A stretch of DNA of 57,427 bases, filler included, from Basidiobolus ranarum (taxonomy: Eukaryota), in NCBI GenBank assembly GCA_040143965.1. It is 5 parts of 5 records of this genome, joined end to end, with 100 filler letters (N's around TTAATTAATTAA, not from the genome) between each part and the next. Parts side by side here need not be neighbours in the genome. Positions count along the whole stretch, not along the records: positions 23,038 to 34,446 come from JASJQH010007491.1; 4 more parts are not named here. One strand, 5' to 3'. The first letter of the stretch is position 1. Every line of letters begins with the position of its first letter. The notes under the pieces were generated by a model. The model worked only from the letters and a program-made list of their open reading frames with translations. It was not told the DNA's origin and did no database searches. Below, one piece after another: positions 1 through 57,427 of the stretch. Both the position numbers and the translations under genes were made by a program.

Positions 1-3000
1 CATTAAATGGCACCGAGGGCGGAAGAGGGTAATTGTTCGCTCGGAAGCCACCATAGCGATTGTCTCGGTAATCAGGCGCAGCTACACCAAAAGAATTGGG
101 TTTCATGCGTCCTGAATAGCGATTTTCTACTTCATATCCCTCGCGACCAAATGGATAGTCACGATCTCGATAGATGCCATTGAACCTTCGATAAGAATCA
201 CGAGTGGCCCAATCTTTGTGTGCTCGGCCACGGTCTTTGTCTCTTTCGCGTTCACGATCGCGCATTCTATCTCGTTGGTATCTATCATCAGACCAGCCTG
301 GTCCCGATGGCAGTCCTGCTGCATTCATATTCATATCGCGATAATCTCGCTCCCTAGATTCACGTTCTCGAGCATCTCGAAATTCAAAGCGATAACCTGG
401 ACGATAGGAATCGCTCCTGCGACTAGGTGGAAGGTTGGGGTTGGAGCTTAGAGGACCGGGTCTTTGTCCATAGTAATCAGCCTCTCGATCATTCAAATCC
501 TTGGGATGATCTGGTCCATCTTCTGTGGGATCCTCAGGGTTGGCAGGGTCGTATGGTTTTGATTGGTAACTAGTAGTAGATGTGGAGTCAGAAGGATTTG
601 GATGAGTCGTACTCACAGCAGGGGCTATATCTTCAGATTTGACAGAGGATGGTGATGGCGATGGGGTATCAATATCTTCAGCTTGTGCTGATTCCGAAAC
701 GTTTCTTGGTTCATGCGGATCTTCGGGTTCGTCTTTGGAATTTGATGCTAGTGTTGTATCAATTGAGATATCCCGAGGTTCTTTATCCAGGTGCGATGAG
801 GTTTCTACTTTCATATCTGACTGGTTCTCGATCTCCAAGACGGATGTATCTACGGAAAGATCTTTCACCGGAAAACTAACAGGAAAATATTCAGTTTTAG
901 GAACAGGAATGAGATCTACTTGCTCTTCAAACTTGATAGGTGCTATTTCTGCGCCTAAATCCTCGTTTGATGTAGGAGGAATATCCTGCTTTTCCTTGGT
1001 CTCCTTTTCTTTCTCATTACCATCCACATCTTCTAGCTTATGATCAACAGGCTTATCCTGACCGCCATCTTCTCGGGTCTCAGCATTTGGTTTCGATGTA
1101 GAAGAAAGATTGGACTCACGCTTCCGCTTCAGATTGTATTCTTGCAGAGATATTTTGACTTTACCTTGCGCAGATCCCGTATTTGTACCAGTATTCTCAC
1201 TCTCTGCGTTGAGTGTGGTCTCTTCACTAGTATTAGGAGGTTTGGCTTCTTCGCCTTTGTTGCCGTCTTCTTGGGGTTCGCTAGGATTCTGAGTAAGTGG
1301 TTGACTTTCCTCTTGATGAGCTTTTTGAACCTTTCTTAGGTTTTCCTGGTACTCTTTAAGCGATAATTTGACTTTAGTAGGCGCCGTACTAGATGGTTCC
1401 ACAGTCTCTTCTGTTGTAGTGTTTTCTACCTTCGCAGAATCTGAAATGTTATCAACTTGCTGACTAGGCGTATCCATAACCTCCAAGCTCTCTTGAATCT
1501 TCTTTATTGGCGATTCTTTATCCAGAGATGTTTGCTTAACAGATTGATCAGGTGTGCATTCTTTCAGTGGGGTCTCTTCAGTCACAGGTTCGCTGGATAA
1601 CTCTTCTTTGACTGGTTCTGGCTGAGACTTGGCACTCGATTTTTCGAAAGATTTTTCCGGCACTGGTTTTACCTGAGGTTTATCTACTAATGGTTTACTA
1701 TCAACCCTAAGCGTTATCGTCTCTGGGCTGTCACCAACAACGTCAATCTCCACTATCTGATGAGAATCAGGAGAAGAAGGAACAGACAAATCGTCAGATA
1801 TGTTGACATCTTCCAAAGACTCTTGCTCAGGTGTAAGAGATTTTGACCTGACTGTAAGATTACTAAGTTCAGGGGCATCAACCTTTTTAGTTCCATGGGA
1901 ATTTCCTTGTAAATCAACTTGTTCTTGCTGAACTTCAGGCTTCTCATTCAACTCTACATTGGAACTTGAGATGCTATCTTTACTTGGGATATCATTCTTA
2001 TGTGGAGAATCAAGAGGCGAACGATACTTGGATGGAACATCATCAACAGCTTTGGGCTCATCAACAATGATATCTCCGTCTTCAGTATTATCAATATCTA
2101 CACCATCATTGGACGTTATCGTGATTTTGTTTACACTTTCATAACCCGAGTTCTTCTCAGGGCTTTCAGGCTCTGCTTTTTTACCTTTAGGATCGGTTTC
2201 ACATCCTTGATATCTTTGGATCCAATATTTCTTAAGACCGACTCTAGCAATATTCGTCTTGGCGCGCTTTGAAGGACTACGATATCCCTCGTCTCCGGAT
2301 GACTCCATAGGTGAAAACGAAGATCTTTTATTTCGTCTGTCACTTGAGTTACGTCCTTTATGTCCGTACATTTCTTCATCGGAAGAAATAATAGGTGATG
2401 AATTGTATCGATGTTTAACTCTCGATTTGAATTCAGAGTGGACTTCCTTTTCCAACGAAACGCTTCCATCAGATGAAAGCTCGGGAAGTGGAGAAGAGTG
2501 CGAGTTGGAGCCTTCACGATCTTTCCGTCGCTTCCCGGGGGTTTTGGGTCCTTTGATATTTGGACCATCTGCTGAAATAACCTTGCGTTTAGGAGGTCGA
2601 CCAGGTTTTCTTTTGATTTGAACACCGACAGGAGGTTTCATAACCTTTGGAAATGAATCCTCCCCTGAAAGGTTATCAACATCAAAATCTTCATCACTAG
2701 CTTCTTGTCGGCCATTGACTTTGATCACTCGGTTGATTTTCATTTTATCATCAGATGAGTCACTAGAAGAGTTGTCCTCGACTTCAGATTTGAAAATCTT
2801 ATAGATCAAACATTTAGAAGGCTCCATACAAGCACATCCAAATGTTGCTATCAAAGAGTTCATGGAGAGTTTCTTCCTATGTGTAAATTCAGTCCTAGGT
2901 AATGAATCCGGCTCTTGATTGTTGATATCCCATTCCCACCCAATAGTAATCTCTTCACCTTCAGGAATAGGTTTTTTTGAAAAAATACCCAAATGTGCTA

Positions 3001-4106
3001 TTGTACTTTCTCCCTCGGTAACAACGATCGTTCGAAGCTCAGCGTTAGGCTTGCAGTGTTTGCGTACGAACCTAGATTCGTTACCAGAACGTCTGGAATC
3101 TACACAAAGATCTAGACTAGGATGAAATAAAACGAACTGCTTCGGAATTCCCAAAATTCTGTATTGATTATTAGGAACACGTTTGTAGCTTGATTTAAGG
3201 TAGACTTCGCCTTTGTACTCGACAATGAATCTACCTTTAGAGATATTCGAGTCTGCAAACAGACCAAACTGTGGGTATTGCGGATTAGCTTCATTGGGAA
3301 TCTCATGTACACCTATACGAATTTTAGGACTAGACAGTGAAGCACTCTCCATGAATACTATAGGACTGTTATCCACTGACGATGACCGACGTCTTCCGCT
3401 AGGTGACCCTTCATTTTTATCCTTGGGCTCGTTATCGCCGGAATCTTCCCTGCTTTTGGTGCCGCCTTTCTTAGCTTCTTTGGCAGCTTTGTGAAATATT
3501 TCTGTCACATCAACATCTGCAAGTATGTTATCCTCGATATATTCGTATTTCAAATCTTGTTCTAGAAACATAGGACCCTGATTGTGAGAATCATCATCAG
3601 CAGTATCACTATAACGTCGCTGTGTGAATGGTCGAGTTTTAGATCTAGCACCATTTTTCTTTTTAGCATCTTGACTTGCCGCAATACCATATCCATTGAT
3701 GACTCTTTCGTTGGGTTTTTTTGATTTGATGTTGGGTCGCTTTTTGAAAAGCTCTTTTTGTTGTCGTTGTAGAATCTCAAGTCTAAGTCGTTGGTGCTCT
3801 TTAGCTTTCTGGATAATAATAAACTGATTAAAACCACTTAAATACTCACAAAAATGTAATATAAATAGAAGTACATACTTTGAAGTCAAGAGGTCTAGGC
3901 ATACAAATATCACAAAGATATTTGTCGGGTACTGTATCAGGGGCAATATCAACACATACAGCGTGTTGCCAGACTAAGCAAGTCTCGCATTGTATGGTAA
4001 AACCATCGTCCTCTGAATACCCACATATACATCGAATGATCCCCTGATCTTCCTCTGAACTAGACCCATAAGGGCTGGTTTTTTCTCTATATGTTTTAGA
4101 AGTCAT
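1..4106 (-). CDS. Set3/Set4/MLL5-like PHD finger + SET domain protein, 3'-partial (exons 4106-3879 and 3808-<1)
   Basis: Exon 1 has a PHD finger (IRCICG..DDGFTIQCETCLVWQHAVCV..YLCDIC). A GT..AG intron lies at 3878-3809. Exon 2 reads FGLFADSNISKGRFIVEYKGEV..VDSRRSGNESRFVRKHCKPNAE..GEEITIGWEWD (SET domain), then a long low-complexity tail; the same frame is still open at position 1. Confidence 0.9.
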
Positions 4107-5991
4107 CTCACAAGTATGTAGCCTAAAAAGATTTTAAAAAAGTGGTCAATACGTTGAGTTATTGAGCGTAATTATACAAAAAACTGTATTTCGTTAAATT
4201 CGAAGAAATAAAAGAGCGGTAAAAACAACCATTAAGTTGTCATTATGGCTCATCAAAAAATCGACAATAATCTTTTTTTTAAAAAAAAAAGCAAAGAACA
4301 AGTCGCATTTTGTTTTACAGATTATCTGTTTGCCACATATGTAACTTTCTCTTTTATCTTTTTAAAAAGAAACTGCAAAAATACCTTGGAAAAAACACAG
4401 TATGTAATGGAAGTAAGGCAGAAGTTAGCTTACTTTTTGGAGTAGAGAAAATGTCAGCAGAGCGTTTTTTCAGAAGAGCAGAGTATAAATATTACAAAAT
4501 TATGAGTTGAAAAATAGATAGTTAATTAAGAAAATGTAAGGACGAGTTTGTTTGAATAATAAGCCTTCTGTTTTCAAATTGAGTATGTGAATGATAAAAG
4601 ATTTAAAACACTATAGTTCATTATTTGAGAAGGCTAAAGCATTCCTTGTTCTGGTTTCTTTTTTGTGTCGACTATAAACGAGCTATTGTCTCCAAAAAAA
4701 GAAAAGCTGGTTACTGTTGAGTCTCGCTGTAATTCGGTTCTGAGAGGCACTAGGTAATAGATTTCTGTGCTTGAATTGCTCTAATTTTCAGGGTTTCTCG
4801 CTTGTTTTCCAATGAACAACACAGAACAAAAGGTGGAAAAAAATTCAAGTGCAAGTGAAGAAAAGAAAAAGCGGTGTCTTCAAAAGCAGAATTCAAAATA
4901 AATGCTATGAGCGATGAATTTCAGATCTGGTTTGGGGATATTATCCATATTATACTCCAGTATGTCTATAACTTTTATCTATATTAGATCCTATATTCCA
5001 GGGACCTCAGTAGAAAATCGGAATAGTAGCAGTAATCGCGGACATAGTTCAAAGACAAATATTTCACGAAAACTCAATCACAAAATCGAAAATATCTTTA
5101 ATTGGTTTCAATTTTTCATTAACTCCGATTAATCACCCAGGATTGAAACAAACGATTCCGATAGGTTATACTTACTTTTCATGATCCTGGAAATGTGAGA
5201 GCACCAACTGGCTAAATCACATGGCCCAACATATAATAAGTTTCAAGAAAATAAGTCGATTGAAATCCGTGTGTCATTAAATGTCGGAGCTGAGATGGCA
5301 CCACTCTATGGATTGATTGGTGACAAAAGCGGCAACTATCCTCGGATCAAGAAAATTCAGGGTTTTTGGCAACAGTAAGCACCGCACATAAACAATATAA
5401 AATCTGGATGGATGAAAACAGGGAAATGGAAACAAGTACTGCGCCGAGCCATGCGCAAAACCACTCTCTGAGGAATCTATTGGCTGTTCTCGCCGATGAC
5501 TCCTTACCATCCACCAATGGAAATGACCAAGGAGAGAATCTAGCCCATGTCGTTTTATACCTTCCTTTCCAATCCTAGTCCCTTTTTGAGATTGCACCAA
5601 TGTTCACGAATTACGCGTTATTGATATATACATTCATACATCTCTTAAGGAGCGGTTCTACAGTGCTCGTGACATAAATTATGGTGACACAGACAGTTGA
5701 TACGCGACAACCACCTTCGCGTTGGTGACATGCCTTGCCTTAATTTGAAAGATCGATGCCTTGAAAATTGAAACATGTCCACAACATGCGTTCCTATTGC
5801 ACCACAATTGTTGTTGATCATTGCGGGATTGTTGATTAAATGTGGAAGAGCAACAGACCAGAATGTGATTTGCCAAAGACGCATATATATATACACACTA
5901 TCATTCGTGATTTAATCTATTAGACTTTTCTGATATTGATGGAGTAGGCGTCTTACTTGATTGCAGTAAGGGGTAGGGAAGTGACGACGTA

Positions 5992-7734
5992 TCAGGTTCG
6001 ATCCTTTTCTGTAGCTGCGTTTTCGGTGAAGGCGTGCTTGACGATAGGGCAATGCAACAATTCTTCAGCATTGGTGAAAAAGGCCCATAGTTCTGGTGGA
6101 TGGTCTTTGAAGGTTCGCGACGTTCTCATTTGAAACCGTTCAAGCTGGCTGAGCTTAGTCTCTGGGTTGCTGTCTGTTATTTCACGTGTAGGGGTACGAG
6201 TCAGGAGCGTATTTAAGGAGAATATCCTAGAGTTATTGCTAGGTGTTGAGGAGGATAGCCTGCGGGTGGATACGTCTCGAATGAAGATTTTCAATATCTG
6301 ATCAGGAAATTCACGAGCAATCTTGGAGTATCTAGAAAAAGTGATCAGTTGGCAAACATTAACACCAATTTACAAAACAACCCTTTACAATTCCATATCC
6401 AGTTCACCACTATCTCCTACCAAGATAAATTTGCGATGTGGAAAGTCCTATCAAAGCCCCATTAGACTAGTTCAAAAGAGTCTCGACAATTACAAAAAAA
6501 CCTTCAGAATTTCTAAAATCGCCTCATTTTTGCCTATATCTGCAGACTGCCATAGTTTACCCCATTTATCTACGATTTTTAAATGTGCACTACCAATTGG
6601 GAATGTATGTTTCTCAAAGAAAGACTGAAGTGTGGGAAGGAGTTCCCATGGTGAATTGCTAACGTAATGGATAGAAGCACCTTTAAGCCACTAGATGATT
6701 TGATGAGATTTTTGTAACATGATTCAAAGTGTTGCTTTATACCTTACCCAATGATGGTAAACCTTGGCCATTCCAGGTACCTGGATTGTTTTTCTGTAGT
6801 TAGTATATTGGAGTGTGTTGATGTTACAAAAGCAAGCTTACCTCTTTCATATCTTGTAAGAATGTGTTGGCAAGAATCTCACGGGTGCCTAGCGACACAT
6901 TCAACTCTTTGATGGTATCATCAATGTCCTATTGTGATGTATGAAAATGACTAAATGCTAGGAACTGAGGTTGCAATCCAGGGGATAGGTACCGATATGA
7001 TTGATATTCCATAGGGCTCAATTAGATTTACAGCACCATAGGTAGGTTTTGCTGCACACAGATGGTATTAGCATTTATGTAAGCATAATTATTATTAGTT
7101 TTTTGCTTTTACCAAATTCTACTGCTGTCGCTCGGATTTTAAGTAAATTTCTTCTGTCTTCTTTCAGGTCAAACGACGTCTCTGACTGAATTAAGTCACT
7201 TGGTATTTCAATATATCCCGAGAAACGTCCTTTTTCAGGGTGCAGATTCGCTTCTAAAGAGTGCCCGCTACATATGAAATCTAGGTTGGATTCCTCAGGG
7301 TCTCCATTAAGTTCCATTTGACCTGCTTTCATAAAGCCAACTACTTTGATATTGACGCTAGGAATTTGCGCTTTTGAAACTAAAAACAAACGTGAACGTA
7401 GTTCCAAAGTGGAACATGTATCATGATGAGTGGATATTCCAGCTACTCTTTTCGCAAGACCTGAGGTTTAAAGTTAATTAAGGGATAAAAGAGTGGATAA
7501 ATATAGGATATACCTAGCATAGCTTTCTTTCGCCCAATTCCTTTGTTTGTGCAGAATACCCAACCTTTTACTTTAACGGACCAGTGGGGAACATTACACT
7601 CATCTATTGACAATGAACTGGTAAATATTTGAATCAGAATGTGTATGCTGAGTATGAAGAGCGAAAATACCCAATACTTTTTTAGCGTAAGTAGGAAACA
7701 TCAAGCACTCATGTTGCAGGAGTCTAAGCCTCAT
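5992..7734 (-). CDS. APP1: Phosphatidate phosphatase App1 family (DUF2183), multi-exon
   Basis: Manual splicing gives MRLRLLQHECLMFPTYA..WSVKVKGWVF..GISIIS|DIDDTIK..VPGMAKVY..HYVSNSPWELLP..PHRKFILVGDSGELDME..IAREFPDQILKIFIRDV. The DIDDT motif and GDSGE..KIFIR are typical of App1. Exon boundaries are approximate. Confidence 0.85.
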
Positions 7735-8444
7735 TAGATGTTACTTTTATGATAATCTTAACGTATTGCAAAAGTGGTTTAATTAGGTAGATTTCTTAAG
7801 CCAACTACTTGTACATATAATTATGGTTAGTTTAGATGCACAATATCGTATTAACGTATATCCTCACTTTTATCGGCTTCTACGGAGGAGCTGGTAGGAA
7901 GGACTGCCTGGTTCCTAGTAATTTTTCCGTTGAAAGCTCTAAGCGGAAATATTCAAAAGTCACATGTGAATCGGTGACTTCACTTTTAATTTAAATAGTA
8001 GTTGTACTTTCTCACTATTCCTTTAAAAGATTAGGTACTATGTCATTTCACTAAATCAATTCAGTTGATTGAATTAACTTGACTATACTATTACACATAT
8101 ACTTAGGTATTTGATCAACGTATGTCTTGTAAAGTAAAAGAGAGTTATCAGACATGAAGTATCTCTTCATATCAGTTATCTATGGCTATTTGAGATCTCT
8201 TCAAAAGTCGGATTTCACTCATTGAATCGACCGAATTTCTGGATGATCAACGTAATTGAGGTAAAATAAGTTTACGAAAGAGCGGTTAAAAGTCAAAGAT
8301 TTTCATCATAAGCTATTAGTCAGGTTTACCAAGTGACCAAACGGAAGAAGATGAAACATACCATGGTTACAACAGTGCGAATGAACAATTTATTAATAAC
8401 TATGCTGATAAGGACGAGGATGAGTGACAATGTAAATCGGCAAC

Positions 8445-10163
8445 TTAAATAGTAATGGATTTCTTTGAAGTCAATAGGTTCTTTGGATCCGAGCGAACCT
8501 CATTAGTGCGGAATTGAAGTTCAGCTGTCCATTCACCGGTGGCTTGCTTCTTAGGCACAGTAAACTTGTACTTATTAGTGTATTGTATCTGTTTCTTTCC
8601 ATTCTTAAACCAGTTGAGGGTATATTTCTCATTGTTAATGCGTTTTTCACGTAGATGAGCAAGTTTGATAGGGACCAAGCTTATTTCAACCTTCTTGCCG
8701 TTCTGGTCAGGAGTGAATTTGAGCTCATCAATAAGTGACACACGAGAAAGGAATTTCTCCCAGAGTCCTTCCTTACAAGGAGCACAGAATTGCTCAGAGG
8801 ACATATCACGCATTAAGCAGCGTTCGTTGGTGGGGCGGTAAGTTTTACGCTTTTGATAATCGAAAGTAGGGTATGCGTTGATGTAATTATTATCCCAGTG
8901 GTATTCTGATTCTTTACCATATTCATGTAGAGTAATGGAGCACAGTTGTCGAATTGGTGCACCAGGTTGGGGGGCCACACCAGATTTGAAAACTAAAGTA
9001 TGATTACCAGCACTTAAAGTATTCTTATCGTCAAACCAAGTGTAGAAGCTACGATCCAGAATTCCTGATGTCTTCCATGGAAGGCGCTTTCCATCAAGGT
9101 AAGCCTCAAAGGAATCTGGTACTTCAGCTCCGGAAACACTGAGCTTCATGAACCAACGGTTATATTTTCCATCAGAAGTGAAAGAAACGTTATAGGGGCC
9201 CTTGGCAAGATCATACCACGCATAATTCTGAACTCTTTGGACGTTGCGTTGCTCCTTAAGTGGACCTGTGAGCCATTTCTTCCAAGTAATTTTATCCAAT
9301 GAAGGTGCTGAGTTTACACCGTCGTAAACTTGACCACCATCATACTCTTCACCAACATCATTGAAACTGTGTCCCATTTCGTGACGGAGAACAACAGTAC
9401 CAGACGTGGGGGAGCGAGTTGAGATAACGAACTCACCGCCTAAACCACCATAGTAATCATCGTTACCGATTAAACTAGGGAAATCACATTGGTAAGGCTT
9501 CAAGGCATTGCAAGCAGCACGAGCCTCATCCTCCTTGGCAGGATAAATACCTCTTAACTCAGTACCATCGCGATAAAGGCCGAATGGTGTATTCTTTGGC
9601 TTACCGCCTACACCAATTCCTGAATCAACTGATGGTCTGAAGAGACCCCATATGTTGAAGAGAGGAAGGTATGAGGCAAAAGTGTTTCCGGTAAACATGT
9701 CGTGAGTCAATCTCGTCATGTCATCAATAAAACGTTGCTTCTCCGCCTCCTGATATCCATCTCCCATGAATACAACATCAATACGATTAGCTGGATCACC
9801 ACTCTGGTCAATGGGGATAAGTTCATCGGCTACAGCTCTGGCTACAAGTTTTTTTGGTGCTTCAACAACATCGGAGCAATACTCGTTAAGTCTGTTACGG
9901 ACCACGTCTGGATTCTGGCCAATAAGTTCCAAAATGCGACCACTATGAGTAGGGGCTAGTCCATGATGGTCGACTTTCTGTGGGCGTTCCTCAACGAACA
10001 CGTCATTAGAATCGGTCAATGAACGCATTTGTTGTGTGGCTCCCTCGCGGAGGATTTGGCAGGAATTGCCATCACGAGAAGCCAAGATGTGATGTGAAGA
10101 GGGGAAATTGGCAGCAGCAAAGGAGAATAAACTCAGTAATGCCAGGGAAGAAGTTGCTCTCAT
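8445..10163 (-). CDS. Secreted peptidase family M64 (IgA-peptidase-like) zinc metalloprotease
   Basis: 572-aa intronless ORF with an N-terminal signal peptide, NRIDVVFMGDGY, the zinc motif HEMGHSF..GEEY, and RPT..CLMR..FCAPC. Confidence 0.88.
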   Translation of the reverse strand: MRATSSLALLSLFSFAAANFPSSHHILASRDGNSCQILREGATQQMRSLTDSNDVFVEERPQKVDHHGLAPTHSGRILELIGQNPDVVRNRLNEYCSDVVEAPKKLVARAVADELIPIDQSGDPANRIDVVFMGDGYQEAEKQRFIDDMTRLTHDMFTGNTFASYLPLFNIWGLFRPSVDSGIGVGGKPKNTPFGLYRDGTELRGIYPAKEDEARAACNALKPYQCDFPSLIGNDDYYGGLGGEFVISTRSPTSGTVVLRHEMGHSFNDVGEEYDGGQVYDGVNSAPSLDKITWKKWLTGPLKEQRNVQRVQNYAWYDLAKGPYNVSFTSDGKYNRWFMKLSVSGAEVPDSFEAYLDGKRLPWKTSGILDRSFYTWFDDKNTLSAGNHTLVFKSGVAPQPGAPIRQLCSITLHEYGKESEYHWDNNYINAYPTFDYQKRKTYRPTNERCLMRDMSSEQFCAPCKEGLWEKFLSRVSLIDELKFTPDQNGKKVEISLVPIKLAHLREKRINNEKYTLNWFKNGKKQIQYTNKYKFTVPKKQATGEWTAELQFRTNEVRSDPKNLLTSKKSITI

Positions 10164-10205
10164 GGTTACTTCAATATCTGAGGTTGAGAGTAGGCTCTCA
10201 TGGGT

Positions 10206-10213
10206 TATTTATA
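10206..10213 (-). promoter_or_regulatory. TATA box upstream of the M64 peptidase
   Basis: TATAAATA on the minus strand about 45 nt upstream of the ATG. The same 8-mer precedes several other genes in the window. Confidence 0.5.
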
Positions 10214-11001
10214 TCAAAAAGGATAGTAGAATTTATATTTCAAGCATCTGATAACCTTTTTACCTGTAGAGTTATCTAATTACATTATGAAAACTATATA
10301 TTGATATTGAACATCACTGATCTACCCGAGCTCTGGATTAACAGATACTTGCCAGATTCTTTGGTTACTGAATGTTTTACTTATTTTGTAACTGCTCATA
10401 TTAGTCAATAAAAGGGCATTGAAGCTCTATACAATATTAGTTTGATTTAAAAGTTCATGACAAAATCACGTTATTACTGGTACAACGTATTATACAGCAT
10501 GAATATCTGGATATGTTGAGTAAATCCGATTAAAAATGGAGCCACCGGTTTCATATCGTTGAGCTTTCCCATGGGTTTCTTTCTCTACGAGAGAATTCCC
10601 TACCTCATGGAAAAATGAACATGAATTCCGGATTATGTGTAACTGGATGTATCTTCGGATTACTGACGATATCATGCTGTGGAAATAAAGGAGCCAATAA
10701 AGTTACTGTTTATCCCAATTAGCTGCACCTGGGGAATAATAAGCGTGTGAGTTTCAAACATATCAGTTAACCTTTAAATGACCCACAACTTTCTCACACG
10801 TACTTGACCAAATTATCTTATAAATTGTCAAGTGACTCTTTTCAGGTTGCTCTTGTTTAATACTAGATGCTACTAATTGAATACCTGTGGCTATTACTGA
10901 AGAAGTATATCGATAGTCGAAATACGTTGTACGGATTGAATACAGCAATAGAGTGCCAATTTCACCATCAATTTTGCATCTCTTATCATCAGCGTAAATA
11001 G

Positions 11002-11044
11002 TATTCATTCGCAATATTCATTCGCAATATTCATTCGCAGTATT
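11002..11044. repeat. 13-bp tandem repeat x3 (TATTCATTCGCAA)
   Basis: Directly visible. Confidence 0.85.
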
Positions 11045-11421
11045 GTAACCATGACGTGCTTCATTAGCTTACCAAAACCTGACTAATAGCATACGATGAA
11101 AATCTTTGGCTTTTAACCACTCTTTCGAATGCTCATCATCTTAGGTTTGGCTTCAATTACATTGGTCATCCAGAAATTCGGTTGATTCAATAATCAACAT
11201 GCTTTTCTTTCTCTACAGGACATCCGTTGATCAAAAACTTGAATATACGTATGTACAGTCAAATCAACACTGACTGACATATATCCGTTGATAAGATGCT
11301 AGGATACATATACAACCATGTCAAATCAGCGTATTAATATTTAAACCGATATACATCAGCCATAACAAGATACAGGCGACGCATTCCACTGTATTGTGAT
11401 ATAACCACAAGTACATGATAT

Positions 11422-11521
11422 NNNNNNNNNNNNNNNNNNNNNNNNNNNNNNNNNNNNNNNNNNNNTTAATTAATTAANNNNNNNNNNNNNNNNNNNNNNN
11501 NNNNNNNNNNNNNNNNNNNNN
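11422..11521. other. Artificial contig linker (N + TTAATTAATTAA + N)
   Basis: 100-nt N run with a six-frame-stop spacer, identical at four sites. Confidence 0.97.
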
Positions 11522-11583
11522 TACTAAGCAACCATACAAAAAATAAATCAAGTACAGCATGAAGAATAAGGTATGATAGTTAC

Positions 11584-12593
11584 CTGTGGCGAATAGCCAT
11601 GTTGCTTGCTACTCCTCCACTAGCCACGAGAGAGGTAACTTTGATGTTTCGTTGTATACAATGATTGAAAGCAAGTGTGAGCTTGTTTTCTAGATGTTTG
11701 AGGACCACACCTTGAAAAGAAGCCGCCATATCAGCTACCATCTGGGGATTATTAGTGTCTACTTGCTCTTCTACTATTCGCGAAACGGCGGCTTTCAATC
11801 CCGAGAAGCTGAAATTCATTTTGTAACGATGTTCATTGACATTTAAAGGAATTGGTAAAATAAACTTGGTCGCATCTCCGTCAAGTGCACATTTCTCTAA
11901 AGCTGCGCCCGCACCACCACCACGACCCTTAATCCAAGGTAATTTCAAACTTCTGGCTACTTTGTCAAAAGCTTCTCCAACACTATCGTCTAAGGTAGTC
12001 CCTAGCATTTGATATTTATTGACATCTTCAGCGAGCAATATTAAAGTATGTCCACCGGAGATTAACAAACACAGAAAGGGAAATTGAGGTTGCCATTCTT
12101 CGGTAAGCCTAGCTGTAAGAGCGTGGCCTTCCATATGATGAACTCCAATTAAAGGTTTTTTTAGAACAGCAGCAAGGGTTTTGGCTGCATTTAATCCTAC
12201 ACTCAAGCAGGCAGGAATACCAGGACCACGAGTAACAGCGATAGCATCTAATTCGAAGGCCGAAATACCACTTTCATCCAAAGCTTTGCGAACGGTGCTA
12301 GGTAAATGCATAGTGTGACTTTTCAAAGCAAGATTTGGAACAATTCCTCCATGGGATTCGTGTAAATGGTGCTGCAAAGTTATGGCTTCGCTAAGAATTT
12401 TACGATCACTATTTACTACAGCAGCTGTTGTGTCATCACAAGAGGTCTCGATTCCCAAGATAGTAATAGGTTTACTACGCTTTTCGGGAATAGGGTCATA
12501 GTAAGAGTGCTTTGTAGCAGTTGTGAAGAGACGTAGGATACTTCTCTTATTAGTATAAAGCTGCGTATATTTAGGTTTGAAGGCGTTTAACAT
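11584..12593 (-). CDS. QRI7: Mitochondrial tRNA N6-threonylcarbamoyltransferase (Qri7/OSGEPL1, TsaD family), 3'-partial
   Basis: ILGIETSCDDT, VTRGPG, HHMEGH, LLISGGHT, DDSVGEAFDKVAR, FSFSGLK and SGGVASN, plus a basic N-terminal presequence. A GT donor follows at 11583, then the contig ends. Confidence 0.93.
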
Positions 12594-13123
12594 AGCTAAG
12601 TCACTCTATGTTTCCAGTAAGGACGATATAAATGTGATGAAGCATATATTGGAGCAGGATTGGGTGCAATATGGGGAAAGCAAAATTTGTAGCTTTGATC
12701 GACCAACTCTTAATTTCCCATAGGTATTCGTTTTCGAATCAAGGGACAGAAATTAAATACAAGAGTTTTTGTAATTTGCTATAAAGGGTTTCTATGGAAA
12801 TGGATACATCCTTATCGTGAGGGATAGAATACCATACCAACTAACAAATGGTAGGGCGTCCACAAAAGTGTGTGGATAATACTTATCCGTAATCCAACTC
12901 AAGGTGGCATATATCTGAGGTTTCAGCCGGCTCAAGCATCAATATTGTCTAGTAATAAATACGTTAAGTAGGTAATGAAGTTAGAAGCGCATGAAGAATT
13001 AATTGTTTTACAACTAAAGGTTTATTTATTTATTGTGTTGATACTTGCAATTGGGATAAAAATATTCAGAGACAACTAACGAATAGGAATAATAGATACG
13101 AGCTTGGGTTAAATGTGACCGAT

Positions 13124-14302
13124 TTATTCATCGTCGTCACTACTCCCTTCTTCTTCAGCTTCAGCTAGCCATTTCAAAAATGGTTCAGCTTTCTTGCGGA
13201 TACTCTTGCTAGTCTCTTTGTCAACATATTTCTTGCTAGCCTTTTCTCCCCATTTGAGGAAGATTCCTTCATCGATAATATCTTCATCATAGAGAGCCTT
13301 CAATATAACTGATGTTTTGGGTAAGAGTCCTTGAAAGTTTATACCAATCAAGCGCTCTAATCCTCCTAGAAGTGCCTTCTGATCTTTCTCGTTCTTGACC
13401 AAATTTTCCAACAAGTCACATCTAATGGGGATTTGCTTCACGATATTGTCGTCAAAAATAGTCTGGGCAATGACTTGAACGGCTCTGTGTCTCTTTTTAA
13501 TTCCAACTTCTTGCATCTTAGCCATGATCTCATCGTCGCTAGCTTTCTTGTTCTGTTCAAGCCAGGTACCAAATAATTCGTAAGAACTACTATATTCTTC
13601 ATCTTCCCCATCATCACCCATGACAAGAGAAGTATTCATACTGGCCTCCAGTTCTTTCATTCTTGCGGCAACAGCTTCAGGGCTAGTATCTTCGGCCCAG
13701 TCATCATCGTTAGCAAGCTGAGAATCAGCGGTAGGAAGGACCGCAACATCAGCATTAATTCTTCTGGTAAGCTCATCGTCAGAGTCATCACCTTCCTCAG
13801 TAGATGGGGGAGTATTGAGACCACTGTCAGCATGACCATGATTCTTCTTGCCCTTCCCCCTGGTTTCAGGTGGATTCTTGAGAATATAGGTGGTCAATTT
13901 TTGTCTCATATCAACAGGAGTACGCTGACCGCATGCCTTGCAGTCACGGATGATATCATCTTTGCTAATGATTAGATCAGTCTCCGGGTTTTTGCAGGCA
14001 CCACAGAGTACAAATTTATCAATGAAGCCATCCAATAACTTTTGCATTTTCTCAGCTTCATGAGAGCCATTAATAATATATCTGTCATTCTTGGCTTCGC
14101 ATTTGACTTGGGCTCCAAGTTCGCATCCAAAATATTTGGTTGGATAAGCAGGAGGGCGGCACAGAGAACGTGAAATATCTGTCATATTGGGCACCACGGT
14201 TTTGATACCATTACCTCTTCCTTCTACCTTAGCGAGCAAACGAGGCATCTTATAACGGTAGAAAGAGTCTTTGACATCTCTGCGGATATTGATAGCAGTC
14301 AT
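13124..14302 (-). CDS. TIF5: Translation initiation factor eIF5
   Basis: DSFYRYKMP, KVEGRGNGIKT, KYFGCELGAQ, C4 zinc finger (CGACKNPET..CKACG), and a C-terminal W2 domain ending FLKWLAEAEEE. Confidence 0.97.
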   Translation of the reverse strand: MTAINIRRDVKDSFYRYKMPRLLAKVEGRGNGIKTVVPNMTDISRSLCRPPAYPTKYFGCELGAQVKCEAKNDRYIINGSHEAEKMQKLLDGFIDKFVLCGACKNPETDLIISKDDIIRDCKACGQRTPVDMRQKLTTYILKNPPETRGKGKKNHGHADSGLNTPPSTEEGDDSDDELTRRINADVAVLPTADSQLANDDDWAEDTSPEAVAARMKELEASMNTSLVMGDDGEDEEYSSSYELFGTWLEQNKKASDDEIMAKMQEVGIKKRHRAVQVIAQTIFDDNIVKQIPIRCDLLENLVKNEKDQKALLGGLERLIGINFQGLLPKTSVILKALYDEDIIDEGIFLKWGEKASKKYVDKETSKSIRKKAEPFLKWLAEAEEEGSSDDDE

Positions 14303-14359
14303 ACTGATTTAGAAGTAAATGACGAATGATGGAAGTAACCAACTATGTGAGGAAGGCAG

Positions 14360-14470
14360 TTATAAAATCAATTTTTTTCTTTTGCAAAGATGTGTCAAAG
14401 ACGAAGCAAAATGAGTATCAGTGTAATTGAAACTTGATAGTGGTTGATACTTTGATAAAACTAAGAACAT
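14360..14470 (-). promoter_or_regulatory. Upstream ORF (36 aa) with a poor-context AUG in the eIF5 leader
   Basis: Context is TTC-ATG-T. It reads MFLVLSKYQPLSSFNYTDTHFASSLTHLCKRKKLIL* and ends 57 nt before the main AGT-ATG. It is the only minus-strand ATG within about 440 nt upstream of eIF5. Confidence 0.65.
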
Positions 14471-17066
14471 GAATTGCAGCAAATAAACTTGGATCGAAAG
14501 AAAGAATCTGTTGTGTTGAAGGTGTGTTTAAACAGATACAGAGTTGCCAACCAAAGTAAAGGGATTTCAACTTCGGAAATGAGATTGTTAAGCCTTCCTT
14601 GAACTTCTAATGTCCTTTTATCGTGGTCCGCAACGTGACGCAGTAAGAATAGGTTTATTTGAATCTAATGATTGGTGTTGGAGATTCTAGTTCCCTTGAA
14701 ACAAAGATGTCTATACCAAATTGTTGTTGATTATTAAATCTAACGCTCATCCAACTAGGCGCCCGGAGTTTGGGGGGAAATGATATGTACTGGCTAGATA
14801 GAAGACTCAGCCATCTAGTTTAGTGCTCAAATAGCTCATATTAAAGTTGGGAATAGAATTCTATACAAATAGTGTGAGACTTGGGCCATTTATAGTGCTA
14901 CGTCTCATTGGTGTGAATCATTTACACATGATTTCCTTGAAGCTTCCACAGTGCGTCGGTGACATCAATTAACTTGTGTTGTGGAAATATCAATAGAATG
15001 AAGCTTAGTGTGGAATTGCTATTGCAGTGAGAGCTAGAGTAAACAGCGACACTTGATAGAGTTATTTGAATGCGTGACAATTACATCTTTTACATTTATG
15101 TACATACATGCTTATTCCATTGCTCGGTATTATGTTTTAGTGGCAACTATGGAGGGAAACTTAGGGGCTTGTCCATCCCTCAACTGGATGAAGGTATATT
15201 GATGCTACTTGTCTAACACAGCTATCTTGATCTTGTAAGATCAAGTGTAGAATATTAATATATCATGGGATACATATTGCTATGTGACTTGAAGTTTAAA
15301 TTAGACTACCATAGAGTATCTTATATTGCGTGGTATATTGTATTTCGTGAACGTGGTATATATTTTTAGATATTGAGTATATGAAAAATCTACTTAAACG
15401 TTGTATATATAAGAGTGTACAGTAAGGTTTTTGAGTGTGGTAAAAGAAATACTCTGACTTTACAATAATGAATACGAGATGTTCATTTGTTTACTACTTC
15501 TTAACTTTCTTTGGTCGCTCTTGAAGACGACTATGTATTCCCTAGCTGGGGAATCTCTTGGTGAAATAGGCTGATTCATAGAACATACTATGTAGATTGA
15601 CTGTTCAGTGAATAGTTGGATGTTTAAAACATAAATGGTACTATTTGTGGTATACTCTATATATCTTCACTTGGGATATCTTGAAGTATCCACAGAAATA
15701 TTTTTGTTTCCTTCAATATGTTCCATGCCTCAATTTAAAAGAGCTCTCTGTGGACCATATGAAGTAGCTGGATCCATAGAGATATTTGTCTTGTTTGGGG
15801 CTCTCTTATTTCATAACCAAGTGTAGTTTCAAAAGTTCTCATACTTCAAAGTTCGTAGAGAAATATAAAATTACCAGCGACCAAACTGATAAAGTGTTGT
15901 ATTTCTCCATCTAGGTCAAACCCGATTAAAACGATATAAAATTTGAGTTTGAAGATGTCGATAGCTCTTACATAATAGTGGCCATCACACTGTATTGCTG
16001 AATACGGCTTTGGGTTTGTATATCGCAAGGAGCCAAAAATACGATTTCGGCTCGGCTCTCCGAACATATGCATTACCTAAACATAATTATCCGAGACATA
16101 ATCGTTAGTAACGTCAATCTCTAATGATCTTGGGGAGAAACTGCATTCATCAGTGGCTATTGGATAGAAAATAGCGGAATTAAAAGAATGCTGAATATAT
16201 AGAATATTCTGCAGATATAATTTCGATTGGAAAGATTATTCCATCGTGTGTTACGATGCATATATGAAGTAAGCGTCTTGGCTATGATTCTTCAAGCAAT
16301 GCAATTAGGTCTTAAGAATAGGAAATACTGGTTGGGCGAATAATAAAGAATCCCATATGTGAAGTTCGAGCGCCTTGGTTCCCTTCGCTTTGTGATCTAC
16401 ACAGTGTGCTATCCCTATACTCCATATATCGAACTGAGACTGAGCCATACGCTAGTAGCATGTGTAGCGAAGCATTTGCTATTCTTGTCCAAAAAGCTCC
16501 GCATGGGAGTGGAAGCACACTGTCTAATGCCATGCTCGCAAGGAAGCTTGCCAGCAGCCAGATTCGTTGGGCGTTTACATCTCATTGTATCAATCTAGTA
16601 ATTGCATTTCCTTCGTTTGGCGACATGGATATTACATATTGCCATATGGATAAAACTTGTTTCACTATGATCTGCCCAGTTGTACTATTTTTTGGGCTAC
16701 AGTTAGGCAGGAGTTCCTGATGCTGATCCAAACTGCTCATGTCTTAAAAGATTATTCCACAATGAGACGTGTCTGATCCGTAATATTCGTCTTTTGTGAT
16801 ATTTTTATATTGTTCTGAATGAAGATTTGCCAAAATAGGACAAAACCAGATAGTCACCAATGAATTACCTCCTGTGAATCCCATTCCAGGTGAACTACCG
16901 TCACTAGTAACCCCGGTTCCTTTCTTGAGTCTTGGTTGCTTACCTGTCAAATCTCTTTTAGGTGCTACCAATATTAACTCACCCGGACTTGTTTTTCTAT
17001 TTATCCTATAAAACTGCCTTTATTGCTCTGTTATATTCTCAATCTACGTTTTTCAAATTTCTCAGC

Positions 17067-18334
17067 ATGATATCTTTATTACGTTTCCAGAGTCACGACG
17101 TTAGTCGGTCTTTATTCTCTGCCATAAAATCTCGTTCCCACGTGCCTCGAATACAGTACAACACAAAGTTATCTTACTCTGCAGGAGCCAGACCATTTTC
17201 TCAACTTCATGTAAAAGCGAGAGCTCAAACAGACCGCAAATTGAGTACAACTCCACAAGCAGATTATGCCATTTCAGTCGAGGAGAAATTGGGCAATTCA
17301 CAATCGGTACATCTTAATACAAAAAAGATCCCGAATAGAGGTGTCTTTCATTCCTACAATTCACTAGTCACAGGTAAACCCTACGCCTGTTTTTCTTCTG
17401 TTTATATTGCGATTCCTAAACCAACATTTATATAGGCAAACTAAAATACGATACCGACGACGAAAACCCTATGTTAATCATACCTTCATCCACAATCTCG
17501 AACCAACAAAGTCTTTATTCGGAGGAGTTTGGGGCAGCGTTTCCTTTCAGCTTGAATTTGCCGCTTTCAGTGATGTCATATCAAATAAGAGAGGAGTACC
17601 CTCAGCTAAAAGAGGTGTCTTTTCATGAGTCTTCCGACGCTTTCAATCCATCCATTAAATATTCGCAACACTTTAAAGTAAAGGATGTGATACAGAAAGC
17701 CATAAAAAGTCCTTGCGGGGGTTTCTTCCTTTCAATTAATGGAAACCAGTTATTTATCCAGATTCCAACTTTCAAAGGTTAGATATCAAAATTTTTGATT
17801 TGACTGTAACATTTTATTTATTAATACTTTTAGAAAGAACAACCAAATTGGAAAATCATTTACTGACCTTAGAAGAACGTCTGAGACCGTTAAGGGAACT
17901 CAAAGAGAAGTGCGATATGCATGCTTCAAATACCAATAGAAAACTAGTTACTGGTGGCATGGCCGGGCTGTGCACCTACTTTGGTATCATGGCAAAGTTA
18001 ACGTGGTGGGATTATGGTTGGGATGGTAAGTTTAACCAAAGCTAAGTGACTCGTGTACCAAGGTGCTCACATGCTTCTCTTACCTACTGTAGTTATCGAG
18101 CCGTTTACTTATTTCACAGGAGTGGGTGTTGGTATTTTTGGATACTTGTACTTTTTAATCACCAAAAGAGATTACACATACGAATCTCTAACTAAATACG
18201 CGGTGAGCCGAAGACAAATGAATCTCTACTCGAAATTTAGATTTGATCATGAGATGTATCAAATTCTAAGCAATCAACGTGACCAAACTCACGAACGGAT
18301 CGAAAAGATACGCGAGGAATATGAAACCCCATAA
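17067..18334 (+). CDS. Mitochondrial calcium uniporter (MCU/DUF607) family; introns 17374-17435, 17778-17833, 18026-18092
   Basis: The spliced product has a presequence, a coiled coil, TM1-LTWWDYGWD|VIEPFTYF-TM2 (WDxxEP pore motif), and a YLYFLITKRDYTY..RRQ..LY..FD tail. Confidence 0.9.
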
Positions 18335-19175
18335 GGTTCAACCCTTGGTCAATCTTGTTTATAGTGGCTTGAAATCGATACTTCACATGTGTAAATTTAA
18401 TATATTTCCCTCATATAATTAGCTTTTATCTCACAAATATTCTGTTCACGACTTAACGCTAAACTAAAGCCCTTAACTCACTTATTAACTACAGTGATAA
18501 AACTTTATCCACTAACGAAGCTAAAGCTGTATCAATCACCACACATTGTTATATCATTTAACAAGAAGCTCATTAAAGAAATGAAATGCTCTAAAACCAT
18601 CTGATATATTCTTGGAGCTTTCAAATGGCCGTAATATAATATTCTGTACTAACCAAAGGTAGAATGGGATCAAGGTTCCATAAATCTGAGAGCAGTTTAT
18701 TAAAATAGCATGTATACGAAGGATATATATACCAAAGAGTTGTTTTGCTACTGGTAATGTTGGTCTATGTTCCACGGCTTCTACATTCTAGACTTACGCT
18801 TGGTAAGGGGGATGTAACCTTGTTGCAATTTACCTACAACACGGATGCTAATAGTTCACTACATTTCTATCGGTGGCTATAGCAAAAATATTGGACTTAA
18901 TATTGTGTTATTTAATTTGAACAAACTTGTGGATTTTTGTTGAGATCAACTACAATATGGAGTTTACTCATTTACATGGATTAGAGTTGAGTACGCGCAG
19001 ATGATCGTTTAGAGAAATCGGTTACTGATTATATCTATACTACAGGAGACGAAACGTTACACGTAAATCAATAAAGTATAAACAAATAGTAATATTGACA
19101 GTATAACAGGTCACAGTTTACAAGGGAGAGATAGGGTTTGTCGAGAGAAATGTTCTTCGGCAAATTAAGTAGAAA

Positions 19176-20558
19176 TCAATCCTGATCTGAGGTCACCTCA
19201 TCCCATAATTCATCAGATATGTTTGAGCAGGCTTTGAATCCCAAATTTTGCAATCTAGGAAGCTTCTTAAACATCTGGCGAACGTCGTCGTCTCTTAGAT
19301 CTTGCATTCCAGAGATATCTAGAGACCTTAAGTCTGGCAATCGGTTGGATATATCCTGAATGGCTTCCCTAGTCACCCGTCCACAGTAGCCCATTTTCAA
19401 ACTCTTTAGCTTACGACATTTATCTAGCAAAATCTTGATAGAAGAATTTGAAATTTGACCACAATATGTGATGTTAATATTTTGAATATCCGGTAGAGAG
19501 TTCGCGATAGCAATGATACCAACATCAGAGATGTTATCACAATAGCCCATGGACAACTGTTCAATCTCTGGACATTGTGTAGCAAGAGCTAAGACAGACC
19601 GGCTGGTGACTCCACTACAATAAGAAACATCGGCCGATTTCAGCTTTTTACAATTTTGAGCTAGAGCCAATATCCCAGAATCTGAGATAGAACTAGATGC
19701 TACGCTCAAATAGGCTAATAGCGATGAACGAGAAGCCAAATCAATTATAGTGCAGTCAGTCAAGATGTAGACATTGTTAAGGTTAAGGTGACGAAGTTTG
19801 TTGCTATACAATGCAATCTTTTGGACGACAGAGCGGGTCACTGGGCAGAAATCGAGTTGAAGCGATTCAAATTCCCTTCCAGTCTCAAATACTTTTTCAA
19901 GGCTTTGTCTACTTATATTCTGACAGTGGCTCAAATCCAGCGATGTTAACTTGGGACATCCCTCAACAACAGAAACTAGCGAGTGCCCTTCGATGAAGCA
20001 GTGTTTAACGGATAGTGTTTGTAGTTTTGAACAATTCGCAAGAGTAGAGATAGCAGAATCAGTGATTGAGGTGCAACCAGCTATGGAGAAGGATTCTACA
20101 TTCTTACAATAAAAACTTATAGCTTTTACGGCAATATCTGTAAGCTTGTAGCAATTGGTAAGATCAACTTTTCTGACTTGAGGGCAGTTACGAGCAATTA
20201 TTTGAATAAAAGAGTCGTGGATGTGATACTGCGTAGTTTTTTGCGACGAAAAGTTAATCTCTTCAACAAGCAAACTATAGTTACGAGTGAAGTAAGGATA
20301 GTTGAAGAGTGATTTTCTCTTATTAGAAAGGACTCTAGCAATTAATATATTCCAATTATTTCGAGCTCGTCGTTTTTGCAAAGTGAGTAAAGCTTGAGTT
20401 AAACTCTTAACTGCACGTACCGAAGGTTTAGGAGAACGCCATATAATGGAGCTTGCGACGCAATACCACAAAGAACATACAGACACGCACGAAGAAAGTT
20501 GGCCAGAGCTTTCGAGATATGAAAAGACTTGGGTCAGTATCTCCGGCGGTAAAGACAT
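19176..20558 (-). CDS. F-box/leucine-rich-repeat protein (FBXL/Grr1-like)
   Basis: N-terminal F-box (MSLPPEILTQVFSYL..VCSLW) followed by multiple cysteine-containing LRRs (LxxLxLxxCxxITD). Confidence 0.92.
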   Translation of the reverse strand: MSLPPEILTQVFSYLESSGQLSSCVSVCSLWYCVASSIIWRSPKPSVRAVKSLTQALLTLQKRRARNNWNILIARVLSNKRKSLFNYPYFTRNYSLLVEEINFSSQKTTQYHIHDSFIQIIARNCPQVRKVDLTNCYKLTDIAVKAISFYCKNVESFSIAGCTSITDSAISTLANCSKLQTLSVKHCFIEGHSLVSVVEGCPKLTSLDLSHCQNISRQSLEKVFETGREFESLQLDFCPVTRSVVQKIALYSNKLRHLNLNNVYILTDCTIIDLASRSSLLAYLSVASSSISDSGILALAQNCKKLKSADVSYCSGVTSRSVLALATQCPEIEQLSMGYCDNISDVGIIAIANSLPDIQNINITYCGQISNSSIKILLDKCRKLKSLKMGYCGRVTREAIQDISNRLPDLRSLDISGMQDLRDDDVRQMFKKLPRLQNLGFKACSNISDELWDEVTSDQD

Positions 20559-22937
20559 TAAAGTGACTAAGTTCAAAGAGTTCTAGGAACAAACTCTATT
20601 AGAATCTTCTTGGATTATAGGGGTAAGAGTTTATTTAAATGGACCCTAGGCGGATTGGGCTGAGTGTATCAGAATTTATTTGGATAAGTAAGCATGCCTG
20701 TTTGCTAAGTTATCTCCGTTACCTCCTCATTATGATTCTGGAAATAAACGAAACTAATTATCGATATTATGCTGGCTAGCCATAATTGTCTAAGTCGGCT
20801 ACGTATTTGTCCTCACCAGACGAAGTCCAAATGTATGATAGAATTTCAACTTTTCGATCAATCAAGCTCATAAACGCCTTATCGGGATTTCTGTGTCCAC
20901 TTTGTACAATACTCACAGGCATCATTGGGGCCTATATTGCTTGTAATAATGACGTTAGAACGATTGAATAGAATAACCAAGCACAGTATTCAGATGACAC
21001 TGCATGCTGCTGGATAGCATGCTTAATGCTTAATGCACTAATATTCTTAATTATTAGCTGCTTGAAACTCCTGGCCAATCCTAGCTGGTGGTTTTCTCAT
21101 CTTGTTGACATCGGGTTTATCGTATTCAGAGTCTCAGTGGCTGAGATAACGGATTTGAAACGATTAGATTTTGGTTGGCATTGAAATTTCGTTAGCAGCC
21201 CCATAAACAGCCTCGCTTAATAACTGGTAGTGAGTTGAAGGATATATCTAAGGAAACAATCTTAATGTGCGGTCAGCAGGCTTATGCAGCATTTCGAAAA
21301 ATACACTTGCTTGCAACGGCATCAAAAGGTTGATCCTTCATGGCGATTGTAACTGTATTTTAGTGGCAGTTACAACAGTGATATACTCGCTTATCTTGCA
21401 TTTCCTGCAAGTGGCTTATAGTGGCTAATGATTTTCCTTTTCACATGCAAGATAATAGCCAGAATCAATAATCCTGTTGTTTGGAGAATGCAAGAGTTAA
21501 AGATAATGAATTCCTTAGCTAAACCTTACAAGCTATAGCCTTTGTGAATATGCCGAGTGTAATGATACCTCATTTAGGTTTAACGAAACCACTGTTCATT
21601 ACAGGTCACGCAATAAGGGTTAACTTCAACTGACTTATTACTGCATGCTATGCTATGCTTCTATGCTGATTATTCAGCTGATGAATCATCTTGAGTATAC
21701 TTAGGTCTCCATACGTTCGTGACCGAACCTGCTTATTGGGGAAGGTGCGAGTTCGGAAGTTTCCGCCAAACGCTTGTCAAATGGTTCAAGCGTTTCAAAG
21801 CACTCTGTACAACACTAAAATCATCGCATTTGAAAATAACATCACCAGTCTTGGAATGCTGATATTTATCATGGTTAGATATAGCATGTTGGCAAGAAAG
21901 CCAAGAAACAACTGCCAGCCAAACGCTAGCCGATTTCACAACCAACCGCCAGCTCCTTAATCTACGTAATATCCCAGGTCACACAAAAACAAATAGGAGA
22001 AAAGAACCGCCAAATTTAGCGAAAGAGTTTCAAGCAAACCCAAAGATACCCCTCTTCAAAACTAATGTTAGAGCCTAATTGAGGCAAGATTGTCTCAAAG
22101 TATGTGATATCTGAAACATTTTTTATAGTGTTGGTAATACATTCGAGATTGCTGATCAGTTGAAGAACCACCAGATCAAGAACATGACTGGCTGAATGGT
22201 ATTCTGAAGGTAGATGGATCGGTGATGAGATTATGATAAGCTAACAGGTCAAGAAAATATGGCATCTCGTTATCCCCAACACGAATACAGTCGATCGCCG
22301 GATATTTGCACATATAAAGCGGAACGTTACTCTTTCAAATGTTTAGGTGACAGGTTTCGTTTACATGAAATTTAGCGGTAATTTTTAAGTTATTGGAGAA
22401 GTATCACACGCCCTATTTATTGCGCATCACCGCTTTCCCAGCAACTTTTCGTATTAGACAATTCAATTATCTACCGCAAGTGTTCATTGTCATCTTATGC
22501 ATGATTTATATGACCACACCCAGTAAAGATAACGATAGGCACCATCGAAAACGGGAGTTGAAACTGGTGATTTGTTTGATGGTATAGGCTTCCGATATGG
22601 TAGAATGAAGTGTTTGTGCAATGGTTAGGAGCAGTTCTTGGTTTTTAAACCACTAGATAACATATAAAGTCAATATAATATAACATACAACACTCGTGAA
22701 AGTGCAGGCGCTCTTTGCTTGCTTAATGAATACCTGATATATGATTAGTACTGACCGTTATATACTCTTTAATTCAGAAACAGTTTTTTAGCTAATATTC
22801 CTGTTGAGACGCAGTAAGATTTGAAGGAATCAGAACGGTGGCGACTTGGTTCTAAAGAAAGAGAGATGAGCGTTATGAGTGTGTAAGCGAAACAGGTTAA
22901 ATATATAGGATAATCTTAAAAGAGCATTGATGAGGGA

Positions 22938-23037
22938 NNNNNNNNNNNNNNNNNNNNNNNNNNNNNNNNNNNNNNNNNNNNTTAATTAATTAANNNNNNN
23001 NNNNNNNNNNNNNNNNNNNNNNNNNNNNNNNNNNNNN
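22938..23037. other. Artificial contig linker
   Basis: N run containing TTAATTAATTAA. Confidence 0.97.
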
Positions 23038-24491
23038 TTATCTTATAATTCACTAAGATATTATCAATTATTCTCAATCAGAATTTACTTAGAGTATTTT
23101 TACTAACTTAGAAGTTCTCAGATATATAGATTTCTCAAACTTGTGCTAGAAGCCCCAAACTTTGCACACATGTTCCTGGGACCTTCTTTAACATATTCTA
23201 CAGGTTAGTTTTTTTACATCCTGACAGAACTATAAATGTCAACTTTCTACTCAATAAATCAATAAGTGAAAACCACCAATTCCTCTAATTCTCCAAACCA
23301 CTTCCAATAGGCTCCCAAATACTTTAACAAAATCAGTCTAAATTTGATCCAAAGAGTAAGAAATACATATTTCTGGGTTATTGTAATCAAATCAAGGCCT
23401 ACTGACTCTATGATACCAAAGTTTCAAAGTTAATCAAGTCCAGGGATGCTTTGTTTAAAGAAATTGAAAGATTTCCACCTAAAATGATCTCAGATAATGA
23501 TAAAATCAATTTTCTCCCAATCCAATTATTCAAATTGATTCAAATTAAACAATGAAATGAATAATATTCCTGTGGCCCTATCAACCAAAGTTCAACCTAC
23601 TGAAGTGCCCAGTACAAAGAATCATGACACTGTGCCTAAAATGCACATATTCTGGATGAAACTTTGATCTGATGGGATATTCAGATGCAAATTGGGGGAG
23701 ATACTAAAGACAGGAGATCTATAACATGATACTTTTTTCTTTGCTGTACTAGAGCTATTTCTAGGAGTTCAAGGAGGCTACCTACTGTAGCACTTTCAAT
23801 AACAGAAGCAGAATACATGGCTGCCTATGGAGCAACAAAAGAATCAATATGTTTAAGAATACTCTTAACAGATTTAGGCTATTCTCATAATTCAACAACC
23901 ACAATATTTCCAGATAATTAAAGTTGTATGAAATTAGCTAAAAATTGCATGTTTCATAATAGAAGCAAACATTTAGATACTAGACATTGTTTCATTACAG
24001 AAACTATAGAGAATTAGTTAATTGACTTAACTAATTGTTCTACAGAAGATGTGATGGCTGATACATTTGCCAAACCATCAGCCAGACAGAAATTTGAGAA
24101 ATTTAGACCTTGCTTGGGATTAGTTTGTATAATTATTTAGTTCAGAGAGTGTTGGATTAGCATTGCTTAAGCAACTATATAGTCATATATAGCTTAGTAT
24201 TTAGCTATCTAATACTTCACTAAGATATTACTCATTATTCTCAATAGGGGTTTACTTGATACATTTTTACCACCTTAGAAGTTCTCAGATATATAGATTT
24301 TTCAAACTTGTGCTAGAAGCCCCAAGCTTGGCACACATATTCCTGGGACCTCTCTTAACACATTCCACACCTTAGTTTGTTTACATCTTGACAAAACTAT
24401 AAATGTCAACTTTCTACTAAATAAATCAATACTCTGACCAAATCCAACTTGCAAGAAGCTATCATTGGTTGGCCTATCAGGTCAACCTACA
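23038..24491 (+). mobile_element. Degenerate, internally deleted Ty1/copia LTR retrotransposon
   Basis: Imperfect direct repeats at about 23038-23264 and 24205-24431. Post-integrase segment KFDPKSKKYIFLGYC..KAY*LYD..KSRDALFKE (~23340-23465). Copia RNase H GYSDANW..TVALSITEAEYMA..FHNRSKHLD..ADTFAKP (~23675-24130). Purine tract AGAGAG precedes a 3' LTR running TGTTGG (24150) to CCTACA (24491). Confidence 0.92.
24150..24491 (+). repeat. 3' LTR of the copia element
   Basis: TG..CA ends, upstream purine tract, and about 225 bp shared with 23038-23264. Confidence 0.8.
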
Positions 24492-26944
24492 GTATTCGCT
24501 GGTATCTCAACAATATCAAAAGCTAGAAGATGTTCTTAGAAAGGGAATTGCCTATAACACTAGCTTCAACAAGTATTAATTAATTATGTGTAGTATCATT
24601 CCAACCAGGTTGAATATTGCAAATTTTGGACACTCATAGGGCTAAGAGCATGGGAACCCTAGTAAATTACAGGTTTTCCAGGTAACTACTGCACTATTAA
24701 CAAACATAGCATGTATATCAAACACCAAGTTTTGATAATTGGCGAGATTGAGGAAACCTAGTTTTTCTAAAACTTCTACTATATATATCAGGATTAATAT
24801 ATGCACGCGGAGGAGTACATTCTCAATACCCACTGCCTTATTTCTATACTGAGATAACTTTGTTTACAATAAATACAGAAACAAACATTTTGTCTAAGAT
24901 GAGGTCATGTATATACAGTATCGCCAATCTAAATAATCCTACAGTACTTTGTTATAAAATTGATTTGTGACAAATTTCTCCACTCAACTAAAAATATATC
25001 TAGTGACACAAGCCAAGATATCCTTGGAAAGCGTACAATCTACATGCAACATTAATATTGATTAATGACGAATATACTTCCTCTACTACAATTAGGTTTT
25101 ATCTACAATCTGACACTAATAATACTGTAACTGAACTATTAAGCACGTATTCAAGATTCATTAGAATGCTTTTAGTTGATTAGCAGAAATAAGTGATTTA
25201 TATAGCCAATAACTACTTGTGAATGCCGAAAAATAGCAACCGAAGTATTAAGGACTGTAGAGGAAATATTTGGGGAGAAAATTTTATCTTTTCTCAGTAT
25301 GTTTGAGATACTTTCAGGTGTATGTCACGATTCTCACTTTTCACTAGATGTATAATATATTATGTGAATATTTGGATGCTTAACTCTAATACTTCAGCAA
25401 CTATACCAATATAAACACTGAGGTATTGACTTGCATACATATAATACTGCATTAAATATAGGATTGTAATTCCTACGATACTGTGTTTGCAAATGCAAAC
25501 ACTAACCCTAAAGCAACAGCCTATTATTGTTTGTGCATCCGAAATTGGTCATTTGTTTTGATCATCAATAATCGGTAGAGTCAGCAAAGTGCTTAATACT
25601 GCTTATTTAAATAACTCAACAAGGCTTAATAGGTATACTAGGTCATCTGAGCTATTCTAATAAGATATCGATCTATTCAGTTTTTTTGAGATATTTCTTT
25701 TTCCGCTGCAGTTCCTAACTATTTCCGCCTTTTATTTAAACATTTCCACAATAGTCCAAATGTAGTTCTTTACATTAAATAGACTACCAACTTAAGCTAA
25801 GAATCACGTGAATATAGATGTACAACATGCAATATCTCGATGTCAGACAATCAATTTCTAATGGGTTTTTCCAGATTACAGATAGTGAGTGCTAAATTAT
25901 AGGTAGTTTGGCTATAGAGTAACGCAAATCAACATTCACCAGTGGTCAACACCCCCCACCAAACGCCTCTCACTCAATTCGGAAATCTATATAAGATTGA
26001 TCCACTTACTGTACTTGCTTTTCCCAATCACAGATTACCTCCAGTACTACCAACCGTCACCAATCAATTTCCTGGAGAAATTGACATGCACTGCCTAAAC
26101 TACCTAAATCGCTTAAACTACCTATGCAACCGACAAAAGAAATCAGCCCAACATTACGATAGTTTACAAAACAAAGCTCATCTTTCTCTATTGTATTGGG
26201 TGTTCAAGTAATATTTGAAGCATTTCATAGAGACAATAAAAGAACACCCTGAGGGAAACCCTGGGGGGGAACCCTTGTGATCTCTAAATGAAAGCGAAAT
26301 GAAAATTCATCTAATTGATACAATAATGAATACTTGTCATCCTTTTCCTCAATTCTCCTCGTTCCTTGTCCACCATTGTTTCCGGTAATAAAAGTTGCGA
26401 ATTTGGAATGTTTCCGTGTATGAGTAACGGTTGAAATGGAGCGATTCGCCAATTCGTTACATTTACATTCACTTGTTACGTTATATATAGCACTGTATAC
26501 CTACACGCATCTCACCTACACGCATCTCTACCTGTTATTTGTTAACCAGATTCTAATGGAGATCAGGATCACTTGATTCGATCATCGGATCTGCTCTTCC
26601 TCCGTACTGTGTACCAATTAAGCGTGTGATTGCTGGTCAAAATCAAACATTGCTGCTCAAAGTGGAAGCAGAAAAAAAGTGCCACTCCAATGACATCAAG
26701 AAGAAATATTAGGATTAGCTAGGAAACTAGAGGTGAATCTCAAGTAGAAGAGGATATTTATTTGCAGACGAAGCTAGAACACAATTGGTACAACACTGGA
26801 ATAATCGGGCGGAAATCGTATCGTTCCTCATCGTCTCTATATTGTGTTACCAAAACTGTGCTACAACTCATACTTGTGTTACTTGGAGAACTAATAAATA
26901 CTCAACTATTTCGTCACTTTCCCAACATTACAAATCACTTCAGC

Positions 26945-28093
26945 ATGCGTGGATTTAATAGCATTTGGATCTCACTGGCCGTTACTGCTACCGCAGTCAT
27001 CGCTCACAGTAACTCTAAAGTGGTCGAAATTGGTCCAAGTTATAACGTTTTGACCGAGCCTTTCTCTAGAGAAGTAGGTGAACCCTTCTCTAAAACCCAA
27101 GTTGGTTCTCAATCACTGGAAAATATTGGAGAAGCTGCTTTCATCGTATACAACAAGAAGTTCTACGACATCATCGGCACTAAGCCTAATCTTACTGTTG
27201 TTGCTGAGAAAGATTTCTCTTTCGCTCATGAAGCTGGTATCTACGTCGCGAAAACCAACGAAATCATATTCACTAGTAACCGTTTAGGAGATACCTCTGG
27301 TACCGAGCAATACGTCGACATCTTCAAAATGAACGTCGACACTTATGAAGTTAGCAAAGTCTCACCAAAATCAGAAATCTACCTTGCCAATGGCGGTACC
27401 TTCTACGATGGTAAGGCTATCATCGTTGGCCAAGGTAAAGGTAGCCACGGCTCAGCTATCTACTCTGTTGATCCAGTTACCTATGAAACCAAGGTCATCT
27501 TGAATAACTTCTTCGGACTCAAATTCAACTCCATGAACGATGTTGTCGTTTCACGTAAAGATGGCTCATTCTGGTTTACTGATCCCTCGTACGGACATGA
27601 ACAGAAATTCCGTGATCAACCTCAGTTGGGTGATTTTGTTTATCGTTGGGATCCTAAGACTGGTGATGTTCGTTTGGCGGCCGATGGATTTGTCAAGCCT
27701 AATGGCATCCAATTCTCTCCTGACGAAAACATCGCTTATATCTCTGACACTGGCTTCACCACTGGGGTTGGCGAAACTGATGTTAAGAGACCCCACACTG
27801 TCTATGCTTTCGATGTCTCTCGTAAGAACGGTTCCGCTTTCCTTACCAACCGCAGAGTATTTGCCATGAGTGATACCGGAATTCCCGATGGTATTAAACT
27901 TGATGTCAGAGGTAATGTGTATGTTGGCTCTGGTGATGGTGTGAACGTCTATTCTCCCCAAGGAGTACTTCTTGGAAAGATCAACACAGTTCGTTGCGCT
28001 AATCTAGTATTCGCCAAGAAAGATCTTTTCATTTTATCCGAAACCCAAATTTACCACGCAAAGTTGAACGTCGAAGGAGTGAAACTTAATTAA
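26945..28093 (+). CDS. Secreted SMP-30/gluconolactonase (lactonohydrolase) beta-propeller
   Basis: Signal peptide MRGFNSIWISLAVTATAVIA, then FAHEAG, ANGGT, FNSMNDVV, WFTDPSYG, KPNGIQFSPD and GIPDGIKLD. Confidence 0.92.
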   Translation: MRGFNSIWISLAVTATAVIAHSNSKVVEIGPSYNVLTEPFSREVGEPFSKTQVGSQSLENIGEAAFIVYNKKFYDIIGTKPNLTVVAEKDFSFAHEAGIYVAKTNEIIFTSNRLGDTSGTEQYVDIFKMNVDTYEVSKVSPKSEIYLANGGTFYDGKAIIVGQGKGSHGSAIYSVDPVTYETKVILNNFFGLKFNSMNDVVVSRKDGSFWFTDPSYGHEQKFRDQPQLGDFVYRWDPKTGDVRLAADGFVKPNGIQFSPDENIAYISDTGFTTGVGETDVKRPHTVYAFDVSRKNGSAFLTNRRVFAMSDTGIPDGIKLDVRGNVYVGSGDGVNVYSPQGVLLGKINTVRCANLVFAKKDLFILSETQIYHAKLNVEGVKLN

Positions 28094-28718
28094 GTGATAA
28101 ATCCATTTCACTGGTTGAACTGATTATTTTTGGTATAGATTACTTGTAATATTATTTACGCTAATAAAATCTTATTTACACCAATTTAATTTGGCCACAT
28201 CAACTGAGTTCCTCTTTCTATATTTGGAATATAGCTTTGCAGTGACTGGGCCAATGGGTTCGTTAGGGTTTGGGTTGAAGTGACACAAGAAAAGATCTTT
28301 CGAACAATTCCAACACCTGACCCGAACTACGGATGGTTACACGGCAGTCGGGTTCGTCGTTTCATATTAGGCATGTTGGGGCACTAAGATCTTGACCAGC
28401 CGAACTTAGTTTTAGCTTGAAATGAGAATGATAGTGTGGGAACAAGAGCAGGTATAGTAGCGGGTCTTTATTAAATGGAGATTAAGCAATACAGTAATGA
28501 AGAGACAGTAACAGTGGGGTAGTTGCGGGAACAGGGGGAAATACAGTAAGTGGATGTCAACAAGAACAATAATAATGAATAATATCGCGTATTCACAAAC
28601 CCCATCGCTTGCTACTCTATAATACACTTTAGTACCCGGGTATTGGTGACACAGCTATGGCATGCGGAATATTTAGTTTGTTTGGGGTGTTACATACAAT
28701 TATGGCCATGGAATATAT

Positions 28719-29663
28719 TTATGGATCCAGTCCTCTGTTGGGTTGAAATCTCGTGTTGAGTAGAACGAGAGGGACCTCGCCATTTTCGTCCGATGTTTTG
28801 CTGTTAGGAGATGCATGGAATATTTCTTGATGATATTTGGACGGATTGCGTGATCCACTTTCATCATGTTCTCTGTGAGTGGTTTCATCGTAGTGGTTGT
28901 CGGCAGTCCATCTAAATGAGTTCCCATGAGGGGCACACAATCTAGTCAAGAAGTAAGGCAGACACACCATCAAGAAATTGATCGTCAAATCTACCATGGA
29001 TAACAGTGGTGCATACTGCTCCAGAGGCGTTATTAATGACAGATTGAAGAACATATTAAAAGTGATGGCTATCGAATTGGTAACGAAAAGATTCCGTGCA
29101 ACAAAGACTAGTTGTGAGTTTTGCTCTGCCTTAGATTTCAGGCATTGTCGAACGAACGGTGCCAAGAACATGCACATCATGTAAACTGACAGGATAAAGG
29201 CGGTCACTAATGGAAGAAGAGACGAGATTCGGGGATGTACCACACTACATGAGCCATTCGGTGCGATTTGCGTTTCATTTAGCACAATACTCATGGGAAT
29301 ACCAGCTGCGTAAACAACGCCCACTATCGCAGGAAAGAGCAAAGACCAGGTGCCTCCATATACCTCTTTGTAGCGTACCATATAATAAACGAACTGTAGA
29401 GAGTTGCTTCCATGGTAGAAAAACACCGAGAGATTCTCAGCAACTCCACAGTGGTTGTCTTGTGAGCCACCGTTCATTTGAACTATTTTAACTTGAGCAT
29501 AGACACAATTGAATAACGCTACAAAGTATAGAATACGATGGGACATGATTCCTGAAGTACGCCATCCTCTGATGAACGCAAAAGAAGCAGCGACAACCAA
29601 TGTCAGTCCAAGGCATATTCCCACTACATAGTGAGCTATGGGGATAAATATACCATCTGCCAT
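28719..29663 (-). CDS. Seven-transmembrane GPCR-like protein
   Basis: About seven hydrophobic segments, Cys at the top of TM3 (DNHC) and in loop 2 (NGSC), VRY at the end of TM3, and a polar C-terminal tail. Confidence 0.7.
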   Translation of the reverse strand: MADGIFIPIAHYVVGICLGLTLVVAASFAFIRGWRTSGIMSHRILYFVALFNCVYAQVKIVQMNGGSQDNHCGVAENLSVFFYHGSNSLQFVYYMVRYKEVYGGTWSLLFPAIVGVVYAAGIPMSIVLNETQIAPNGSCSVVHPRISSLLPLVTAFILSVYMMCMFLAPFVRQCLKSKAEQNSQLVFVARNLFVTNSIAITFNMFFNLSLITPLEQYAPLLSMVDLTINFLMVCLPYFLTRLCAPHGNSFRWTADNHYDETTHREHDESGSRNPSKYHQEIFHASPNSKTSDENGEVPLVLLNTRFQPNRGLDP

Positions 29664-31055
29664 ATGATCTGAGGTTAGGGTGAAAGTATAGAAACTAACT
29701 GTCGAAGTAAAGGGTGGGTGTGGATTCTATAAAGCACAAAATTATGATAGCCAGCAAGATGAGCTATTATATAAATGGCTCAATGTGACACAGCAAAGTG
29801 AGAAAAATCACCGGATAATTATGTCATATTTATATCGTACCACTATTATAATATATACTGATAGTCGAGCTTATCGTATTTGTCACACGATCTTTAATTA
29901 AACCAGTTTAACAAATCCTAACCCTCACTTTAGTTCTATTATTCTACCTACCCTAACCCTAGCCCTAGATAACATGCAACTCTACTGAAACATATACAAG
30001 CCACTGTGGACATTCCTTTAAGACAGATGAAAAACAGTACTTGTGAAGAAGGGCTCTATATGGTCAAGGAAGTTCATCTACGGTTACGGCTACTAACACG
30101 AACACTTAGTACAGTTTCACCCCAGTTATGAATATAATAATGGGGCTTACAATTCATTTGTTCCCAAACAGTCTCGTTAACGTAGATTGAGATAATGTGC
30201 AATGATTTGCTTAGCTACCATGCTAGTGATTACATGCGAGTGGTTACTCAATTATCTCGCGCTTTTAAGGGTCTTTGATAGACGTATCAGATGGCTCAAT
30301 ATTGTCAAGTTAAGTTATCAGCTACCCAAGCGCAACAGGACAAGGAGTCCGATACATGATTCCGATACTCTTTATAGCACGTGGAGTTTACTTATAGGAT
30401 TACAGACTTCTTAATATATTTTCGTAATAAATTTCGCCCCAAACATCAGGTATGTTGTCCAACACGGCTATACAGTACGGCGCACTGGTACACTTTGTTT
30501 CATCCAATGCGAGCCTCTGTTTGGATCTACAAACCTCCTTCGCAGATTATCCGGCTCAATTCGGTTTAGTCAATCGCAGGTGGCTGCAAACAGGATTCCG
30601 ATTTACGGTAAGACCTGGTCTTTATGGCAACTGCTGGTTAGGGCTTACCTTTGGGTTGGCTCATCTACTGGATATTGATACGATTGATGCTAGTTTTTGT
30701 GAGTTAAGCAGTTATTTTGCTAATAACTGTTTAGCGCCAAAATATTTTGGTACCCATTCAAGTGCCCTAATCTTTTTTAGCTTAGTTGAATATGTGGGAG
30801 TCAATATCACCGAACATAGAACCATTTGACAATCCAAAGCGTTACAATGATGATGGAAGTATTTGAGTGGTAAAAGCGGCGTAGAGTTAATAAACATTTA
30901 TCCTATTTAGTTAAAAAGTAACTGAGAAGAATTAGGGTTGTTCTCAAAACTGCCATTAAATTCCTATATGCAGGGTACATAGCAAAATAACAAGTCCCTT
31001 CACCAGATCGGACTAAATTCGCTCATTAATATATATTGTAGTTCAATATAAAGTA

Positions 31056-31190
31056 CTAGTGAGTTTAGTCAGTTTCCAAGGACTAGTGCATTTAGTTAGT
31101 TTCCAAGTACAAGTAAGTTTAGCTAGTTTTCGAGTGCAAGTAAGTGTGCCAGTAAGTGTGCAAGTAAGTTTAGTTGGTTTTCAAGTGCAG
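31056..31190. repeat. Degenerate ~27-bp minisatellite (GTAAGTTTAGYYAGTTTYCAAGTGCAA-like)
   Basis: About four full units plus 12-bp sub-units are visible. Confidence 0.75.
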
Positions 31191-31837
31191 AGATTTTATC
31201 TTTCGTCCCAAAAACCTGTCAATATACACAACTTAATACTACTTTTAGTGTGCAACTAAGGTAGAATTGTCACTTATATATATTTGTATACCTCTTAGTG
31301 TGTAACTAAACAATAGGGTTATCACTGTACACTGTATAAATACTTGCTGCTGCCAGTCCCGCCACACACAAAGATAAGAAGTAGCACAATAAATTAACTA
31401 TGGAGATACTAATAGGAATGAAAGTCATACCATCGCAATCGCAATGATGAACAACACGTGGACTCTGAATGTCAACCAAGTCGCAACAATGTAACTTTAA
31501 TGAATCAGTAGAAGAGTTTACAGAGTTATAATGAATAAGAAATAAATGCCCTATTCATTATAACACCGTGACACCTTAACACCTTCATCGTGATCGTTCA
31601 ACGGTCCATGATCTCCAATATAGCAAATAAAGCGACGGAAAATTAGAACAGAATCAACACCTTTGAAACTTAGCTCTACGTTATCGCACAGTTTGCAAAC
31701 ACTACTCATTTTACAGTACACTTGGTAGTGAAACTGTCTTGTAACTCGCAAAATACGTAACAAGATATTGGAAACTAGCCTCGCATTTCTAATCTCGCAT
31801 ATCCGCTTACATATGAATTCAATCCCGAATTCAATCC

Positions 31838-31845
31838 TATAAATA
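31838..31845 (+). promoter_or_regulatory. TATA box upstream of the HAS-like gene
   Basis: TATAAATA about 115 nt upstream of the ATG at 31956. Confidence 0.45.
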
Positions 31846-31955
31846 GTGAACTCACAGATCATTATAAGACATCAATTATTTACAAGTATTAACAGCGAAC
31901 GTAGTGCACTCACCTTTAGAATTATTTACTCATTACCATTATAGCTAGCAATCCA

Positions 31956-33396
31956 ATGAATTCGGATCACGTCGACGTGAACTCCATGCTGCAAAAGATG
32001 CCTGCTGCGTCTGCAGCCCCCACTTCCACCCCAGTATCACTTACTAAGAAGTTGCTGTGGATCTCATCTGTACTGGCTGTATTATCGATGCCTTACTATA
32101 TCTCATTGCCAGCTTCAATTCAGACTTCCTTCCAACTGGGCTCTCGACAGATTTCCTTTTTCTATGCTATCCTTATGTTTACCAACATCTTTACTATCAT
32201 TACCTTCTCACTCAATCGTCGCACTGTCAATCGTCGTGTGCGCAATCGTGATCCCAATTGGGAAGGCATGACTACAGCAGTTCTTGCAGTAGGCTATAGA
32301 GAGGACCCCATACTTTTGGAGGGATGTCTCAAGTCACTCATAGCGTTGCGCTATCAACCTAATCGCAAGATTTTCTTAATTATTGACGGAGATGAGGAGC
32401 AAGACGAGTATATGGCTGAAATCTTTGAGCGAGTCTTCCAGTACCACAATCCCGTGGTACTCCGGCCCAAATTCTTGGTCGCTGATGTTGGGAAAGACCA
32501 TCCTTTGACACTAAAGCTAAATCAACAAATAGAGGAGGCCACTGGGCCCATTTGTATCTTACAACCTCATCGTGGAAAGCGTGCTGCTATGTACACCGGA
32601 TTTTCAGCTCTAATTCACAGTGGTATTGAGGCAGTTTTAGTCACCGATTCAGATACCTATTTAGATCCCGACTGTATTAAAGGTACATTCATTTCCAATT
32701 GATGATTATTTTATCTTCCCACTGCTAACCTGTTGTTCCATTCTTTTATTAGAGCTGGCTTTTTGTGTTTCTGAATCACCAAGGATAGGTGCTGCCACAG
32801 GTGATGTACGCATTTACAATACCGGCACCTGGATTAGCTTCCTATCTTCACTATGGTACTGGTTTGCATTCAACGTAGAACGTGGTTCGCAATCCTATCA
32901 TGAAGTAGTCAATTGTGTCAGTGGTCCCCTTGGCCTTTACCGAATGTCCGCCATCAGCGAAATCATGGACAAATGGATGCAACAGTCTTTTATGGGTGTG
33001 ATGTGTACCTATGGTGATGATCGTCATTTAACCAACCTTGTACTTCGCAGTGGTTTGAAAGTCAAATTTACACATCATGCAACGTGCTATACCGACACAC
33101 CCATCACATTTGTTGCTTGGTTTACACAACAAACTCGTTGGTCAAAGTCTTTCTTTAGAGAAATCCCCATCCAACTGGCCTGTATGCATCGTCATAGTCC
33201 CTACATGACCTTCGCTCTGATTTATCACTTGATGTATCCAATCTTCATGGTCTACGATATGGTCATGTGTATTTGCTTTGAGGAATTCACCCAAGTGATG
33301 TGGTGGGCTATTTGGATCTTTTCACTTGGAGCCGTGAAGGGACTCTTTGCCACCATACTCACCGGTGACTGTAGATTCTTTTTCCTACCAGTTTAA
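31956..33396 (+). pseudogene. Class I hyaluronan synthase-like GT2 gene (exons 31956-32682, 32753-33396), C-terminally truncated, probably non-functional copy
   Basis: Two N-terminal TMs, then GYREDP, IIDG, CILQPHRGKR, TDSDT, an intron with GCTAAC branch site, GDVRIYN, YWFAFNVERGSQS, CVSGPLGLYR, CTYGDDRHLTN and QQTRWSKSFFRE. It stops at RFFFLPV* without the last helix and WGT motif. Confidence 0.85.
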
Positions 33397-34446
33397 TGCT
33401 TGCCAATAACAAAGAGTATGTAACAAAACCATCATCTTCTTCATCAACTTAGGTTATATTACCATCAGTACCAGAATAATTGAGGTCAACATCTAGCAGA
33501 ATGTCCTCAAAGTTGTCTACACTCACTAGTTTGGTCAAAGTTGCATTTCTAACTATATCAGTCTGGTCATATAGCTGCAGCAACTTTATAGTATCTAGAC
33601 TTTTGGCAGTGTCTCCAAAACTTTGAGGCAATGCAAAGCTAGTGGACTCAGTGAGCAAAACAAGAGTCAGTTTTGTGCACTTATTACAATTGCTATTCAC
33701 CTAGCTTTGTGCAGCTGGTGGCTCTGTAGAGTGACTATGATTGTGATTATTCTTTCTGTGAAGTCACTGGCTTTCACCCTAACAGAAAATTGATAATCAT
33801 TACTGTAGGAAAACAGTCACAGTTTTAATCCATTTGGGATTGACCATTTCCACATCAATGTAAAATGATCAAATTTGATTTGATTTTCAATTTTTTCAGT
33901 TTCAGCTGTGAAGTTTCAAGATCTTACAAAATAGTTGCACAAGATTAGCTACAATCTCAGAGAAATATGGATAAATACATGTGCAAAAAGTGTAACTCAC
34001 ATCTTACACATTTACTACTTGAATGCTAATTTGTTATCTTCAATATATCTAGTTTCTTTGATATATTCTTTGCAATATTTTTATAGAGTTCTTCACACCT
34101 AAGGTTTTGCTCATAACCAACATGAGTTTGTATCAATAACTCCATCAAAGCCCACCATTGTATTAACATTCCTGATGCAGTATTCTTCCAGCTATCTGGC
34201 AGATACCCTGCTATATTATGCCACTCTGTATTAAGTTCTTCCCGGATATCTGCATGGCCAACACCAGACTGAATGCCCAGTTAAATGTTCTTCTTCTGAG
34301 GCCACTTTCTGCATACTTGCTTTGTATTTTTACCTTCATACTTTTGAACATACTCTGCAAGCACTTTGTCTATTTTATATGACCTTGTAGTGTGAAACTC
34401 CCAAGGGGCAAGTCGGCTGGTTTACTGGCAAAGGAGAATCCAGTAG
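33390..34446. mobile_element. Unclassified CpG-poor insertion (probable transposon relic) abutting the HAS-like gene
   Basis: Abrupt switch from CpG-containing coding DNA to about 1 kb with only ~2 CpG, with stop-riddled minus-strand frames. Family not recognised. Confidence 0.55.
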
Positions 34447-34546
34447 NNNNNNNNNNNNNNNNNNNNNNNNNNNNNNNNNNNNNNNNNNNNTTAATTAATT
34501 AANNNNNNNNNNNNNNNNNNNNNNNNNNNNNNNNNNNNNNNNNNNN
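34447..34546. other. Artificial contig linker
   Basis: N run containing TTAATTAATTAA. Confidence 0.97.
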
Positions 34547-35466
34547 TGAAACTGCAAAGGTTTCACGTTTTACCTGAATTGTTAGTGGTCAAAATCTAGA
34601 TCTAGAAATTTGGATGGGAATCGTATTACGTATCCTCTACTGCTGGCTGAGTAGCTTGAGCAACAATCAACTACTGAGTAGTTTTCGATTGGTTTAATCT
34701 AGAGGATCAGATAATATCATATTGCCAAAACCTACCACAATTTTAAGCGCTGCTCTTTGGCAGATGATTGATTCTTGCGATTTCCAACTGTTAGTATTAG
34801 CAATTCTCGTTTGTCAAGGCTCATCCAAGCCACCAATTTACAGCAACAAGTCCGGTTCTCGACAATGAAAGTTGTTGTGTTCTAGGTTTCGGGAGATTGG
34901 TCTGACAACAGACGAGGAAGCGTTGCCTATCTTGATGACAACCTTTGGAGCGTAACATTCAGCTTAGTTTTCAACTCAGTCAGGCACCCCAACACAGATG
35001 CGGCATGGGTATTTATATTTCTTAAAGCTTCTTCTTAACCAGAGCGACAAGAGCTACTGAACATAGTCTTTGAGATTCTGTAAGTAGGATTTCTTCCAAT
35101 CAGTGCCCTTTTGTAAATAAAATAGTTGGTTACATTTAAGGTGGAATGTACCAACCTATAGACAAGCAGAAAATCTCTTTTGAAGCATTGTGGAGTCATT
35201 GAAAGATAGGATAACGAATTTGTGAGAAAAGTTATGTTTAAAGATGCCTATGCATGCTAGAGTTAATATTCTGTACTCAGGTGTGATGACAGCGATATAT
35301 CGCAATAGACGGATTCGTCAACTGCTTATATGTGATGCACCGAACATCCAATCCTTAGCTCGAACACAATAAAACACATATATATGAATTTTATATTGGA
35401 ATGAAGTGAGCTGAATAACAATCAAGCTCATTCCTAGCCAGAGATTTAGATTTATTAAGACTGAAG

Positions 35467-36360
35467 TTATACGCGCTTATCAAATATCTTTCTGAACACA
35501 GTATCAAAGGTCTCTGGCTTGATTTCGGGGAACTTGTCGTTGGCAACTGAAGAAAACTGAAACTGGCCCTCAGCGATAGCAGCATAAATATAGAACAGAA
35601 AATCCAAGCCAGGTTGAGGTGGATTGAAGATTAGCTTCTTAAGTTCATCCACTGGCTGGTACTCTCGTTCTACTTTCTTGCCACTATATTTCTCAAACAG
35701 GTCAGCTACTTCATTAAAAGACTTGAAATCACCTCGGAATTTTAGTTCAGCATTTCTGCTAATCGGATCAGCAAGAGATGCTACAAGGAATTTGGCAGTG
35801 TCCACTACAGTGCTCCACTCTAACTTAGCTTCGCCATCACCCGGGATAGAAAACTTGACGTTGTCTGGGTTCTGACCCTGAAGGAATGGGGCCCAGGGCT
35901 GAGGTGCGAAATCAATAAAGTAACCATTGTGGATGACTGTGTACTCCAAGCCAGAATCCGCGATTGCCTTTTTTATTGAGCGCTTAGTTTCAATTACCGG
36001 GTGAACAAATGGCTTGTCACGACCATCGATGTTAAGAGAATACTCGTATCCAAAATCAGATGGGACAAATCGACGTACGCCGGCTTCCTTGGCGGCTAGG
36101 ATGATTTGAGCCTGCTTCTGTAGCCCCTCTCCAGCGAAGGCACTAATGACGACGTCGAATCCTTTTAAAGCTTTGACGAGAGAGTCGTGATTTTCCAAAT
36201 CACCTTCAACAATATTGACACCGTTGACAGTAATTTTCTTACCACCAATCCTGGAAAAGGCGGATGACTTGAAGTTGCTCGATTTGAGTAGCTCCTTCAA
36301 TATAGTGTGGCCCACAAAGCCGGAAGCACCAAATACGATAACATTTTGTACACCGCTCAT
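35467..36360 (-). CDS. NmrA-like / isoflavone-reductase-like NAD(P)-binding oxidoreductase
   Basis: VIVFGASGFVG Rossmann motif, AAKEAGVRRFVPSDFG, and SGLEYTVIHNGYF. TATAAATA lies at 36422-36429 (minus strand). Confidence 0.92.
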   Translation of the reverse strand: MSGVQNVIVFGASGFVGHTILKELLKSSNFKSSAFSRIGGKKITVNGVNIVEGDLENHDSLVKALKGFDVVISAFAGEGLQKQAQIILAAKEAGVRRFVPSDFGYEYSLNIDGRDKPFVHPVIETKRSIKKAIADSGLEYTVIHNGYFIDFAPQPWAPFLQGQNPDNVKFSIPGDGEAKLEWSTVVDTAKFLVASLADPISRNAELKFRGDFKSFNEVADLFEKYSGKKVEREYQPVDELKKLIFNPPQPGLDFLFYIYAAIAEGQFQFSSVANDKFPEIKPETFDTVFRKIFDKRV

Positions 36361-37214
36361 AGTTTCCTAAAAATTTGCAATTAGACACGAAATATATTGC
36401 TCTAAGCGAGAGAGCAATGAATATTTATATTAGCATCAGATAAGCACTAGACAAGAAATTGGGATGACTAAACTCGTTTAAGGCAATTTTTCCGAATTCC
36501 CCATGATTGAGGTTTAATTGTGTGATCAAAGTCAAGTGTCATTCTGCTTAGAAATGAGAAATATTTCAATGTTTATCTAGGATCACGTAAGGAAACTTTG
36601 AAATTTCGCGAGGCTGAGAAAGGATTAATAATAGCTGATTCCTGACCTATAGCCTTTGATCAACTTGAAGTTACTATTGCGAGATCTCTTGAGAAATTAT
36701 CATTCATAGTACCATTATAAGTAGCGCAAGTATTGATGCAAGTAGGGCCCCTGAGTGTTTACGAAAACATCAACTGATCAAGAGATATTATTCCACCAGA
36801 CCTGGTATTCTTGGCATCATGTCTATATCATGGAAATCGTCTTTATACCAATTGTGAACCAAGAACTTCAGTATAGCTTCAGACTAGTAACCACCTCCAC
36901 ACAATGCTCAGTTTTATGAGGCATATATAGGATTTCTAAAGAAGTACCAATATAATACTATAAAAAGAGATATAGTATCTTTGATGCCAAATATCTCATG
37001 ACTGAGAAGAGCCTAAATAACATAAAATGCATGATATGCTATCCGATACATTGTATTCATGATGTTTTACGGATATATATATATATATATATGGTGAATG
37101 CTTGTGCTCCCTTAGTGAGCCAAATACATGGTCAAATTTAAAGCTCTTGCAATACTCCAGATGAGATGGAATTCCGGCCATTGAGTTTAATCGCGTTTAT
37201 TATTGAGTACTCGC

Positions 37215-38940
37215 AACTAGTTACTATATTAGTAGACTCTTGTTGGGCCAGATAGTACCATATATATAATGATGGATAAAGTATTTTGTAACTTTGTGCA
37301 GCTTAAGTTGACAATATCTGATTAAGCATGAGCAGCTTCAGTTGTACTCATTATGTTGAAGCAAGGTTTGATGACATATGGACTGACAGATATATATTTT
37401 TATGAAAACAAAGTAAAAGTTACAAGCCACCACCAACACCACATAAATACATACTCAGAACTTACTGGCTGAGCATCCTATGACTTGAGCTTTGCTGTTT
37501 GTTTACAAAAAAACTTTGGCACAATCACAATACATCCAGCCTCAAATTGTCATGTGGCCAAATATTGGCCAATGAAGCTTCAATAGAATCAGAAATGGTA
37601 GTATATTAACATTGGTTGTTAAATAAAATGCAGAAAGACATCAGAACCATTGCTCAACTATATGGAATGATTAGTAGAGATGGTAAATAATGAAGAAGCA
37701 ACAAAGTGATAATCATAATCCTAAACCAATGTTCTAAATGGTTTTAGCTTTGTATCATATTTACCAGTGCTCATAACTGATTTTCTTTTTTTGCATGCAT
37801 TCATCCGGTGGCAATATCTCTACATTGGCTTCACAATAAGGCTTGCTACTTTCACATAGGCCTATTGATTTATCAGGTAAAATTTTTTTGATATTAGGAA
37901 AGGACTCTATTACTTATTACAATATCAATTCGATGTGAGCTCAGTGCTATCAATGAAGTGGTTTCAAACTCCCATTTTCTGAAATAGATCTTTGCCAGGA
38001 ACAATTTTATTGCTCTGATTATTATTGCACAGAGTTATTCAAGACTTAAACATGGCTGAGCTTATATCAAAGTGCTAAGAAATGAGTAACATTCCTACAT
38101 ATTTTGACAATTCTGTCCATTGCTCAAAGCTTCTGGAGCTCTCTTCCCTGCAAAAAGAGCTCTATATCAGTACTTCACTGGCCCTCTTCTCACAGGGGAT
38201 CACATGATGATAGAAAGTATATTTAGTATATGTTGAAGTAAGCATAGCTTAGGCATCTATAGAGTCACATATAGCTTTGTTTGACAATTAATCTTTACTC
38301 AACATATTAGCTAACTTTAATTATGATACTGATATATCAGTTGCCTCTAATATATAAAGTCTACCCTCCTTATGTCAAGATCCTCCACCAAGCTTAATAT
38401 TTAGTCAATTCTTATTTCAAAAAGACATCCCTCACCATTCTAAAATTGGAAATTACTCATGATTCATTTCCTACTTATATATAAGGATTTTCAAGCTAAT
38501 TCCAGAGGCACCAAACCTTGCACACATATACTGAGACTCTTCCTCAGTATTTGCTTACTGCTAGACAAAACTCTAAATGCTAATATTCTAATCCATAAAT
38601 TAATGGGTAAAAATGTAGATTCTTCAAGTTCCCCAAATTGCTTTAAACAAACTCTCCAAATTCTTTAACAATAAGTGGATAGAGTTTTTAGCAGTATAAG
38701 CTATATCTAGCATCCAGATTCTACTTTATGAAGCCTAGTTATGATGATCCAGATAGCATATATATAGTTATAAATTAGTGCAAAGATATGGCTTGCTTGT
38801 CAGCATTTTCTGTAGCATGGTACTTGATATCACTTTTGAAACACTGGAAACTAAATAGAATAGTTTGGCCATTGGGATATGTATGAAACCTAGCTCCTAG
38901 CTATTCTGAAGTGTTGTAAACTATAACAATGGAGAGTTAG
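37215..38940. mobile_element. Unclassified degenerate repeat relic (CpG-depleted)
   Basis: About 1.7 kb with only 2 CpG by eye and no intact ORF, matching the composition of the copia relic. Family not recognisable. Confidence 0.45.
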
Positions 38941-40856
38941 TTTGGTACGCAGCTAGGATCAATATTCTGCAGATGTTGTACCGTTAGCTTTATTTATACT
39001 CTGTAAGCCATGCATCAGCTAAAGTCTTGTTAGGTATAGACTATTAGTTATGATTCTTTTGACACAGGTACACATACTTCTTGGAAGATGCCCATAGCAG
39101 CAAATTCTAATGATAATAATCCTATGATAGGTTATATGATCTTACAGAAAGGATAAGAGAATACAGAGTTAGTCTTTTGACAGATCACAGTACGGAGTCC
39201 TTGGATGTGGTCAAGTGCTTGTTAGCCATTGTGAGTAGCAAAACTGTTGTCAGTTTTAGTGTGGATCAATGTACTAAGTTGCAATAATCATATTTTGACA
39301 CTAACATTCATGTCTAAATCATCGAGAGAGATTTGTTTGGCGCAAATGAATACTAATTCGATAAACATACAACCAAAATGGTTGAAGCAGTAACATCAAA
39401 ATTGCAACCGTATGGAACATAGCATTTAGAGAAATTTTCAACAATGCATAGGTTTATTGTAAAAAAACATCAAGCTGAAAACTGATGCACTAAATATAAT
39501 ACAGACAAGTGTACATAAAAACAGAGCTATTGGTGAAACTACCTTCATGATGTCAAAGACTGAGATTTAGACTTTGATTGAGCTATGCAACAAATATCTG
39601 GTCGAATAATGAAGACAATGCAGAGATATTCACAATTAAATATTATGTGCAAACAATGAGTCAGTTGTGAGCAATGGTGTACATGTATGCTGACTATACA
39701 GGGTCTAGTAGTGTGCAAAGTGAGATTTCCTTCCTTTACACAGTTGGGCCTGTCCGGATTAAAAGACCTTACTCTGTTCCTACCCAAATCTTCTATTAAA
39801 CAATGTAAGGCATTATTTGCCGTTTGCCTGAAGTAACAATGTTGATGTAAACTGCGCTTCAACTATATACCTATGCCTCCAAATTAAATATATTCCACAC
39901 CTTTTAGAAGCCCAGTCAAATATTTGTGCTTCTTTCTTAGCCTAAGCAATGGGAACGAGTAAAGTATCAACACTCCACTTGTTCTAATTATACCTAGAGT
40001 ATGTCACTTTCAATCATAGGCTTTACAACTTCATAGCAGTTCTTTAACCAGTCTGGCCTATAGCAAGGCCTTAATTGCAACATGCTTTCATTCTGAGTTC
40101 ATGAAGGTAGCTTGTTCAATTTTTCCAAACCAATGTGAAACTCAGTAAAACTGGTAGTCATAGAAGTGCATTAGTCCAGAAGCGTTGCATCGCCCACTTG
40201 ATCTAATTTATAGTGTTGGGATGTTACAAGTGACAAAGGGTTACGGCGAAAGTAATAGCTCAGAATTACAAAGAGCAAGAATAGTAACTACGTCGCTATT
40301 TGTGCAAGATCTCTATTTATATGAACCTAAACATCGGAGACAACCGATAAACAATCTTTTTGTTTGATCTTTTCATAGTTATTAGAGCAACGTTAATTTT
40401 ATGCATAGGACTAAGTAACTAAAGAGATCACCATGTTGTGAATGAAAAATTGCATGGCGCAGTCAATTTCTCTATTTTACCATGAGCCATAAGATCTTTT
40501 GATGAATTCAACGATTTCAAGCTCCCTGCAGGTTACGAATGCAAATGCAGAGATAAACCTGTTCGCTCGAAAGCTAATAAGACTGTTAATCATTCAACAA
40601 TGTTCGCTAACTATGATATATTGAGAAATGACCGCAGCAACAGGGGTTGATTTCTCAGTAACCATAATACACAATAGCCAATCATACGAGGATTGTGGCT
40701 TGGTAGGAGAGACATATTGACGGTCTTAACAAGTAGGGTGACTGTGATACTAGGGTTTATTGCCGGTACTAAAGGGTATATAAATATTGAGTTGAGCTTA
40801 CATTCGTTATTCATTCACTCAACACCCCCTTCAGTAAAGTCGCCAAGCTGTTCTCA

Positions 40857-43355
40857 ATGACACAATCGCTGCTAAAGGATTTATATTTCGCTTTCTCGGG
40901 AACATTCATCAACTATTCTCATGCTAAGCTCATTGAATTTGTTAAATCTCATGATGGTGCCGCTTTGTCCAGGATTGCTGCCAGTACCACTCACCTAGTA
41001 GTGACTACCCAGGACTTCTGTAAACCTTCTCCCAAGGTCTCCCAAGCACTCAAAAAGGGGAATATCAAGCTTGTAACGTTAGACTGGCTCATGGATTCTA
41101 TTTCCGAGGGGAAACAGCTGGACGAAGATCACTACTTTCCCAAATACCAGGATGGAGTAACATTGCCTCATCAAATCATCTGCACTGTATCATCGTCAGT
41201 GACCGACTGTCTCAACCCATCGAACTTGAAAAGGGGATTAGCATCTGACGAGGAGAAAGAAGATGTGTTGGATAAGAATTCACTTAGTGCAGATTGTATC
41301 AAAAGAGAAGATGAAGAGAGCCCCAGAAAGAAGGCTAAAAAAGACCCTTGTGTTCCCACTGATCCATTTGTCGGGTATGTAGAATTTGATCAGTGATTTA
41401 TTGAATCAACTTATCTAAGATATATATCCAGTATGTCAAATAGCACGGCGAAAGTTTACATTGATGATGAAGGGACTGTTTGGGACGTTGCTCTCAACCA
41501 AACAAACATTGGCCACAATAACAATAAGTTCTATTTCATTCAACTTATCCAACATGTCCAGAAACCAGAGAGGTTCGCATGCTTCACGAGGTGGGGGAGA
41601 GTAGGGGACAACGGCGATTTCAGAATGACCGCTTGGCTAGATTTCGAAAAGTAAGTTCAGAAAAGCTACGAGCATGAGATTCTGATTTCCTCTCGTACAT
41701 AAACCATTGAACTATCGAAATATTCACAATTTCCCTGGTATACAGAGCCAAAAAGGCGTTCGAGTCCAAATTCAAAAGTAAAACGAAGAACAATTGGGCA
41801 GATCGTGGAGACTTTCAAACGTTCCCAGGGAAATATACCTTGTTAGAGCGAGATTATGGCGAGGAAGAAGAGGAAGTTGAACAAAAGTCCAATGTTAAAG
41901 AGGAGGAAATTATTCCCGATAGTAATTTGGACCTAAGAGTACAAAACCTGATGGAGATGATATTTGACCGTGAGGTACGATAAGCTCTTAATGATGTGGA
42001 TGGAGCTGAATTCATCTACAGCTACTCTATACAGTTAAGGAAGCTTAATAATCTCGTATTGTATCTCGATAATGTGATATAGATGATGGAACAGCAACTA
42101 CGATCGCTCAACTTTAATCCCGACAAGATGCCACTGGGTAAATTGAAGAAGTCTACCATCACTGATGGATACAATGCCCTGAAAGAGATTGCCGAAGTTC
42201 TAGCACTAGAAAATGGTGCTACGTTACACCGGAAAGAGATCGAGCACTTGAGTAATAAATTCTACACCGTTGTCCCGTAAGTGGAGTGCTTGGTTCATCT
42301 GATTACTTAATGCTAACTCCATTCTAGACACGATTTTGGCAGATCTATTCCACCTCTCATTAATTCACATAGTCTCTTAAAGCAGAAGCTTGAGCTTGTT
42401 GAATCACTTTCCGAAATCCAGGTGGCCGAGTCTCTGTGGAGTTCGTGCAAAGCTCCTCGCGATGCAGATGGAAATATATTCAATCCTATTGATGCTCACT
42501 TCAATTCACTAAAACTTAACCATCTTACTCCAGTGGAGCACCACACTGAAGAGTTCAAACTGATTAACAACTATGTTAAAAATACACATGGAGAGACCCA
42601 TAGTGGGTATACTCTAGAGGTTTTGGAGGCTTTCCAATTGGAAAGATCCACAGAGCCTGAGAGATGGCTTGAGGGAGGTTGTGACAAGATAGGTAATAGA
42701 AAACTTCTTTGGCATGGCTCTAGGTTATCAAACTTTGTCGGTATCCTGAGTCAAGGCCTGAGAATAGCGCCACCAGAAGCTCCAGTAACCGTAAGTATTA
42801 TTTTCACTTTTCATTGATTATACCTACTTTTTCTCATGTAGGCTTATGAATTATACGGCTGCATATCTTCTAACACATACTTACTCAAAGGGCTACATGT
42901 TTGGAAAAGGTGTTTACTTTGCTGATTGCGTCTCCAAATCTGCAAATTATTGCTTTGCTGATTATGGACGCAGTGAAGTACTGATGCTTTTATGTGAAGT
43001 TGCCCTTGGAGACGTATTGCCTTTATATAGTGCAGCGTATGACGCAGGAGCACAAGTTAAAAAAGCAAAGAAGAATTCCACCCTTGGTGTCGGACGAATG
43101 GAGCCAAATCCAAATGGAGCCGTTACCATGGAAGATGGTGTTCAAGTGCCATGTGGCAAGGTTGAAGAAAAACAAGACCAGGCAGTTTTAGACCAAGTAG
43201 AGTTGCATTATAATGAGGTACTGAATATCAATATTTACTCAGCATCTGATTGCTTCATCGATTAACCTGTGACTTTCTATTGTTAGTATATTGTGTATAA
43301 TACTGCCCAGATCAAGTTTCGGTACTTGCTAAGAATGCGTTTTGATTATATATAA
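40857..43355 (+). CDS. Poly(ADP-ribose) polymerase (BRCT-WGR-regulatory-catalytic), about six introns
   Basis: BRCT (FAFSG..THLVV..VTLDWLMDS), WGR (LNQTNIGHNNNKFY..RWGRVG), regulatory (KMPLGKL..LSNKFYTVVPHDFG), and catalytic LLWHGS, GYMFGKGVYFAD, LHYNE|YIVY with an intact H-Y-E triad. TATAAATA lies at 40779. Confidence 0.95.
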
Positions 43356-45941
43356 CTCTTAAGAACCGCAGGAATCGGCTCAAAATTAGCTCACTATTTT
43401 ATACTATCAGATTTTAACTTGAATTTTTACACATAGTTCATTAAATTTGCAATAGCATCCACAAATATTTTGGGTTAGGGGGGATAAACCGTGCAAAATT
43501 AGTGTAGGATGATTGTACCAATATGAATAAAGTACCAAACAGAAACTTTAACTTGAACATTCCATATACATACCAAGTTGCATGCAGAATGAAAATTGAA
43601 TTATGCCTCAGCTTTAATTGCTTCAAGGTCAAATCGATCCATATCCAAATTATTAGCAAATTAGTAAGCAAGATTCTTCTGCTTCCAAGTACATATTGCC
43701 TGAGGATTAGTGTTATGGATCTTGTTGAACCAAAAGTTACCATTAACTCAAGCAGGAGATATTTCCTTCACTTTGAATTCATAATGAAGAATGATTGTTG
43801 GTTTTAAAAATTTGTGTTTATCAGGCGATTCAGTGTAAATTACGCTCTCATCACGATATCCAAATCATTGTTAAGCTAAGGCATTCCATTTGCACTGGAA
43901 TGTACCAAAGAAGAGTTTATGAGGTGATTCTTCTATACTTCAGAAGAGTGCTTATAATAGTACTTTTAGAGCTAGTATGGAATAAAGAGTCAAATATAAT
44001 ACCATTGCGAGCAACTGTACACAAAACCTCAGATGGGAGATATTTAAAGTTGAACATTAAGAAATCAATACTCTTCTCCAGAAATATCCACATTAGCAGC
44101 CACATATGTCTATATTTCATTCCGTATAAAATCAAATCACTAACTAATATTGGGGTAAACCATTCAGTTATATACGCTAATTGAAGGAAATTCAACGTGG
44201 CTAAACATCTCGTAGTATGAATCTCTGACAGAGAAACTTTCTTCGATATTTTGAATACATAACAGACTAGGTAGAAGAGTAGTGAGAACTTTATCAAAAT
44301 ACTGCTTTAAAGACATGTACAAAACTTGCAATAACAACTGGTAGCATATTTACATACCAAAATTCACATAAACAATCACTTCCTATAATTTTCCTTTATT
44401 CATAATCAACTTGCTGCGAGATCAGATGATGGCACAAACAACTAGGTGACCCTGAAAGATCCAAATCCAGGGTTTCTCTACCCCATGAGTCCATTATGAT
44501 TGCAAAAGCTACTGCATTTTGGAGAGCAGTCTGATATTGGAGATGTTAAATAAAGGTAAATGATCGCATACAGTACTACGAAGTAGAAGGTGATCTTTAT
44601 ATAGGAATATTGCCTCTTCAACTGATATTGACACTAGTAATATAATACACTTGATTTAGTAGATGCTACTTCCAGAATTGATGTCAATGCAATTTACCTC
44701 TATTATCATATAAGCAGTAGCATCCCGGTTAATATTTATTCTCTATAAATAGCTTCAGGGTTACGAGCCAAGAGAATTGGAGGCGGAGAAAGATGCTCTT
44801 TTGCAGCCTGAGTTGGTTAGAATTAACCTGTCTGAGTAATCCAGATAAACCAGAGTTTAATTTGATGTAGGTTGACTAATTTGTTTGCAGCAATGCTAGT
44901 CATTTACACAGATGCTTTACTTTTGTGATGAGTTACAGGGTGGTAGTCAATGGTACTATCACAAACATGTGGATAGAAATCCAAATTTTATCAAACAGTC
45001 CTTTATTCAGAATTAATTGCTGCTACATCAAATAGTGGCCCCAATAACACTCCATTGGCTGATGCGGAAAGGTTCGAAGATTAAATTCCTTGCTGCATGA
45101 AGTTATATGATTACATCATGTGAACAATTTCCATCCACAATCAGGTGAGGAGGGAACTTTGAGTCGGATACATCAGTGGAGAGCCTTCTTCGGGATCCCA
45201 GCAAGTCAAAAACTGGAAAATGGAGATGTTGGATAATGGCTCCAGTGTGTAGTGGATGATTGTATGCTGAACTACTGATCGAAAGACAACTTTTATAAGG
45301 TATTTTTGGCTGATAGCTACAGCAAGAATACATCCACATTGGGCTTGAGCCCAAGGTAGAAAGCAGTTGGTCTCATCTCAACTCTACAAAAAGTTGCTAA
45401 CAACTTTGTGAACCAGCGTGTCGTTGTGACACAATTGGGGTCAATATAATGGAACTGGATCATTGTCTAAATCGGGTTAGTTGTATAGTCCGTCTATATT
45501 CCCCATCAACACTCAGAAGCTTATACTTTCTCAATCGCATATGTGTTGGAACTAGCAGCAAGAATATCAGGTGTTACGAACATGACATTCTATACAAGTG
45601 ATAGTAATAGCGAATAATTACAATATGTTCACTTCAAAATATGCATAAACTTTATCAAGTATTTCTTTATTCAGAACAGGATTCCTGCTACACCGCTTAA
45701 TGACCTATGCTCAAGTAGCTGAGGAAGAAAGATCCAGAAGTAGCGCAGCTCCATGTCGACTGCAGAATGTATAGCATTTCCATTGACAGCAAGCTGAATC
45801 GAGAGTCTTCAGTTGGAGAGCTTTTCTTGAAGAGCCAGGAGCCCTAAATTCTGGTGATGGAGATACTTGAGGAGCGTAGTGGATGTTTGTATAATCCTTC
45901 ACCGAGTAGAAGGTGGCCTTTATATATGAATTGAGATTACT

Positions 45942-46041
45942 NNNNNNNNNNNNNNNNNNNNNNNNNNNNNNNNNNNNNNNNNNNNTTAATTAATTAANNN
46001 NNNNNNNNNNNNNNNNNNNNNNNNNNNNNNNNNNNNNNNNN
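45942..46041. other. Artificial contig linker
   Basis: N run containing TTAATTAATTAA. Confidence 0.97.
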
Positions 46042-46741
46042 CCAGTTTGCATACCGTGCGCTACAGTAGCAATAATGTTTGAAAAGCTTAAGTGAATCGA
46101 AGATTTTCTCAATCATAAACTATCGGCACACAAGTATATTGTGACTGGTGCCAAATTTTGTGTGAGATCTTAGCAATAGTCTATTCCATATTACACTATC
46201 CCACAATGCCAACTGCATATGTTCAGATTGATTTTAAACCTGCTAAGATACATGAGAGTCATAGAACATTCACTAGGCAAGAGATGGATGGAACGAGAGA
46301 AAAGCAAAATACCCCAATAGAGTAAGCTTTAATGGCCAAAGTTATTTGTAAGCGCTGCACTTACTCTAGTTTGAATATAGTGGAGCAATTTTTACTTGAA
46401 ATACGTACAAGCCTCTACTATTACTGCCACCGCTTTACATGGCTGACGGGAATATATTCATGTCCGCTGATCTGATCTATACGTTCTTTCTCTCGAGGAT
46501 GGGCTCAACCTGAATCGAATCATGATATAATGTGGTCATGTGTGGCGTCCCTGTGCTGGTAAAATGCACATAAGATGTTGGCCTGGTTGTTTGTATTCCC
46601 GACTTAATTCCCGATCTAATATGCGTTATGTTGTGCTAGGATTAACATGTATAAAGACTAGAGTCATCTATCTCTTTACCACCATATCACTGATCAATTT
46701 GGCAGTTATTTTCTATTTGTGTTTCACGTTGTTTAAAAATT

Positions 46742-47155
46742 ATGCGCATCTCCACACTTGTCTTCTTCAATTTGATGCTAGTAGTGGCATCTCAAGAGAC
46801 TCCCACTGAATCCGAGTTCTCCATTCTAACAATAGATGATACGGCTACTCCCTTCGGCTCTGATACCATCTCTTCTCGCTCTATGCCTACTTCTACCTAT
46901 CCCAATTCCGAAGTGAACGTAGACAAGTCAGCTACTTCCACTGATAGGATTAGCTCCTCACCCAGTGTGAACACCATCACCTCATTTGCTGGCACTAGTC
47001 AACCCTCTATACCTATGCTATCCGCTACGAAATCTAGTGTCGGCAATGGGATAGGTACAACAACCTCAACACCGAATAAGAGTGGTATGGAGTTACTAAA
47101 AGTGACACTGTATGCTCCTATTATATGTGTATTGTTGGCTATAATAGTGGCATAG
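46742..47155 (+). CDS. Small secreted Ser/Thr-rich, probably GPI-anchored protein
   Basis: Signal peptide, S/T-rich body, and a C-terminal SG followed by a hydrophobic tail. Confidence 0.75.
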   Translation: MRISTLVFFNLMLVVASQETPTESEFSILTIDDTATPFGSDTISSRSMPTSTYPNSEVNVDKSATSTDRISSSPSVNTITSFAGTSQPSIPMLSATKSSVGNGIGTTTSTPNKSGMELLKVTLYAPIICVLLAIIVA

Positions 47156-47352
47156 TATGTATCAGATATTGCTATAGGCCTTATGGTATATCATTAATAT
47201 GTTCAGAATGCATATAGACCATACGTGGATTGATGTTTTTTGTCGATAATATACAGTATAGAATCTCCAATAATCTAAATAAAGTCTCTAATAACTAATA
47301 AAGCATTTATTATGTATTATGGCCATTCAATTTTGTATAAGTAAGGGGTAAA

Positions 47353-48912
47353 TTAGCTAGACTCAGGTAAGGACATGTCTATGTCGACTGCTTCTAGTAC
47401 ACTTCTCCTTAACTCGTTGATTCCTCTCTTCTTCCGGGAACTAACGCTGATGAGCTCGGGTAGACACGCACGAGTTTTGATTTTGTTCAAAAGATAACTT
47501 TCCACCTGACGTTTGGTATTGGTAATCTCAACTTGTTTGGCTTTATCTTGTTTAGTGAGGACAATCTAGCCAAGATTTTGAGTATATAGTTAGAGACATG
47601 AGCGAAATGTTGCAGCTATCTAATTTAGCATACCTGGTATGGAACAGATAGCTTCTCCAGAACTCCAATCAGCTCTTTGTCGCTGCCTTTCAGGCTATGT
47701 TCACAGTTAACTAGAAGAAAAACTCTACGCAACCTTGTGAATTTAGAAGTAGTTTAGTATGATGTCGGTAGTGAGAAAATGCGTCTGCCTAACATACAAA
47801 TTGCGATTCTTGAAATAGTTCCATATCATAAATCGCCAGTCATTACGGCATCCATGCCCATACCCAGGCATATCGGTAAGGACCAATCTATCGCTGACTT
47901 TGAAAAGATTCAAGAGTTTTGTGTGACCCTGATGTATAGGATAGAACATGAACAATTGAATAATGGCTATCAATGATTGTATCGAAGCTTACCGGCTTGC
48001 TAGATGTTTTGACAAGCTTGTTACGGTTCACTAAAGCATTAATCAAAGAGGATTTCTACCGAATTGGAGGTCAGAGTTAGAAAAACAATGATAAAACGAG
48101 TGAAATATCAACATTCTTACCCCAACATTACTTCTTCCTATGAAAGCCACCTCTGGAAGCTCAATATTTTGAAGTTGATTGATTTTGGTGGCTGATTGAA
48201 TGAAAGTAGCAGGCTTTCGGAATACACTTTCAAGATATGCTTGCTCTACTTCTGACACCTCTTTCACCGGATTAAAGGCTTTCACAAGGCTTGCTTGATT
48301 TTCGACCGAATGTTTTTGAGGTAAATCTTTAGCTAGCTGAGCAAAAGATACACCATAACCGTTTCTACGAGTATCTTTAGCTACTTTTTGGGGGGTTGTA
48401 GAGGTTTGTGATGCTGTGGTATTATGTCTATTTGGTTGTGAAGCATTATTTGGTCTAGACTTGCTAGTTCTAGAAACAGGCTTTGAAAAGGAGGTTCGGG
48501 GACCAACTTTGCGAGGGCCCTTCACGCTTTTCTGGCCGCTACTTTTAGTGGGTTGTGAATATTCTTTAGACAGGGGTTTATCGGTTCTAGCGGTGGACTT
48601 TGAAGTAGAAGGTCGATATTTATCCTTATGAGTATCTTGAGTAATTCTTGGAATGCTCCGTCCATTGGTTTGTAGAAAACTTTTTGGTGGAGTTATACTA
48701 CGTTTGGAAGAAAATTGGTTTGGTTTGGCCTTACTGCTTATCAATTGTTTAGACTTTACTCTTGGAAGGGATTTACTTCTTCCCGCGTTGATAGAGACTC
48801 GTCTGCCAATGTTTTTGGCAACCTCTATGTGAAACTGTCGAAAGCATGGCAAACTTATGGTTTGTTTTATACACACACTTCTAGTAATATAGTTTGAATA
48901 GAGTTGAAACAT
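47353..48912 (-). CDS. Mitochondrial EngB/YihA (Mrx8/GTPBP8-like) GTPase, four introns
   Basis: Spliced motifs: LPEVAFIGRSNVG|KSSLINAL (G1), TSSKP|GHT (G2), DMPGYG (G3), IVLTKQDK (G4), SVSSRKKRGI (G5). Confidence 0.9.
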
Positions 48913-50793
48913 TGAGAGATTGGCGATTTTTGGCTGAGTGCTAATTTGTAGACTTTACTAATTTCGTGCACAAAAAAAGAAGATTTTCCATTCAGATATA
49001 ACGACAATTTTTGTGAAAATATTTAATATGCCAGAAATTTAAAGGATAATTAAAATCATGGATTATATGTTGAGCAGATGATTAGTATATCACTAAGTGA
49101 TTCTTTAATCTTCATCTCAAATAGTATGTTCAGGTAGAGAGGGTATCATCACATATACTCAGGTAGTAACTGCAATAACATTATTGTTAGCAATAAAGAC
49201 ACAAGGGTTGCGAAGAGTGTGAGAGGTAATTGGAGAAAACACTGGTAAATACAATTGACGAGTTTGGCAGGGAGAACACCAATATTGATATGGCCCAAGG
49301 GCTGGGCAAGCTGTGATGAGGTCTCCTTGCACGTTGAACTGGTCAACGGGGAGCCCTATAACATTCTTTCACATGTCGATAGTGCAATGGTAAGAAGATT
49401 CATAGGATTCCGATGGCATGTATTGTTGCCATCCTGGCCTGCGATGATAAACGGCAAGGATGGACTACAAAACTTACTGATTCCTTACCAAGGCCATCGA
49501 GCTTGACCGCACGGTCGACCTAGCTATAATTGTTAGAATAAGGATGGCCCTCTTACGATCAAAAATGTTAATTGGGTCCACAGGATCTCAAACTCAATGG
49601 AACTACACAACTTCTGGTCAAGCCACTGAGCATCACTGCCTATTGAGCTCAGTAGCTAATCATCTTTAGCACCTCTGAACCAGATCTCAATGAGCGCTTT
49701 ACCCCTATCTTGACGATCTAGTAAACAGCTCTCGTCCCAGCATCATGCTGTATAATAGGTGTAATCCAGCGCCACCTAGAGTTAGATCTAACTAGCAAAC
49801 TTCATGGAACTTTCGAGAAATAATTCTTCGTCTGACGTCTATAATAGATTCAATTAAGTTGAATGTATAACTTGGATTGTACCAATTACAACTAATTGAA
49901 ATATGTTTAAATACACTTGAATGTCATTGATGTTGCCTATCCGTCTGTTGCTATCGAGTCTTGGCCACTTATCGTAGTCTTTAAGTCTTGAAGCGCTAGT
50001 TGGTGATATTCTTTTAGTAAGACTATTTCTGTAGTTCAGCGTGGCGGTACATCAAGTAAAGCTTGTTCGCAGGCTAGCGAAATTTTCAGGGCCTCTGTAA
50101 TACATTCTATCATTGAAGCTGTAGGCAGTATAATTTTCGCACATCCATCCCAGAATTCTGCCACAGAGTGTGGGTTATAGACTAGAAAATTCTCGAGTTG
50201 TAAATTTTTCAAATGCTAAAACCAAATTGTATTGAAAAACATTTTGATCGAATTCATGAGCATTTGCTCAGGCCAGTTTGGTATTTTTATCACGGATTAT
50301 CAGCAGATGTTAACAAACACGATGAGCTTAATCGCTAGCTTCACATGCCAAAAGGTTTGAACACAACCTTTAAAACTTCAAAATCTTCTCAGTACCATGT
50401 AAGCCATGACATAGTTCAAGTTTTCAGTGAGGCAAATCTGATAGGATTTTCGATTTTGGACAGGAAACCATATTTTGGGATTTTGGGATGGAACTGCCTG
50501 AGCTTACATCAGTGGAATTTCCAATTTCAAGATGATCACTGATCAACCTAACAATCATCTTATTTCTATTTTGCATCTTGTTATTCTATATCAATTATTC
50601 TTGTGTGTTTGCTGTCTTTACTAACGACCACTTCTCTAACGGTTAAATCTTTCTTTTCAATCTCCAGCTTGCAATTGGATCCCTATTTTTATATACGAGT
50701 GTAGTGAAAATAATTGGTGCCTCTCGATTCGTTTGACAGTGATTTCGTAGACATTTTGTTCTCCCTAGCTTTCATTTTGTGTTTTCTGTAGAA

Positions 50794-51725
50794 ATGAGAT
50801 TACTAATTCTTGAAGATTTCGACAAAGTCAGTTACCATGTTGGTAAGTTCAGTAATATTTTCGTTTTACCCTTTGCCATCGCTAACACATCCTACTTGCA
50901 GCCAACTATATAAAAAAACGTATAATTCAGTTCAATCCTTCCTCAGAACGCCCTTTTGTCCTAGGTCTTCCCTGCGGTTCCAGTCCTATTGGTGTTTATC
51001 GTTATCTGATTGAGTTTTGTCGTACCGGGCAACTCTCCTTCAAAAATGTCGTCACATTCAACATGGACGAGTATGTAGGTCTACCCAAAAATCATCCTGA
51101 AAGTTACCACACATTCATGTGGGTGCACTTGTTTCGTCACATCGATATACCTACAGAAAACGTCAACTTTTTGAACGGGAATGCTTCCAATCTAGATGAG
51201 GAGTGTCAAAGATATGAAGATAAGATTCGTTCAGTTGGTGGCATTGAACTCTTCTTGGGTGGAGTTGGACCCGATGGTCACCTGGGATTTAATGAGCCTG
51301 GATCATCCTTACACTCGCGGACTCGACCCAAAACTTTAGCATATGAAACTATTCTAGCGAATGCCCGATTCTTTGATGGTGATCTTGTTAAAGTGCCCAA
51401 ACTCGCTCTGACAGTCGGCGTGACGACAGTCATGTCCGCACGTGAGGTCTGCCTGATCATCACCGGGCAACACAAAGCCGTAGCGTTGGCGAAATGTATT
51501 GAAGAATGCGTTAATCATGTCTGGACAGTATCATGTATTCAACTACACCCTTCTGCTTTGATTGTTTGCGATGAAGATGCGACGCAAGAACTACATGTCA
51601 AGACAGTGAAGTATTTCAATAGTATTCAACAAGTCCAACAGCAGATCATCGGCCCCGAAAACATAGGCTTGAAGGGCTCCGTCAAAAGCTTCCACCCTAA
51701 TTGGCTAGATCGTGTTCATTATTGA
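50794..51725 (+). CDS. NAG1: Glucosamine-6-phosphate deaminase (NagB/GNPDA); intron 50843-50901
   Basis: [86 protein letters not shown]. Confidence 0.95.
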
Positions 51726-52665
51726 AGTTGGTGAGTATGGGGTATGGTGTGGTGTTGCTAAAAATACTATAGGCTTCGCCATTTTCTTCGTTACTCTAAG
51801 CTGGTTACCTATCTATCCTTTGAAAAATCCATAAAAATAGAGAACACGATAAATATCTTGGCACTACTTGTTGAATAAATATGCAAGTTGATCAACGAAT
51901 CCAATAAAATACTTTACAATGAACCCGTTGTTGGAATTGGTGGCGTTTTTATCCCTGACTTCCAAGGTTTCTTGGACATCAATATATCGATTGTCAAGGC
52001 AATGACTATACTACACGTTGTGATTGAAATGTCATGCAAATCATTTGTTGCTATCTTACATGGGCTTTGTTTACAATCGAGGTTTCATCTCATCGAGCCC
52101 ATGGTCTAATGGAGAATGCGGGCGGTGATGTACATGGAGCAGATCTTGATTGGCCATCTCGGTTATATTAATGAAGATGTTGTAATGGGCGATTCTTGGA
52201 CTATCATTTCCTGACCATGATAAACACGAGTTGCATCTGATAAAGTAATAATTATAAAAAACCATCATTGCTTCATCAAGCAACGTGTTTCATCATAATT
52301 CGCAATCATATCACTCTTTACTTAGTGCTGGATCCAGGAACTCGTACATACATTATTTGAATCTCAATTGTTACCGCCGCTACAACAAATTCAGAGATTC
52401 ATGTTTATAGATTGCATGTTAAAGTGGTGTATGGAAATAAGAAACTGGATACGGGGAAATCCCCGTATTTGTTGGGACTAAATGCCCGTAGTAGATTTGA
52501 CACACTATCAACTTGACCTCTGCTCACCAAGCTGGACTTGACTCTACAATTAGTATTTAAAATGAACGCTTTACCAAATATACGATCACAGCTTGATTCC
52601 ACCTCGAGCTTACTAACCCCTTGAATTCCTTAACCCCCTCTTTAAATTTTAATTGGATAACCAAA

Positions 52666-53534
52666 ATGAAAATTACCATAACTGTAACATTCATTGTTGC
52701 ACTACTCTCCAACCAACTCCTTCTTGTGAGCAGTGATAATGGTGAGTTTTCACAAGTACCAATGAGGTGCAAATAAGGCTAATGCTGAGTATTTTAGTAG
52801 AGAAATGTTTATCTCATAGCAAAGAAAAGACTGATAACCAACAACTGATGTCTTGCGCAACAGACTGTATCGGTGTACCCAATCCCTCTCCGGAAGATGG
52901 TACGTCTCCTTGTTCATAAACAAAATACTCAAAATAATACTGAAATGAATATCTACTTTTAGTCAAACGAACCGCTGAATGTACTAAAAAATGTGGTAGC
53001 AATGTTAATTGCCATATCGGTTGTATTCGAGAATATTTTCAAAAAGGAAATACCGAAGGGGCTTATACCGGCGAATACGACGGAAAAGATAATTCCCATA
53101 AAGATGTGAAGAAGCATGGTCATGAAAAAGAGGATAAAAATGTGTCTACTTCGGACCACAAACAGTCCAAGGGCGATCACAATCAAGCCAAACCCGAGAA
53201 AGAAGCCAAAGTCTCCACTGAAGTCTCCAAAAGTTTAGTAGGCGCTCAACAGACATCTGGTATATCTGCGATCTCTCCATCGAAAACAAGTCAGGTTGCG
53301 GGTGCTTCAACAATAGTTCCAATAGCATCCACACCTGCACCATTCTCAGTCCCATCGGCTGCTTTTCCATTTTCAGCCGGATTTTCCTCGAACAAAGCAC
53401 CCTTTTCCTCCTTCTCGTCATCGAAGCCAAATAAGACTGGAACACGGAGTGCGAGCAGTGGAAGTTTTAACGCCATTTCTCTCTTATCCACCTTCTTAAT
53501 ACCTTGGATTAGTTATCGTGGTGTTACCGCATAA
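52666..53534 (+). CDS. Secreted Cys-domain, Ser/Thr-rich, probably GPI-anchored protein; introns ~52742-52797/52800 and 52900-52962
   Basis: Signal peptide MKITITVTFIVALL, then CATDCIGVPNPS..TAECTKKC..CHIGCI, a S/A/P-rich stalk and a hydrophobic C-terminus. Splice phases are consistent with the ORF ending at 53534. Confidence 0.8.
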
Positions 53535-54281
53535 CAAAGATATTTAGATTATATACTTTGATACATCCAGAGGCTTTATTTAATTCACTGTAAATCTTTT
53601 AAAGTAATATCTAATCAAGAAAGAGTAATCTCATCGCGTTGAATTCTTATTCCATATGGCTATGTTGTTTCGGCTTAATATCATAGAGCTCTTTGAATAT
53701 TCTGACAAATCTTTGACCTTCAAACCAATTGTCATTCAATAGCTGGCTTTGCGCAACCAACTGCTATCTTTGATCCAGAAATAATTACTTACAAACTGAG
53801 CCAACCGTTCAGTATACATGATCGTAGCCGAGTATGCTATTAATACATGTAGTGCAAAATTTCAAGTGAGTATCGGTTGAAAAATAGCCCTGTAAAGTGA
53901 CAAGGCTCTCCACGTATTTAAATTAATTTCTTATTTTTTGACGTAAATTGCCATTAAAATAGTAATTGTAGAAAGGGTGTACATTACTTTATACACCGTG
54001 GGGTTGAATGACACTATTCGATAGTACATTGAAGCTTTCATTGGATAAAAAAGAGCGAATTCCTAATGAATAGCACAAATAACTTTAAGTAAATATCTTT
54101 CTTGAAGTAGTCTCAGAAAATTTAATCTAAAGACCTCACGTTAGAAGCATTCACTGCTCCAAAAATAACCCAAACCACGGTAAAGCCGAGAGATGGGTTT
54201 ATCTCATACCATACGAGACAGTATAAATATACGGTAACATAGGTACGAAAAAGTCAAAAACATCTCTCCTCGATTTAAAAT

Positions 54282-55472
54282 ATGCAATCTAAAGCCATTA
54301 TCTTGTTGTGCTCTGTCCTACTTAGTTTATCTAACTCGGTAACGGCTCAGAGTTCTTCTTTGGTATCCAGCTCTAGTGCTGTAGTCAGTTCTAGTACCAT
54401 TGTGGGTGAGCCTTCGTCAAGCACTGTCTCTGTCGTTAGTGTCTCGACTGGTAGTACTACTGAAAGCACCTCCGTTATTCCCGGAAGCACCAACTCCGTA
54501 ACTGTTCCTGGCTCTAGTGGGATTTCAGTAATCCCTGGCACCACTATATTGTCTACCGCATCCAGTCTAACCTCACTATCGACAGAATCAGATAGCACTC
54601 TGACTAGTGTTGTTTCGTCACCACTTGTTACCTCATCGGGGCCTGGATCGACTGAAACAACCGTAACTAATACTGTGGCTACTAGTACTGCCATATCATC
54701 CACAAGTTCTGTTTCTCAGGTTATTTCCACGATCACTCCGGCAACTACTACCGTATTTTCCACTGTAGCTACTAATACCATCGTCTCCGGAACAGATACA
54801 TGCCTGTCCATCTCAACTTCTGTTGTCACTCCATGTGAGACTAGTGTGCCTACCCATGATGAAGGCGGCGATGACTGTGACGATGACAATGGCGACGATA
54901 ATGAAGATGATTGTGATGACGATAATGAAGGCGACTGTGATGACGATGGTGACGATGACAATGGTGACGATGACATTGGTGATGATAATGAGGACGACTG
55001 TGATGACGATGACAATGGCGACGATAATGAAGACGACTGTGATGACGACGACGATCATACTTCAGATCATCATAAGGATAAAGATAGTAACCAAGACGAC
55101 GATGACTGCGATGACGATGATAGTGATGGCTCTGGCCATGGTGATCACAAGGGAAAATCCAAGAAGGATGACTCTGATGATGATGACCATAAGGGAAAAT
55201 CCAAGAAGAATGACTCTGGTGATAGTGATCACAAAGGAAAATCTAAGAAGGATGACTCTGGTGACGGTAATCACAAGGGGAAAACCAATGATCAGGACAA
55301 AGATTCAGGAAAAGAGAGCTGTGAGCATGGAACATACGTGTGCAAAGATGCTAATTATCAACAATGTATCAATGGCAAGTGGGTAGACAAAAACTGCAGC
55401 TCAGGAACTAAATGTTGCAAAGTATCCGATAAGTCAGTAATTTGCGTTTATGGCGATAAAGATTCGTTCTAA
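54282..55472 (+). CDS. Secreted modular protein: Ser/Thr-rich, Asp-rich repeats, HKGKSKK repeats, CBM19-like C-terminal domain
   Basis: Signal peptide, C-terminal SCEHGTYVC..YQQCINGKWV..CSSGTKC typical of fungal CBM19-like modules, and TATAAATA at 54222. Confidence 0.85.
   Translation: MQSKAIILLCSVLLSLSNSVTAQSSSLVSSSSAVVSSSTIVGEPSSSTVSVVSVSTGSTTESTSVIPGSTNSVTVPGSSGISVIPGTTILSTASSLTSLSTESDSTLTSVVSSPLVTSSGPGSTETTVTNTVATSTAISSTSSVSQVISTITPATTTVFSTVATNTIVSGTDTCLSISTSVVTPCETSVPTHDEGGDDCDDDNGDDNEDDCDDDNEGDCDDDGDDDNGDDDIGDDNEDDCDDDDNGDDNEDDCDDDDDHTSDHHKDKDSNQDDDDCDDDDSDGSGHGDHKGKSKKDDSDDDDHKGKSKKNDSGDSDHKGKSKKDDSGDGNHKGKTNDQDKDSGKESCEHGTYVCKDANYQQCINGKWVDKNCSSGTKCCKVSDKSVICVYGDKDSF
54858..55290 (+). 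repeat. Coding tandem repeats (six DCDDD units; ~3.5 copies of a 42-nt HKGKSKKDDS unit)
   Basis: Directly visible in DNA and protein. Confidence 0.85.
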
Positions 55473-55769
55473 TTAGATATTTATATCTCGCTGTTGTATC
55501 AAAGTTGATCTATGATAACAAGACTTCTAAGAATTCTTTATTATTTGTCTTTCAATCAACCAATAAAAGTATTTAATTGAACCAAGTTATTCTATAGACA
55601 TTGGCAAGCACCAGGAAAATAGTTGGGCTGTATTCGGTGTGTGTGATCTCCAGTTAACAACTACTCAAATTATAATATGCATAAAATCTAATTATTTATT
55701 GGTACAATCGTGTGCTCTTGAAAGAAGCTTACTGTAAAGTGTTGGAGATTTTGTAATACTAGGTTCTAT

Positions 55770-57395
55770 CTAACAATCTTCTAAGATTAACTTTGGTAAA
55801 ATATTCATGCTTTGCAATTCTTGGAACAGTAGTTTAGCAGCGTAAGGGATGGTCATTTTCACGATTCGCTTACTGGATTTACAGTACTGACACCAGCCAC
55901 TATAACCCAAGAGACCACATTCCTCACAAACATGAACCTCAAAAGCGTCAGAGGAAATCATCAAACGCTCAAGGAGTAACATACTGGCACCATAACCAAT
56001 AAGACAATCACGCTCCATCTCACCAAGACGGAGACCACCATCACGAGAACGTCCTTCTGTCGGCTGACGAGTCAGTACAGCACGGGGTCCACGAGCGCGA
56101 GCATGCATTTTATCCATTACCATGTGCTTTAACTTTTGGTAATAAACAGGGCCAAAGAAGATATATGCAGATAACGGTTCACCAGTGATACCTGAAGTAA
56201 CGTAATCTTTTCCAGAGTAACTGAAACCGTTATCAATAAGAATCTGACTCATGTCCTCAACCTTGCTACCACCAAATGCAGTTCCATATTGAAACTCTCC
56301 CTTTAGTACACCTGCCTTACCAGCAAGCAACTCGATCATTTTCCCGACAGTCATACGGGATGGGAAACCATGCGGATTCATAATGATATCAGGACAAACA
56401 CCTTGATCTGTGAAAGGCATATCTTCTTGGTTGACAATAATGCCACATACACCTTTTTGTCCATGTCTGGAACTGAATTTATCACCAAGCTCAGGACGGC
56501 GAGTTTGACGTATGAGTACTTTGATGAGAGTTTGATCATTTTCACTGGTGGTTAGAAGTACTTTGTCGATATATCCAGGAGCTGGAGATTTATAAGACAT
56601 AGGTGCAGCCTTGAAGGCTCCATCGCTGACGCCCGCGGGAGTTCCAACACCAACATCCATACTGGTGTTAACTGGAGTCTGCTTGTTAATATAAACTTGG
56701 CCAGGGTTTACACGTTCCCCAACGCCACATATACCGTCTGCTTCTAAAATATCAAACTTTTCGGGGATAAATCCTTCGGCATCCACAGGAGGGTCAGCCA
56801 AGCGATCGTAAGTTCCATTGGCGTATTTACGGACCATCGTAGCATACTTTCGCATAACCTGGCATCTTCCGAAACCACGATCTAAAGATGCTTTATTCAG
56901 TACTAAGGCATCTTCAATATCGTAGCCAGAGTAAGACATAACAGCGACAGTGGCATTTTGACCGGCAGGCAATTTATCATAACCGATCAATTCAATAGTC
57001 TTGGTTTTAACGAGTGGTTGCTGAGGATATACCATAAGATAAAGCAAGGTGTCAATTCTATTCAACTGATTGTAACCGATTACTCCAATTGCTTGTTTAC
57101 CCATAGCGCATTGGTAGGTATTACGAGGACTTTGATTATGATGAGGATATGGAATTAAACCAGCGACAGCGCCAAGGATGGTAAATGGTTCAATCTCAAC
57201 ATGCGTAGTTTCAGGAATGATCTCATTTTCGTAAAGGGCGATGTTGGAATCATTCTCTTCGTTCACATCTAGGTATTCTACAAGGCCCATTCGGAGGAAA
57301 TCATCGAAAGCCAACTTTCCAGCGACTAGCTCCTGTATGTGAATTTCTTTCACGCGACTCTTCTGGTTCTCAACAATAATGAGTGGTCGACAGAT
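55770..57395 (-). CDS. RET1: RNA polymerase III second-largest subunit (RPC2/C128), 5'-partial
   Basis: [83 protein letters not shown] and [15 protein letters not shown]. Confidence 0.95.
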
Positions 57396-57427
57396 TCATA
57401 ACAGCGACAAATTCCAACAATCCACCT

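Follow-up and report, generated by a model that had tools for sequence, protein, structure and literature searches.

The window analysed here is a 57,427-nt stretch of Basidiobolus ranarum DNA in which five unrelated contigs are joined by linkers (N44-TTAATTAATTAA-N44 at 11422-11521, 22938-23037, 34447-34546 and 45942-46041), so that genes on opposite sides of a linker are not neighbours. A putative hyaluronan synthase (HAS) gene lies on the plus strand of the contig G000:C7491 (window positions 23038-34446). Exon 1 (31956..32682) starts with an ATG at 31956 and encodes residues 1-242, which contain two N-terminal helices, GYRE (Y114, E116), HRGKR (H205, K208, R209) and DxD (D231, D233). It is followed by a 70-nt, phase 1 intron (32683..32752, +) of the form GT...CTAAC...TAG, with CTAAC as the branch site. 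The part of exon 2 present in the contig (32753..33395, +; 33396 if the stop is included) encodes residues 243-456 and carries IFH1, the priming loop (C297/G300), GDDR (residues 330-333; 33013..33024, +), QxxRW (368-372) and TMH3-4, with D332 of the GDDR motif aligning with the chlorovirus catalytic base D302. The original prediction of seven motifs and two N-terminal transmembrane helices was reproduced, coordinates included, in the 456-residue product of the two spliced exons: GYREDP starts at residue 113, CILQPHRGKR at 200, DSDT at 231, YWFAFNVER at 278, CVSGPLGLYR at 297, CTYGDDRHLTN at 327 and QQTRWSKSFFRE at 368, and hydrophobic segments span residues 33-51, 66-86 and 427-446. The NCBI model P0001 (B. 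ranarum K7432_009690, 442 aa) is identical to the window protein from Met15 onward; a paralog on contig C829 has a matching Met where the window gene starts.

That this is a fungal gene with genuine HAS-family features is clear, as the strength of the matches is far beyond chance. At E<0.001 the protein matches no PDB sequences other than Xenopus HAS1 and chlorovirus HAS, with exon 2 matching the former at E=3.6e-48 and exon 1 the latter at E=1.6e-25; exon 2 is closer to Xenopus (167 vs 143 bits) and exon 1 to the virus (93 vs 55 bits). The protein has the single GT2 domain of class I HAS with DxD, GDD, QxxRW and the UDP-binding Y/E/H/K residues, and hydropathy and alignment agree with a predicted six-helix channel fold. 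The chitin synthase hallmarks EDRxL and QRRRW are absent, as is a clade shared with those enzymes. A homolog search with exon 2 found 587 sequences, and the counts given below come from the 120 listed, which come for the most part from Mortierellaceae (about 60-71% over exon 2), with Endogone, Mucorales, chytrids and rumen fungi also represented, and which often bear the automatic database name 'Hyaluronan synthase 3'. Two of the motifs are less diagnostic than had been proposed. CILQPHRGKR does occur in chlorovirus HAS (L148), as proposed, but is no chlorovirus signature, since QPHxGKR is found in 101 of the 120 listed homologs; and GDDRHLTN, put forward as typical of chlorovirus HAS among others, reads GDDRRLTN in four of four chlorovirus enzymes. 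GDDRHLTN is also present in many uncharacterised prokaryotic GT2s, in a set selected by pattern that shows occurrence rather than frequency.

The B. ranarum genome holds several members of the family. We refer to the branch of six-helix class I HAS found in Basidiobolus, Mortierellaceae, Endogone, chytrids and Neocallimastigomycota as type A; its copies in this genome are the window gene and the C829 paralog, which are 71% identical. Type B copies lie on C7979 and C68, with partial copies on C3049 and C8472 and decayed ones on C4354, C7617 and C8146. The decayed copies (L006, L008, L009) carry stops, frameshifts and deletions, which indicates that the HAS family turns over in Basidiobolus. The type B 5' part on C8472 (L156) and the 3' part on C3049 (L005/L027) sit on separate contigs and are possibly one copy split by the assembly.

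To examine the active site and channel, we compared 22 functional positions on chlorovirus numbering (L148), with roles taken from the available portions of PMC11750622 and PMC12987647. Within its span, the window protein is identical to chlorovirus HAS at 21 of the 22, including R256 and the residues K177 and R341, described in the latter source as the UDP-GlcA pocket of the viral enzyme. Since NodC also has 16 of the 22, conservation at these positions discriminates poorly and is no proof of hyaluronan. The sole exception is chlorovirus R247 (Xenopus R287), which aligns with Trp277 of the window protein (codon TGG, 32854..32856, +) and is where the contrast between HAS (R) and NodC or chitin synthase (E) is sharpest. 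At this position 105 of the 120 listed homologs have Arg and 4 have Lys, while 8 are unreadable, so that 109 of 112 readable sequences have R or K; NodC (3/3) and chitin synthases (2/2) have Glu. Trp is found here in C829 (again TGG) and in Gamsiella as well. As to the two IFH1 arginines, the window copy and C829 keep the R296 equivalent (R286) and have lost the R287 equivalent (W277), while both are present in type B copies and most fungal homologs. Xenopus R287 adjoins GlcA-2 of the growing chain, and the R287A variant has a turnover of about 15% and makes short hyaluronan, according to the residue roles in the accessible text of PMC11750622 and PMC12987647. In Gamsiella (P0041, Mortierellaceae), the Arg-to-Trp change at this channel position appears to be independent.

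The gene is almost certainly resident in Basidiobolus. Its upstream 2.2 kb flank is single-copy, and its GC3 of 0.44-0.46 falls at the upper end of the nine other window genes (0.33-0.46). The intron has the same position and phase in the C829 paralog and in a Mortierellaceae-type metagenome locus (L167) that is 79% identical to a Podila protein. The original prediction had offered the intron and a TATA box as signs of residency; the intron holds up through the site shared with L167, but the TATAAA hexamer 118 nt upstream of the ATG (31838..31843, +), a possible core promoter, is weak evidence, as the hexamer occurs 72 times across the whole window. Compared with C829 over 440 codons, the gene has a dN/dS of 0.10 (95% CI 0.06-0.15) and a dS of about 1.8, indicating that it is old and under purifying selection. 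Upstream on the same contig, a multi-helix membrane protein with no Pfam match (28719..29663, -) has look-alike clusters that are all eukaryotic, one of them DUF7703, which points to a fungal context. The next gene (26945..28093, +) encodes an SMP-30/gluconolactonase family protein with paralogs of 85% and 70% elsewhere in the genome, and is given for context only. Contamination was considered and rejected on the single-copy flank, the eukaryotic neighbour, the host-like GC3 and the shared intron.

Several other features of the window were recorded. A repeat at the start of the synthase contig (23038-24431) is also found beside the paralogs C829 and C7979, and its C7979 copy lies near an ORF fragment that we take to be reverse-transcriptase-like. 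On other contigs, an intronless gene at 8445-10208 (-), possibly an old transfer, has a secreted product that includes an IgA peptidase M64 domain (E=3e-28), and a glucosamine-6-phosphate deaminase gene lies at 50886-51725 (+), on a different contig and hence unlinked to the synthase. The IgA peptidase M64 family is mainly bacterial.

The 3' end of the gene required closer attention. The window protein ends before the WGT gating loop, which is found in 109 of the 120 listed homologs, and is without the last two helices. An apparent TAA stop (33394..33396, +) is created by a join to repeat DNA, where homology to contig C2189 ends at 33395 and homology to the repeat begins at 33394, a 2-nt overlap. 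The repeat portion (33394..34407, no strand assigned) is the interior of a high-copy element, with 43 other places scored at 76-86% identity from 2904 candidates; C9590 carries a longer copy that codes for Transposase_21 (CACTA/En-Spm type). A genuine insertion of a transposon was rejected, as the join shows neither an element end nor a second junction. At the start of C2189, 107 of 111 nt match 33285-33395, and the frame then stays open for 143 more codons that encode the gating loop and two further helices; C829 likewise has WGT and two later hydrophobic segments, and in both an Arg stands five residues beyond WGT. In Mortierellaceae-type loci (L165, L166, L168), the gating loop is interrupted after WGT by a second intron, which is absent from C829 and C2189.

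We consider the gene-repeat join likely to be a misassembly, and the organism's gene is probably full length, with its 3' part on C2189. In run X1, a set of Logan contigs that may derive from the source of the assembly and in which rare variants are dropped, one 4237-nt contig spans 31500-33395 with a single difference and then continues with letters unlike those of the window, with depth on the gene side an even 13.6 as far as the join and the repeat sequence in a record of its own. A truly broken copy, in which a deletion or rearrangement into the CACTA interior has left a young pseudogene or dead allele with C2189 as the other allele, seems improbable. The join with its 2-nt overlap is present in the assembly, C2189 differs from the window at 4 of 111 nt (X1 has the window's letters there), the genome holds other decayed, stop-bearing copies of type B, and loss of the gating loop, which is needed for activity in both the Xenopus and chlorovirus enzymes, abolishes their activity (available text of PMC11750622), all of which would fit a dead copy. 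Against this, X1 is a single uninterrupted contig, with neither a gene-to-repeat bridge nor a second haplotype among the 8 pieces listed of some 2030; no contig in the genome assembly joins the repeat to a C2189-type 3' part; the join falls mid-element with no CACTA end; and the upstream frame is free of stops and frameshifts, with the low dN/dS given above. The extent of the X1 contig fits no repeat edge upstream or on C2189 and is neutral on C2189 as the continuation.

Phylogenetic analysis places the protein in the class I HAS family, an assignment we make with near certainty. In a FastTree of 293 rows, chitin synthases fall far outside on a long branch and NodC lies among prokaryotic GT2s. 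In an IQ-TREE analysis (LG+G4, no site mixture) of 51 rows hand-chosen from the 293, the window protein joins C829 (100/99), then Mortierellaceae (100/100), with Endogone next (100/99) and the chytrids after it (84/96). Type A and chordate HAS belong together in a group of 25 rows (94/94, not starred), and a clade of 35 rows that includes type A leaves out the chloroviruses (99/93). A clade of eukaryote and giant-virus HAS is split from NodC and prokaryotes (100/100). Streptococcal HasA and CPS1 are absent from both trees. The original prediction had proposed a tree as a check, and the result bears out its assignment to class I HAS of vertebrate/chlorovirus type: the window protein clusters with validated HAS, apart from NodC and chitin synthases, and a clade with NodC is rejected by the AU test (p=1e-4). 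Other AU results disfavour the clade with the chlorovirus group (p=0.023), Mortierellaceae with Endogone but without Basidiobolus (p=0.03) and all 27 named fungi together (p=0.014), and do not reject all sampled fungi with chordate-type HAS without viruses (p=0.058); as the groups were chosen with a tree already in view and the model lacks a site mixture, p values near 0.02-0.06 are soft. The chytrid Physocladia sits with chlorovirus-like sequences in FastTree and not in IQ-TREE, and we draw nothing from its placement. The pairing of Basidiobolus with Mortierellaceae conflicts with the species tree, which implies either hidden paralogy or an old transfer from one fungus to another.

The ancestry of the gene is very likely fungal and not recently viral, and the suggestion that it came by exchange with giant viruses finds no support in the identities to the window protein, which are 58-60% for Mortierellaceae and 33% for chlorovirus HAS, or in the disfavoured chlorovirus grouping. 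A recent entry into Basidiobolus from a giant virus is highly improbable: although 40 viral-contig loci encode relatives of 30-40% identity, and the failure of fungal members to form one clade (p=0.014) could be accounted for by ancient virus-mediated exchange, the closest relatives are fungal, the intron is common to a Mortierellaceae-type locus, the GC3 lies within the range of the window genes and the clade with chloroviruses is disfavoured at p=0.023. An ancient exchange at the base of the HAS family could still have taken place. Judged by its sequence, the window gene is a variant of class I HAS within an old, widespread fungal branch, and its product is a putative synthase. The 40 viral-contig loci were found with an alignment as query, while a scan of the same contigs with a single protein found no match. 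Many giant-virus contigs outside the chloroviruses (L028-L047, L058) carry genes for full-length HAS-like proteins that have WGT and, at the R247 position, Arg, at odds with a 2025 paper that places HAS in chloroviruses only, and one of these loci (L028) adjoins a glucosamine synthase gene. HAS-like genes on two contigs filed as Gammaproteobacteria (L068, L069) group with the eukaryote and giant-virus sequences and are possibly misbinned viral DNA.

The genome also holds candidates for precursor supply. A search for further paralogs and UDP-glucose dehydrogenase, as the original prediction had advised, turned up the other full-length HAS copies and two intact-looking dehydrogenase ORFs of 465 aa each, one matching a PDB entry at E=1e-202, so that the host is predicted to be able to make UDP-GlcA. 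The dehydrogenase genes are unlinked to the synthase genes, and no sugar-precursor gene was found beside the synthases at the window locus or on the five paralog contigs. Among the giant-virus loci, 1 of 40 has a nucleotide-sugar dehydrogenase (E<1e-8) within 4 kb; the prokaryotic scan gave a dehydrogenase match at the same threshold for 8 of 81 loci (seven of these, and L029, are tabulated). According to the accessible text of PMC11170279, GlcA occurs in the walls of Mucoromycota, B. meristosporus and Hypocreales, B. meristosporus being the only one of four Zoopagomycota examined in which it was detected. HAS-family members are present in all three groups (Mucoromycota, Basidiobolus and Hypocreales); the 120 listed homologs include no B. 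meristosporus type A protein, and a search with a B. meristosporus protein adds relatives from Ascomycota and Basidiomycota. UDP-GlcA has other described uses, among them mucoran and UDP-xylose, and the known uronic polymers of zygomycetes are mucoran and mucoric acid rather than hyaluronan in the available part of PMC6433966.

By homology to the vertebrate and chlorovirus enzymes, the protein would act as a processive GT2 synthase-translocase in the plasma membrane with a single active site. UDP-sugars would be bound through Y114, E116, H205, K208 and DxD, D332 would serve as the base, W372 would hold the acceptor, and the chain would exit through the enzyme's own channel, where the loss of one Arg to W277 would be expected to weaken the grip on an acidic chain. 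GT2 enzymes invert, and hence form beta linkages. We tentatively favour a polymer of GlcNAc and GlcA, either hyaluronan or short hyaluronan-like chains, as the likeliest product, at a little under an even chance, as the residues of the donor-GlcA pocket (K208, R371) are retained, and R286 likewise. The polymer could serve as a minor component of the wall or extracellular matrix. The host mimicry proposed originally finds no support and is not needed to explain it, as carriers include soil saprobes, chytrids and rumen fungi, most of them without a vertebrate host.

A less probable product, which we regard as unlikely, is a neutral, chitin-like beta-GlcNAc oligomer or polymer to which the Trp277 subfamily would have switched, leaving any uronic product to the Arg-bearing type B. 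The residue pattern at this position, Glu in all three NodC and both chitin synthases and R/K in 109 of 112 readable listed homologs, would suit such a switch, as would a Trp common to two copies at a dS of about 1.8 under purifying selection and recurring in Gamsiella; with three R-bearing type B loci in the genome, type A would be free to diverge, and HAS enzymes are able to make chitin oligomers according to the available text of the preprint 10.64898/2026.02.21.705424. However, K208, R371, R286, H205, F282, GDD and WGT are all HAS-like and not NodC-like, and Xenopus R287A still yields hyaluronan oligomers in the portions of the literature available. Quite improbable, in our assessment, is a different uronic polymer, namely poly-GlcA (mucoric acid) or a GlcA heteropolymer of zygomycete walls. 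Mucorales membranes contain a Mn-dependent UDP-GlcA transferase for polyuronides, with no gene named in the accessible part of PMC6433966, and chlorovirus HAS is described as able to add GlcA to cellobiose or chitobiose; yet the same viral enzyme is reported not to be primed by GlcA, and inversion by a GT2 to a beta linkage is set against a mucoran described as alpha-linked (PMC6433966, same portion). The presence of family members in all three groups with wall GlcA (PMC11170279) would also fit a uronic polymer, but this co-occurrence is loose, at the level of groups rather than species by species.

A literature search, with most subscription journals outside its reach, found no paper describing or assaying a vertebrate-type HAS family in fungi. 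In the portions available, reviews list HAS in vertebrates, amphioxus, chloroviruses, a few bacteria and Cryptococcus CPS1 (PMC10939387, PMC3581078, PMC12383584), fungal HAS appears in a 2026 survey as a CPS1-like type only (10.64898/2026.02.21.705424), and PMC11291939 makes no mention of hyaluronan. A second, vertebrate-like HAS family across fungi would make the origin of hyaluronan synthesis testable in easy organisms such as Mortierella and Mucor, would provide a candidate gene to account for otherwise unexplained glucuronic acid in walls, and would offer natural channel variants such as Trp277 for studying how HAS chooses its sugars and sets chain length. The single locus is smaller news, being one of several copies with relatives already labelled 'hyaluronan synthase' by similarity. 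A bolder and improbable scenario has an active six-helix HAS in the animal-fungal ancestor, at least two paralogous lines kept, many fungi making hyaluronan, and one Basidiobolus line rewired at the GlcA-gripping Arg towards a shorter or different polymer. Such an ancestor is allowed by the AU results for fungi with chordates (p=0.058) and fungi alone (p=0.014) and by the loose grouping of type A with chordate HAS and, if true, vertebrate-type HAS would be no chordate invention.

Among known systems, the vertebrate class I-NR set (Xenopus HAS1, PDB 8SMM/8SMN/8SMP; lamprey HAS3-like P0144; amphioxus P0127) shares with the window protein the GT2 core, GDDR, QxxRW, the IFH1 Y/F/R residues, the priming-loop Cys and a Lys equivalent to K448, and shares with the intact fungal copies a WGTxxR gating loop followed by two helices. 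Identity is only 31-35%, however, and the window protein has Trp at R287, HRGKR in place of WGGKR and no equivalent of H72. Chlorovirus HAS (PBCV-1-type L149; structure-type L148, PDB 7SP6/8SND) has CILQPHRGKR, GYREDP and the 21 of 22 shared positions, but differs in its 33% identity, in the Trp at R247 and in GDDRRL where the window protein has GDDRHL; its gene adjoins glucosamine synthase, whereas the window gene adjoins no sugar-precursor gene. Rhizobial NodC (L161-L163) shares the GT2 core and 16 of 22 positions, and its family TIGR04242 is the best NCBIfam match at 156 bits, below the cut-off of 550 bits and similar to the 151 bits of chlorovirus HAS; NodC is only 24-25% identical, has GED rather than GDD and Glu at R247, lacks WGT, and is rejected from a joint clade (p=1e-4). 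Fungal chitin synthases from the same genome (L010-L012) are likewise GT2 enzymes, and the window protein has a weak Chitin_synth_2 match (E=1e-8), but they are 21-22% identical, carry GEDR and QRRRW and are separated by a long branch. The Cryptococcus CPS1-type 'gamma-HAS' of the preprint 10.64898/2026.02.21.705424 is also a fungal processive GT2, reported in Mucoromycota and chytrids too. In the available text, that CPS1-seeded set has a three-helix pore and a disordered tail after the gating loop and stands apart from animal and viral HAS; Basidiobolus does not figure in its main text, and its Table S3 could include family members. None of the five CPS1-type signature motifs (WExL, RTAxY, FxxRW, WxxxP, GGVxT) is present in P0001 or P0002, and where the CPS1 type has its disordered tail, intact type A copies have hydrophobic helices after WGT.
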